Part shown: one piece after another, positions 1 through 64,000 of the stretch
Layout of the letters: the number at the start of each line of letters is the position of its first letter
How positions within the stretch are numbered: position 1 is the stretch's first letter
Source: a plasmid
Reading direction: 5' to 3' (one strand)
Assembly (NCBI RefSeq): GCF_056712565.1
Contig: NZ_JBWXXM010000002.1
Length of the DNA: 64,000 bases
Notes under the pieces: generated by a model
Seen by the model: only the letters and a program-made list of their open reading frames with translations
Told to the model about the DNA's origin: nothing
Database searches by the model: none
Program-made: the position numbers and the translations under genes

Positions 1-9799: not shown

Positions 9800-10840
9800 A
9801 TGGTTTCCACACACATCGGCTTCCCGACTGAAACGGTCATTGTTTTCATTGCGCTTTCAGTCGGTGCCATCTTTATTGACCTGTTTATGCACCGTGATGA
9901 CAAGCCCATTTCCCTGAAGAGTGCGGCGCTCTGGTCCGTATTCTGGGTTGTGGTTGCGATGGCATTTGCCGGTTTCCTCTACATCCACCACGGTGCTGAG
10001 GTTGCCAGCCTGTTTGTAACGGGTTATGCGCTGGAGAAAGTGCTGTCGGTCGACAACCTGTTTGTCATGATGGCCATCTTCTCCTGGTTCGCCGTTCCTG
10101 ATCGTTACCGCCACCGTGTTCTCTACTGGGGGATCATTGGTGCCATCGTCTTCAGGGGCATCTTTGTCGCCATCGGTACGAGCCTGCTGAGTCTGGGGCC
10201 GTATGTTGAAGTTGTCTTCGCTATCATCGTCGCCTGGACGGCGGTCATGATGCTTAAAAGCGGTGATGACGATGATGAAATTGAGGATTATTCCCAGCAT
10301 CTGGCTTACCGCATGGTTAAACGCTTCTTCCCTATCTGGCCGAAGCTCAGAGGTCATGCTTTCCTGCTTAACCAGAAGGAAGTGGATGCCGAACTGGCGA
10401 AACCAGAAAACAGCGATGTCACCATTGGCCGTGGTAAAAAGGCGGCGCTGTATGCGACCCCTCTGTTCCTGTGTGTGGCCGTGGTTGAACTCTCGGATGT
10501 TATGTTTGCGTTTGACTCGGTACCGGCAATCATTGCCGTCAGTCGTGAACCGCTTATCGTCTATAGTGCCATGATGTTTGCTATCCTGGGCCTGCGTACT
10601 CTGTACTTTGTCCTTGAAGCACTGAAACAGTACCTGGTTCATCTGGAGAAGGCCGTTATCGTGCTGCTGTTCTTCATCGCGGCAAAACTGGGCCTGAATG
10701 CGACCGATCACATTTGGCATCATGGTTACAGCATCGCGGCGACAACCAGCCTGTATGTTGTACTGGGTGTTTTGGCGCTGGGCATTCTCGCAAGCGTCAT
10801 GTTCCCGGGCAAACCTGAATCTGAGGAAAAGGGGAGCTGA
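9800..10840 (+). CDS. terC: Tellurium resistance membrane protein TerC
   Basis: ORF 346 aa, multiple hydrophobic helices. Confidence 0.9.
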   Translation: MVSTHIGFPTETVIVFIALSVGAIFIDLFMHRDDKPISLKSAALWSVFWVVVAMAFAGFLYIHHGAEVASLFVTGYALEKVLSVDNLFVMMAIFSWFAVPDRYRHRVLYWGIIGAIVFRGIFVAIGTSLLSLGPYVEVVFAIIVAWTAVMMLKSGDDDDEIEDYSQHLAYRMVKRFFPIWPKLRGHAFLLNQKEVDAELAKPENSDVTIGRGKKAALYATPLFLCVAVVELSDVMFAFDSVPAIIAVSREPLIVYSAMMFAILGLRTLYFVLEALKQYLVHLEKAVIVLLFFIAAKLGLNATDHIWHHGYSIAATTSLYVVLGVLALGILASVMFPGKPESEEKGS

Positions 10841-10888
10841 TCCCCTGAAGTGTTAACCTGAACAATTACTAATCGAAGAGGTTATTTT

Positions 10889-11467
10889 ATGAGTGTTTCT
10901 CTTTCCAAAGGCGGGAACGTCTCCCTGAGTAAAGCAGCTCCGTCAATGAAAAACGTCCTGGTGGGCCTTGGCTGGGATGCGCGTTCAACAGACGGTCAGG
11001 ACTTTGACCTGGATGCTTCAGCATTCCTGCTGGCCGCAAATGGCAAAGTGCGCGGCGATTCAGATTTCATCTTCTATAACAACCTGACGTCATCTGACGG
11101 TTCCGTAACCCATACCGGTGATAACCGTACCGGTGAAGGTGATGGTGATGATGAATCGCTGAAAATTAAACTGGACGCCGTCCCGTCTGATGTTGACAAG
11201 ATCATCTTCGTTGTCACTATCCATGATGCTCAGGCTCGTCGCCAGAGCTTTGGTCAGGTATCCGGTGCGTTTATTCGCCTGGTCAATGACGATAACCAGA
11301 CTGAAGTCGCTCGCTACGATCTGACCGAAGATGCGTCCACTGAGACTGCCATGCTGTTCGGCGAGCTGTATCGCCACAATGGTGAGTGGAAATTCCGCGC
11401 AGTGGGCCAGGGTTATGCTGGTGGTCTGGCATCTGTATGTGCTCAGTACGGCATTAACGCGTCCTGA
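10889..11467 (+). CDS. terD: Tellurium resistance protein TerD
   Basis: ORF 192 aa; [13 protein letters not shown] motif. Confidence 0.9.
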
Positions 11468-11534
11468 TCGAAAAGTAACTTTTCACCCGGGGCTGTTAAT
11501 GCAGCCCTCATTCAACTGTTTGCAGGAGCTAAAA

Positions 11535-12110
11535 ATGGCAGTTTCTCTCGTAAAAGGCGGCAACGTATCTCTGACCAAAGAAGCACCAACCATGAATATC
11601 GCTATGGTTGGCCTCGGCTGGGATGCCCGTGTAACTGACGGTCAGGCTTTTGACCTGGACGCTTCCGTGTTCGCAGTAGGCGAAGACGGTAAAGTGCTGT
11701 CAGATGCGCATTTCATTTTCTTCAATAACAAAACCAGCCCTGATGGCGCGGTAGAGCACCAGGGCGACAACCGTACCGGTGAAGGCGACGGTGACGATGA
11801 GCAGGTCAAAATCGATCTGACCAAAGTCTCAGCAGATATCAAAAAACTGGTGTTTGCCGTTACCATCTATGATGCAGAAGCGCGTAAACAAAACTTCGGC
11901 ATGGTGAGCAACAGCTTCATGCGCGTTTACAACAACGACAACGGCACGGAAATTGCCCGTTTCGATCTGTCTGAAGATGCCTCAACCGAAACCGCTATGG
12001 TCTTCGGTGAACTGTATCGTCATGGCGCTGAGTGGAAGTTTAAAGCTGTCGGTCAGGGCTTTGCCGGTGGCCTGGCGGCTCTTGCCTCCCAGCACGGCGT
12101 TAACATCTAA
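11535..12110 (+). CDS. terE: Tellurium resistance protein TerE
   Basis: 191 aa from ATG 11535 (MAVSLVKGG...); paralog of TerD. Confidence 0.9.
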
Positions 12111-12127
12111 AACAACGCTGAATCATA

Positions 12128-12152
12128 CCCCGGCAATGCCGGGGTTTTTTTT
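12128..12152 (+). terminator. Rho-independent terminator after terE
   Basis: CCCCGGC/GCCGGGG stem followed by T8. Confidence 0.6.
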
Positions 12153-12424
12153 GGTTGCGATCCGCTTTCAGGAGGGAGTAGTAGAAAGGGGACTGGAAAT
12201 TTCAGAAAGCAGGTCATGTTAATTCAGACCTGAGCCTTTTAAAGGCAGGAAACGGATTTATCTCTGGTTGCTGGTTAAAGCCGGTATTCCGTGCCTTTTA
12301 TCAACAGAATGCCCCTCTGATATATGTTACTTTTGCGGTTTATGAAGGAACGGGATCTGGAACATAAGATACCCGGTCAATCAAAATTCCAGTTCAACAG
12401 GTATAGAAACTTCAGCGTGATGAA

Positions 12425-12443
12425 ATATGGTGTCACACCATAT
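12425..12443. promoter_or_regulatory. 19-bp perfect palindrome upstream of terF (candidate operator)
   Basis: ATATGGTGT-C-ACACCATAT, about 95 bp upstream of the terF start. Confidence 0.3.
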
Positions 12444-12538
12444 ATACGCCTCACCAGAAATCCAGCGTCCTGAACTAAGCCTGGGGAACATATATAAGCG
12501 CTGCGCTTTAAAAATAATCAAAAATCAGGAGAGTTAAT

Positions 12539-13780
12539 GTGAATCTACAATCCGGACAAAACATACCGCTTCAGCAATCTGCGATCAGGCTGAATCTTCA
12601 GTACCCTGCCAAATCCGGCTTTAAAGGCGAACCCGATACCTGCCTCTTCCTGCTTAATGCTCAGGGAAAGGTAACCGGCGATTCTGACTTTATCTTTTAT
12701 AATAATCTGTCTTCTCCTGAAGGGGCAGTAAAGCTCGTTACCGGTTCTCAGCAGTCCAGCATTGAGATAGCACTGGATCGTGTTCCGGCGAACGTCAGTA
12801 AGATTGCGATCACCGTTGTCATTGATGGTGAAGATACTATCAGTGGGCTCAGTTTATTGAGCATTCAGGCTCCTGGTATCGCTGATTTTCAGGCTGAGAC
12901 TCAGGGCCGCAGTGAGAAAGCAATCATCCTGGGTGAAGTATATCGGCACAATGGCGCCTGGAAGCTTCGTGCGCTCGGGCAGGGTTTCAACGGTGGTCTT
13001 GAGCCTCTGGCCATTAGCTTTGGCGTTGATGTCGCACAGCCAGCTCCGCAGCCAGCAAAGCCTGCTCGTATCAGTCTGGAAAAGAAACTTGAAACCAGAT
13101 CTCCGCGCCTCGTAAGCCTCGCTAAAAAAGCCTCGGTCAGTCTCACTAAAAATAAACTGGACACCCTTGAGGCAGCGGTTGCATTTGTACTTGACGCATC
13201 CGGCTCAATGAGTGGCCAGTTCAGTAAGGGCAACGTTCAGTCTGTGCTGGACCGCATCGCCGTTCTTGCCGCCCAGTTCGACGACGACGGTGAAATGGAT
13301 GTCTGGGGATTTGGAGAGAAGCACAAGAAGTATCCAAACGTCACACTGGACAACCTGGACACATATATTCAGTCCATTCGCGGGTCTGGAAAGCGTTCAG
13401 CCTGGGAGAACCTGCCGGGACTTGGTGGGACAAACAATGAGCCCCCTGTGATGGAAGAAATTGTCGACTACTTTAAGGACTCGAAAATCCCGGTATATGT
13501 TGTATTTATTACCGATGGCGGGATCAGCAAGACCCGGGCGATTAAAGATGCAATCCGGCGTTCTGCCAACTACCCCATCTTCTGGAAGTTTGTCGGCCTG
13601 GGTGGTTCAAGCTACGGTATCCTCAAAAATCTGGATGACTTTACTGACCGCCGGGTTGATAACACCCACTTCTTTGCCATGGATGATTTCGGTTCGATCA
13701 GCGATGAAAAGTTATATGATAATTTACTGGAAGAATTCAGACCGTGGATCGATGAAACAAAAAGGTTAGGCATCCTGTAA
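12539..13780 (+). CDS. terF: TerF: TerD-domain / vWA-domain fusion protein
   Basis: ORF 413 aa starting at GTG 12539 with GGAGAG RBS; N-terminal TerD-like region, C-terminal vWA-like region (VLDASGSM). Confidence 0.8.
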
Positions 13781-13870
13781 TACGCACAGTTTTCGCATGG
13801 TTAAAGGAGCTCTACAGCAGCTTAATACTGTAGAGCCTTTGTTCACTGGAAATCGTACAGGGAGGAGCAT

Positions 13871-14002
13871 ATGGACCGCATCAAGTACCTGAAATGGATA
13901 GCTGAAGAATCACCAACTGATGATGAAATCGACAACTACGATAGTATCATTAGTCGGGGCGCAGAAAGGGCCGAGAAGGTTCAGTTGTCTTTAAGACGTT
14001 AA
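13871..14002 (+). CDS. Small ORF (43 aa) with strong Shine-Dalgarno
   Basis: ATG 13871 preceded by GGGAGGAG; MDRIKYLKWIAEESPTDDEIDNYDSIISRGAERAEKVQLSLRR; ends 14 bp before the IS66 insertion. Confidence 0.3.
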   Translation: MDRIKYLKWIAEESPTDDEIDNYDSIISRGAERAEKVQLSLRR

Positions 14003-14108
14003 TATACGGGAGTTTAAATGTTCGTAAGCGTAAACTGACCGCCGTATGTAGCCATCAGACGAGAATTGGTAACTTAGACGCCCATCTGATATAGACGGAC
14101 ATCTAAGT

Positions 14109-14534
14109 ATGGAATTACAGGACTGGCGAAAAGAACCTCGTAAAAACTATTCGAATGAATTCAAACTTCGTATGGTGGAACTGGCATCACAACCTGGAGC
14201 TTGTGTTGCACAGATTGCACGTGAAAATGGCGTCAATGATAATGTTATTTTCAAATGGCTCAGGCTCTGGCAGAACGAAGGGCGTGTTTCGCGGCGTCTT
14301 CCGGTAACGACCTCTTCTGACACTGGCGTTGAATTATTACCTGTAGAAATAACGCCGGATGAGCAGAAAGAACCTGTGGCGGCCATTGCGCCGTCTTTAT
14401 CCACTTCCACTCAGACCAGAGTCAGTGCCAGTTCCTGCAAGGTGGAATTCCGTCACGGTAACATGACGCTGGAAAATCCATCGCCAGAGCTGCTCACGGT
14501 GTTGATCCGTGAACTGACCGGGAGGGGAAGATGA
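14109..14534 (+). CDS. IS66-family accessory protein (orf1)
   Basis: ORF 141 aa; position and sequence typical of IS66 orf1. Confidence 0.85.
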   Translation: MELQDWRKEPRKNYSNEFKLRMVELASQPGACVAQIARENGVNDNVIFKWLRLWQNEGRVSRRLPVTTSSDTGVELLPVEITPDEQKEPVAAIAPSLSTSTQTRVSASSCKVEFRHGNMTLENPSPELLTVLIRELTGRGR

Positions 14535-14881
14535 TCTCACTCCCATCAGGTACCCGTATCTGGCTCGTTGCCGGCGTTACCGATATGCGTAAATCCTTCA
14601 ACGGACTGGGAGAACAGGTACAACATGTGCTGAATGATAATCCCTTCTCCGGTCACCTGTTTATCTTCCGTGGCCGACGGGGTGACACCGTCAAAATTCT
14701 TTGGGCTGATGCTGATGGTCTGTGCCTGTTCACCAAACGCCTGGAGGAAGGCCAGTTTATCTGGCCTGCGGTACGTGACGGCAAGGTATCCATTACCCGT
14801 TCGCAACTGGCAATGCTCCTCGATAAGCTGGACTGGCGTCAGCCAAAAACATCCAGCCGTAACTCACTGACAATGTTGTAA
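14531..14881 (+). CDS. IS66-family orf2 protein
   Basis: ORF 116 aa overlapping orf1 stop; typical IS66 TnpB. Confidence 0.85.
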   Translation: MISLPSGTRIWLVAGVTDMRKSFNGLGEQVQHVLNDNPFSGHLFIFRGRRGDTVKILWADADGLCLFTKRLEEGQFIWPAVRDGKVSITRSQLAMLLDKLDWRQPKTSSRNSLTML

Positions 14882-14911
14882 AAAACTCCTGACCGCATTA
14901 TAAAAACGGTC

Positions 14912-16525
14912 ATGAGTCAGAAATACCTCATTCGCATCGCAGAGCTGGAAAGGTTGCTCTCTGAGCAGGCTGAAGCCCTCCGTCAGAAAGACCAGCAACT
15001 GAGTCTGGTTGAAGAGACGGAAGCCTTCCTGCGCTCTGCACTGACACGTGCCGAAGAAAAGATCGAAGAAGATGAACGGGAAATAGAACATCTGCGGGCT
15101 CAGATAGAAAAACTGCGCCGGATGCTGTTCGGTACCCGTTCTGAAAAACTGCGTCGTGAAGTTGAACTGGCTGAGGCTCTGCTGAAACAACGTGAACAGG
15201 ACAGCGATCGTTACAGTGGGCGGGAAGACGATCCTCAGGTTCCCCGCCAGTTGCGACAGTCGCGCCATCGTCGTCCGTTACCGGCACACCTTCCCCGTGA
15301 AATACACCGCCTGGAGCCAGAAGAAAGCTGTTGCCCGGAGTGTGGCGGTGAGCTGGATTATCTGGGGGAAGTCAGCGCTGAACAGCTGGAACTGGTGAGC
15401 AGTGCCCTGAAAGTGATCCGCACAGAACGGGTAAAAAAAGCCTGTACAAAATGTGACTGTATTGTTGAAGCACCGGCGCCGTCCCGCCCGATAGAGCGTG
15501 GTATCGCGGGCCCCGGATTACTTGCCCGCGTGTTAACGGGAAAATACTGCGAACATCTGCCACTGTATCGTCAGAGTGAAATCTTTGCCCGCCAGGGTGT
15601 CGAACTGAGCCGGGCCTTACTCTCCAACTGGGTTGACGCGTGCTGCCAGTTAATGACACCGGTGAATGATGCCCTGTACCGTTATGTAATGAACACCCGC
15701 AAGGTTCACACTGATGACACACCGGTAAAGGTACTGGCACCGGGTCAGAAAAAGGCGAAAACAGGGCGTATCTGGACGTATGTCCGGGATGATCGCAATG
15801 TGGGTTCGTCATCTCCTCCAGCGGTCTGGTTCGCGTACTCGCCGAACCGGCAGGGGAAACACCCGGAGCAACACCTCCGCCCCTTCCGGGGTATCCTGCA
15901 GGCGGATGCGTTCACAGGTTACGACAGGTTGTTCAGTGCAGAACGTGAAGGTGGTGCACTGACAGAAGTTGCGTGCTGGGCCCATGCCCGGCGAAAAATC
16001 CACGATGTATACATCAGCAGCAAAAGTGCGACGGCAGAAGAAGCCCTGAAGCGAATCAGTGAACTGTACGCCATCGAGGATGAAATACGGGGATTACCGG
16101 AGTCAGAGCGTCTTGCCGTCAGGCAGCAGCGAAGCAAAGTGTTACTGACGTCGCTGCATGAATGGATGGTGGAGAAGAATGGTACGCTGTCGAAAAAATC
16201 CAGACTGGGCGAAGCGTTCAGCTATGTACTGAATCAGTGGGATGCCCTCTGTTATTACAGTGATGACGGTCTGGCGGAGGCGGATAATAATGCTGCGGAA
16301 AGAGCGCTTCGTGCAGTCTGTCTCGGAAAGAAAAACTTTATGTTCTTTGGCAGCGATCACGGCGGCGAGCGTGGAGCACTGTTGTACGGGCTGATCGGCA
16401 CCTGCCGTCTGAACGGTATCGATCCGGAAGCGTATCTGCGCCATATCCTGAGCGTACTGCCGGAATGGCCTTCCAACCGAGTTGATGAACTCCTGCCATG
16501 GAACGTAGTACTCACCAATAAATAA
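14912..16525 (+). CDS. IS66-family transposase
   Basis: ORF 537 aa; leucine-zipper N-terminus, CPECGG zinc motif, conserved DNNAAERALR-type motif. Confidence 0.9.
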   Translation: MSQKYLIRIAELERLLSEQAEALRQKDQQLSLVEETEAFLRSALTRAEEKIEEDEREIEHLRAQIEKLRRMLFGTRSEKLRREVELAEALLKQREQDSDRYSGREDDPQVPRQLRQSRHRRPLPAHLPREIHRLEPEESCCPECGGELDYLGEVSAEQLELVSSALKVIRTERVKKACTKCDCIVEAPAPSRPIERGIAGPGLLARVLTGKYCEHLPLYRQSEIFARQGVELSRALLSNWVDACCQLMTPVNDALYRYVMNTRKVHTDDTPVKVLAPGQKKAKTGRIWTYVRDDRNVGSSSPPAVWFAYSPNRQGKHPEQHLRPFRGILQADAFTGYDRLFSAEREGGALTEVACWAHARRKIHDVYISSKSATAEEALKRISELYAIEDEIRGLPESERLAVRQQRSKVLLTSLHEWMVEKNGTLSKKSRLGEAFSYVLNQWDALCYYSDDGLAEADNNAAERALRAVCLGKKNFMFFGSDHGGERGALLYGLIGTCRLNGIDPEAYLRHILSVLPEWPSNRVDELLPWNVVLTNK

Positions 16526-16882
16526 GCGTCAATACGGTGCTCCGTTGACGCTTACAAATGTTCGCAGAAATCAAAGATAATTATTCGTTAGGTGGATAAA
16601 GAAAGGTTGCCATTACCAGCTTTCGACGAGTCGAAAATAAAAACCTTATTTATAGTGACAGGGAGTATGAGCTGACGCTTGCCAATGGAACAATAATTAA
16701 AAATGTACTTAGAAAAGAAGAGTGGGAACTGTTAGAAAGCAATTCAATTAAGGTTATATTATAACGAAAATATATTTACAGTTTTGGATAGGTTTCAAAC
16801 GAGTCCGGACATTTGTACCTGAAGTATCTGACATTACAGTTAAGTGACGATTATGCCAGCACGTCTGTTGCTGGCAGCTTAG

Positions 16883-17164
16883 CTATCGGTCTAAAAGCTG
16901 ATCCATTAATAATTCTTCGTAAAGCCCAGAGGTATCGGGCTTTATTACAATATCCGTTATTTCGAAGCGTTCAAGTACAAATTGCAGATATTCCGGAGTA
17001 ACGTAGTAGGGATCAGGTTCAGCCAGATTAGTATAGAGTGGGTCTTCTGCTGCATTAATGTCATAATCAATGCACATATGAAACCACTGCAAAGGTGGAT
17101 CCCAGCCTAACATCACCTGAACAATTCCCTGATTGCTTTTCACCTCATACCAGTGCTGGCTCAT
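16883..17164 (-). CDS. Hypothetical protein (93 aa)
   Basis: ORF only; AT-rich region; no recognisable motif. Confidence 0.3.
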   Translation of the reverse strand: MSQHWYEVKSNQGIVQVMLGWDPPLQWFHMCIDYDINAAEDPLYTNLAEPDPYYVTPEYLQFVLERFEITDIVIKPDTSGLYEELLMDQLLDR

Positions 17165-17213
17165 ACTTAGTCCTTAAGAAAATTTGTCATCGGAAAATAA
17201 CACGAAGCCTGCA

Positions 17214-17405
17214 TCATCGAGGCGCATAACCTTCTTCCCTTAACGCCTGTTGTAATTTATCAACTGCGCTTTTCATTACCCAGGCTTCTTCGTCACTCAC
17301 AGCACAACCACGTAGATCGCTCCAGCTCAGACGTTTAACAAATTGAGCAAGGGCCATAGTTTCGTTCTCATCAAGCCGCAAACTCAGTGTCTCAATACCT
17401 TCCAC
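17214..17405 (-). CDS. Hypothetical small protein (63 aa)
   Basis: ORF only. Confidence 0.25.
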   Translation of the reverse strand: MEGIETLSLRLDENETMALAQFVKRLSWSDLRGCAVSDEEAWVMKSAVDKLQQALREEGYAPR

Positions 17406-17496
17406 AATCTAACCTCCCTTATAATGAAAAATGGCGCTTTACTTCTGACCAGATGCCGAAGCCTTGAATGCAGCCGGAACTGTCGTTGTTTCTACT

Positions 17497-17868
17497 TTAC
17501 AGAAATGGAATTAAAAAGTGGTGATGCTGGGCACGTTTCTTTTCCAGCCGGGGTTTAAGCCAGAGCTGAAACTCATTCAACTTCTCAGCAGCCAAAACCG
17601 CTTCAACGGGGAAAACTTTATATTTACCCTGTTGCTGAGGTTCACCCAGCCATCGCCTGATGGCTCCGTCAGTCCATAAACGAGTCTCTTTTAGCCTAGT
17701 TACAGTGACCCATTTTCTGGACCATTCATCAAATTGTCGCTGGCGATCCCGATAACGTTGTTCTTCCTGCTGCCGAAGCCACTCGCGATCAACAGCAAAT
17801 TTTCGGTATCCAACAAAGAGCCCTTGTACTTTGGCCATGTCATATTCCGGTTGCTTAGAGTTACTCAT
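17497..17868 (-). CDS. Hypothetical protein (123 aa)
   Basis: ORF only, ATG at 17866-17868. Confidence 0.35.
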   Translation of the reverse strand: MSNSKQPEYDMAKVQGLFVGYRKFAVDREWLRQQEEQRYRDRQRQFDEWSRKWVTVTRLKETRLWTDGAIRRWLGEPQQQGKYKVFPVEAVLAAEKLNEFQLWLKPRLEKKRAQHHHFLIPFL

Positions 17869-18171
17869 TCAACCAAAACCTAAACGTCGATACAAACTCT
17901 GTTTCATAACCAGGGTTTTATCCTTACCGCGACAGTAAGTAACAGGGGCTGCATAAACCGGTCATTTAGTCCGTTATGCAAAAATTATTGAGGATCCGGG
18001 CTGTTAAACTGTTCTTCCTCTTTCGCTTCCGGTGAAAAGGGGAGGTGTCACCCTGCGAGCCCGTGTAGTGAAAGGGATTCGTCGTAATACAGGCCAAAGG
18101 CTAACATGACCGCAAAGGACGCCCGGGCGACCGGATACCTGCCGGGTTGTGCGATGTAAAATCCGGAAGCA

Positions 18172-18570
18172 GTGATAACACAAACAGGCCCCTACAGCGT
18201 AAGGATTGTGATGGACGATAAAGAGCAGTTTACGAATCTTGTGGCAAAGCATGCCTCCGGACTCACCGAAGAGCAGCTGGCCGGGTACGATGCCTGTTCC
18301 CTGGATGGTGAATGCGTCACGCCTTCATACGAGGTTTTCCGGGGGTATCGTACCCGCCACACACTGGATGAATTTCTGGAGATGGCCATATCGCTGAATG
18401 CCATCCACCCGGATGAATATTTAACGGATATGCTGCTGAAGCCTCATGAGGTGATCGGCGCTCTGGCCGATGAAGGCGACCAGCTGAACAACGCCACCCC
18501 GGTTTATTTCTTTCCGGATACCGGCGTCTATGCAGCGGCCGTTAGTGAAACCCGGGTGCTCGATGCCTAG
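18172..18570 (+). CDS. Hypothetical protein (132 aa)
   Basis: ORF only; alternative start MDDKEQF at 18211. Confidence 0.35.
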   Translation: MITQTGPYSVRIVMDDKEQFTNLVAKHASGLTEEQLAGYDACSLDGECVTPSYEVFRGYRTRHTLDEFLEMAISLNAIHPDEYLTDMLLKPHEVIGALADEGDQLNNATPVYFFPDTGVYAAAVSETRVLDA

Positions 18571-18671
18571 CTTTGCTGGCCATGCTACCCGGCGAACTGG
18601 TAACGCGGCCGTTGGAATTGCACCGGCCGGATACGAATTTAACCGATCCCGTGGCGGGAAGGCTATCAGAG

Positions 18672-18924
18672 TTGCATGTCCTCATCCCTCAAGCCCCCTG
18701 CCAGGCCCCAACGTGCTGTCAGGCTTCGCCTGATTCCCGATCTGCGCCGATACTTCAGCCGATAACTTTTTGTTTTCTTTTTATTTTCTTCCCATTTCCT
18801 CAAAAATCGCGGGCGGCGTGGACAGGGCACCATTGCCGCATGTGGGGTCTTAATAAGGGCAGGGTGGTCAGTTTTGCTCGATGCCATGGGTAGGCCCTCC
18901 CCTTCATGGGATGAGGACATGCAA
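18672..18924. repeat. Pair of 17-bp perfect inverted repeats bracketing about 220 bp
   Basis: TTGCATGTCCTCATCCC at 18672-18688 and its exact reverse complement at 18908-18924. Confidence 0.5.
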
Positions 18925-19076
18925 GTAAGCTAACTATCTGAAATGACGAAGGTTCATTTGGTGAATGTCGCTTCATATTAATGTTGTGTCACTTATGATC
19001 GTATGTAGCTGGTTGCAAAGAGGAGCGATGAGACAATAAAGTTGTATCGCTAACAAGATTTATGCTGCCACATAGT

Positions 19077-19177
19077 AACAGCCTAAAAGTTGTACGCCCT
19101 ATTTAACAGCTTTTAGGCTGTTAATTTGATATTACAGCTTTTAGGGTGTATGTTTAGGAAACAGCCTGCAAGGTGTA
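19077..19177. promoter_or_regulatory. Putative hipBA promoter/operator region with repeated ACAGC(C/T)T half-sites
   Basis: Perfect 13-bp IR AACAGCCTAAAAG (19077-19089) / CTTTTAGGCTGTT (19110-19122) plus two related copies before the hipB ATG at 19204. Confidence 0.35.
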
Positions 19178-19203
19178 TCAGAGGAAACTACTGAGGCCAG
19201 CTT

Positions 19204-19500
19204 ATGATCAATAATGATTACCCGTTAAACACGCTCAACCAGCTGCGTCCCTTGCTCATTGGTTTTCGCAAGGCGAATGGCCTGACGCAAAAAGACCTGT
19301 CCGAAAGGTTAGGCGTCACTCAACAGACATACTCACGTCTGGAAGCCAACCCTGCCAGTGCGAGCATTGAACGGCTATTCAAGGTGTTTTCCATCCTGGG
19401 CGTAAAAATCAGCTTCTCCTCGGCAACCACCTCTTCAGAGAGGAAGCAGACGGAAGAAATGCTTAAATCAAACTCACCTGCACGACAGGAGGATTGGTAA
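19204..19500 (+). CDS. hipB: HipB-like HTH (XRE-family) antitoxin
   Basis: ORF 98 aa; HTH segment (LTQKDLSERLGVTQQTYSRLE); immediately upstream of hipA with 4-nt gap. Confidence 0.75.
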   Translation: MINNDYPLNTLNQLRPLLIGFRKANGLTQKDLSERLGVTQQTYSRLEANPASASIERLFKVFSILGVKISFSSATTSSERKQTEEMLKSNSPARQEDW

Positions 19501-19504
19501 CGAT

Positions 19505-53140: not shown

Positions 53141-53960
53141 GGCACTGTTGCAAAGTTAGCGATGAGGCAGCCTTTTGTCTTATTCAAAGGCCTTACATTT
53201 CAAAAACTCTGCTTACCAGGCGCATTTCGCCCAGGGGATCACCATAATAAAATGCTGAGGCCTGGCCTTTGCGTAGTGCACGCATCACCTCAATACCTTT
53301 GATGGTGGCGTAAGCCGTCTTCATGGATTTAAATCCCAGCGTGGCGCCGATTATCCGTTTCAGTTTGCCATGATCGCATTCAATCACGTTGTTCCGGTAC
53401 TTAATCTGTCGGTGTTCAACGTCAGACGGGCACCGGCCTTCGCGTTTGAGCAGAGCAAGCGCGCGACCATAGGCGGGCGCTTTATCCGTGTTGATGAATC
53501 GCGGGATCTGCCACTTCTTCACGTTGTTGAGGATTTTACCCAGAAACCGGTATGCAGCTTTGCTGTTACGACGGGAGGAGAGATAAAAATCGACAGTGCG
53601 GCCCCGGCTGTCGACGGCCCGGTACAGATACGCCCAGCGGCCATTGACCTTCACGTAGGTTTCATCCATGTGCCACGGGCAAAGATCGGAAGGGTTACGC
53701 CAGTACCAGCGCAGCCGTTTTTCCATTTCAGGCGCATAACGCTGAACCCAGCGGTAAATCGTGGAGTGATCGACATTCACTCCGCGTTCAGCCAGCATCT
53801 CCTGCAGCTCACGGTAACTGATGCCGTATTTGCAGTACCAGCGTACGGCCCACAGAATGATGTCACGCTGAAAATGCCGGCCTTTGAATGGGTTCATGTG
53901 CAGCTCCATCAGCAAAAGGGGATGATAAGTTTATCACCACCGACTATTTGCAACAGTGCC
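53141..53960 (-). mobile_element. IS26 copy 1 (820 bp)
   Basis: 14-bp terminal IRs GGCACTGTTGCAAA at both ends; flanking 8-mers differ (no TSD). Confidence 0.9.
53193..53897 (-). CDS. IS26 transposase
   Basis: 234 aa from [21 protein letters not shown]... Confidence 0.9.
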   Translation of the reverse strand: MNPFKGRHFQRDIILWAVRWYCKYGISYRELQEMLAERGVNVDHSTIYRWVQRYAPEMEKRLRWYWRNPSDLCPWHMDETYVKVNGRWAYLYRAVDSRGRTVDFYLSSRRNSKAAYRFLGKILNNVKKWQIPRFINTDKAPAYGRALALLKREGRCPSDVEHRQIKYRNNVIECDHGKLKRIIGATLGFKSMKTAYATIKGIEVMRALRKGQASAFYYGDPLGEMRLVSRVFEM

Positions 53961-54162
53961 ACAGAAAATTACCTGAACTGCGTCAACTCGGAGTCTGGCC
54001 GCGTGCGCGTGGAAGCAAAGCGGGCGAGCGAAGAATACGGGCGAGTGCTGCGGCGCTATCCGCTGAAACCCGGCGAGACGGTCGAGCGTCCGCAACGCGG
54101 GGAAGTCGTCAGCAGCTCCGGGGTTCTCCCCCCACTGGACCCAGGCGAATACTAAGCGCGGC

Positions 54163-54690
54163 GGTGTGTAATAGACGGAGCGCGAGGCGACTACTGGTCA
54201 GGGTTTGCGCAAGGCGGGTGTGTAATAGACGGGAGGGGATCGATCCGGCGATCCAGCCTGTGGATAGTCCGTCTATTACCCACCCGGTTCCGTCGTTTAC
54301 CCACCCAACCCCGTCTATTACCCACCGGAAACCGTCTATTACCCACCGAGGGGTTCTATAAGCAACTGATAATGAAGGTAAATTTTGCCTTCTGATTCCC
54401 TAAAACTCTTTAAAACAAAAAAAACATATATAAAACGTGTAGCCCTGGGGAAAACAGCCCGTGGAATTATGGACAATCCGGCAAGCCGGATACCTGCCTA
54501 ACCGCTTCGCGGTTCCCCATTGACAGGCCAGGGACAACCGCGAGCGGTTGCCCCCACCCTGCCAACAGGTCGGCAGTTGCCCACAATACCACCGGCTCAA
54601 GCAACAGGATTTTTTTATATTTTTGTTTTTAAAAGAAAAAAGCGGCCGTGCTCTAGTGGCATGGCCGCGTTACGTGGTCCTATCAGGGGC
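54163..54690. other. oriV-like module: iteron array, GC-rich palindromes, 32-bp AT-rich tract, further palindrome
   Basis: Four direct CCGTCTATTACCCACC-like 16-mers at exact 21-bp period (54269, 54290, 54311, 54332) plus two inverted copies (54163-54178, 54217-54232); AT tract 54610-54641; palindrome GCGGCCGTGCTCTAGTGGCATGGCCGC. Confidence 0.5.
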
Positions 54691-54770
54691 TTGTGGCTCT
54701 TGCGCCTCCTCGGATCGACACAAGTGCCGATCACTGCGGCGGGGCGCTCCTGGCTCAAGCTGAAAAGCGA

Positions 54771-55106
54771 TCAGTATCCGCACCAGTGGCGACGGCGTTC
54801 CCTCCACGCATTCGGGCCGGGCCTCCACTCAACGGCTAACCCCTCGGCCATGAGGGTTTGCCCCACGTCCCGCCCGTCGATCAGCAGGTGAACAAGGCGG
54901 CGGTCGTACTTGTCGGCTTGGCCGGAATCGACAACCTCGATGCGCTGAGCGTTGGCAACCAGTTCGCGGAGGCGTGCGGTTGCCTCGCGGCCCTTCGTCA
55001 GCTCGGCGTCGCACCTGGGCTTGTAGGTTTCCGGGGTGTCAATCGACAGCAGGCGCAAGCGTTGACCGTTGTATCGTAACCGTCCGGTGATTCCACCTTG
55101 AGCCAA
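54771..55106 (-). CDS. Thermonuclease (SNase-like) family protein, possibly N-terminally truncated
   Basis: ORF 111 aa with LLSIDTPE motif. Confidence 0.4.
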   Translation of the reverse strand: MAQGGITGRLRYNGQRLRLLSIDTPETYKPRCDAELTKGREATARLRELVANAQRIEVVDSGQADKYDRRLVHLLIDGRDVGQTLMAEGLAVEWRPGPNAWRERRRHWCGY

Positions 55107-55139
55107 ATCGCCTGCCGACCAAAAGGCTCGAAGCTTACC

Positions 55140-55228
55140 ACCCGGTCGATTCCGGTCAGATCCAGAAACGCCTCGTCGATGGAGTAGACATCCACTCTCG
55201 ATGCCAGAGCTTCCAGGGTCGTCATCAC
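55140..55228 (-). pseudogene. Short fragment of a umuC/mucB-type Y-family polymerase gene
   Basis: ...LEALASRVDVYSIDEAFLDLTGIDR matches the conserved UmuC SIDEAF region; homology ends abruptly. Confidence 0.4.
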
Positions 55229-55489
55229 CCGCCGGCTTATATCGCCATTTGTGTGGAATAGAGAATCAATTGGAACGGGGGCTTTGCTCGCCCCCCCTTG
55301 AACTTCTCATACCCAACCTGTTTGGCTATAGCTACTGAGGAGATCGCGGTGGCCCACCAAATCTTCCGGTCATCCTGTTCAATTACACCGCTAGCCGTAC
55401 CCAGGAGGTGCCGCAGCGCCTCCTGGAGGCAGAAAGGCGTCGAGCGTATAGGTTGCTGGGCATGCGCGGCGCAAGTTCATCAGAAAACT

Positions 55490-55900
55490 CAATCCAAGGG
55501 CAAGATCGGCCGAGCGGAGATGGCACTGACTCTTATCAACAAGCTCTACGGCATCGAGCGCGACATGGAAGAGGCGGGCGATGCCCAGCGATACCAGACG
55601 CGCCAGTCGCAAAGCCAGGCTTTCCTGGAGCAACTGAAAGCTAGGCTGGACAAAACCCCTCCCCAGGTCACGTCGTCAAAGTGCCTTGGGCAAGCAATCA
55701 ATTGCCTTGCGAGCAACTGGTTAAAGCTGATCCGCTACATCGAAAGGGGGACACCTGCCCATCGACAACAACCCTGCCGAGCGGGCGAGCCACCTTCTCA
55801 TGTACATATGACCAAAGCGTCGCCCGTCTCCTCCCGTTATGTCATGCCTACCCACGACGGAGTATTGACGGTCTCTGTGCGCCAGAGCATAGTTTTCCCG
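55490..55900 (+). pseudogene. Frameshifted fragment of an IS66-family transposase gene
   Basis: KLYGIERDMEEAG... and LPIDNNPAERA in two frames parallel the C-terminal region of the intact IS66 transposase. Confidence 0.5.
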
Positions 55901-55976
55901 AAGGGCGCTTAGGTACATATCTTCATGTGCTGTCCAGGCGCAGTTGCGTTTAGAGTACGTGTCCAATCAGTTTTAA

Positions 55977-56351
55977 ATGGGTGTGAACATGAGAGCAGAA
56001 ACTGAATCGCGGATTTTTTCGGTGGATGAATATGTTCGTCCGTCTAACGGCGAACCGATTCGTTCGGTTGTTCTGGAAACCAATGACTCTGTCGTCGTTG
56101 TTTGGCACGCCCACCCTGGGCAGGAAATAGCTTCCCATGTACATCCTCACGGCCAAGATACTTGGACGGTTATCTCAGGTGAAGCCGAATATCATCAAGG
56201 TAACGGCATAGTCACTCATCTTAAAGCTGGAGATATTGCGATCGCAAAACCTGGGCAGGTACATGGTGCAATGAACTCTGGCCCCGAACCTTTTATATTT
56301 GTTTCAGTGGTTGCGCCGGGCAATGCCGGTTTTGCGTTGGCTGAGAAATAG
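55977..56351 (+). CDS. Cupin-domain protein (124 aa)
   Basis: His-rich cupin-like motifs (HAHPGQEIASHVHPHGQD ... GQVHGAMN). Confidence 0.55.
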   Translation: MGVNMRAETESRIFSVDEYVRPSNGEPIRSVVLETNDSVVVVWHAHPGQEIASHVHPHGQDTWTVISGEAEYHQGNGIVTHLKAGDIAIAKPGQVHGAMNSGPEPFIFVSVVAPGNAGFALAEK

Positions 56352-56391
56352 GCGAAAGGCCTGAGAGGAAACTGATGAATACACGATTATT

Positions 56392-57211
56392 GGCACTGTT
56401 GCAAAGTTAGCGATGAGGCAGCCTTTTGTCTTATTCAAAGGCCTTACATTTCAAAAACTCTGCTTACCAGGCGCATTTCGCCCAGGGGATCACCATAATA
56501 AAATGCTGAGGCCTGGCCTTTGCGTAGTGCACGCATCACCTCAATACCTTTGATGGTGGCGTAAGCCGTCTTCATGGATTTAAATCCCAGCGTGGCGCCG
56601 ATTATCCGTTTCAGTTTGCCATGATCGCATTCAATCACGTTGTTCCGGTACTTAATCTGTCGGTGTTCAACGTCAGACGGGCACCGGCCTTCGCGTTTGA
56701 GCAGAGCAAGCGCGCGACCATAGGCGGGCGCTTTATCCGTGTTGATGAATCGCGGGATCTGCCACTTCTTCACGTTGTTGAGGATTTTACCCAGAAACCG
56801 GTATGCAGCTTTGCTGTTACGACGGGAGGAGAGATAAAAATCGACAGTGCGGCCCCGGCTGTCGACGGCCCGGTACAGATACGCCCAGCGGCCATTGACC
56901 TTCACGTAGGTTTCATCCATGTGCCACGGGCAAAGATCGGAAGGGTTACGCCAGTACCAGCGCAGCCGTTTTTCCATTTCAGGCGCATAACGCTGAACCC
57001 AGCGGTAAATCGTGGAGTGATCGACATTCACTCCGCGTTCAGCCAGCATCTCCTGCAGCTCACGGTAACTGATGCCGTATTTGCAGTACCAGCGTACGGC
57101 CCACAGAATGATGTCACGCTGAAAATGCCGGCCTTTGAATGGGTTCATGTGCAGCTCCATCAGCAAAAGGGGATGATAAGTTTATCACCACCGACTATTT
57201 GCAACAGTGCC
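56392..57211 (-). mobile_element. IS26 copy 2 (820 bp), same orientation as copy 1
   Basis: 14-bp IRs at both ends; flanking 8-mers differ. Confidence 0.9.
56444..57148 (-). CDS. IS26 transposase
   Basis: Protein identical to copy 1. Confidence 0.9.
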
Positions 57212-58167
57212 ATATTTCCAATAACCCATTAAGTCAATCCCTCTACACTGGGCGCACCGATGAGTTTGGCCAAATAGAGTTTGCTTTACGAATGATGCAA
57301 GCTGAAACAGGCGCCATAGTAGGTCGCATAGGTGATGCATCAAATCGGCTTAGCGAACACACCCGAGGCCTACTAAAGGATATTGAGTCAAGCAATGTAC
57401 TTACAGTTGAGCAGCAGGCAGAGACAGATCAAATAGCAACGGCAGTAAACCAAATGGTGGCAAGCATTCAAGAGGTTGCGAGCAATGCACAGCATGCTGC
57501 AGATGCGGCCGGAAGAGCAGACACTGAGACGGCATCTGGCCAGCGTCTGGTAGCCCACACAAGCCAGTCAATCACTGCCCTTGAAGGTGAAATTAGGCAA
57601 GCCACTCAGGTTATTCATGAGCTTGAAGGTCAAAGTAACGAGATATCAAAAGTTCTTGACGTTATACGAGGGATCGCCGAGCAAACGAATTTGTTGGCAC
57701 TCAACGCAGCAATTGAGGCCGCGCGTGCTGGTGAGCAGGGGCGTGGTTTTGCTGTTGTCGCCGATGAGGTTCGCAGTCTTGCTGCTCGCACACAGCAATC
57801 GACAACGGATATTCAAAGCATGATCAGCGCTCTACAAGAGCGAGCGCAATCCGCTGTTACAGTCATGGAGCAAAGTAGTCGGCAAGCGCACACGAGTGTA
57901 GCTCACGCAGAGGAAGCAGCTACAGCTCTTGATGGAATTGGCCAACGCGTTAACGAAATTACCGACATGAACGCGCAAATAGCGACTGCGGTCGAGCAGC
58001 AGGGAGCAGTAAGTGAAGACATAAACCGCAGTATTATCAATATACGCGATGCTGCTGATACCAATGTACAGACCGGGCAGAATAATTTGCAAAGTGCGAA
58101 ATCTGTCGCTCAGTTAACTAGCGCTCTGAGCGAACTGGCAAAACAGTTTTGGGAAAAACGAGGATAA
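57212..58167 (+). pseudogene. 5'-truncated methyl-accepting chemotaxis protein-like gene (Tn1721 orfI/mcp), cut by IS26
   Basis: C-terminal MCP signalling-domain sequence (...[35 protein letters not shown]...); reading frame starts inside IS26. Confidence 0.7.
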
Positions 58168-58318
58168 CGCTTTTCAGTATCTCGACAGGGATAACTTACT
58201 TTACCATCGGTTATCCCTTTTAGCCGCACAAATTTTAGCCATGGCTTTTCAGGAAGTCAGGGCTATCAGAATGGCCTTAGAAAGCCTAGTCAAAGAGCTG
58301 TCACGAGAACACCGTTAG

Positions 58319-58356
58319 CTTAGCGTACGATTTTTTCCGAATTCTGCGGTTCCCCC
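58319..58356. repeat. Tn1721-type 38-bp terminal IR (other outer end, IRL variant)
   Basis: Reverse complement reads GGGGGAACCGCAGAATTCGGAAAAAATCGTACGCTAAG. Confidence 0.85.
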
Positions 58357-59101
58357 TTAAATACCTTCCGATGGACTTAAACCTTGCCGCTGCAACTTCC
58401 TCGAAATAGGGCAGCATTCTTTTGCTGGCATTAGCGATTGCCTGCGTTCGTTGTGTGATGATTTTGCTGATGGCTGTGCTGATCTGCCCTTCTTTTAAGG
58501 CCGCTTCTCTGATTTGTTCAATGCGGGTATCTGAAATACCAGAGGACAGAGCATTCTGAACTGATCCAATTGCCAAGGAAGTGACCGCCTGCTGCTCTTG
58601 AGAGGGCACTAACGCAACGCTAATGCCCGTCACAGGGTTTTCACGGTCATCTGTACCTAATTGCTCAATCGCGAGGTCACGGAGCCCCTGAGCATCACTC
58701 ACGAGGGCTGTAAGCGATGCCTGTAGGCTATTCACTTCTTCCTGAGCTTGTCTGAGTTCAGCATCCCGGATTACCTTATGGTCGGGTTCAAATACAAAAC
58801 TGGACAGAAAATCCTTAACCAGGAAGCGATGCTCTCGCATTTCTTTGCCACGTTCCCTACGGTAGCCACTGCTGTCTTCAGTGACAATAGCAACAGTCTG
58901 ACCGTAAACGCGGGGATGGGCGCGTAGAATTACTGTATGCAGCTTATCTTCAACGTAACGCAAAGACGTAATGAGCAGTGTATCCCCTGCCACAATACCC
59001 TCTTCAGGGATGCTGTCAGTGGACGTCCAGTACTGACCCGCCAGCAAAGAATGAAATCGCTCTAAACGGTCAATGCTATTTTTGCTGACCAGGTCACCCA
59101 T
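58357..59101 (-). pseudogene. 5' portion (248 codons) of the gene split by the Tn1721-derived transposon
   Basis: Track ORF 58301-59101 continues 18 codons into the IR; native part ends ...KSIGRYL at the TSD. Confidence 0.6.
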
Positions 59102-59300
59102 ATACTTTTCCTTCCAGATTCGTGTGTTAGGTGAATCATACCAGATTGCCCTTGCCGTCTAATAACGCAGAAAACTGTGAATCCAAAATTCCTTAAATTC
59201 AAACCTGTCCAATATAAAAGATGGCTCTTTTTCTTATCCAGTGTTAAGCGATAATGCTCAATTTTATTTCATTATTGTCAGAATCAAAATAATCTGAAAA

Positions 59301-59326
59301 TAAAAAAGGCTTCAGAATTGAAGCCT
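59301..59326 (-). terminator. Rho-independent terminator after the 118-aa exported-protein gene
   Basis: GGCTTC/GAAGCC stem; on the minus strand followed by T6. Confidence 0.5.
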
Positions 59327-59351
59327 CTATATTATACAACGTGAATGTATT

Positions 59352-59708
59352 TTATTTATCTTTCACCGGGTTCATTTCCCAGTATCTTTCACGTACGTTT
59401 TCTTGGCAATGGTCCGCTCGCTCCGGCGTGTCCCTTTTACGAGTAGCAAATGCTTCAATTACGGCATTCAAGTCTTTTTCTTTGATTTTAGATCCAACAG
59501 GCAAGTTTTCTTCAAACTCAGTCCTTACCAGTTCTTTCGTTTTTTTATAATCGGTTTCACTTTGGATTTCAGGTTTTAAACAAATATCGGCAACCATCAC
59601 ATCTGATTTGCCCGGGATCGGTTTTTTCCCGTTTTCAGATGCAAGGACCGCAGAGGAGGTAAAGGCGACAGACAGAGTTGCACATAACAGAAGGTATTTT
59701 AATTTCAT
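59352..59708 (-). CDS. Exported small protein (118 aa)
   Basis: Signal-peptide-like N-terminus MKLKYLLLCATLSVAFTSSAVLA. Confidence 0.45.
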   Translation of the reverse strand: MKLKYLLLCATLSVAFTSSAVLASENGKKPIPGKSDVMVADICLKPEIQSETDYKKTKELVRTEFEENLPVGSKIKEKDLNAVIEAFATRKRDTPERADHCQENVRERYWEMNPVKDK

Positions 59709-59857
59709 GACTCACTCCATGATTATCAATGATGGTTGCTCAGACACATCATTTATACCATGCCTGTCACCGAATACGAGATCCCCATATTTTGGCTTTA
59801 AATATTATCCAATAGGGTTTCATACACCTGGCTTCTGAAAGCAAGGTTCAAGGAGCT

Positions 59858-60475
59858 TCAGGGGGAAATCAGATTGTTGTCGACCCAGTACTTGTGCAAA
59901 CCTACCACCCAATTCCTGGAAATGGACGAAAGTTCATGCGCCAGTTCACGACAGCATTCAGGCGTAAAAATACGTATGGGTCCTGAAGTACCGATATCAA
60001 CAGACATGATAAACTCCAGAATGTTGCCATGGCATAGGTTGTTTCTCAGCCTGACAATTTCTGCTTCAGGTGTTCTCCCGGCTGCTACCTTAACCAACAT
60101 ATCCTGCTCGGCTGGAAATGAAAGTAATTCTACCGGCACCCCTTCCTGCTTGGCCTTTCTCAGTAAGGCATTACTCATTACGGAGATACCCTCCAAGTCC
60201 ACCAGCTCAGGAGCTGCATGCTGATCGTTAACTGTTGGTTTCAGCATCAGCGACTTCAACGTAACCATGAGTGATGTTTCAATCCCGTTCAGGAAGCTCG
60301 TACAGGCCGGTATCCATAGTTCGTGATGCAACGCCTCGGTTGCTTGTTTAAAGAACCAGTCAATCACGGGGACAGTGTGATAATCATAATAGTGATTTAT
60401 CTCGCTGAATCTTGACATATAAGCATCGTACTCAGCCTGGTCTTCAGGAGATAAAAAATTTGGTGGGAGGGGCAT
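59858..60475 (-). CDS. Hypothetical protein (205 aa)
   Basis: ORF only. Confidence 0.4.
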   Translation of the reverse strand: MPLPPNFLSPEDQAEYDAYMSRFSEINHYYDYHTVPVIDWFFKQATEALHHELWIPACTSFLNGIETSLMVTLKSLMLKPTVNDQHAAPELVDLEGISVMSNALLRKAKQEGVPVELLSFPAEQDMLVKVAAGRTPEAEIVRLRNNLCHGNILEFIMSVDIGTSGPIRIFTPECCRELAHELSSISRNWVVGLHKYWVDNNLISP

Positions 60476-60629
60476 CAGAATCCTTTCATCCTAGCTTGTA
60501 TACCTTCTTCGTAGGCCAGCTCGCCATTATCGGTAAAAGATGGTTTTTGGTGTTTGTGACAAAGCTTAATTTTTCGTCAGGCTCGATAGCGTTACCGGAG
60601 AGATTTGATCTTTTCTCTGTAACTCGTAA

Positions 60630-60649
60630 TACTGTTTATACATACAGTA
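60630..60649. promoter_or_regulatory. LexA (SOS) box upstream of umuD
   Basis: TACTGTTTATACATACAGTA = CTGT-N8-ACAG consensus, 20 bp upstream of the umuD ATG. Confidence 0.65.
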
Positions 60650-60668
60650 TGAGAATTCGAGTGTAGCT

Positions 60669-61103
60669 ATGTCTGTTATCCTTGAGCACATTAGCAACAA
60701 GCCTTACGAAATGGCACCTTTTTTCAGTGATTTACTGAGCTGTGGAGTGATGAGTCCGTGCGCCGGGCATGAAGATAATGAATTAAATTTGCATGAATAT
60801 GTAGTCCGTAACCGCCCCTCAACCTTCTTTGTCAGGGCGGCGGGCCTCAGTATGATCAATGCCGGTATCAATGATGGCGCTATTCTGGTTGTGGATCGGT
60901 CTTTAACGGCACGACACGGCTCTATCGTCGTTGCGCTGGTGGATGGAGAGTTCACGGTAAAGATCTTACACACGTATCCTGAGCTGCTTTTGATGCCTTC
61001 TAATCCAGCCTATAAGCCGATACGTGTAAATCCCGAATCCCTTGAGATATGGGGCATCGTCACCTTTGCACTGAATCAGTTTAGCCATGTACATGCACGT
61101 TGA
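60669..61103 (+). CDS. umuD: UmuD/MucA-like translesion polymerase accessory subunit (S24 peptidase fold)
   Basis: ORF 144 aa; Cys-Gly cleavage-site context (SDLLSCG), Ser (GLSM) and Lys (TVK) of LexA-type autoprotease. Confidence 0.8.
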   Translation: MSVILEHISNKPYEMAPFFSDLLSCGVMSPCAGHEDNELNLHEYVVRNRPSTFFVRAAGLSMINAGINDGAILVVDRSLTARHGSIVVALVDGEFTVKILHTYPELLLMPSNPAYKPIRVNPESLEIWGIVTFALNQFSHVHAR

Positions 61104-62346
61104 TATTAACGGGGCCTATGCGGCATTTGAGTGTGCGATGGATCCCAAGCTGGCAAAAAAGCCGCTCATCATAGCCAGCAATAACGATTCGTCCGTCATT
61201 GCAATGAATAAACTGGCTAAAAGCGTTGGTATTAAGCGTGGGACCCCAATTTTTAAGTGCAGGGATTTGATTCAGCAACACCAGATCGAAGTCCGGAGCT
61301 CTAACTTTACTTTGTATGAAGACTACTCAAATCGCTTCCATGAAACGCTGGAAAGCTTCGCGCCTCAATCGAGTCGATATAGCATAGATGAAAATTTCAT
61401 GTTATTGAAAAACATGAACAAGATAATAGATTATGAAGATTACGGCCGGTTGATCAGAAGTACACTTCTTCATAATCTGTCCCTTACCTGTGGTGTGGGG
61501 TGTTCAAGCACCAAAACCCTGGCTAAATTATGCACCTATGCGAGCAAACGATGGGCAGCTACAGGCGGGGTTGTAGTTTTGACTGATCAGGCCAGGATCA
61601 GGAAGCTCCTGGGCCTTATCAGTACCAGAGAAATATGGGGTATTGGTCAAAAGATCAGTGAACGCCTGTCGGCTTTCGGGATCATCACTGCCGGTGATTT
61701 TTATAATAGCGACGTTCGCTTTTTACGTAAAAGCTTTGGCGTTGAAATCGAGCGTACCTGGCGGGAACTGCATGGCGAACCATGTTTCCGGCTGCATGAA
61801 TCCCCTCCTGTCCGGCAACAGATTATCGTTTCCAGAAGTTTTGGTCAGCGCCTTAATGAGATAGGCAAGCTACATGAGGCAGTTTCATTTTTTACCGCCC
61901 GGGCGGCAGAGCAGCTGCGCAAGGATGGCTCGTGGACCCGTCAAATCACAGTCTTCATTCAGAGCAGCAATTATGCGCAAGGTGAAAACCGCTACAGCAA
62001 TTGTGGTATCGAGCCGCTTACCGCTACACAGGACACCCGCGATCTGGTTGATGCAGCCATGACCATCCTGAACCGCATTTACAAACCCGGGATAGCGTAT
62101 GCGAAAGCTGGGGTAATGCTCTCCGCTATGACTGACGGCACAGAGCAACTCAGCCTGTTTGATGAGCGCCCGGCCAGGCCTGGCAGTCAGGCACTGATGA
62201 AAGTTATGGACCGGTTCAATAAAGAAAAGCGCGGAGCTCTGTTTTTGCTGGGGGAAGGCATTCAACAGGATTTTCGTATGAAACAGGCCATGCTATCACC
62301 GAGATATACGACCCGCTGGGATGAATTACTCGTTGTAAAAGCGTAG
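61087..62346 (+). CDS. umuC: UmuC/MucB-like Y-family DNA polymerase
   Basis: ORF 419 aa overlapping umuD stop; N-terminus aligns with UmuC (VDINGAYAAFE); SIDE motif; C-terminal ...AMLSPRYTTRWDELLVVKA. Confidence 0.85.
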   Translation: MYMHVDINGAYAAFECAMDPKLAKKPLIIASNNDSSVIAMNKLAKSVGIKRGTPIFKCRDLIQQHQIEVRSSNFTLYEDYSNRFHETLESFAPQSSRYSIDENFMLLKNMNKIIDYEDYGRLIRSTLLHNLSLTCGVGCSSTKTLAKLCTYASKRWAATGGVVVLTDQARIRKLLGLISTREIWGIGQKISERLSAFGIITAGDFYNSDVRFLRKSFGVEIERTWRELHGEPCFRLHESPPVRQQIIVSRSFGQRLNEIGKLHEAVSFFTARAAEQLRKDGSWTRQITVFIQSSNYAQGENRYSNCGIEPLTATQDTRDLVDAAMTILNRIYKPGIAYAKAGVMLSAMTDGTEQLSLFDERPARPGSQALMKVMDRFNKEKRGALFLLGEGIQQDFRMKQAMLSPRYTTRWDELLVVKA

Positions 62347-62391
62347 CGGCCATGACCGGCATGGCCGTACTCATCAAAAGTGAAAGTAACT

Positions 62392-64000: not shown

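Follow-up and report, generated by a model that had tools for sequence, protein, structure and literature searches.

The ter cluster of an IncHI2-type plasmid raises the question of how terF, its vWA-domain gene, is transcribed, since an intrinsic terminator and several hundred untranslated nucleotides part it from terE. The cluster is contained in the window, i.e., the whole stretch of 64,000 nucleotides that was analysed. In the RefSeq annotation of an identical plasmid, terZ, terA, terB, terC, terD and terE precede a 'vWA domain-containing protein', which is the terF ORF. The terE CDS (11535-12110, + strand), taken from the ORF list and from this annotation, encodes a TerD-family protein of 191 aa (Pfam TerD, E 1.2e-85), and the terF CDS (12539-13780, + strand), obtained in the same way, encodes a 413-aa protein composed of TerD and vWA-TerF-like domains (Pfam PF02342 and PF10138) and starts with GTG. 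The distance from the terE stop to the terF start is 428 bp, 385 bp of which extend from the end of the T-run of the terminator. An earlier note, made from the sequence alone, had suggested that this leader and two palindromes embedded in it placed terF under a regulation separate from that of terZABCDE. The 428-bp interval was found to be 100% identical in many plasmids of about 190-370 kb from E. coli, Salmonella, Shigella, Enterobacter and Klebsiella, and the divergent alleles retrieved were typed IncHI2A.

The GTG at 12539, which the earlier note had taken as the terF start, agrees with the RefSeq annotation of the identical plasmid. A GGAG is placed 7 nt upstream of this codon, within the Shine-Dalgarno sequence AGGAGAG (12527-12533, + strand), which was read from the sequence and is invariant across all alleles. 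An ATG occupies exactly position 12539 in five of the eight alleles, GTG being found in the window's allele, L003 and L004, and therefore the position of the start can be considered secure. The sequence around this GTG also presents an out-of-frame ATG-TGA 'start-stop' (12537-12542, + strand) that overlaps the start codon. It is a product of the same A-to-G change that gave rise to the GTG and is missing from the ATG alleles; lying 5 nt past the Shine-Dalgarno core, it might rival the GTG for ribosomes at initiation. No strong terminator was detected downstream of terF. The gene that follows (13871-14340 in the window, compared with L003:4261-4716) has its first 46 nt in common with L003 and then diverges completely, being a 43-aa ORF in the window and a 151-aa version in other IncHI2 plasmids, and this abrupt loss of similarity marks a breakpoint, of recombination or deletion, near position 13916.

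The terminator after terE

The terminator scan and the folding analysis both located a strong intrinsic (Rho-independent) terminator between terE and terF (12127-12153, + strand), where the earlier note had placed one. It is composed of the hairpin ACCCCGGCA-A-TGCCGGGGT and a run of eight T residues. In the scan, the element was reported as ACCCCGGCAATGCCGGGGT followed by T8, with 8 pairs, 7 of them G-C, and a loop of 3 nt, and its folding energy was -15.3 kcal/mol. The structure starts 17 nt downstream of the terE stop codon and was the sole strong forward-strand terminator found in 7100-12200, the region that extends from terZ through terE.

The conservation of this element was assessed in 79 terF loci fetched from other species, 51 of which had a same-strand TerD-family gene within 900 bp upstream, and a terminator was scored when a hairpin of -8 kcal/mol or lower with a T-run was found at most 75 nt past the stop of this gene. 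An equivalent hairpin and T-run followed the terE-like gene in 40 of these 51 loci, usually with a CCCCGG...CCGGGG stem. The attributes on which its classification as an intrinsic terminator was based, namely the hairpin and T-run, the placement after a stop codon and the conservation in related loci, were all observed. The comparisons thus show the terE terminator to be an ancient conserved feature of ter loci; the terZ-promoter unit most likely ends at it, after terE, and terF is probably insulated by it from terZABCDE. The other Enterobacterales terE-terF junctions (L005-L083) resemble that of the window in gene order, in the GC-rich hairpin with T-run directly after terE and in a similar pre-terF ribosome-binding region, of the ACAGGAGGTTA type. 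They differ from it in the interval itself, since the gap in other species is mostly of 59-137 bp, or holds a gene for a 216-223-aa protein or its remnants, and the 385-bp spacer was present in none of them.

Internal terminators of this kind have a well-known precedent in the rplL-rpoB intercistronic attenuator of E. coli, which lies inside an operon and lowers the expression of the distal genes. The terE-terF junction resembles it in having a hairpin and U-run between co-oriented cluster genes, with an untranslated interval of several hundred nucleotides coming next, and also in that the distal gene is still expressed, which in the case of terF is read from purifying selection. Unlike the rplL-rpoB attenuator, the terE-terF spacer is lineage-specific and non-conserved, and it is known here from its sequence.

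Most of the RNA polymerases departing from the terZ promoter would stop at the terE terminator, and terF would consequently be insulated, expressed at a lower level and coupled only loosely to terZABCDE. The terF mRNA would probably derive from residual read-through and from initiation, weak and unregulated, within the final 255 bp of the spacer, which are richer in A+T. The reading that we favour, and hold to be reasonably probable, is that of a conserved terminator, a lineage-specific and near-neutral spacer of about 385 bp and a conserved ribosome-binding site and terF start, which together would give an insulated, low and loosely coupled expression of terF.

Another account would be that terF lacks a promoter and is reached by read-through only, the spacer being inert filler, such as an old insertion scar or a gene decayed past recognition. 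This account, which we regard as unlikely on the whole, draws on the fact that in many of the other-species loci the next start codon is just 14-40 nt past the T-run, where there is little room for a promoter, so that read-through would be the simplest ancestral route of expression for the downstream gene, as the favoured reading also has it. It has to contend with the quantity of transcript, since an efficient-looking U8 hairpin followed by 385 nt of untranslated RNA, inviting Rho-dependent termination, would leave very little terF mRNA from read-through alone. The gene, on its side, is under purifying selection, its identity to the O104:H4 allele being 0.976, 0.990 and 0.918 at codon positions 1, 2 and 3, respectively, and therefore it must be expressed.

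Distribution and divergence of the spacer

The spacer was found in 1204 records of plasmids and in 962 of E. coli, and it was limited to IncHI2 plasmids and to E. coli chromosomal ter islands (O157:H7, O104:H4, O103:H2, O111, O145 and others); blastn revealed no similarity to the 428-bp interval in any of the 79 other-species terF loci. When metagenomes were scanned for alleles of greater divergence, the same allele groups were obtained again, and for this reason phylogenetic footprinting stays shallow. No spacer matches were seen outside the ter context in E. coli genomes and plasmids. The possibility of a repeated or mobile element was discarded, as the spacer has no paralogous copy in the window.

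In seven loci, which belong to Lelliottia, Citrobacter, a contig labelled Chryseobacterium, Escherichia sp. ESNIH1, Rahnella and Shewanella, the corresponding gap is occupied by a gene whose product, of 216-223 aa, has predicted membrane segments. This gene (MAKKK...RDYGY; L005:2335-2982, L012:2325-2981, L024:2300-2968 and L040:2327-2974) begins about 13-30 nt past the terE terminator, and no Pfam family above threshold was found for its product. Decayed remnants of it were recognized by the DNA profile in four other loci (L008:2788-3000, L011:2554-2766, L035:2660-3000 and L049:2167-2453). The occurrence of an extra gene in some loci and of its remnants in others indicates that the terE-terF junction is a variable slot, which is in keeping with a spacer that is mere filler crossed by read-through.

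The derivation of the spacer from this 216-aa gene was considered and rejected as undetectable, the tblastn matches being at chance level only. Searching the six-frame translation of the spacer with the protein profile of the gene gave -1.8 bits, and 191 of 300 shuffled sequences scored as well. The DNA profile (nhmmer) detected the true remnants with 5.9-48.5 bits and had no match in the spacers of the window and O157. The fact that the profile searches detect true gene remnants and leave no trace in the spacer counts against the notion of filler left by a decayed gene.

Overall, the spacer is about 84% identical to the chromosomal alleles, and the allele comparison divided it into two parts. 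The 5′ part (12154-12283) is hypervariable and purine/G-rich, being a hot spot of indels and IS insertions, and it presented 71% identity and 8 gap columns relative to O104:H4. The 3′ part (12284-12538, + strand), with about 42% G+C in the G+C profile, presented 90% identity and no gap columns in the same comparison, and single-base indels only in other alleles; a promoter belonging to terF, if there is one, would be located in this part. The identity to O104:H4 at four-fold-degenerate sites was 0.906 for terD, 0.779 for terE and 0.880 for terF. By this measure, the spacer appears to drift roughly at the synonymous rate, its 3′ part being conserved no better than silent sites. A purine/G-rich stretch at 12169-12223 (GGAGGGAGTAGTAGAAAGGGGACTGG...) accumulated 23 mismatches and 5 gap columns per 60 nt relative to O104:H4, diverging faster than four-fold-degenerate sites and far more than its surroundings, and slippage or the scars of IS insertion and excision may account for it.

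Moreover, the terminator and the first 115 bp of the spacer have received independent insertions of IS4, ISEc20 and IS66. IS4 was found within the hairpin of the terminator, where 11 bp of the target, CGGCAATGCCG, are duplicated (L004:1044-2511, O22:H8), ISEc20 adjoins position ~12203 (L087:71-1500, O103:H2), and IS66 is placed after ~12224 in an Enterobacter plasmid that lost terF (L088:2614-5015). There is also a 41-bp insertion at ~12275 in L004, and all four insertions are upstream of the last 255 bp. The poverty of this last segment in indels and insertions can be taken as a weak hint of constraint, for example on a promoter or a 5′ UTR, and it is mainly because the insertions spare it that an internal promoter is kept open.

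The insertions bear on both routes of expression. In O22:H8 strain 154 and O103:H2 strain 12009, IS4 and ISEc20, respectively, separate terF from terE, yet terF is intact, as a promoter of its own would permit, and this is difficult to reconcile with an expression supplied by read-through only. A spacer that is near-neutral, that tolerates IS insertions and that has no predicted promoter is, in turn, what would be expected if read-through were the sole source of terF mRNA.

Promoter search and palindromes upstream of terF

The proposal of a separate regulation amounts, in its strongest form, to a dedicated terF promoter in the spacer, in which a 19-bp dyad would serve as operator for a dimeric regulator of plasmid or host origin, so that terF would be switched independently of terZABCDE, in response to tellurite or phage stress, for instance. 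The evidence gathered makes this quite improbable. The promoter scan revealed no forward-strand sigma-70 site with at least 9 of 12 matches in 11900-12800. The best weight-matrix score in the spacer, 8.4, was equal to the median of random 460-nt windows, 54% of which reach this value; these scores are approximate, and such scans would miss activator-dependent and non-sigma-70 promoters. No promoter or transcription start of terF was found for the IncHI2 ter cluster in the literature searched.

The region upstream of terZ offers a comparison, as it is also an intergenic region with dyad-symmetric sequence preceding a ter gene. Unlike the terF spacer, it contains a good sigma-70-like site with an extended -10, TTGTCA-16-TATGAT preceded by TG (7468-7495, + strand; 10/12 matches, score 13.96), which was the best candidate for terZABCDE and the only good promoter match of the ter unit. 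It also contains two candidate TerW boxes, ATCATNNNATGAT (7313-7325 and 7483-7495, + strand), which are the only two exact occurrences of this sequence in the 64 kb; the copy at 7483-7495 overlaps the predicted -10 element. TerW, the known regulator of the ter cluster, is reported to protect a palindrome of the regulatory region preceding terZ (Valkovicova et al. 2011, as related in PMC7843439). The two copies of ATCATNNNATGAT are probably the TerW binding sites of the literature, an identification drawn from the description in PMC7843439. The dyad of the terF spacer, ATATGGTGTCACACCATAT, is a different sequence and exists in one copy, and the best TerW-box-like site in the spacer had 3 mismatches, which corresponds to the background level. 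The possibility that the 19-bp palindrome is itself a TerW site was rejected, as its sequence and spacing differ and it has no box-like match.

Both palindromes recorded in the earlier note were recovered by reading of the sequence and by the repeat finder. The longer one, ATATGGTGT-C-ACACCATAT (12425-12443), is a perfect 19-bp palindrome of 9+1+9 with 100% complementary arms, and the shorter one, AAGCGC-T-GCGCTT (12496-12508), is a 13-bp palindrome of 6-1-6. When the spacer was shuffled 5000 times with its dinucleotides kept, 54 of the shuffled sequences contained a perfect inverted repeat whose arms were 9 nt or longer and whose loop did not exceed 5 nt (p ~0.01). The number of such repeats expected per 64-kb window was 1.86 +/- 1.68, and five were observed, including the 19-bp palindrome and the terE terminator. 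Once the search of the whole window is allowed for, the 19-bp palindrome alone is not significant, though it is locally unusual.

In addition to its perfect and locally improbable symmetry, other features of the dyad could be accommodated by an operator. Its position coincides in part with that of a sigma-70 candidate (TAGAAA-16-TATGGT, score 8.06) which, although weak, is among the two best, and it is contained in the 3′ part of the spacer, where indels are almost absent. The absence of a forward-strand promoter passing the scan and a matrix score at the background median tell against such control. Similarly, the dyad has no second copy in the 64 kb, even with up to 3 mismatches allowed, and it does not resemble the candidate TerW box; among the properties looked for in an operator, the symmetry was found, and neither extra copies nor a match to the TerW box were. 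A comparison by eye with the consensus sequences of CRP, LexA, OxyR, sigma-54 and sigma-E sites gave nothing convincing.

The alleles are also informative about the dyad. The 19-bp palindrome is perfect in all plasmid alleles, and all chromosomal alleles carry the changes T12426A and C12436T, at positions that are not partners, which leaves 7 of the 9 symmetric pairs. These 2 changes in 19 nt (10.5%) are equivalent to the divergence of about 10% in the surrounding 3′ spacer, and hence the dyad symmetry was not kept more strictly than its flanks, in a comparison of low power comprising about four allele groups. Several of the chromosomal strains with the altered dyad have an intact terF, which indicates that a perfect dyad is dispensable for keeping the gene and further weakens the case for an operator. 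As for the 13-bp palindrome, it is short, almost every other allele has A in place of G at position 12498, and the chromosomal ones differ at 12507 too, so that its perfect form is confined to L004 and the allele of the window. From these comparisons, both palindromes are most likely incidental, and they would not be operators. Two imperfect 50-bp direct repeat units, about 56% identical, are found in the same region (12408-12457 and 12458-12507, + strand; repeat families D1 and D7, both with a 50-nt spacing), and their significance is doubtful because Tandem Repeats Finder reports none.

Since the spacer and its dyad are absent from all the other-species terF loci sampled, a control of this type would be recent and lineage-specific. 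The corresponding version, in which the last 255 bp would be a stress-responsive terF promoter recently acquired by the lineage of IncHI2 and the E. coli ter islands, with the dyad as its operator, was judged decidedly doubtful.

The spacer could also act through a product of its own, either a small protein or a small RNA, or through its structure, as a cis-regulatory leader that senses a signal in the manner of a riboswitch or an attenuator, and this was deemed highly improbable. Two ORFs do exist in it, one on the forward strand (12324-12473, 49 aa) and one on the reverse strand (12381-12521, 46 aa), and in RNA the palindrome could fold into a hairpin of 8 bp. Neither ORF had a Pfam match, both are interrupted in other alleles, where stops or frameshifts occur, and the substitutions in the forward 49-aa ORF were distributed as 7/4/4 over the codon positions, with no third-position bias. 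Searching Rfam revealed only weak, sub-threshold terminator look-alikes at 12080-12156, and no unusually stable fold of the spacer was detected, the z-scores being -1.38 on the forward and -1.73 on the reverse strand. Besides, the two changes in the palindrome are non-compensatory, and no T-run follows it.

Expression of terF and its place in the ter cluster

Transcription data from O157:H7 touch on the coupling of terF to the preceding genes. In a microarray study of the Sakai strain, terZ, terD and terE fell 5.9- to 7.4-fold on entering stationary phase, and terA and terF were unchanged (PMC2241611). According to PMC2241611, which cites Taylor et al. 2002, terZ, terD and terE are constitutive, and terB, terC and terF are induced by tellurite; the membership of terF in this tellurite-induced class is a further point that a promoter and operator of its own could claim. 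The O157:H7 expression data agree, weakly, with an uncoupling at the terE terminator; the support is weak because terA, terB and terC, which are inside the operon, also differ, and because terF is truncated in O157:H7. In the O157:H7 strain FRIK2455 (L002:2920-3306), the first 306 nt of terF are the same as in the intact gene of O104:H4, after which it gives way to unrelated sequence, so that O157:H7 is without the vWA half of TerF. The break adjoins a transposase fragment and the iha gene, and what is left is annotated as a 128-aa 'TerD family protein'.

The suggestion that terF is regulated apart from terZABCDE can thus be retained in part. An insulation of terF is likely, in view of the strong conserved terminator and of the terF transcript levels in O157:H7, which do not follow those of terZ, terD and terE (PMC2241611). 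Control by the palindromes and a promoter belonging to terF are the portion that found no support, considering that no forward-strand sigma-70 site passed the scan, that the dyad has a single copy and that its symmetry is broken in chromosomal alleles.

If a palindrome-controlled terF promoter were real, it would provide a handle on the function of this TerD-vWA protein, a possibility that the evidence does not favour, and a dedicated stress-responsive promoter would turn TerF into a module of the Ter system with a switch apart from the rest. The terE-terF interval appears instead to be a largely ordinary feature of a long-known operon and matters little beyond annotation, with terF residing in a slot that has been repeatedly filled, emptied and struck by ISs. 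Such a variable slot behind a terminator fits the truncation of terF in O157:H7 and the report that terF is dispensable for resistance to tellurite, phage and colicin.

Follow-up and report, generated by a model that had tools for sequence, protein, structure and literature searches.

An IS66-family element identified as ISEc23 in the spacer downstream of terF on an IncHI2A plasmid

Relation to the IS66 family and to ISEc23

The closest described systems are the IS679 and IS66 prototype elements and the ISEc23 copies of Escherichia coli. In the IS66 family TnpC is the catalytic DDE enzyme, while the helix-turn-helix protein TnpA and TnpB are accessory. Both accessory proteins are reportedly required for transposition of IS679. 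The TnpB of this family (Orf2 type, PF05717) is unrelated to the TnpB nuclease of IS605. The IS679 and IS66 prototypes carry tnpA, tnpB and tnpC with an ATGA coupling, GTAAGCG termini and 8-bp duplications. ISEc23 shares this arrangement, although at the sequence level the prototypes are different members of the family. Under the ISfinder rule, an isoform has at least 95% nucleotide identity to the reference element.

We analysed a 64,000-nucleotide stretch of a plasmid (NCBI RefSeq assembly GCF_056712565.1, contig NZ_JBWXXM010000002.1), called the window below, whose context types as IncHI2A, MOBH and conjugative. An element of 2,532 bp, its ends checked by a script, lies at 14024-16555 on the + strand and contains the following features.

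14024-14047, + strand: left terminal inverted repeat, GTAAGCGTAAACTGACCGCCGTAT (inverted-repeat pair I1)
14109-14534, + strand: tnpA, encoding a helix-turn-helix accessory protein of 141 aa (Pfam HTH_Tnp_1, E = 5e-12)
14531-14881, + strand: tnpB, encoding an IS66 Orf2-type accessory protein of 116 aa (Pfam PF05717, TnpB_IS66, E = 1e-36)
14912-16525, + strand: tnpC, encoding a DDE transposase of 537 aa (Pfam PF13007, PF13005, PF03050 and PF13817)
16532-16555, - strand: right terminal inverted repeat, whose reverse complement is GTAAGCGTCAACGGAGCACCGTAT (inverted-repeat pair I1)

The three genes are consecutive on one strand. The tnpA stop and the tnpB start overlap in the sequence ATGA, and a 30-nt spacer separates tnpB from tnpC. 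TnpA scored 83 bits against the NCBIfam model for IS66-like TnpA (NF047595, cut-off 74), TnpB 120.9 bits against NF033819 (cut-off 50) and TnpC 452 bits against NF033517 (cut-off 180). The Pfam domains of TnpC are LZ_Tnp_IS66, zf-IS66, DDE_Tnp_IS66 and DDE_Tnp_IS66_C, and the match to DDE_Tnp_IS66 (PF03050) covers 283 of 284 profile positions with E = 9e-98. TnpC thus combines the DDE domain and leucine zipper of the family with zinc-finger motifs (CPEC at residue 141 and CTKC at 178) and a CWAH motif at residue 355. The inverted repeats, which start with GTAAGCGT, are imperfect and agree at 19 of 24 positions between left and right; the 5'-GTAAGCG termini, like the imperfection of the repeats, are those of IS66-family ends. 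The element therefore shows every structural feature of the family that sequence can test, including an 8-bp target-site duplication, AAATGTTC, on both sides. An earlier note on this DNA had called it an intact IS66-family element, and both parts of that description hold: all three proteins exceed the curated Pfam and NCBIfam cut-offs, the termini and the duplication agree with the family, and the three ORFs are intact in a copy that is 100% identical to other full-length copies.

By its sequence, the element is ISEc23. A megablast search of 5,426 complete E. coli genomes found full-length matches in 2,488 of them, roughly 3,300 full-length copies in all; the number of matching places per genome had a median of 3 and reached 47. 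The best matches were 100% identical over 2,532 bp, and RefSeq labels them 'IS66-like element ISEc23 family transposase' with tnpA and tnpB. The name rests on these RefSeq/PGAP labels of identical copies, which serve as a proxy for the ISfinder reference; by that proxy, identity to labelled full-length copies, including that of E. coli 042, is 100% or 99.96%. The copy of E. coli 20AR1039 is 100% identical to the window copy, and the copy of E. coli 042 has the same length (2,532 bp), ends and three genes and differs by one synonymous base at 14800. The ISEc23 proteins WP_000422741.1, WP_000624722.1 and WP_000080195.1 are the same as those of the window copy, which differs from catalogued copies by its insertion site only. 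Six copies taken from different replicons and sites were 0-2 bases away from the window copy, and every one of them has its own perfect 8-bp duplication at identical element boundaries; these near-identities and shared boundaries identify the window element as an intact ISEc23. The one recurrent difference, T versus C at 14800, falls in an Arg codon of tnpB and is synonymous. The window copy evidently belongs to a currently proliferating population of near-identical copies. It is complete, and presumably active, as its intact ORFs, the near-identity of many dispersed copies and the fresh duplication suggest.

Movement of IS66-family elements, whether by cut-and-paste or through a copied intermediate, is poorly characterised (PMC12898284). 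The likely course of the insertion can be outlined from what is known of DDE transposases and of this family. TnpC, aided by TnpA and TnpB, would bind the GTAAGCG... termini and these would be joined to staggered cuts made 8 bp apart at AAATGTTC, after which gap repair would leave the 8-bp direct repeat.

Several smaller features of the element were also considered. Two antisense ORFs within it (146 aa and 134 aa) had no Pfam match and were treated as spurious. A hairpin just 5' of the tnpA start was set aside, as the folded leader (14024-14130) was no stabler than shuffled sequences (z = -0.68). At the right end there is a 10-bp palindrome, TAAGCGTCAA (16523-16532) and TTGACGCTTA (16545-16554) around a 12-nt loop, which overlaps the tnpC stop codon and the right inverted repeat; with 16515-16563 folded as RNA it gives -17 kcal/mol. 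It was rejected as a conserved structure, since 8 of its 10 positions are kept in the related element ISKox1 without compensatory change.

Target duplication and empty site

The element is bounded by two copies of the octamer AAATGTTC, which a script confirmed to be identical.

14016-14023: left copy of the target-site duplication, AAATGTTC, present as a single copy in the empty site of related plasmids
16556-16563: right copy of the target-site duplication, AAATGTTC, identical to the left octamer

Both octamers lie flush with the ends of the element, which begins GTAAGCGT... at 14024 and ends ...ACGCTTAC at 16555. Read directly from the sequence of 13700-16800, the left junction is ...GGGAGTTT AAATGTTC / GTAAGCGTAAACTGACC... 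and the right junction is ...CCGTTGACGCTTAC / AAATGTTC GCAGAAATC...; the 32-mer across the left junction is ACGGGAGTTTAAATGTTCGTAAGCGTAAACTG. Given the base composition of the region, two octamers at a fixed pair of positions would be expected to match by chance about 1.6e-5 times. The perfect duplication claimed in the earlier note is thus borne out, and the span that it gave, 14016-16563, correctly takes in the element together with both copies of the octamer.

To reconstruct the empty site, we removed the element and one octamer and joined 13400-14023 to 16564-17200. The resulting 1,261 bp were 100% identical over their whole length to many large plasmids of Escherichia, Salmonella, Enterobacter and Klebsiella. 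At least 80% of this query was covered by 642 PLSDB records and 258 E. coli records, examples being pAPEC-O1-R (NC_009838.1) and p14EC029b, the latter typed as IncHI2A, MOBH and conjugative. Related ter loci lacking the element are therefore found in many IncHI2 plasmids, and AAATGTTC is single-copy there. A query for the occupied site (13400-17200) found ISEc23 at the same position in none of 72,556 plasmid records in PLSDB and none of 20,395 records in the complete E. coli set. A second copy of ISEc23 was not found in the 64-kb window.

With the empty site identical in relatives, no other searched record occupied and a single copy in the window, the insertion is shown to be a simple transposition, a single cut into AAATGTTC without later rearrangement, which took place recently or at any rate is confined to the sampled lineage. 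The earlier note had proposed both. Its claim of a simple insertion agrees with the identity of the rebuilt site to many IncHI2 plasmids, and its 'probably recent' agrees with the 0-1 nucleotide differences from other copies and with the lack of occupied sites among the records searched. The source replicon itself is not part of the public sets searched and close unsampled relatives may share the insertion, so that 'recent' is a relative term.

Taken as a whole, the locus almost certainly holds a complete copy of ISEc23 that transposed into an AT-rich spacer 3' of terF on an IncHI2(A) conjugative plasmid, where it is most likely neutral and marks one plasmid lineage. Neither the type of event nor the sequence is new: a catalogued IS has made a solo insertion of the textbook kind. 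It leaves the ter genes untouched, without apparent effect on them, and reveals no new biology. It can serve as a clean marker by which the lineage of one IncHI2 plasmid variant is tracked. It is also an added mobile patch of homology, which could mediate later recombination with the many enterobacterial copies of ISEc23.

Neighbouring genes and other readings of the insertion

The genes next to the element on its left side are as follows.

12539-13780, + strand: terF (TerD and vWA domains; Pfam PF02342 and PF10138), the last gene of the ter cluster, in agreement with the annotation of the identical region of pAPEC-O1-R
13871-14002, + strand: an ORF of 43 aa, probably a 151-aa ORF cut short after its 5' end, as judged by its start and first 16 residues against WP_000374058.1

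ISEc23 starts 243 nt beyond the end of the terF stop codon at 13780, in a spacer with 39% G+C. Inspection of the sequence by eye showed a hairpin followed by a T-rich tail 3' of terF (about 13807-13846), which the automated terminator scan did not list. On the other side of the element, a minus-strand ORF of 93 aa (16883-17164) has its 3' end 327 nt past the right end of ISEc23. The element is thus flanked by convergent ORFs, the 43-aa ORF on the + strand and the 93-aa ORF on the minus strand, and no annotated gene is interrupted. Since the neighbours are convergent, no gene is cut off from its promoter. An Rfam scan of 13000-17600 at E <= 1 returned two sub-threshold chance matches only. Judged by its position in a spacer where no gene is interrupted, the insertion is most likely selectively neutral.

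It might instead have been selected for changed expression of its neighbours, by an outward promoter, by a polar effect, or by read-through from tnpC antisense to the minus-strand ORFs. Transcription of tnpC does run toward the 3' ends of those ORFs (16883-17164 and beyond), and a terminator scan found no clear or canonical terminator at the right end of ISEc23. However, a consensus scan found no outward-facing promoter at the ends of the element, with the count of promoter-like sites in the region close to that expected from shuffled sequence. The convergent neighbours leave no gene parted from its promoter, and the same insertion was seen in no other plasmid searched in PLSDB and the complete E. 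coli set. We consider selection of this kind improbable, with a slight chance at most, and retain neutrality as the preferred reading.

A multicopy IS could also have been put in the wrong place by the assembler. ISEc23 is multicopy in many hosts (median 3 and up to 47 places), and such repeats are typical sources of misassembly. A misjoin, however, would not produce an exact 8-bp repeat of a target that relatives have only once, nor would it keep both flanks exactly collinear with the empty site. Because a misplaced repeat yields no such duplication, an artefact is very unlikely and its probability close to negligible. The chance that ISEc23 instead forms one end of a larger composite element, or of a unit mobilised by IS elements, for instance one moving the ter cluster, is also next to nil: an ISEc23-like element just after terF does end the homology, without a duplication, in chromosomal ter islands, so that IS66-family elements can bound ter modules, but the window holds a single copy with a perfect 8-bp duplication around it, and many IncHI2 plasmids lacking the IS have its two flanks directly joined and with 100% identity, an empty-site match that effectively refutes such a unit.

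Two other IS-type sets were observed in the window (25130-25834 and 36827-38796 for the two sets). One is an ORF of 234 aa, as long as the IS26 transposase. The second, a pair of minus-strand ORFs (390 aa and 266 aa), resembles in size and arrangement the istA/istB genes annotated for the IS21-family element ISEc62 on the related plasmid pCFSAN061772_02.

Alternative segments and other events downstream of terF

The earlier note had placed the element just after the ter locus and 14 bp downstream of a 43-aa ORF with a strong ribosome binding site. The position is right and can be refined: the stop codon of the ORF ends at 14002, 13 nt before the duplicated target and 21 nt before the first base of ISEc23. 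The binding site is real as well, with the Shine-Dalgarno sequence GGGAGGAG at 13860-13867 and the ATG, 3 nt further on, at 13871. As a gene, however, the ORF most likely represents what truncation has left of the 5' part of a 151-aa ORF. It is annotated elsewhere as the hypothetical protein WP_000374059.1. The 151-aa ORF, WP_000374058.1, is intact in R478-type IncHI2 plasmids (L014, 3091-3546) and shares with the 43-aa ORF both the ribosome binding site and the start codon. The first 16 residues of the two proteins are nearly identical and they diverge thereafter. No Pfam or NCBIfam family was matched by the 43-aa, 151-aa or 93-aa neighbouring ORFs.

At the nucleotide level, homology between the window lineage and the R478 type stops at 13918/13919 and resumes at 17112. 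Between these points lie alternative segments 3' of terF, of 653 bp in the window lineage (13919-14023 plus 16564-17111) and of 548 bp in the R478 type (L014, 3137-3684). In plasmids of Citrobacter freundii (L002, 3019-6866) the two variant segments occur in tandem, with about 740 bp encoding a RelB/DinJ-like antitoxin between them. This tandem arrangement may be ancestral. The break in homology at 13918/13919, together with the presence of both segments in tandem in C. freundii, makes the window lineage look like a deletion derivative. The 43-aa ORF is probably a chimeric, truncated gene remnant and not a genuine small gene, and the 'hypothetical protein' annotated at this place in IncHI2 plasmids should probably be read in that way.

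Other IS66-family elements have been found in the same zone. The C. freundii plasmids carry ISKox1 (L002, 3538-6063), also of the IS66 family, 3' of terF and in the same orientation as that gene, with an 8-bp duplication CATTTTTG. Over most of its length ISKox1 has about 79% identity to ISEc23, and it lies in a different variant segment at another target; its insertion is an event independent of that in the window. In E. coli chromosomes, ISEc23-like elements 90-98% identical to ISEc23 lie at the edges of ter islands, co-oriented with and immediately after terF (L003, 2767-5298; L005, 3729-6239; L004, 6370-6951). Unlike the window copy, which is 243 nt away, they begin no more than about 70 bp after the terF stop. 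They have no duplication, the sequence being ATTAAAAG on one side versus CGGCATAC on the other, and the DNA to their right is unrelated, with genes for an adhesin regulator and a ShlB-type transporter. Since the duplication is absent and the right flank unrelated, these chromosomal elements mark a rearrangement boundary and not a simple insertion.

Counting the window ISEc23, the Citrobacter ISKox1 and the chromosomal ISEc23-like elements, there are three independent IS66-family insertions co-oriented with terF, in addition to an ISApl1-mcr-1 unit. The zone of about 250 bp 3' of terF is thus a recurrent place of breakpoints and insertions. That it is a preferred landing site of IS66-family elements, undescribed so far and with, for example, an AT-rich target having an (A)AATG-like core, is a more specific proposal that we regard as unlikely. 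Seven ISEc23 duplications were compiled from the window and six other loci (L007-L012): AAATGTTC, GGAAATAT, AAATGGCT, CGTATATT, AGAATTGT, GAATGGCT and GAAAAAGG. The set is AT-rich, with (A)AATG in several of its members, but seven sequences are far too few to call a preference. The clustering could equally reflect tolerance of a non-essential, AT-rich spacer and the abundance of IS66-family elements in these hosts.

The spacer used by ISEc23 is also an integration site for colistin resistance (mcr-1). In the Salmonella plasmid pS1-27 (L013, NZ_MW025964.1) an ISApl1-mcr-1.1-pap2 unit occupies 619-3500 and its boundary corresponds to position 13996 of the window; in some IncHI2A plasmids such a unit meets the backbone 28 bp upstream of the AAATGTTC target.

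Follow-up and report, generated by a model that had tools for sequence, protein, structure and literature searches.

Type II toxin-antitoxin (TA) modules such as HipBA are one point of reference for the locus described here, where small plasmid genes adjoin one another beside a genuine TA locus and one of the genes codes for a putative DNA-binding protein. The four open reading frames (ORFs) nevertheless differ from such modules in that they show no conserved pairing, contain no toxin or antitoxin domain and include one gene that is lost without its neighbour. Another point of reference are ArdA, ArdB/KlcA and the anti-defence islands of leading regions, which the locus resembles in its small acidic plasmid proteins and in having some relatives near an antirestriction gene; unlike those systems, however, the four ORFs match no such family or fold and lie beside the ter operon.

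Some of the proteins can also be compared with described families one by one. The second ORF is similar to the DUF7706 proteins of pOXA-48 and IncN plasmids, with the same size, the same plasmid habitat and nothing structurally different. The pOXA-48 member has been found to be abundant by both MALDI-TOF and proteomics (bioRxiv 10.64898/2026.07.12.738056), and the DUF7706 family is therefore expressed. The predicted core of the third ORF appears to have its order of elements in common with the MerR N-terminal/excisionase/XPA C-terminal fold, while its best-conserved part shares a short motif with Had1 (Hachiman anti-defence 1).

Among the main carriers of mcr and ESBL resistance genes are the IncHI2 plasmids, whose backbone consists in large part of genes annotated as hypothetical. 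Here we examine four small ORFs in a 64,000-nt stretch of plasmid DNA (the window, to which all coordinates refer unless stated otherwise), which an earlier note, made from the sequence alone, had described as an AT-rich cluster of orphans.

Plasmid backbone and flanking elements

The window is the backbone of an ST3-type IncHI2 plasmid, and the interval of interest runs from the ter operon to hipBA. One flank comprises 24 kb of ter and ter-associated genes, with terF (12539-13780, encoding a VWA-domain protein) as the left neighbour at the end of the ter operon, followed by a 43-aa ORF; the other consists of hipB/hipA (19204-20830) and accessory genes. An IS66-family element on the plus strand (14024-16555; three ORFs of 141, 116 and 537 aa; termini GTAAGCG...CGCTTAC) completes the setting, so that the ORFs do lie between IS66 and hipBA, as had been proposed. 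The element has an 8-bp duplication, AAATGTTC, on either side (14016-14023 and 16556-16563), lies 319 bp past the stop codon of ORF1 and interrupts no intact gene. An IS at the same site was found neither in the Salmonella plasmid pSTM6-275 nor in those PLSDB and complete E. coli records that match the window best. Because these best-matching records are free of it, we regard the element as a private insertion and, on the same grounds, the window as a rare variant.

The sequence to the right of the insertion is widespread. Between 16556 and 19300, the window differs from pSTM6-275 (typed IncHI2A, MOBH) by 1 base in 2,745 nt (G>A at 18569), and the whole four-ORF block is present at 99% identity or more in about 650 PLSDB plasmids and also in about 240 complete E. 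coli records. The earlier note had left it to be seen whether the ORFs are conserved in related plasmids; they are. Its description of a low-GC tract stands for the spacer next to the IS element (16556-16882, 35.8% GC) and for ORF1 (41.8%) but not for ORF2 and ORF3 (about 47%) or for ORF4 (55.2%), and the four-ORF region as a whole has 45.9% GC compared with 50.2% for the window. The AT-rich, non-coding part of the spacer, 3' of ORF1 (16564-16882), is specific to the ST3 lineage: the spacer holds short broken ORFs only, occurs exclusively in ST3-type IncHI2 records (726 in total), and a search for its intact ancestor returned none. Scans with Rfam and for promoters and terminators gave nothing meaningful, including no convincing sigma-70 match in the divergent intergenic region between ORF3 and ORF4 (17839-18210).

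Several observations concern the surroundings of hipBA, which is a unit separate from the four genes. Immediately upstream of hipB, at 19071-19149, are palindromic repeats of the form ACAGC(C/T)TTTAGG(C/G)TGT, which are likely HipB operator sites. Downstream of hipA, the segment 20891-22437 contains two small ORFs (68 and 136 aa) and a 271-aa ORF, all three of them hypothetical genes that are conserved in some members of the IncHI2 lineage; pSTM6-275 carries resistance genes in their place.

Coding status of the four ORFs

ORF calling returns the four ORFs of the earlier note at the coordinates it gave, namely 16883-17164 (minus strand, 93 aa; ORF1), 17214-17405 (minus, 63 aa; ORF2), 17497-17868 (minus, 123 aa; ORF3) and 18172-18570 (plus, 132 aa; ORF4). 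The lengths of two of them have to be revised. For ORF3, reading from 17868, which yields 123 aa, extends the gene too far: both the alignment of homologues and the RefSeq annotation fix the start at 17838, which gives a gene at 17497-17838 (minus strand) and a basic protein of 113 aa (pI 10.3). For ORF4, every intact homologue has a start equivalent to the ATG at 18211 and a length of 130 aa, and this ATG is preceded by a Shine-Dalgarno sequence (AAGGA); rather than 132 aa, the gene (18211-18603, plus strand) normally encodes an acidic protein of 130 aa (pI 4.3; 4.26), which is cut to 119 aa in the window.

ORFs of this kind are frequent by chance, with 71 of at least 40 aa in 9 kb. Since such sizes are common by chance, the case for real genes rests on conservation and not on the existence of the ORFs. 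All four are annotated as CDS in RefSeq, and the comparison of the ST3 sequence in the window with its ST1 (R478-like) counterpart shows how they change. ORF3 has 9 synonymous and 2 non-synonymous differences (dN/dS 0.057), and ORF4 has 7 synonymous and none non-synonymous, with adjacent DNA about 7% diverged; against the IncHI1B copy, the dN/dS of ORF4 is 0.14. ORF2 shows 3 synonymous and 4 non-synonymous differences (dN/dS 0.35, from few sites), and ORF1, compared with its IncX4 homologue, has a dN of 0.12 with dS saturated. These substitutions between lineages indicate purifying selection on the ORFs.

It could be argued that these reading frames arose by chance, or are the decayed remains of genes, within AT-rich junk DNA, given the many spurious ORFs of similar size nearby, the spacer at 16556-16882, which is truly non-coding debris, and the fact that ORF4 is a fresh pseudogene in the window itself. 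However, this explanation would have to account for protein conservation down to 38-55% identity across genera, for the excess of synonymous changes, and for the Shine-Dalgarno sites, the one Pfam family and the confident structure models described below. We consider it practically excluded overall, and refuted for ORF1, ORF2, ORF3 and the intact allele of ORF4. The uncertainty that the earlier note had attached to their coding status is resolved by conservation: judged from comparative sequence data, all four are genuine conserved protein-coding genes of the IncHI2 backbone.

The exception is the allele of ORF4 in the window. The G>A change at 18569 turns a Trp codon into a stop (TGG>TAG at 18568-18570) and removes the tail WLCWPCYPANW, which is the best-conserved motif of the family: a C-terminal WLxWPCYPxNW is kept in 130-aa homologues down to 42-53% identity. 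Full-length ORF4 at 99% identity or more occurs in 1,131 PLSDB records, and the exact intact protein in at least 1,000 contigs, compared with 3 contigs for the exact 119-aa product. The TAG codon is a recent and rare mutation that inactivates or weakens the protein.

ORF3, a putative DNA-binding protein

ORF3 belongs to a small family. A word-indexed search gave 28 clusters, and when 1.84 billion proteins were searched exhaustively with a profile, only 84 cluster representatives reached E<=1e-3. Neither ORF3 nor 50 of its relatives (51 sequences together) match a Pfam family, and the curated MerR, HTH_17, Phage_AlpA and XPA_C profiles likewise have no match in this set; one distant relative matches XPA_C weakly (E=6e-4, below the cutoff). 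All contexts of homologues that we examined are plasmid or ICE backbones, and the family, absent from Pfam, appears from these genomic contexts to occur solely on plasmids and ICEs. Two homologues lie beside KfrA_N genes and two near TraI_2 (MOBH) relaxase genes; others are found near ParAB/ParM, integrases or T4SS genes.

The AlphaFold model of ORF3, built on an alignment of the 51 sequences (pLDDT 86), consists of a hairpin (6-16), a long helix (18-42), a strand, two helices, a second hairpin (68-77) and two further helices. The order strand, helix-turn-helix, hairpin and helix in the predicted core (about residues 43-86) superposes on XPA/Rad14, pSK1 Par, TorI, AlpA-type Xis, MerR, GlnR/TnrA, RacA and RdfS, and Pukovnik Xis is also among the structural neighbours. 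The MerR/excisionase/XPA-type folds that are matched in this way are ones we take to be a single structural superfamily in SCOP. Based on the predicted fold, ORF3 is probably a DNA-binding protein. Indirect support comes from its pI of 10.3 and from rare nuclease-type fusions: in a few distant relatives, the protein carries an additional MmcB-like nuclease domain or weak matches to HNH or XPA_C.

Several other candidates for ORF3 were tried and set aside. A JetB/MukE-like match in PADLOC (E=6.6e-5 over 39 residues) fits a winged-helix domain and not membership in Wadjet, and sequence matches to Teneurin/Tox-GHH and PadR (E>=1) were not reproducible. PDB entry 8tto, identified as a Had1-family protein through tblastn in phages and the preprint of Yirmiya et al., gave a profile match with ORF3 at a HMMER E value of 0.25 through the motif [LV]WT[DN]G.AIR[RK][WY].G[EQ]. 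With an alignment of Had1 (a 53-aa protein) built for a profile-profile test in hhalign, the two comparisons aligned 16-18 columns with probabilities of 1.3% and 6.1%, and the link, which had been the one pointer to an anti-defence role, was rejected.

The same structural neighbours allow for a function other than transcription regulation. TorI, AlpA-type Xis, Pukovnik Xis and RdfS are all among them; in ICEs, homologues of ORF3 lie 1-4 genes from the TraI_2 relaxase gene, with two loci near integrase genes; and IncHI2 is itself typed MOBH. ORF3 could thus be a recombination-directionality (excisionase-like) factor or a relaxosome accessory factor of MOBH-type conjugative elements, a reading that we consider unlikely. 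We prefer to see in ORF3 a DNA-binding protein whose role in the element would most likely be that of a small regulator or an architectural factor. Such a protein may control ORF2 and ORF1, which follow on the same strand at spacings of 91 and 49 bp and would form an operon with it.

Three small acidic proteins

ORF2 (17214-17405, minus strand) encodes an acidic protein of 63 aa (pI 4.6) from a GTG start that is preceded by an especially strong Shine-Dalgarno sequence, AAGGGAGG. It belongs to Pfam DUF7706 (PF24806) over its full length, the match covering positions 7-63 of 63, with E=1.1e-25 and 89.9 bits against a gathering cutoff of 27, in agreement with its RefSeq name, 'DUF7706 family protein'. 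Its relatives, at 46-71% identity, are found on the IncL plasmid pOXA-48 and on IncN, IncFIB and other plasmids, with different neighbours each time. As DUF7706 is itself a family without known function, this membership says nothing about mechanism. Literature searches by accession number, together with the pOXA-48 Tn-seq paper, yielded nothing on the four genes.

ORF1 (16883-17164, minus strand; WP_000077926.1) encodes an acidic protein of 93 aa (pI 4.05) with a good Shine-Dalgarno sequence (AAGGA, 7 nt before the ATG). It has 93-aa homologues at 68-80% identity and further ones at 38-42% identity on small plasmids; of the latter, one belongs to a small-gene array close to an antirestriction gene, and a second is close to a CcgAII gene. 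A contig scan with ORF1 peptide patterns, which were too specific, found only a 358-bp contaminant contig. ORF4 occurs only on IncHI2, IncHI1B and a handful of other enterobacterial plasmids, and one remote relative is the last gene of a long unidirectional array of small genes on a MOBF plasmid. Neither ORF1 nor ORF4 has a match in Pfam, NCBIfam, PHROGs or PADLOC.

The structures of ORF4, ORF1 and ORF2 were predicted jointly, with the three proteins joined by linkers into one fusion and with chimeric rows in the alignment. Within this fusion, ORF1 is modelled as a three-strand meander with two helices (pLDDT about 80), ORF2 as three helices, and ORF4 as an alpha/beta domain (pLDDT about 76). 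A Foldseek search of the model against the PDB gave nothing below E=1.

A variable slot between ter and hipBA

Plasmids of the ST1 lineage of IncHI2 keep ORF2 and ORF3 (95% identity) as well as ORF4 (94% identity), and differ from ST3 in what lies around them. The homology of the two lineages breaks at 13916 and resumes at 17112; the ORF2-ORF3 block extends to 17859, and that of ORF4 begins at 17896. Of ORF1, ST1 retains the first 18 codons or so, with a 151-aa gene in its place, and more than 400 plasmids of ST1 share this deletion while ORF2 and ORF3 are still present in them. The 43-aa ORF after terF in the window (13871-14002) has only its first 15 codons in common with this 151-aa gene, which is intact in ST1. 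The pattern suggests two reciprocal deletions or replacements, starting from an ancestor that had both ORF1 and the 151-aa gene.

In addition, ST1 carries two inserts. One, of about 4.85 kb, separates ORF3 from ORF4 and contains genes for a UvrD-like helicase (GajB-like, 2.5e-52) and for a 328-aa CoiA_N-like protein; the other, of about 3.5 kb, separates ORF4 from hipB and contains genes for a trypsin-like protease and for BnzA/BnzB-like Bunzi proteins (BnzB, 6.5e-53). Such defence-like cargo occupies the ter-hipBA interval in the ST1 IncHI2 plasmids L010 (6965-9987) and L009 (6366-9115). From gene content, the interval is thus a hotspot for defence cargo that is empty in the lineage of the window, and, because ST1 has its cargo between the same genes, the four genes can be seen as the conserved frame of a variable slot. 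As these ST1 genes show, the setting is a variable accessory region.

The GC-rich spacer between ORF4 and hipB also contains a perfect 17-nt inverted repeat, TTGCATGTCCTCATCCC / GGGATGAGGACATGCAA, at 18672-18688 and 18908-18924, which encloses 219 nt. The homology of ST3 with ST1 stops precisely at 18924, the outer edge of the repeat, and it is there that ST1 has extra cargo. A miniature element would be one possible explanation of the repeat, a breakpoint of recombination another.

Possible roles as toxin-antitoxin or anti-defence genes

The earlier note had called the four ORFs orphans with no recognisable motifs, a view that has to be abandoned in light of the DUF7706 membership of ORF2 and of the homologues that each ORF has in some 1,300 to 2,700 plasmid records of PLSDB (ORF1, 1,304; ORF2, 2,745; ORF3, 1,617; ORF4, 1,451). 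Outside IncHI2, none of the four has a fixed partner, and no two of the families stay neighbours. When the four proteins were compared by tblastn with elements of Xenorhabdus, Vibrio and Brenneria at the loci where homologues of ORF3 occur, only ORF3 was found, and no ORF1, ORF2 or ORF4. The genes next to the ORF1 homologues on small plasmids differ as well, as do those next to the ORF2 homologues. Judged by these distributions, the four genes move independently and are not a module.

This bears directly on the suggestion that the cluster harbours an unannotated TA locus. ORF3-ORF2 or ORF2-ORF1 might form a type II TA module beside hipBA, in that three small genes follow one another in the same direction, separated by no more than 91 and 49 bp, the product of one is basic and putatively binds DNA whereas those beside it are acidic, and TA-rich neighbourhoods occur around homologues. 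However, no TA family was matched by any of the four ORFs in Pfam, NCBIfam or PADLOC at E<=1, nor was there a convincing match to TA and defence models. The would-be partners do not co-occur outside IncHI2, and ORF1 is gone from the ST1 plasmids while ORF2 and ORF3 stay. Furthermore, a three-helix acidic protein of 63 aa that is abundant in cells makes an unlikely toxin. In both cases of gene damage, the truncation of ORF4 here and the destruction of ORF1 in ST1, the neighbouring genes are intact. Given the differing distributions and the lack of fixed partners, the TA reading is not supported, and we regard it as very improbable.

A role in anti-restriction, anti-defence or other manipulation of the host, which would help the plasmid establish itself in new hosts, is another way of looking at ORF1, ORF2 and ORF4. 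These proteins are small and acidic (pI 4.0-4.6) and are carried on mobile elements only, and the relatives of ORF1 near antirestriction and CcgAII genes and of ORF4 at the end of a MOBF array lie among small genes. The use of the interval as a slot for defence cargo in ST1 is a further circumstantial argument. On the other hand, no antirestriction or anti-defence family or structure is matched; the locus is flanked by ter genes and not by oriT or transfer genes and, judged from these flanks, is therefore not a leading region; and ORF1 and ORF4 have been lost in successful lineages with no obvious consequence. Such a role seems doubtful to us for these three proteins.

Discussion

The explanation that we favour, with moderate confidence in it as a whole, is one of independent backbone genes, comprising a DNA binder (ORF3) and acidic binding proteins. 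In this view, the region is ST3 IncHI2 backbone with four separate, genuine small genes and not a module. ORF2, ORF1 and ORF4 are small acidic cytoplasmic proteins with no enzymatic motif, which may bind other macromolecules as plasmid 'housekeeping' or host-interaction factors. The four genes frame a slot that is filled with defence-like cargo in ST1 and has none in ST3. None of them is essential to the plasmid: ST1 plasmids do without ORF1, and in the window a recent nonsense mutation has put ORF4 out of action.

A bolder version can be formulated, in which ORF3 founds an undescribed winged-helix family of conjugative plasmids and ICEs at the edges of cargo or defence slots, and ORF1, ORF2 and ORF4 are new acidic effectors directed against host defence or silencing during establishment. 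We hold this to be quite improbable. In its present form, the region is ordinary, consisting of conserved hypothetical IncHI2 genes, and nothing points to a new kind of system.

Our analysis provides correct boundaries for four genes of the IncHI2 backbone, which are under selection yet individually dispensable. It also describes a slot with defence-like cargo in ST1 that these genes flank, and one family of probable DNA-binding proteins outside Pfam. As gains in annotation, these are modest. If it were true, however, that the acidic proteins are establishment or anti-defence factors, they would have a bearing on the host range of IncHI2 plasmids.

Follow-up and report, generated by a model that had tools for sequence, protein, structure and literature searches.

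A conserved non-coding element closed by a perfect 17-bp inverted repeat in the backbone of IncHI multidrug-resistance plasmids

The locus and its inverted repeat

The window, i.e., the whole 64,000-nucleotide stretch of DNA analyzed here, comes from an IncHI2 plasmid, and the region under study is 100% identical to that of E. coli and Salmonella IncHI2 plasmids such as pMCR_W5-6 and pSTM6-275. Directly upstream of the element lies a backbone gene for a 130-aa protein (18211-18603, + strand; WP_000341066 family, as annotated in related plasmids), which is the first + strand gene of a co-directional array following a divergent intergenic region. The window copy carries an in-frame TAG at 18568-18570 where homologues read TGG, and alignment with these homologues shows that the early stop removes the conserved C-terminus WLxWPCYPxNW of the protein. 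The true stop is at 18601-18603, and other IncHI2 records annotate the full protein to the equivalent of 18603. Searches against Pfam, PHROG, and PADLOC returned no match for the 130-aa protein, and a fold search with its AF2 model (pLDDT 87) gave no convincing one. The spacer between the true gene stop and the element (18604-18671) contains, on alignment, the insertion point of a Tn7-like transposon at approximately 18617-18628.

Downstream, Pfam assigns the neighboring genes to hipB and hipA (HTH_3, HipA_C, and Couple_hipA). In the matching plasmids the element itself is unannotated, with the 130-aa gene preceding it and the hipBA toxin-antitoxin module coming after. The original prediction had placed the repeat between two hypothetical genes; this description suits the upstream gene, but the downstream neighbor is hipB/hipA. 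Four operator-like dyads of the form ACAGC-N6-GNTGT, spaced by about 28 bp, occupy 19071-19177 directly upstream of hipB (19204) and overlap a predicted promoter at 19126-19154. These dyads are presumably HipB operators, with a sequence unlike the TATCC-N8-GGATA sites of E. coli.

The left arm of the repeat, TTGCATGTCCTCATCCC, lies at 18672-18688 on the + strand, and its exact reverse complement, the right arm GGGATGAGGACATGCAA, lies at 18908-18924. The arms are 17 nt each, 100% complementary, and separated by 219 nt, exactly as predicted in both coordinates and sequence; paired, they would form the two strands of a closing stem, here termed P1. Among perfect inverted repeats of at least 17 nt with arms no more than 600 nt apart, this is the sole case in the window, where simple arithmetic (64,000 x 600 x 4^-17) gives a chance expectation of about 0.002. 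The arm sequence has no third place in the window even at three mismatches (shuffled sequences averaged 0.15 matches). The enclosed segment had been described as GC-rich, but it is not uniformly so, because it holds a mostly-T pyrimidine tract of 36 nt at 18766-18801. The arms thus close a 253-bp non-coding element that has a fixed place in the backbone of IncHI multidrug-resistance plasmids and has not been previously described.

The window has further inverted repeats. At 54163-54326, two interleaved 17-nt inverted pairs (GGTGTGTAATAGACGG/CCGTCTATTACCCACC, 94% complementary) fall within 165 bp. At 51782-51830, in a high-GC accessory region, a perfect 15-nt inverted pair (CTTTATCACTGATAA/TTATCAGTGATAAAG) with arms 19 nt apart resembles an operator.

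Several candidate identities for the segment were considered and rejected. On the - strand, an 84-aa open reading frame that runs from arm to arm is broken in other lineages. On the + strand, a frame of 93-106 aa is open in all lineages, and substitutions fall 7:8:10 over the three codon positions in the comparison of the window with R27. No Rfam family matched either strand of 17000-21000 at E <= 1. A retron msr-msd was set aside, since the segment is followed by hipB/hipA or other cargo and annotation shows no reverse transcriptase for at least 8 kb. For a hok/sok-like type I toxin, the only candidates were a 27-aa frame that starts with TTG and lacks a Shine-Dalgarno sequence (18770-18853) and the frame lacking third-position bias.

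Distribution, transposon insertion, and exchangeable cargo

In Salmonella, E. coli, and Enterobacter, plasmids of the IncHI group rank among the major carriers of multidrug, mcr-1/mcr-9, and heavy-metal resistance. A 277-nt query spanning the element matched exactly one place per plasmid in 1,452 plasmids, always at this locus, across the IncHI1, IncHI2, and IncHI1B types. These plasmids are mostly conjugative and come from Escherichia, Salmonella, Enterobacter, Klebsiella, Citrobacter, and other hosts. The element is present in 405 of 5,426 complete E. coli genomes, nearly always on a plasmid. Homologues occur in IncHI1 plasmids (R27, 79% identity, at 152,165-152,427), in Pantoea and Citrobacter plasmids typed as IncHI1B, and in contigs from metagenomes. 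With nhmmer, a profile search recovered just the known copy from the window and from each locus retrieved for comparison, and the element was not found in genome and viral contig collections that included 100,044 species-representative genomes. A search with the T-rich tract alone against 100,000 species genomes gave only chance matches in AT-rich genomes, and no such element follows the distant homologues of the 130-aa gene in L010 (52% identity) and L007 (39%). Given one locus per plasmid and none in the other collections, the element is a single-copy backbone feature of the IncHI group. The two findings by which the original prediction was to be judged therefore part ways: other copies in the replicon are absent, while conservation across plasmid lineages is very strong. 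One low-coverage gut-metagenome contig (L037, 1641-1880) has an element of the window type that lacks 13 internal nt (ACTTCAGCCGATA) immediately ahead of the T-tract, which could be a natural variant or an assembly error.

The same survey bears on the idea, raised in the original prediction, that this is a miniature inverted-repeat element, i.e., the terminal repeats left by a defunct transposable element after its fixation in an ancestral IncHI plasmid. The dimensions, with 17-bp terminal inverted repeats and about 250 bp overall, are typical of MITEs. However, approximately 1,450 plasmids each have a single copy, always at this locus, with no paralogues and none in the genome or viral collections. 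The flanks (ATCAGAG/TTGCATG and CATGCAA/GTAAGCT, the slash marking the element boundary) contain no target-site duplication, nor is there one in other lineages. Moreover, the arms and core are constrained more strongly than the adjacent protein gene, which is not expected of a relic. The element is not mobile, and a MITE origin is close to refuted and would now be very surprising. The geometry of perfect inverted repeats around some 220 bp also suits an invertible switch in which a recombinase flips the 219-bp segment, as in fimS or the invertons of gut bacteria, and the backbone encodes a tyrosine recombinase a few kb upstream. Against this, none of 1,403 matching plasmids covered at least 80% of a query with the interior flipped, and all lineages share a single orientation. 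The segment does not invert, so that a switch is refuted at the level of assemblies and we give it next to no credence.

The left flank of the element is a target of transposition. A Tn7-like transposon encoding TnsA, TnsB, TnsC, and TniQ has inserted between the 130-aa gene and the element, at the equivalent of approximately 18617-18628. The junction lies 51 nt from the left arm in L017 and pEQ2 and 41 nt from it in L009 (coordinates L017 1228-1530, L009 2740-3045, and L040 20586-44700) and was detected in 26 of 1,400 plasmids. The tnsA end of the transposon faces the element, and its position and orientation agree in IncHI1A and IncHI2 backbones. In pEQ2 the transposon measures 24 kb and carries fructo-oligosaccharide utilization genes. 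By analogy with attTn7, the sequence recognized by the transposon may comprise the spacer and the left arm; recognition by TniQ is suggested by this geometry.

The right flank is exchangeable. The right arm is followed by hipBA in the window lineage, by a 3.3-kb cassette with Bunzi-like BnzA/BnzB in other IncHI2 plasmids (BnzB, PADLOC E = 6.5e-53), by a conserved 67-76-aa gene and a 401-aa gene in IncHI1-type plasmids, and by IS66 in lineage E. This right-hand slot is a hotspot for cargo of the toxin-antitoxin and defense types. The three genes of the 3.3-kb cassette (L005 4266-7601; also in L009 and L019), found in Enterobacter- and Citrobacter-type IncHI plasmids, encode a trypsin-like protease, a membrane protein with a weak BnzA match, and a BnzB-like protein.

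Anatomy, conservation, and predicted folding

We aligned 14 distinct element sequences from seven lineages. Total length is 252-254 nt in every lineage. The left arm is invariant in 13 of the 14 sequences, the exception being an uncompensated change of the outermost T to C in lineage E; the right arm is invariant save for an uncompensated change of the innermost G to T in lineage D. Inside the arms, consensus folds of both strands predict a second helix, P2, between CCCTGCCAGGCCCCAACGTG (18696-18715) and CGCGGGCGGCGTGGACAGGG (18808-18827). P2 comprises 16 pairs with interruptions, 96% of its cells in the alignment are paired, and its variation is concentrated in bulge and internal-loop columns. 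It would enclose a 7-bp hairpin (GTCAGGC-TTC-GCCTGAT, 18718-18734) that can pair in 14/14 sequences, with a TCC loop and a basal G.U replaced by G:C in lineage F. Also within P2 is the 36-nt pyrimidine tract CTTTTTGTTTTCTTTTTATTTTCTTCCCATTTCCTC (18766-18801), which is predicted to be unpaired in the consensus folds and contains two 11-nt units of CTTTTTRTTTT.

This left domain is held more tightly than the neighboring protein gene. For lineages C, D, and E, nucleotide identity is 68-69% in the adjacent gene, 81-87% in the P2 domain, and 94-100% in the arms; between lineages at this level of gene identity, the pyrimidine tract retains 83-94%. By contrast, the right domain (18828-18907, 80 nt) varies in sequence: the window lineage is only 46-56% identical to each other lineage here, R27 and L033 are 64% identical to each other, and low identity persists even where the adjacent gene is 95% identical. 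Folded alone, the right domain did no better than shuffled sequences. A G-quadruplex in this domain was considered and rejected, as lineages A, B, C, and F have G-runs there and lineages D and E have none. Comparing IncHI2 with IncHI1 (the window with R27), nucleotide identity is 95% for the 130-aa gene, 87% for the conserved domain of the element, and 54% for the right domain, a contrast suggestive of recombination with a breakpoint in or at the element, more than of divergence at an even rate.

BLAST homology between the window and seven comparison loci (L003, L005, L008, L012, L016, L017, and L019) stops exactly at 18924, the last position of the right arm. Weak similarity continues in some of these seven loci, which share TATCTG some 13-15 nt beyond the arm, and this similarity suggests that in such loci the end of homology reflects divergence rather than a true breakpoint. 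IncHI1-type and IncHI1B-type plasmids, though not the window lineage, have a degenerate third copy of the right arm (ATGATGAGGTCATGCAA or TAATGAGGTTATGCAA) about 350-370 nt downstream of it, just past the conserved 67-76-aa gene (L016, approximately 2107-2127; L004, 4617-4633; L006, 4070-4086).

In structure prediction, which the original prediction proposed as a check for RNA, the element folds much more stably than its shuffles. As RNA, the + strand folds with z = -4.5, with none of 200 shuffles equaling it; as DNA, both strands fold beyond shuffles (z = -4.3 for the + strand and -3.9 for the - strand). Standard pairs account for 98% of the 560 pair cells in the alignment, compared to 26-41% when partners are slid by 1-3 columns. 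In P2, the pair 38:141 (element positions) takes four types, namely AU, UG, CG, and UA. In the region of P2 and the hairpin, 8 of 46 paired columns vary compared to 8 of 13 unpaired columns (Fisher p = 0.003). The two nested repeats are off-centre, with P1 centred near element position 127 and P2 near 90, an arrangement more in keeping with a multi-domain fold than with a dyad-symmetric protein complex.

The preference for one strand is weak. Some pairs are possible on the + strand only, i.e., the invariant U43.G138, G47.U63 (G:C in lineage F), and the U.G states at 38:141, and two other positions favor the - strand. Candidate P2 positions are paired at 18-20 of 23 on the + strand and at 17-19 of 23 on the - strand. 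Furthermore, 31 of the 40 pairs never vary and both changes in the arms are uncompensated, so that the evidence for the fold consists mostly of sequence conservation rather than covariation. Such conservation is explained equally well by protein-bound DNA sites. The long RNA stem and the protein-binding sites suggested in the original prediction are both compatible with these data.

Candidate functions and known systems

Our leading explanation, to which we assign a probability of roughly 0.35, is that the element acts as a folded single strand, preferably RNA, with sequence-specific contact sites. We infer from sequence that it folds in vivo, which strand does so, that it is transcribed, and what it might do. 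The two arms would form the closing stem P1 of a 253-nt non-coding element. Inside P1, a conserved left domain would present P2, the 7-bp hairpin, and the exposed 36-nt pyrimidine tract, and a second, right domain would have a sequence free to vary. The folded strand would most likely be sense (+) RNA made via read-through from the 130-aa gene that heads the co-directional array. At the boundary between backbone and exchangeable cargo, such a fold could serve as a signal for processing, stability, or termination control, and the invariant arms and tract may be contact sites for a plasmid or host factor beyond being pairing partners. Scans of the element, the 130-aa gene, and the sequence just upstream of each detected no sigma-70 promoter or intrinsic terminator for an independent RNA. 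The element is kept intact where a 24-kb transposon or an IS30-associated deletion parts it from the 130-aa gene, which indicates that co-transcription with this gene is not essential.

The persistence of the element without the upstream gene, or with that gene displaced by 24 kb, also fits a different explanation, namely that the element works as double-stranded DNA and a protein recognizes the arms as two inverted copies of one non-palindromic 17-bp site, some 236 bp apart from centre to centre. The arms are invariant and show no covariation, while the adjacent 80 nt are approximately 50% identical and the downstream DNA is unalignable; the constant length of 252-254 nt in all lineages points the same way. 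In addition, the TniQ-bearing Tn7-like element targets the flank beside the left arm, and selectors of the TniQ type bind double-stranded DNA. What this explanation leaves unaccounted for is the conserved interior, i.e., the off-centre nested P2, the hairpin, the pyrimidine tract, and the excess variation at unpaired positions. We regard it, tentatively, as the main rival to a folded strand.

A more specific version, which we consider rather improbable, holds that the arms are Ter sites of a diverged IncHI Tus and form a polar fork trap of 0.25 kb, whose recognition sequence bears no relation to the chromosomal GTTGTAAC core. Converging forks would then meet in the conserved T-rich core, and the Tn7-like transposon may have evolved to use this protected site as its attachment site on the plasmid. 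IncHI plasmids do encode a Tus-family protein (in IncHI2, Pfam Ter, E = 1.9e-19): tus lies at L020 33035-33997 and L041 10023-10982 (R27 162,022-162,981), and an orthologue is also present in pEQ2. The R27 gene lies about 10 kb from the element, counting the RepFIA insertion, and the number of plasmids with Tus resembles that with the element (1,414 records at >=80% protein coverage vs approximately 1,450). A precedent may be plasmid R6K, in which Horiuchi and Hidaka reportedly described an inverted 20-bp Ter pair in 1988, and an inverted, non-palindromic, invariant pair of sites would match the expected look of a plasmid fork trap.

Other observations argue against Ter sites. The arms lack the GTTGTAAC Ter core; searches with the core consensus GNRNGTTGTAAYKA located no canonical core near the element or near tus, and the arms share only GGATG with TerC. 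Being very diverged, the plasmid Tus could nevertheless have a different site. Upstream of the plasmid tus, the position that TerB takes on the chromosome, there is no site like the arms, only a loose GAGG...ACATG resemblance. The Tus proteins of IncHI1 and IncHI2 are only 60% identical, yet the arms are identical at 17/17 positions, and GC skew does not change sign at the element (18.8 kb). IncHI Tus had no sequence match in the PDB, and a literature search found no description of its cognate Ter sites. A more distant version of Tus (about 25% identity) is found on more than 1,300 Klebsiella plasmids.

The folding of both DNA strands raises another option, that the element is a folded single-stranded DNA on the strand transferred during conjugation, either as an ssi priming signal or as an Frpo-like promoter for the downstream array. 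R27 has oriT/mobI and its MobH relaxase at 103.9-108.9 kb. From oriT/mobI to the element the distance is some 44 kb, on the side opposite the relaxase, and the genes around the element are transcribed towards oriT. With the array pointing towards oriT, analogy with F and RP4 would make the transferred strand the - strand of the window and the template of the array genes. The neighborhood is also establishment-like, with an orphan cytosine methyltransferase, DUF1173, DUF4942, HNH nucleases, a toxin-antitoxin pair, H-NS/Hha, and umuDC; islands with such establishment genes occur in leading regions (PMC11541004). However, nothing promoter-like is present on either strand of 18672-18924, where the stem has no -35/-10 elements, and the continuous duplex of only 17 bp is too short for a promoter mimic; a single-strand promoter of the canonical type was rejected for want of hexamers and for this short stem. 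The G.T evidence leans slightly towards the + strand rather than the probable transferred strand, and the GCGAAGC mini-hairpin of the - strand is lost in lineage F. There is, moreover, a single copy, 44 kb away from oriT. On balance, we consider a role on the transferred strand unlikely. A second copy of oriT was also considered and rejected, only chance words of 7-10 nt being common to the element and R27 108.1-108.95 kb.

A deletion series in R27 bears on plasmid maintenance. The plasmid remains stable in E. coli after deletion 15 (150,566-156,499), and only deletion 16 lowered stability (PMC4853401). Deletion 15 covers the homologue of the element, which argues against an essential role in replication or partition; the element is not needed for the vertical stability of R27 in E. 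coli.

The significance of the element lies in a non-coding sequence being held tighter than the neighboring protein gene at the edge of a slot where toxin-antitoxin and phage-defense genes are swapped. Its tight conservation, its place at the edge of the cargo slot, and the use of its flank by a transposon make it a plausible handle on plasmid replication, establishment, or cargo organization. If the arms are Ter sites, they would represent a second Tus-Ter recognition code; if the element is an RNA, it would represent a new plasmid RNA family. Either way, the invariant pair of 17-mers is a clean diagnostic marker for the IncHI backbone.

Known systems provide partial parallels. In R6K, Tus causes polar arrest of forks at inverted Ter sites. 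The likeness is that two inverted, non-palindromic sites of about 20 bp lie within about 0.2 kb on a replicon that encodes or uses Tus; the IncHI element differs in having neither the GTTGTAAC core nor a GC-skew flip, and in its strongly conserved interior, which Ter pairs need not have. The REP/BIME and ERIC sequences of Enterobacteria are likewise intergenic palindromes with the capacity for stable stems at transcript 3' ends. Those, however, are multi-copy and chromosomal. The IncHI element occurs once per plasmid, is specific to plasmids, measures 253 nt, and is asymmetric in its conserved interior. The Frpo/ssi elements of F and ColIb-P9 are folding, non-coding plasmid elements of about 250-330 nt located upstream of co-directional establishment genes, and in elements of this type the downstream genes are templated by the transferred strand (PMC11541004). 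In contrast, the IncHI element has no -35/-10 boxes or sequence similarity to them, has a continuous stem of 17 bp, and is present in a single copy 44 kb from oriT.

The parallel with attTn7 concerns the use that a transposon makes of the element and not the element's own function. In both, a TnsABC and TniQ system inserts in one orientation at a near-fixed distance, here 41 or 51 nt from the left arm. In attTn7, TnsD recognizes the 3' end of glmS; the recognized sequence here would be non-coding and plasmid-borne.

A further parallel is with the cis-acting operon RNAs that follow a first small gene, such as cro-nutR of lambda, put of HK022, and conAn of pLS20. The IncHI element lacks boxA/boxB or a put-like motif, and the resemblance is positional only. 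As in those systems, a structured element capable of acting as RNA lies between a first small gene and a long co-directional array, and its sequence-invariant segments could contact a protein or RNA polymerase.

Follow-up and report, generated by a model that had tools for sequence, protein, structure and literature searches.

Four closely spaced palindromic dyads precede a hipBA gene pair in the window, by which we mean the whole 64,000-nt stretch of plasmid DNA that was analysed (Table 1). The two genes have the same orientation and are separated by 4 bp. Their naming as hipBA in an earlier sequence-only reading was borne out by the domain matches (HTH_3 for HipB; Couple_hipA and HipA_C for HipA) and by identities of 32% and 41%, respectively, to the K-12 proteins, the latter over 425 aa. 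The closest solved structures to HipB were those of E. coli HipB (E=1.4e-6), and HipA was far nearer to E. coli HipA structures (E=1e-100) than to S. oneidensis HipA (E=3e-21). HipA keeps the equivalents of K-12 S150 (autophosphorylated), of the catalytic residues D309 and D332, and of G22, P86 and D88 in the N-domain; the last three are G25, P91 and D93 in the plasmid protein, and mutation at these positions confers high persistence via weakened HipA-HipA dimerisation (PMC7758455). Both the kinase toxin and the HTH antitoxin features of a hipBA type II toxin-antitoxin system were found in the predicted proteins. A different plasmid-borne HipBA, from an IncA/C plasmid of Klebsiella michiganensis, is toxic, is neutralised by its own HipB, and stabilises its plasmid (PMC11487325). 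The RefSeq model of hipB (WP_024136327.1, 97 aa) starts at 19207, an ATC codon one codon after the in-frame ATG at 19204; the ATG, with GAGG 7 nt upstream, looks the likelier start.

Table 1. Features of the hipBA locus (positions are those of the window)
Feature	Position	Strand	Basis and remarks
Site 1, most upstream dyad, ACAGC-CTAAAA-GTTGT	19078..19093	.	pattern match
Site 2, perfect palindrome, ACAGC-TTTTAG-GCTGT	19106..19121	.	pattern match on both strands
Predicted -35 hexamer, TTGATA	19126..19131	+	consensus scan; within the site 2-site 3 spacer
Site 3, ACAGC-TTTTAG-GGTGT	19134..19149	.	pattern match; fills the predicted -35/-10 spacer
Predicted -10 hexamer, TATGTT	19149..19154	+	consensus scan
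Site 4, ACAGC-CTGCAA-GGTGT	19161..19176	.	pattern match; over the expected transcription start
Shine-Dalgarno-like GAGG	19193..19196	+	read from sequence; 7 nt before the hipB ATG
hipB, 98-aa Xre-type HTH antitoxin, C-terminal Trp (...QEDW)	19204..19500	+	ORF; Pfam HTH_3, E=4.5e-15
hipA, 441-aa Ser/Thr kinase toxin	19505..20830	+	Pfam Couple_hipA, E=3.7e-21; HipA_C, E=3.6e-51

The 64-kb window consists of backbone from an IncHI2 plasmid, a group that ranks among the major carriers of mcr, ESBL and metal-resistance genes. The 2-kb surroundings of the array were found at 95-100% identity in 1,187 plasmid records from Escherichia, Salmonella, Enterobacter and others, most of them conjugative, and the hipBA module as such occurs on more than 1,100 sequenced plasmids. 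One annotated example, pSTM6-275, is of IncHI2A/MOBH type and carries tellurite-resistance genes upstream. Papers retrieved in our literature search list hipBA among the IncHI2 backbone genes. The nearest gene upstream of the array ends more than 450 bp away. The intervening 450 bp or so (18604-19054), which separate the upstream hypothetical gene from the hipBA module, carry no annotated feature in RefSeq; they hold only overlapping ORFs of mechanical look and a second promoter-like match, TTCATA-16-TATGAT, at 18972-18999.

Upstream of hipB the region reads ...gtAACAGCCTAAAAGTTGTAcgccctatttAACAGCTTTTAGGCTGTTaatttgatatTACAGCTTTTAGGGTGTAtgtttaggaAACAGCCTGCAAGGTGTAtcagagg..., in which four 16-bp dyads of the form ACAGC-N6-GnTGT (core ACAG-N8-CTGT) succeed one another at start-to-start spacings of 28, 28 and 27 bp, with gaps of 11-12 bp and all sites upstream of the gene. 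Written with their flanks, the sites are (T/A)ACAG-N8-CTGT(A/T). The same block had previously been parsed as one perfect 13-bp inverted repeat with a 20-bp spacer plus two related half-site copies. The inverted repeat is there: AACAGCCTAAAAG (19077-19089) and CTTTTAGGCTGTT (19110-19122) are perfect reverse complements with 20 bp between them, and a repeat search extended the pair to arms of 23 nt with 87% complementarity. This long repeat exists, however, because site 1 resembles site 2 in reverse, and the parse into one repeat and two half-sites gives way to four complete 16-bp dyads. The two further copies are likewise present (19134-19149 and 19160-19177), but as the complete sites 3 and 4 and not as half-sites. 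Their placement, given as 30-130 bp upstream of hipB, agrees with a block that lies 27-127 bp before the ATG at 19204.

Clustering of this kind was far above expectation. The pattern ACAGC-N6-GNTGT was matched 6 times in the 64-kb window against 0.36 expected, a count reached in none of 100 shuffles; the four clustered sites account for five of these matches, since the perfect palindrome scores on both strands, and the sixth, at 62678, is solitary within a 269-aa ORF. A wider HipB regulon on the plasmid was considered and rejected: with up to one mismatch allowed, ACAG-N8-CTGT gave 33 matches against 21 expected, the sole cluster being that upstream of hipB, and the isolated matches at 62678 (ORF-internal) and 44591 look like chance. 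A candidate fifth site further upstream, ACAAG-ATTTAT-GCTGC (19053-19068), has a degenerate likeness to the others but, at 25 bp from site 1, falls out of phase with them. The R478-like lineage does not retain its left half, and it was rejected as probably a chance match or a decayed site.

A consensus scan predicted a promoter, TTGATA-17-TATGTT (9 of 12 consensus matches), interleaved with the array; the scan returned 2 promoter-like sites against 1.3 in shuffles. The predicted -10 hexamer begins with the last T of site 3, and site 4 begins 7 bp past that hexamer, at about +1.

Conservation upstream of chromosomal hipBA genes

The sequence-only reading had proposed aligning the regions upstream of homologous hipBA loci as a check. 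Chromosomes were scanned with one genome per species, which yielded 80 loci; 79 of these are full hipBA pairs with HipA 59-81% identical, and the remaining one (L077), a fragment identical to the window, was kept outside the set. The Enterobacterales are represented by Citrobacter, Serratia, Brenneria, Rahnella, Yersinia and others, and the Betaproteobacteria by Paraburkholderia, Caballeronia, Gallionella, Rhodocyclales and others. The check came out strongly in favour of the sites, both the motif and a 27-bp phasing recurring in the 79 chromosomal loci of these two proteobacterial classes.

Across the 79 loci, the 210-bp stretches at the hipB start held 136 exact copies of ACAG-N8-CTGT (8.25 per kb) and the other 313 kb held 3 (0.0096 per kb), an enrichment at hipB of about 860-fold. 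When one mismatch was allowed, at least two sites were found at 76 of the 79 loci: two at 12 loci, three at 38, four at 25 and six at 1. Successive sites were 27 bp apart in 147 of 168 cases, 28 bp in 10, and 54 or 55 bp in another 10. The equivalents of the window's sites lie near -125 (site 1, in Enterobacterales), -97 (site 2), -70 (site 3) and -43 (site 4). The sequence around the motif has diverged among the homologs. Apart from hipB and hipA, no gene is common to the 79 loci, and the distance from the array to the hipB start is nearly constant.

The motif also emerged from searches in which it was not specified. An unsupervised count of 4-mer dyads with gaps of 0-14 ranked TACA-N10-TGTA first (157 matches, 77 of 79 loci) and ACAG-N8-CTGT second, and base autocorrelation upstream of hipB reached 0.42 at lag 27 and 0.38 at lag 54 against a median of 0.26. 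The family consensus is an 18-bp dyad, T-ACAG-n-yTATAr-n-CTGT-A (a TACAGCTATAGCTGTA-type dyad), in which the information content of the eight core positions is inflated because the sites were selected on the core.

The promoter layout was traced less evenly. Of the 17 Enterobacterales loci, 15 carry a TAnnnT hexamer on the 3' edge of their penultimate site. A TTG-type hexamer stands ahead of this site in most Enterobacterales homologs, although -35-like hexamers are weak in many homologs. Overall TAnnnT was so placed in only 40 of 72 loci, so the promoter of the Betaproteobacteria may be positioned differently.

Comparison with known operators

E. coli HipB binds cooperatively to four TATCC-N8-GGATA operators (PMC3376134, PMC3920265), which in K-12 are spaced 28, 39 and 28 bp apart (PMC3376134, PMC4150777). 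HipA acts there as a co-repressor, and HipA dimerisation between DNA-bound complexes occludes the active sites (PMC3920265, PMC7758455, PMC6581861). The plasmid locus resembles K-12 in having four dyads upstream of hipB, in the 5-N8-5 geometry of its sites (TACAG-N8-CTGTA), and in its 27-28-bp spacing between neighbours, which matches the 28 bp of O1-O2 and O3-O4. In both, an Xre-type HipB with a C-terminal Trp is encoded just upstream of the HipA kinase. The third K-12 operator is abutted by TTGACT, and TATAAT lies between the third and fourth; in K-12 as on the plasmid, one site thus falls between -35- and -10-like hexamers and the next after the -10-like hexamer, as judged from the visible TTGACT and TATAAT only, since a scan of the K-12 hipBA promoter returned no consensus promoter.

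The two loci differ in the half-site (TACAG on the plasmid, TATCC in K-12), in the uniformity of the spacing (28/28/27 bp against 28/39/28), in copy number (2-6 within the plasmid HipB subfamily, four in K-12) and in the junction of the genes, which lie 4 bp apart on the plasmid and overlap by 1 bp in K-12. The earlier expectation that the sites would depart from the E. coli operator consensus was correct, and neither promoter carries the motif of the other. No TATCC-N8-GGATA with up to two mismatches was found at 18420-21225 of the window, and no ACAG-N8-CTGT upstream of K-12 hipB. Elsewhere in the window, E. coli-type operators were sought and dismissed, the 29 two-mismatch matches being at chance level (20 ± 5). 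The missing TATCC-N8-GGATA rules out the E. coli specificity class, but not the kind of operator.

Shewanella oneidensis MR-1 offers a second comparison. It too has four evenly spaced palindromes for a HipB homolog, with hipB and hipA a few bp apart; its operators are GTGTA-N6-TACAC with 34-bp gaps (50 bp start-to-start), the fourth lying inside hipB (PMC4150777). The pentamers are nearly the same letters (GTGTA/TACAC in S. oneidensis, CTGTA/TACAG on the plasmid), but the S. oneidensis half-sites face the opposite way and are closer together than in TACAG-N8-CTGTA. The gaps differ as well, the plasmid sites being 11-12 bp apart and all upstream of the gene, in contrast to the 34-bp gaps and intragenic last site of S. 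oneidensis.

More broadly, the plasmid locus shares with Xre-HTH type II antitoxins such as HigA the order of genes, with the antitoxin first, and palindromes that overlap the antitoxin's own promoter. One or two palindromes are usual in type II Xre-HTH systems. A phased array of at least four sites with a large kinase toxin as bridging partner is, to our knowledge, specific to hipBA. Our literature search, which was incomplete in coverage and retrieved the E. coli, Shewanella and Legionella operators, found no description of the TACAG-N8-CTGTA consensus or of its 27-bp phasing.

Variation among plasmids

R478-like IncHI2 plasmids and an IncHI1B plasmid are homologous to the window only from about 19055 onwards (near 1500 in the loci extracted from those plasmids), some 23 bp upstream of site 1. 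The position of this break indicates that the operator block is part of the hipBA module, which behaves like a cassette. The upstream neighbours differ: a hypothetical protein of about 130-143 aa in the window lineage, and a hypothetical gene of 1.3-1.4 kb in the R478-like and IncHI1B plasmids. Within 19077-19177, all 7 positions that vary among these lineages fall in dyad centres or spacers and none in the 40 half-site positions; the probability of avoiding the half-sites by chance is (61/101)^7, or about 0.03. Site 1, for example, has invariant half-sites between the IncHI2 and IncHI1B lineages and a variable centre (A19088G), and site 4 has unchanged half-sites and a centre that varies at two positions (C19166G, G19168A).

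Site number also varies among plasmids. In NZ_CP060679.1 (1657-1712 of the extracted locus), site 2 and its spacer (window 19104-19131) have undergone an exact 28-bp tandem duplication, giving five sites. This five-site variant, which spans 91 bp, was observed in 17 plasmid records out of some 1,160, from Salmonella and E. coli and on plasmids of 110-247 kb that include an IncF plasmid; the other listed records have the 63-bp span of four sites. A separate record, NZ_CP126870, matched only 18950-19015 of the query 18950-19520, which hints at a recombination junction there.

A more distant case is found on pCC23, an IncC plasmid of Enterobacter cloacae, which carries an orphan hipB of about 74% nucleotide identity. 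The DNA upstream is otherwise unrelated, but it holds two dyads 28 bp apart, ACAGC-ctatag-TCTGT and ACACC-ttacct-GCTGT (1913-1955 of the extracted pCC23 locus, in which the hipB homolog occupies 2001-2297). No hipA is annotated after this hipB homolog, and an IS1 element lies about 540 bp downstream. The pCC23 gene is an antitoxin-only remnant and may have retained its self-regulation.

Binding unit and presumed binder

The choice of binding unit requires care. As half-sites alternate at about 13 and 14 bp, the inside-out unit CTGT-N11-ACAG has to be weighed against ACAG-N8-CTGT. The first half-site of the arrays is ACAG and the last is CTGT; one period beyond the end, an orphan half-site was seen in only 4 of 76 arrays on the upstream side and 2 of 76 on the downstream side. 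The symmetry of the dyad centre (0.42) does not separate the two units, for the centre is as symmetric as the inter-site spacer (0.44), and the choice therefore rests on the array ends and on E. coli. Both support ACAG-N8-CTGT as the probable unit, the second by analogy.

The recognition helix reads TQQTYSRLE in the window HipB and KQATISNFE in K-12 HipB, and the subfamily sequence, TQQ(T/S)YAxLE, is highly conserved. Base 5 of the half-site tracks helix residue x, which is R45 in the window HipB: an Arg there is matched by C (84% of 120 half-sites), a Gln by G or T and a Tyr by A. Such covariation suggests direct readout of the base by HipB and marks it as a candidate specificity determinant, although it is confounded with phylogeny.

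Multiple dyads in the promoter region and sites conserved together with hipB are the features of a HipB operator array, and both were found here. We accordingly favour, with a probability of about 0.87, the reading that the four dyads are the operators through which HipB or HipBA autorepresses the IncHI2 hipBA promoter; from the comparisons above we infer binding, repression and bridging by HipA. The original proposal, that the repeats are candidate operators for a divergent HipB, is supported at the level of sequence.

It is very unlikely that the sites serve a protein other than HipB, such as a plasmid or host regulator or a partition/iteron-type or nucleoid protein. IncHI2 plasmids encode many regulators, the DNA between the sites is AT-rich, and it is from sequence that we infer the identity of the binder. 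Any such protein, however, would have to follow a motif that is found with hipB on chromosomes from Enterobacterales, Burkholderiales, Nitrosomonadales and Rhodocyclales, at loci with no genes in common other than hipB and hipA, that clusters nowhere else in the 64-kb window, and whose fifth base covaries with a residue of the HipB recognition helix. Less likely again is that the palindromes act as nucleic-acid structure, whether as a terminator or attenuator hairpin for upstream transcription or as an RNA or cruciform element. The predicted RNA fold is strong (-41.6 kcal/mol, z = -5.1), but a strong fold is expected because any array of similar palindromes folds. Site 2 followed by TTAATTTGATATT, a T-rich run, was flagged as terminator-like; against this, three of the four window sites would have a G-G mismatch in their 5-bp stem, the predicted start comes only after sites 1 to 3, and more than 450 bp separate the array from the end of the nearest upstream gene. 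The half-sites are moreover fixed and do not covary as stems would (ACA/TGT is 100% invariant across 246 sites), and a terminator would show neither strict 27-bp phasing nor a position fixed relative to hipB across unrelated contexts. Rfam gave no match above threshold; the sole sub-threshold match was to a miRNA model, at 19 bits against a gathering score of 72.

Least likely is a neutral origin, in which tandem duplication of a 27-28-bp unit produced the repeats as a by-product and they now serve no function. Such a duplication has evidently occurred, as the 28-bp event that persists in 17 plasmid records demonstrates, and site number ranges from 2 to 6 among homologs. Spacers and centres have nevertheless diverged freely, and the ACAG/CTGT cores and their phasing are kept down to 59% HipA identity, which argues for purifying selection on the cores and not for recent duplication.

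On the preferred reading, of an autorepression array bound by HipB, one HipB dimer would bind each dyad through its helix-turn-helix. Occupation of site 3, between the predicted -35 and -10 hexamers, and of site 4, at the expected transcription start, would exclude RNA polymerase, and hipBA would thereby repress itself; cooperativity would be contributed by sites 1 and 2. If the E. coli system is a guide, HipB-bound HipA would serve as co-repressor. In E. coli only O1-O2 and O3-O4 carry the spacing for bridging; in the plasmid array every junction does, so that HipA bridging may be possible in principle at all of them.

A further and tentative idea, which we regard as rather unlikely, is that the phased array of 2-6 sites nucleates a continuous HipA-HipB2-HipA chain, in which inactive toxin would be stored on the DNA and the gain or loss of units would act as a dial. 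If so, each gain or loss of a 27-28-bp unit would set the repression set-point and the threshold for toxin release, and the five-site variant would be one such change.

The plasmid array seems to represent a new specificity class within the well-known hipBA autoregulatory operator arrays, one that is mechanistically expected, and the current picture of hipBA regulation is unchanged by it. What it provides is a testable consensus, TACAG-N8-CTGTA at 27-bp phasing, for a large HipB subfamily in Enterobacterales and Betaproteobacteria, which can also serve as a cue for the annotation of hipBA promoters. The comparison with E. coli HipB, of equal geometry but with another half-site and another recognition helix, gives a handle on specificity determinants. 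Plasmids with four and with five sites offer a natural comparison for the effect of operator number on toxin-antitoxin expression and plasmid stabilisation.

A last observation concerns the HipB proteins themselves. Of the 79 HipB homologs, nearly all have the C-terminal W, but the length of the preceding tail is variable. In plasmid and Enterobacterales HipB the tail is about 30 residues long. Betaproteobacteria HipB, at up to about 200 aa, have very long, low-complexity linkers rich in Ala, Lys, Pro and Thr, which separate the HTH domain from a conserved C-terminal KK(R/K)E-x-W; the composition of these linkers is reminiscent of histone-H1-like DNA-binding tails.

Follow-up and report, generated by a model that had tools for sequence, protein, structure and literature searches.

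A probable orphan plasmid origin between two copies of IS26

The 64-kb stretch of plasmid DNA analyzed here (the window) contains just two copies of IS26, which are identical and directly oriented and bound a 2,431-bp mosaic; in this mosaic, positions 54157-54440 are very probably an orphan oriV of the pSN1216-29-group/RPA-RepA iteron replicon type, that is, an origin that has been separated from its initiator gene. The array is probably a relic; it is almost certainly neither a working origin nor an origin of the IncQ type. The features of the segment are collected in Table 1.

Table 1. Features of the segment and of the IS26 copies that bound it (positions in the window).
Feature	Position	Strand	Remarks
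IS26, left copy, 820 bp	53141..53960	- (transposase)	terminal inverted repeats GGCACTGTTGCAAA at both ends
Small gene, 3' end, 64 codons	53961..54155	+	function unassigned; cut by IS26
Two inverted iterons	54163..54232 (54163-54178, 54217-54232)	-	sequence GGTGTGTAATAGACGG
DnaA box TGTGGATAG	54259..54267	-	8/9 vs TTATCCACA; abuts iteron 1
Four direct iterons, 21-bp period	54269..54347	+	consensus CCGTC(T/C)(A/T)TTACCCAC; in register across six replicons
AT-rich region conserved in the family, CTAAAACTCTTTAAAAC...	about 54398-54437	.	80% A+T at 54400-54439
Structured element, 150 nt, three hairpins closed by a long stem	54451..54600	-	common to PromA plasmids
AT tract, 32-33 nt	54609..54641	-	homologous to sequence just upstream of the element in PromA-like contigs
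Hairpin GCGGCCATGCC...GCACGGCCGC, then TTTTTTCTTTT on the minus strand	54642..54670	-	about 100 nt past the stop codon of the nuclease gene
Thermonuclease (SNase) gene, lacking the N-terminal ~30-45 codons	54771..55106	-	PF00565, E 1.7e-10
umuC (Y-family polymerase), internal fragment	55139..55277	-	IMS Pfam E 0.006, below the Pfam cut-off
IS66-family transposase fragment, frameshifted, both ends missing	55298..55912	+	PF03050, E 1.9e-15
cupin-2 gene, intact, 124 aa	55977..56351	+	PF07883, E 2.1e-13
Chlorite dismutase (cld) gene, first 17 bp	56375..56391	+	cut by IS26; coordinates mapped from a comparison sequence
IS26, right copy, 820 bp	56392..57211	-	identical to left copy

The first-pass annotation described four direct 16-mers at a 21-bp period with two inverted copies upstream, and this layout is present: the direct copies start at 54269, 54290, 54311, and 54332, so the period is exactly 21 bp, or two helical turns; three have the sequence CCGTCTATTACCCACC and one has the sequence CCGTCGTTTACCCACC. 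With ≤3 mismatches allowed, the motif is found six times in the window, always within the segment (0.41 occurrences expected), and none of 100 shuffles reached six copies.

The reading of this array as an iteron-type plasmid origin holds, because the array is homologous to the oriV of pSN1216-29, which was defined by deletion analysis (PMC6232296). That oriV contains four tandem copies of CCGTC(T/C)(A/T)TTACCCAC, DnaA boxes, and a 35-bp AT-rich region; in a repA miniplasmid, loss of two of the four repeats, or of the AT-rich tract alone, abolished replication (PMC6232296). Three of the four direct iterons in the segment match the pSN1216-29 consensus exactly and are identical to pSN1216-29 iterons; the fourth has G at position 6, which is outside the published consensus yet also occurs in X. 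citri-type iterons. In an alignment of six origins, register is kept by the DnaA box, by each of the four iterons, and by CTAAAAC(T)C(T)TTAAAAC; within the DnaA box, TGTGGAT is invariant. The likely unwinding element is the AT-rich region conserved in the family.

Relatives of the origin

The comparison with plasmid origins that the first-pass annotation had proposed finds clear similarity of the array to a known origin type. Using BLASTN, positions 54217-54347 match plasmids of the pSN1216-29 group at about 80%, and positions 54254-54348 match replicons of B. cenocepacia, X. citri, Gellertiella, Acidiphilium, and Acidocella at 79-82%; the array aligns column by column with plasmid origins from Xanthomonas, Burkholderia, and acetic-acid and acidophilic Alphaproteobacteria. 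The pSN1216-29 group (also pKPN-704, pEC743_4, pJHX613, pMH0621-12, and the second replicon of pSRC119-A/C) shares with the segment the iteron core, the four copies at 21-bp spacing, the two inverted copies upstream, the DnaA box that abuts iteron 1, and an AT-rich tract downstream. However, the segment lacks repA, its match to the group is only about 80% over 131 bp, a single DnaA box is kept where pSN1216-29 has three, and its AT-rich tract is nearer the Xanthomonas/Burkholderia version.

The RPA-RepA relatives (X. citri pXAS24, a 22.9-kb plasmid of B. cenocepacia, and contigs from Gluconacetobacter, Acidiphilium, Acidocella, and Gellertiella) share TGTGGATAG-N-CCGTC-N-ATTACCCACC, four phased iterons, and the AT-rich motif CTAAAACTCTTTAAAAC; unlike the segment, they have an adjacent repA and a single inverted iteron that holds the repA stop codon. 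Among the aligned origins, only the pSN1216-29 type shares the second inverted copy with the segment. The RepA proteins of pSN1216-29 and pXAS24 are 68% identical, yet their origins have the same iteron core.

The donor replicon was sought in several ways. Searches of PLSDB (by DNA and by protein), of the GTDB species genomes, and of a protein collection found no replicon that combines an origin matching at >90% with repA; the nearest match in these searches is about 82%. The 64-aa fragment at the left end of the segment, searched against 5.8 billion proteins, matches the same IS26-bounded unit (vide infra) and no donor replicon. A scan of GTDB genomes for the pattern of DnaA box plus iterons identifies five alphaproteobacterial RPA replicons.

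The missing initiator

In all ten relatives examined, a repA gene of family PF10134 (‘replication initiator protein A’) is located directly 5' of the homologous array; this cognate gene is absent here. In relatives, the first inverted iteron contains the stop codon of repA. No RPA RepA is encoded in the 64-kb window, and positions 53961-54180 have no similarity to RepA in any frame. The complete 39.9-kb plasmid pF829-3 carries the same IS26-segment-IS26 block and has no RPA homologue; its sole initiator is of the RepB family. With repA lacking in the segment, in the window, and in pF829-3, the array is therefore an orphan origin and not a complete replicon. The source molecule is a larger, IncHI2-like plasmid, for which, by analogy, a rep gene beyond the 64 kb of the window is probably excluded as well. 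Of the two observations that the first-pass annotation had named as counting against an origin, one was made (no cognate Rep protein in the window or in pF829-3) and the other was not (the array does resemble a known origin).

The small gene remnant at the left end of the segment was considered as the 3' end of repA and rejected using BLASTP and tblastn in all frames. It matches no Pfam family; its only homologue is a 120-aa ORF (52% over 42 aa) between repC and the thermonuclease gene in Leisingera/Phaeobacter plasmids.

A truncated IS26-cld-IS26 unit

At least 445 PLSDB plasmids contain the segment at 100% identity, and in most of them it runs on into a 564-bp cld gene. An IS26-cld-IS26 unit has been described from Klebsiella IncF-type plasmids (PMC7319535), as has an ‘IS26 composite’ with a cupin gene and a cld-like gene (PMC3735179). 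The segment shares the left IS26 junction with this unit and is colinear with it at 100% identity from position 53961 to the cld start codon; it differs in that the right IS26 removes the remainder of cld and roughly 1.3 kb beyond. With no more than 17 bp of cld left, the segment represents a truncated derivative of the unit. The right-hand junction of this short form is rare, found in about 12-15 plasmids that are mostly from livestock E. coli. Neither PMC7319535 nor PMC3735179 mentions an origin within the unit, and we found no literature that links IS26, cupin/cld, and iterons.

The IS26-segment-IS26 block, with both junctions identical, occurs in unrelated backbones, that is, in the IncX-like pF829-3 and about 12-15 other plasmids; the identical, direct IS26 copies and this distribution agree with the translocatable-unit layout proposed in the first-pass annotation. 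The outer flanks (GCGCGCCT and ATATTTCC) show no 8-bp target-site duplication, nor do three comparison records; a target-site duplication is not needed for the conservative or recombinational routes of IS26. On its outer side, the left IS26 interrupts the 3' end of a Tn3-family transposase gene; the right IS26 is flanked by a fragment of a gene for a methyl-accepting chemotaxis protein.

The remainder of the mosaic had been read as gene fragments, and Pfam confirms the SNase, the IS66 transposase fragment, and the cupin. For the umuC-like fragment the Pfam match is weak; the assignment is supported instead by annotated umuC genes, with which the fragment shares 71-76% of its nucleotides. The SNase remnant corresponds to residues 45-112 of a plasmid thermonuclease of 154 aa, and the IS66 transposase fragment is a RefSeq pseudogene in pF829-3. 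Mobile cld-like genes usually have this cupin gene as their partner (PMC3735179).

A structured element shared with PromA plasmids

The main finding is an ordinary one; the unexplained item in the segment is the 150-nt structured element. The GC-rich palindromes (54470-54560), the AT tract, and the longer palindrome of the first-pass annotation are all present, but they are not part of the origin: the palindromes and the AT tract belong to a module shared with PromA plasmids, in which it is located far from oriV, and the AT-rich region that is conserved in the origin family is a different one (Table 1). The 150-nt element is about 85% identical to sequences in pIPO2, pSFA231, and metagenomic PromA-like contigs, and similarity to two PromA-like contigs spans positions 54461-54639 (81% over 185 bp). 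Its minus strand folds at -47.2 kcal/mol (z -7.0), and both covariation and strand asymmetry accompany the predicted structure, with covariation supporting it.

The conserved intergenic element of PromA plasmids (pIPO2, pSFA231, pTer331, and pSB102) has the same predicted three-hairpin architecture. In those plasmids it has a block of small ORFs on one side and the virB1/tra operon on the other, far from both oriV and oriT; in the segment, in contrast, its neighbors are an unrelated oriV and a nuclease gene. Assignment of the element to the PromA oriV was rejected (in pSFA231, the iterons of the PromA origin map to 36.2 kb), as was assignment to oriT, which is located at the mobC promoter. An Rfam scan of both strands of the segment gave no match at E<=1, and a covariance-model search for the element beside RPA-type origins or elsewhere in the window found none.

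The AT tract is an inverted partial repeat of the AT-rich tract of the oriV, and a promoter scan called no sigma-70 promoter in it. The adjacent palindrome with its T-run looks like a minus-strand terminator of the nuclease gene; a simple terminator scan missed this hairpin because its stem has an internal mismatch.

Origin of the segment and possible action in trans

In intact replicons repA ends inside the first inverted iteron; here an unrelated gene remnant lies upstream instead, which suggests that the initiator was lost before or at capture by IS26. The origin is now passenger DNA in a mosaic of a small-ORF remnant, the oriV, a PromA-type module, a truncated nuc gene, umuC and IS66 fragments, a cupin gene, and the start of cld, and this mosaic corresponds to the left portion of the IS26-cld-IS26 unit, which is widespread; here the right-hand IS26 cuts it short. 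Lacking RepA, the origin presumably cannot fire; it would move only by IS26-mediated cointegration or translocatable-unit formation, or by recombination between IS26 copies. Because three of its four iterons have exactly the sequence of pSN1216-29 iterons, a co-resident plasmid of that group would be expected to bind the array, and titration/handcuffing (incompatibility) or initiation in trans would then be predicted.

An alternative that we regard as unlikely is that the array acts in trans today, either as an incompatibility (plasmid-exclusion) determinant against the pSN1216-29 group by RepA titration or handcuffing, or as an origin for which RepA is supplied. The three iterons that the array has in common with pSN1216-29 favor this reading too. 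Plasmids of the group share clinical hosts with the block (Klebsiella, E. coli, Citrobacter, and Pseudomonas). As a precedent, when PromA RepA is provided in trans, it replicates cloned oriVs of other plasmids whose iterons are conserved, even where the RepA proteins are <80% identical, and the authors of that study infer incompatibility from this replication (PMC10327500). Two direct and identical IS26 copies make a circle with the oriV in it possible in mechanistic terms, and initiation in trans would let this 3.25-kb translocatable-unit circle replicate as a satellite. However, the 100% identity among plasmids is due to the unit having spread recently with IS26 and is not a sign of selection, and two of the three DnaA boxes are missing. 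None of 30 records with a full-length match to the pSN1216-29-type origin has such a match at a second place, so none also carries the unit; the expected overlap was less than one, too low for this to be informative. That the orphan origin is active in trans, or that the 150-nt element represents a previously undescribed class of plasmid single-strand element (a priming signal or a structured RNA leader), appears quite unlikely to us.

That the host plasmid instead uses the array as its working origin or as a secondary one, with an unrecognized initiator encoded elsewhere, is highly improbable. The core does appear intact (iterons, DnaA box, and AT-rich tract), but the same block is found in IncX-like, IncR, IncF, and IncHI2-like backbones, which are each typed by a replicon of their own and all lack the pSN1216-29 replicon cluster; the left side of the block is always bounded by IS26, and the complete plasmid pF829-3 has no RPA homologue. 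Similarly, we give very little credence to the reading of the repeats as a partition centromere or operator array: centromere-like sites also show phased short repeats with inverted copies, but the conserved DnaA box and AT-rich tract are features of origins, and in pSN1216-29 deletion of repeats or of the AT-rich tract kills replication of the miniplasmid (PMC6232296).

The resemblance to an IncQ-type oriV (iterons, GC-rich and AT-rich stretches, and palindromic single-strand initiation sites, with RepA/RepB'/RepC) that the first-pass annotation had suggested is practically untenable: the order of repeats, GC-rich palindromes, AT tract, and palindrome is only superficially alike, and what the segment shares with the RSF1010 oriV is the concept of an iteron-based origin with AT- and GC-rich tracts, whereas the iteron sequence differs, every homologue adjoins a repA of the RPA family (PF10134) and so has a different initiator family, a DnaA box abuts iteron 1 (IncQ initiation is independent of DnaA), and the GC-rich palindromes and AT tract are homologous to the PromA module. 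Among the matches listed from 540 records (word-11 BLASTN, 72,556 plasmids) there is no IncQ plasmid and no homology to the RSF1010 oriV; each listed match is to a copy of the same unit, to an RPA-type origin, or to a PromA plasmid.

Implications

Hundreds of sequenced resistance plasmids carry the block, and its non-coding part is unannotated. Sequence-based replicon and origin finders may flag the orphan array, and its identification as pSN1216-29-type guards against misreading it as a working or an IncQ-like replicon. The structured element provides a small, separate lead into the unexplored non-coding biology of PromA plasmids. For the resistance plasmids themselves, the array predicts an interaction, that is, incompatibility or activation in trans, with a broad-host-range plasmid group that occurs in the same clinical species.

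An iteron array between two identical IS26 copies

The two IS26 copies are identical in sequence, have the same orientation and are the only copies within the 64-kb window, in agreement with the direct flanking repeats described in the first-pass annotation. The 2,431 bp between them contain the array that had been described, that is, four direct copies of a 16-mer with a period of exactly 21 bp and two inverted copies. When the 64 kb were scanned with the motif (≤3 mismatches), six sites were found, all in the array (0.41 expected); 0 of 100 shuffles reached six. The SNase, IS66 and cupin remnants or genes that had been proposed are each supported by Pfam; for the proposed umuC fragment the Pfam match is weak, and the support is nucleotide similarity to annotated umuC genes.

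Features of the IS26-bounded segment and copies of the structured element
Feature	Position	Size or sequence	Remarks
Outer flank, left IS26	52824-53140		Tn3-family transposase C-terminus remnant
IS26, left	53141-53960	820 bp	
Truncated ORF	53961-54155	64 aa	uncharacterised small-protein family; truncated by IS26
Inverted iterons	54163; 54217	CCGTCTATTACCCACC	two copies
Direct iterons (starts)	54269; 54290; 54311; 54332	CCGTCTATTACCCACC	four copies
Family-conserved AT-rich region	~54398-54437	80% A+T	directly 3′ of iterons; six-way alignment
Structured element, copies	window 54451-54600 (minus); L003:3991-4143; L012 (pSFA231):7855-8008; L018:1496-1605; L020-L026	~150 nt	L-numbers are comparison records
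Palindrome	54642-54670	followed on minus strand by TTTTTTCTTTT	~100 nt past stop codon of minus-strand nuclease gene
IS26, right	56392-57211	820 bp	
Outer flank, right IS26	57212-58167		methyl-accepting chemotaxis protein fragment; HAMP and MCP signalling domains

The array belongs to the pSN1216-29/RPA type of origin

We compared positions 54100-54720 with 72,556 plasmids by BLASTN (word size 11); the matches were hundreds of identical copies and three further kinds. Over the iterons (54217-54347), the matches are to a set of ~35-37-kb plasmids and to several plasmids of Burkholderia and Xanthomonas; over a second stretch (54461-54586), they are to PromA plasmids. The iteron match is located, in all records inspected, just 3′ of a gene for "replication initiator protein A" that encodes the Pfam RPA domain (PF10134; E 1.2e-62). 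The experimentally dissected origin of pSN1216-29, downstream of repA, contains four tandem 5′-CCGTC(T/C)(A/T)TTACCCAC-3′ repeats, three DnaA boxes and a 35-bp AT-rich region; only the miniplasmid that retained these and repA replicated in E. coli (PMC6232296). Of the four iterons in the window, three are identical to iterons of pSN1216-29.

In an alignment of six origins (the window, pSN1216-29, a B. cenocepacia plasmid, X. citri pXAS24, an Acidiphilium contig and a Gluconacetobacter contig), the shared columns include an inverted iteron, the DnaA box TGTGGAT, all four iterons and the AT-rich motif CTAAAACTCTTTAAAAC; five further origins of the RPA type, all in Alphaproteobacteria, were identified when 100,044 species genomes were scanned with TGTGGATAGNCCGTCNATTACCCACC. 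The RPA repA gene ends 50-80 bp before the DnaA box in 10 of 10 relatives (tblastn), and the iteron core is common to pSN1216-29 and pXAS24 even though their RepA proteins share only 68% identity; on these sequence comparisons, the array falls within an origin type that is already known and widely distributed, and it is not IncQ. Thus, the first-pass reading of an iteron-type plasmid origin is borne out by BLASTN and the alignment, and its likening to IncQ is replaced by the RPA type, which in the relatives is linked to repA.

In the B. cenocepacia (L010:3595-4440) and X. citri (L011:2640-2990) plasmids, several hundred bp of GC-rich DNA come after the AT-rich tract; they are densely packed with short hairpins with TTCG/TACG-like loops and are unrelated in sequence to the PromA-type element. 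A GC-rich hairpin field in this place, 3′ of the unwinding region, may characterise the family as a whole.

No cognate initiator gene in the window

In the relatives, the repA stop codon is inside the first inverted iteron (GGT GTG TAA), and homology of the window to them begins within ~10 bp of this iteron. The 200 bp upstream encode, in a different frame, the C-terminal 64 residues of an unrelated small protein; no RepA similarity was found upstream of the array in any frame. As to a cognate Rep gene elsewhere on the replicon, none of the RPA type is present across the 64-kb window. Complete plasmid pF829-3 (39.9 kb) contains the same IS26-segment-IS26 block, differing by two homopolymer indels only; its initiator is of the RepB family only, and it has no RPA homologue. 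The flanks of the window match IncHI2-type plasmids (typed IncHI2A/rep_cluster_1088), and replicon typing assigns other carriers to IncR or IncF. Searches of the plasmid database and the 100,044 species genomes revealed no donor replicon whose origin is more similar.

The single detectable homologue of the 64-aa ORF outside the unit is a 120-aa ORF in Leisingera/Phaeobacter plasmids (L006:2839-3201), located between repC and a thermonuclease gene; a search of 5.8 billion proteins with the fragment returned copies of the same IS26-bounded unit and nothing else. In the window, a thermonuclease fragment is ~600 bp downstream of this ORF on the opposite strand.

A PromA-type structured element beside the array

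The GC-rich palindromes, AT tract and longer palindrome had been read as downstream parts of the origin; they are better assigned elsewhere. The palindromes are ~85% identical to an intergenic element of the PromA plasmids pIPO2, pSFA231, pTer331 and pSB102 (the long hairpin is deleted in pSB102), and a metagenome scan located the element in seven more contigs. Because the similarity in two of the seven extends through the 33-nt AT tract to 54639, this tract is, by sequence, part of the same module. In pSFA231 the element is at 7.9 kb, between a leftward small-ORF block and the virB1/tra operon; the four PromA iterons are in the ssb-kfrA gap at 36.2 kb and oriT is at the mobC promoter, so we rejected the element as part of PromA oriV or oriT. 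The longer palindrome with its follow-on sequence has the predicted form of an intrinsic terminator behind the nuclease gene; a simple terminator scan did not call it.

The ssDNA of positions 54455-54600 is predicted to fold with −47.2 kcal/mol (z −7.0) on the minus strand and −35.2 kcal/mol (z −5.7) on the plus strand; the pSFA231 element has the same predicted architecture, with three hairpins and a long stem that closes them. Stems are conserved, and loops differ in sequence and length. We counted pairs for a structure that we specified, in part from the same sequences, on an alignment of nine related sequences, whose relatedness inflates such statistics: standard pairs occupy 97% of cells (≤44% when partners are slid), and seven pairs are changed on both sides (2.0 ± 0.9 in shuffles; 0 of 500 reach 7). 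The structure contains 44 G·T pairs on the minus strand and one on the complement, and the minus strand scores 132 bits with a covariance model, against only a partial match of 19.9 bits for the plus strand. An Rfam search gave no match, and with the model no copy was detected next to an RPA-type origin.

Candidate roles are a single-strand initiation signal, a structured 5′ leader for the small-ORF operon of PromA plasmids and a cluster of operator palindromes, of which AACCGC-N3-GCGGTT is present twice. A protein site of purely double-stranded type is disfavored by the strand asymmetry and the long-range covariation. In pSFA231, an unannotated ~100-codon ORF (L012:7007-7309, minus strand; MTHQSQIQKQ...) on the same strand, ~550 nt downstream of the element, would head the leftward block as its first gene.

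The oriV AT-rich tract (54406-54435) and the second AT tract (54613-54635) are imperfect inverted repeats (83-88% complementary) that bracket the element; the whole of 54395-54645 is predicted to fold with −56.9 kcal/mol (z −7.1). This repeat could reflect chance between low-complexity tracts or be a trace of module insertion.

Spread and movement of the unit

At least 445 PLSDB plasmids, the majority from Klebsiella, contain the segment with 100% identity. In most carriers the sequence continues past 56391 into an intact 564-bp chlorite dismutase (cld) gene and ~1.3 kb more before IS26 (L004:6415-8327; 4,327 bp between the IS26 copies). The IS26-cld-IS26 unit has been described (PMC7319535), and an earlier paper had reported cupin and cld together on an "IS26 composite" (PMC3735179). 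In contrast to this longer unit, the right IS26 of the window spares just 17 bp of cld (56375-56391), a junction found in ~12-15 plasmids, mainly from pigs and poultry and chiefly in livestock E. coli. The block lacks surrounding 8-bp target duplications, both in the window and in three further contexts, and its outer flanks in the window are unrelated genes, which fits IS26 cointegrate/translocatable-unit movement or IS26-IS26 recombination rather than classical compound transposition. The DNA around the unit matches IncHI2-type plasmids with tet(A) and blaTEM-1.

Interpretation

Very probably, the array is what remains of a replicon of the pSN1216-29/RPA type, an inert relic that IS26 would carry as passive cargo. 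pSN1216-29-group plasmids occur in the same hosts as the unit; because the window iterons match this group, RepA of a co-resident member should, we predict, bind the array. Incompatibility or trans-activation with such a plasmid would be plausible by analogy with PromA plasmids, for which RepA in trans supports replication of cloned heterologous oriVs that share conserved iterons, a result from which its authors inferred incompatibility (PMC10327500); we consider it rather unlikely here. That the array is an IncQ origin, the working origin of the host plasmid or a centromere is in each case highly improbable.

The origin family, the behavior of IS26 and the IS26-cld unit are already known; an orphan RPA-family origin inside this unit appears to be unreported, and we found no mention of an origin within it in the papers searched. 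Less expected in the analysis is the structured element of PromA type; recognition of the orphan origin is useful for annotation and of modest specialist interest.

Follow-up and report, generated by a model that had tools for sequence, protein, structure and literature searches.

A probable LexA-controlled DNA polymerase V operon of the IncHI2 plasmid backbone and its place in a separate IncH-type clade

A 20-bp LexA (SOS) box standing just upstream of a umuD-like and a umuC-like gene raises two questions: whether the pair forms a functional, SOS-controlled polymerase V (Pol V) operon, and to which of the named Pol V families it belongs. We examined both for such a locus in a 64-kb stretch of plasmid DNA, referred to here as the window (64,000 nt in full). 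The initial annotation had read the locus as an SOS/LexA-regulated umuDC-like operon, and this reading is upheld by family models, functional residues, purifying selection and an operator/promoter footprint, with regulation and activity predicted from the sequence. We conclude that the locus is the ordinary Pol V (umuD-umuC) operon of the IncHI2 backbone, already known and annotated, and that it is probably functional.

The gene pair and its setting in the IncHI2 backbone

The umuD-like gene (positions 60669 to 61103, plus strand) encodes a 144-aa protein that Pfam, NCBIfam and alignment assign to the S24 self-cleaving Pol V subunits. It matches Pfam Peptidase_S24 (E 3.5e-24) and NF007621, the NCBIfam model of autoproteolytic Pol V subunits (128.8 bits; cutoff 110), and it aligns with full-length E. 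coli UmuD (PDB 8gmt; E 1.7e-31). From this alignment we predict a cleavage site at Cys25-Gly26 (60741 to 60746), corresponding to C24-G25 of E. coli UmuD, and a catalytic dyad of Ser61 (60849 to 60851) and Lys98 (60960 to 60962), corresponding to S60 and K97, with the catalytic serine in the context GLSM.

The umuC-like gene (61087 to 62346, plus strand) encodes a 419-aa protein identified by Pfam, NCBIfam and individual residues as a Y-family polymerase catalytic subunit. Pfam recognizes IMS, IMS_C (the little-finger domain) and a C-terminal DUF4113, and the protein scores 464.7 bits with the NCBIfam UmuC model (NF002955; cutoff 431). It retains catalytic D6 and D101-E102, the steric-gate Y11 and a beta-clamp motif, QLSLF, at residues 354 to 358 (nucleotides 62146 to 62160), and its start at 61087 is supported by alignment with UmuC homologues (MFALxD versus MYMHVD). 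A search of the PDB by sequence returned no UmuC structure, the nearest solved relatives being DinB/Dpo4-type polymerases.

The umuD-like gene lies directly upstream of the umuC-like gene on the same strand, and the two open reading frames overlap, as first noted; the overlap measures 17 bp (61087 to 61103). Such a 17-bp overlap is confined to IncHI1 and IncHI2; where identity falls to 67-72%, the relatives join the two genes by TGAnATG, without overlap. Because the relatives have this arrangement, comparison marks the overlap as a derived state in which the ancestral umuD stop codon was lost, making UmuD longer by five residues. Between IncHI2 and IncHI1, umuD and umuC show pS of 0.72-0.77 and pN of 0.10-0.11, a pN/pS ratio of ~0.14. 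This ratio rules out a decaying operon or pseudogene, and the strong purifying selection on both genes points to functional genes with a specific activity predicted from their sequences.

The operon is widespread on plasmids of one kind. A 2.4-kb query against PLSDB retrieved 947 plasmids at ≥95% identity, 936 of them conjugative, from Escherichia, Enterobacter, Salmonella and Klebsiella and with sizes of 210-370 kb. The representative plasmid pSTM6-275 types as IncHI2A/MOBH/MPF_F; PGAP labels its gene pair umuD and umuC, and its multidrug-resistance (MDR) region ends in IS26 immediately upstream of umuD-umuC. The cluster to which the exact UmuC-like sequence belongs bears the name 'translesion error-prone DNA polymerase V subunit UmuC' and is represented on at least 1000 contigs. 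Synteny in IncHI1 and IncHI2 runs from a hypothetical gene through umuD-umuC to a convergent DsbA-family gene and a lipoprotein gene, and in the IncHI2 backbone the operon adjoins the transfer region (also PMC9599605). Relative to the prevailing IncHI2 sequence the window has two SNPs: T/C at 60627, 3 bp ahead of the LexA box, and A/G at 61056, corresponding to I130V in the UmuD-like protein.

The locus has been encountered in earlier work under several descriptions. IncHI2 MDR regions have been placed 'between umuC and dcm' (PMC9599605), a mucB PCR marker was positive in 25 of 25 IncHI2 plasmids (PMC4855149), and mucA/mucB of R27 (IncHI1) were described as 'UV protection' genes on which neither temperature nor the conjugation regulator HtdA has an influence (PMC7366339). 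Two comparative papers on IncHI plasmids (10.1101/334409, PMC5390554) make no mention of the operon.

This setting bears on what the operon is for. Its main selected role might be plasmid maintenance or establishment, and not host mutagenesis, acting through the ssDNA/SOS signal of conjugative entry or through a DNA-damage checkpoint of the UmuD2C type; on that view LexA control would merely tie the operon to those events. Such a role would fit the conserved position of the operon in the backbone beside the transfer region (PMC9599605), the existence of separate LexA-boxed Pol V operons in many unrelated conjugative plasmid groups, and the listing of mucA/B under 'plasmid stabilization' genes in all 25 of 25 IncHI2 plasmids (PMC4855149). 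That last heading, however, is an annotation grouping with no test behind it, and the strong purifying selection acting on every catalytic residue of the polymerase speaks for a role in which polymerase activity is needed. We therefore regard maintenance or establishment as an improbable main role; the proposal concerns ultimate benefit rather than mechanism and is compatible with translesion synthesis.

Relationship to other Pol V families

We compared the locus with E. coli umuDC, IncN mucAB, an IncK/Z impCAB-type operon, the IncL/M and IncHI1 operons, a second IncHI2 lineage and three other plasmid types. The UmuC-like protein is 99% identical to that of the second IncHI2 lineage (proteins of IncHI2 copies are 98.6-100% identical), and identity to IncHI1 is 84% for the UmuC-like and 81% for the UmuD-like protein. 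The corresponding values are 47% and 39% for E. coli UmuC and UmuD, 45% and 47% for MucB and MucA, 44% and 36% for the ImpB-type and ImpA-type proteins of IncK/Z, and 44% and 47% for the UmuC-like and UmuD-like proteins of IncL/M. Among themselves, Pol V proteins from outside the IncH group share 47-68% identity, or 50-68% if the divergent protein of an Enterobacter plasmid (rep_cluster_867) is left aside.

A gap in identity surrounds the IncH-type proteins. A tblastn search of PLSDB left the range from 60% to 80% identity empty. When 5.8 billion proteins were searched, further members of the clade appeared at 67-78% identity, Lelliottia being one source, with contigs reaching 248 kb, and below these relatives none of the best 120 matches listed exceeded 51% identity to the UmuC-like protein. 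Outside the IncHI1 and IncHI2 clusters, the matches above 51% were small IncH-type clusters, none with more than 15 members, and no RumB-named protein occurred among the best 120 matches in that search. The rumAB operon of R391/SXT elements is presumably a mobile-element Pol V operon of like kind. Since the clusters above 51% are small and IncH-type, with none named RumB among the best 120 listed, RumB is very unlikely to be a close relative.

In a neighbour-joining tree built from fast distances and rooted on DinB, the IncH-type clade received 98% bootstrap support. The Muc clade, comprising MucB, the IncL/M protein and a Rahnella protein, received 100% and excludes the IncH-type clade; the deeper branching of the IncH clade relative to other Pol V groups received 46-60%. 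The IncH-type clade combines UmuC identity of at least 67% to IncHI1/IncHI2, synteny with the DsbA-family and lipoprotein genes, and a common layout of TTGATC, 19 bp and LexA box. Of the alignments to the mucAB, impAB and rumAB families that the initial annotation had proposed as a check, the first two thus gave a clear result, with the operon in neither clade and on a separate IncH-type branch. The operon would work in the manner of umuDC, mucAB and impCAB, but by identity and tree position it is to be placed in its own clade outside the Muc and Imp clades.

The individual families differ from the IncHI2 operon in distinct ways. E. coli UmuD and UmuC share with it the Cys-Gly cleavage site, the Ser/Lys dyad, D6, Y11, D101 and E102, and the QLxLF clamp motif, but the E. 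coli genes are chromosomal and overlap by 1 bp instead of 17 bp, and their products have Phe10 and GDSM around the catalytic serine whereas the plasmid-borne IncHI2 genes encode Ala10 and GLSM. Position 10, beside the steric gate, is Ala throughout the IncH-type clade (GAYAAFE or SAYCAFE), and among Pol V homologues generally it is F, M, H or A. Because the position varies in this way, Ala10 appears to be a clade signature and no anomaly; the properties of the polymerase could differ from those of E. coli UmuC, which has Phe there. IncN mucAB (pKM101/R46 type, 'Pol RI') is likewise plasmid-borne and LexA-boxed with two overlapping genes (13 bp), but MucA has an Ala-Gly cleavage site in place of the Cys-Gly of the IncHI2 UmuD-like protein. 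The impCAB-type operons (IncI1/IncK/IncZ, TP110 type) are also plasmid-borne Pol V homologues with a strong and very similar LexA box, TACTGTATATACATACAGCA; in them the umuD homologue is separated from the box by a third gene, the DinI-like impC, which the IncHI2 operon lacks. Between its LexA box and the umuD-like gene there is no open reading frame, just 19 nt. The mucA/mucB genes of R27 (IncHI1) and umuDC of pSTM6-275 and pJXP9 (IncHI2), in contrast to these families, represent the same locus, with the same synteny, 17-bp overlap and promoter/operator layout.

It is very improbable, then, that the operon is a true member of the mucAB or impCAB family and has the pKM101 or TP110 operons as recent relatives. 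The names mucA and mucB are used in the literature for both IncHI1 and IncHI2, and mucA and mucB resemble the IncHI2 genes in overlapping (by 13 bp) and in the distance from box to ATG. MucB and MucA, at 45% and 47%, are however no nearer than E. coli UmuC at 47%, and the exclusion of the IncH-type clade (98%) by the Muc clade (100%) already refutes clade membership; the impCAB-type of IncK/Z begins with a DinI-like gene, and the IncHI2 operon has no dinI-like impC in the 19 nt from box to umuD. Although the name mucAB has been applied in the literature to IncH genes, mucAB and the IncH genes form separate, well-supported clades. Because the IncH operon forms its own lineage, the label 'mucAB' for IncH plasmids is, on this phylogeny, misleading.

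The window also contains a second piece of Y-family coding sequence outside the operon. The initial annotation had placed a umuC-like fragment at 55140-55228 in an IS26-bounded mosaic and had concluded that two or more Y-family polymerase loci had been present on the replicon. The fragment is real and does lie inside an IS26 pair, but its span is wider: the remnant covers 43 codons at ~55115 to 55240 on the minus strand, and its translation, ISRRVMTTLEALASRVDVYSIDEAFLDLTGIDRVVSFEPFGRQ, aligns with UmuC residues ~80-122. Over that stretch it shares 39% protein identity with the resident UmuC, and with no intact plasmid UmuC does its identity exceed 67%; the remnant has 57.9% GC, the operon 48.3%. 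Two complete IS26 copies in the same orientation (53141 to 53960 and 56392 to 57211) enclose the 2.4-kb segment in which it lies, together with a thermonuclease gene, an IS66-like remnant and a cupin gene. The 621 bp containing the remnant are 100% identical in ~470 other plasmids, mostly Klebsiella IncF/IncR types, where some annotators label it 'SamB' or 'UmuC'. We considered whether it is a deleted copy of the resident umuC, and this is ruled out by the 39% identity, the differing GC content and the presence of an identical module elsewhere. Because of the low identity, the higher GC and the identity of the IS26 module in other plasmid types, these comparisons mark the remnant as a passenger that was already truncated when an IS26-bounded module brought it in, and that never formed a second operon on this replicon. 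The conclusion of two polymerase loci was accordingly an over-reading.

The LexA box and a putative promoter

The LexA box, TACTGTTTATACATACAGTA, occupies 60630 to 60649 on the plus strand and agrees with the LexA consensus TACTGTATATATATACAGTA at 18 of 20 positions, both mismatches being central. Its exact 20-mer occurs a single time in the 64-kb window and had no match in 100 dinucleotide-preserving shuffles. Sites with at most three mismatches to TACTGTATATATATACAGTA number two in the 64 kb, this box and one other, versus 0 expected, and CTGT-N8-ACAG is seen three times in the window versus 0.82 expected. We judged the strength of the box by mismatch counts against real boxes retrieved from other operons. 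From the end of the box to the umuD-like ATG (60669) there are 19 nt, so that the distance of 20 bp given earlier was correct to within one base. The chromosomal umuDC of E. coli, which has the same umuD-then-umuC order, likewise has a box with two mismatches to the consensus 19 nt before the ATG, and in each of eight other Pol V operons that we retrieved, the best LexA-like site stands 13-22 nt ahead of the first gene. Searches with Pfam, NCBIfam and PHROGs of the neighbouring 205-aa and 203-aa proteins and of the genes downstream of the second LexA box yielded nothing informative. The sole match in these neighbour-gene searches linked a 153-aa protein weakly (E 0.0028) to a PHROG whose function is unknown.

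Upstream of the box is a -35-like hexamer, TTGATC (60605 to 60610, plus strand), and the identical hexamer is found upstream of E. coli umuDC. After a 17-bp spacer follows a putative -10 hexamer, AATACT (60628 to 60633, plus strand), which covers the first 4 bp of the LexA box and has GATACT as its counterpart in the relatives. A sigma-70 scan of 60300-62600 called no promoter at the box, as TTGATC-17-AATACT scores 8/12 and the threshold was 9/12; despite these weak hexamers we accepted the candidate promoter on conservation alone. The Shine-Dalgarno sequence, GAGTG, is weak. The distance from TTGATC to the box is 17 bp in E. coli umuDC and 19 bp in the IncHI2 operon, and because of this difference the IncHI2 -10 element is likely shifted relative to that of E. 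coli.

The conservation in question is that of layout. TTGATC does not vary among IncHI2, IncHI1 and the three relatives of 67-72% identity, its spacing to the box is always exactly 19 bp in the IncH-type clade, across a spacer whose sequence has diverged, and the CTG-N10-CAG palindrome of the box is kept across the clade. The IncHI1 box is TACTGGTTAAATATCCAGTA, in which CTGT/ACAG has become CTGG/CCAG, a symmetric double change that preserves the palindrome. The intergenic DNA of IncHI1 and IncHI2 is conserved over the proximal ~75 bp and unalignable in its distal part. Because adjacent synonymous sites are saturated (pS 0.72-0.77), conservation of this non-coding arrangement is meaningful, and the combination of TTGATC, 19-bp spacer and CTG-N10-CAG makes a good footprint of what would be a LexA-occluded promoter. 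The most economical reading, we infer, is a TTGATC-17 bp-AATACT promoter occluded by LexA; at the level of sequence, the predicted SOS operator overlaps the putative promoter.

That the box is instead a fortuitous AT-rich palindrome, and the operon constitutive, otherwise controlled or decaying, might be argued from an operator role that is read from sequence and a promoter that the scan did not call, but is scarcely credible given that chance alone would yield no such site in 64 kb, that the palindrome arms and the TTGATC spacing are kept where synonymous sites are saturated, that a box stands at a like position in every other Pol V operon retrieved, and that pN/pS of ~0.14 excludes decay.

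Expected mechanism and meaning

Our preferred reading, which we hold with high confidence, is that the locus is a Pol V-type translesion/mutagenesis operon of the IncHI2 backbone under standard LexA/RecA control. LexA binding, inducibility, self-cleavage and polymerase or mutator activity are the properties predicted for it. In an undamaged cell, a dimer of host LexA would be expected on the 20-bp palindrome, which would overlap the -10 region and transcription start of the TTGATC/AATACT promoter, and umuD-umuC would be kept tightly off. DNA damage, or another stress that generates ssDNA, would lead to RecA filaments and hence to LexA self-cleavage and transcription of the operon. The UmuD-like protein would be expected to cut itself on RecA filaments at Cys25-Gly26 by means of the Ser61/Lys98 dyad, and a dimer of the shortened form together with the UmuC-like polymerase would copy past lesions at the cost of mutations. 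In the searchable literature we found no experiment on LexA binding, induction, UmuD-like cleavage or UV mutability for an IncH-type operon.

The operon is thus of the textbook type of SOS-controlled error-prone polymerase operon, annotated on ~950 sequenced IncHI2 plasmids, where it serves as a landmark of the backbone. The IncH-type lineage is carried on clinically important multidrug-resistance plasmids, and the conserved operator/promoter footprint offers a ready design for tests of the IncH-type operon. Features of the active sites specific to the IncH-type clade are Ala10 beside Tyr11, AAFE rather than ASCE, and GLSM at the UmuD-like serine. We raise as a speculative and rather unlikely idea that IncH-type Pol V is a deep, well-separated lineage with possibly distinctive fidelity, sugar discrimination or mutator strength, which could speed resistance evolution. 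If this were true, its position behind a tight SOS switch on the main IncHI2 plasmids carrying mcr-1, oqxAB or CTX-M could make resistance evolution measurably faster under SOS-inducing drugs such as fluoroquinolones.

Variation and neighbours of the umuDC operon

Using pSTM6-275, a representative IncHI2 plasmid, as the reference for the common IncHI2 sequence, we found two SNPs that separate the window copy from it, at positions 60627 and 61056. The first (T in the window vs C in pSTM6-275) lies 3 bp before the LexA box, inside a putative -10 region, and the second (A vs G) changes the UmuD-like residue 130 to Ile from Val. The exact UmuD variant of the window was found on only two contigs.

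Upstream of umuD, gene content differs among relatives. In one distant IncH-type relative (locus L013, 67% identity), the LexA box and umuD are immediately preceded by a gene for an SRAP-domain protein (SOS-response-associated peptidase, PF02586; 1263-1931 of the locus). In IncHI1 and IncHI2 the same slot is instead occupied by the gene for a divergent 205-aa protein (59858-60475 in the window) that had no match in family-model searches.

Downstream, umuC is followed by a convergent DsbA-family gene (62392-63201, minus strand) and a gene for a putative 203-aa lipoprotein (63308-63919, plus strand). IncHI1 and relatives at 67-72% identity keep both linked to umuC; in some cases one to three additional genes intervene. 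In E. coli K-12, a convergent dsbB comes after umuDC, a resemblance that is probably a coincidence.

In the locus of an IncL/M pOXA-48-type plasmid (L007, 1201-1228), the start that PGAP assigns to umuC seems to leave the gene about nine codons short; an in-frame ATG upstream gives MYALIDVNSMY.... Use of this ATG would regain the conserved N-terminal catalytic Asp and an overlap with umuD.

The IS26-bounded module and the MDR-region boundary

A thermonuclease-family ORF occupies 54771-55106 (minus strand) of the module between the two IS26 copies (53961-56391), which also carries the UmuC remnant (a Y-family polymerase fragment), an IS66-like transposase remnant (approximately 55298-55912) and, at 55977-56351, a cupin gene. 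The cupin gene is followed in other plasmids by a chlorite dismutase gene, whereas in the window the second IS26 ends the module before it. A plus-strand ORF (57139-58167) starts inside the end of this second IS26 and continues into what resembles, by eye, a methyl-accepting-chemotaxis-type signalling domain; the IS26 insertion therefore appears to have truncated a backbone gene. This insertion marks the boundary of the MDR region, with umuD approximately 3.5 kb downstream.

A second LexA-like box at 45 kb

Scanning the window for LexA boxes revealed a strong LexA-like site, TACTGTATGTATGTACAGCA (45006-45025), with three mismatches to the consensus. Besides the umuD box it is the sole site in 64 kb with three or fewer mismatches, where none was expected. 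The box lies in a 336-bp intergenic gap (context 44894-46128), approximately 205 bp from two downstream hypothetical genes encoding proteins of 153 aa (45230-45691) and 135 aa (45721-46128), neither of which had a match in Pfam or NCBIfam searches. More than 650 plasmids carry this region at 100% identity, and its sole annotation is 'hypothetical protein'. Together, the box and the two genes may constitute an unrecognised SOS-controlled unit on IncHI2.
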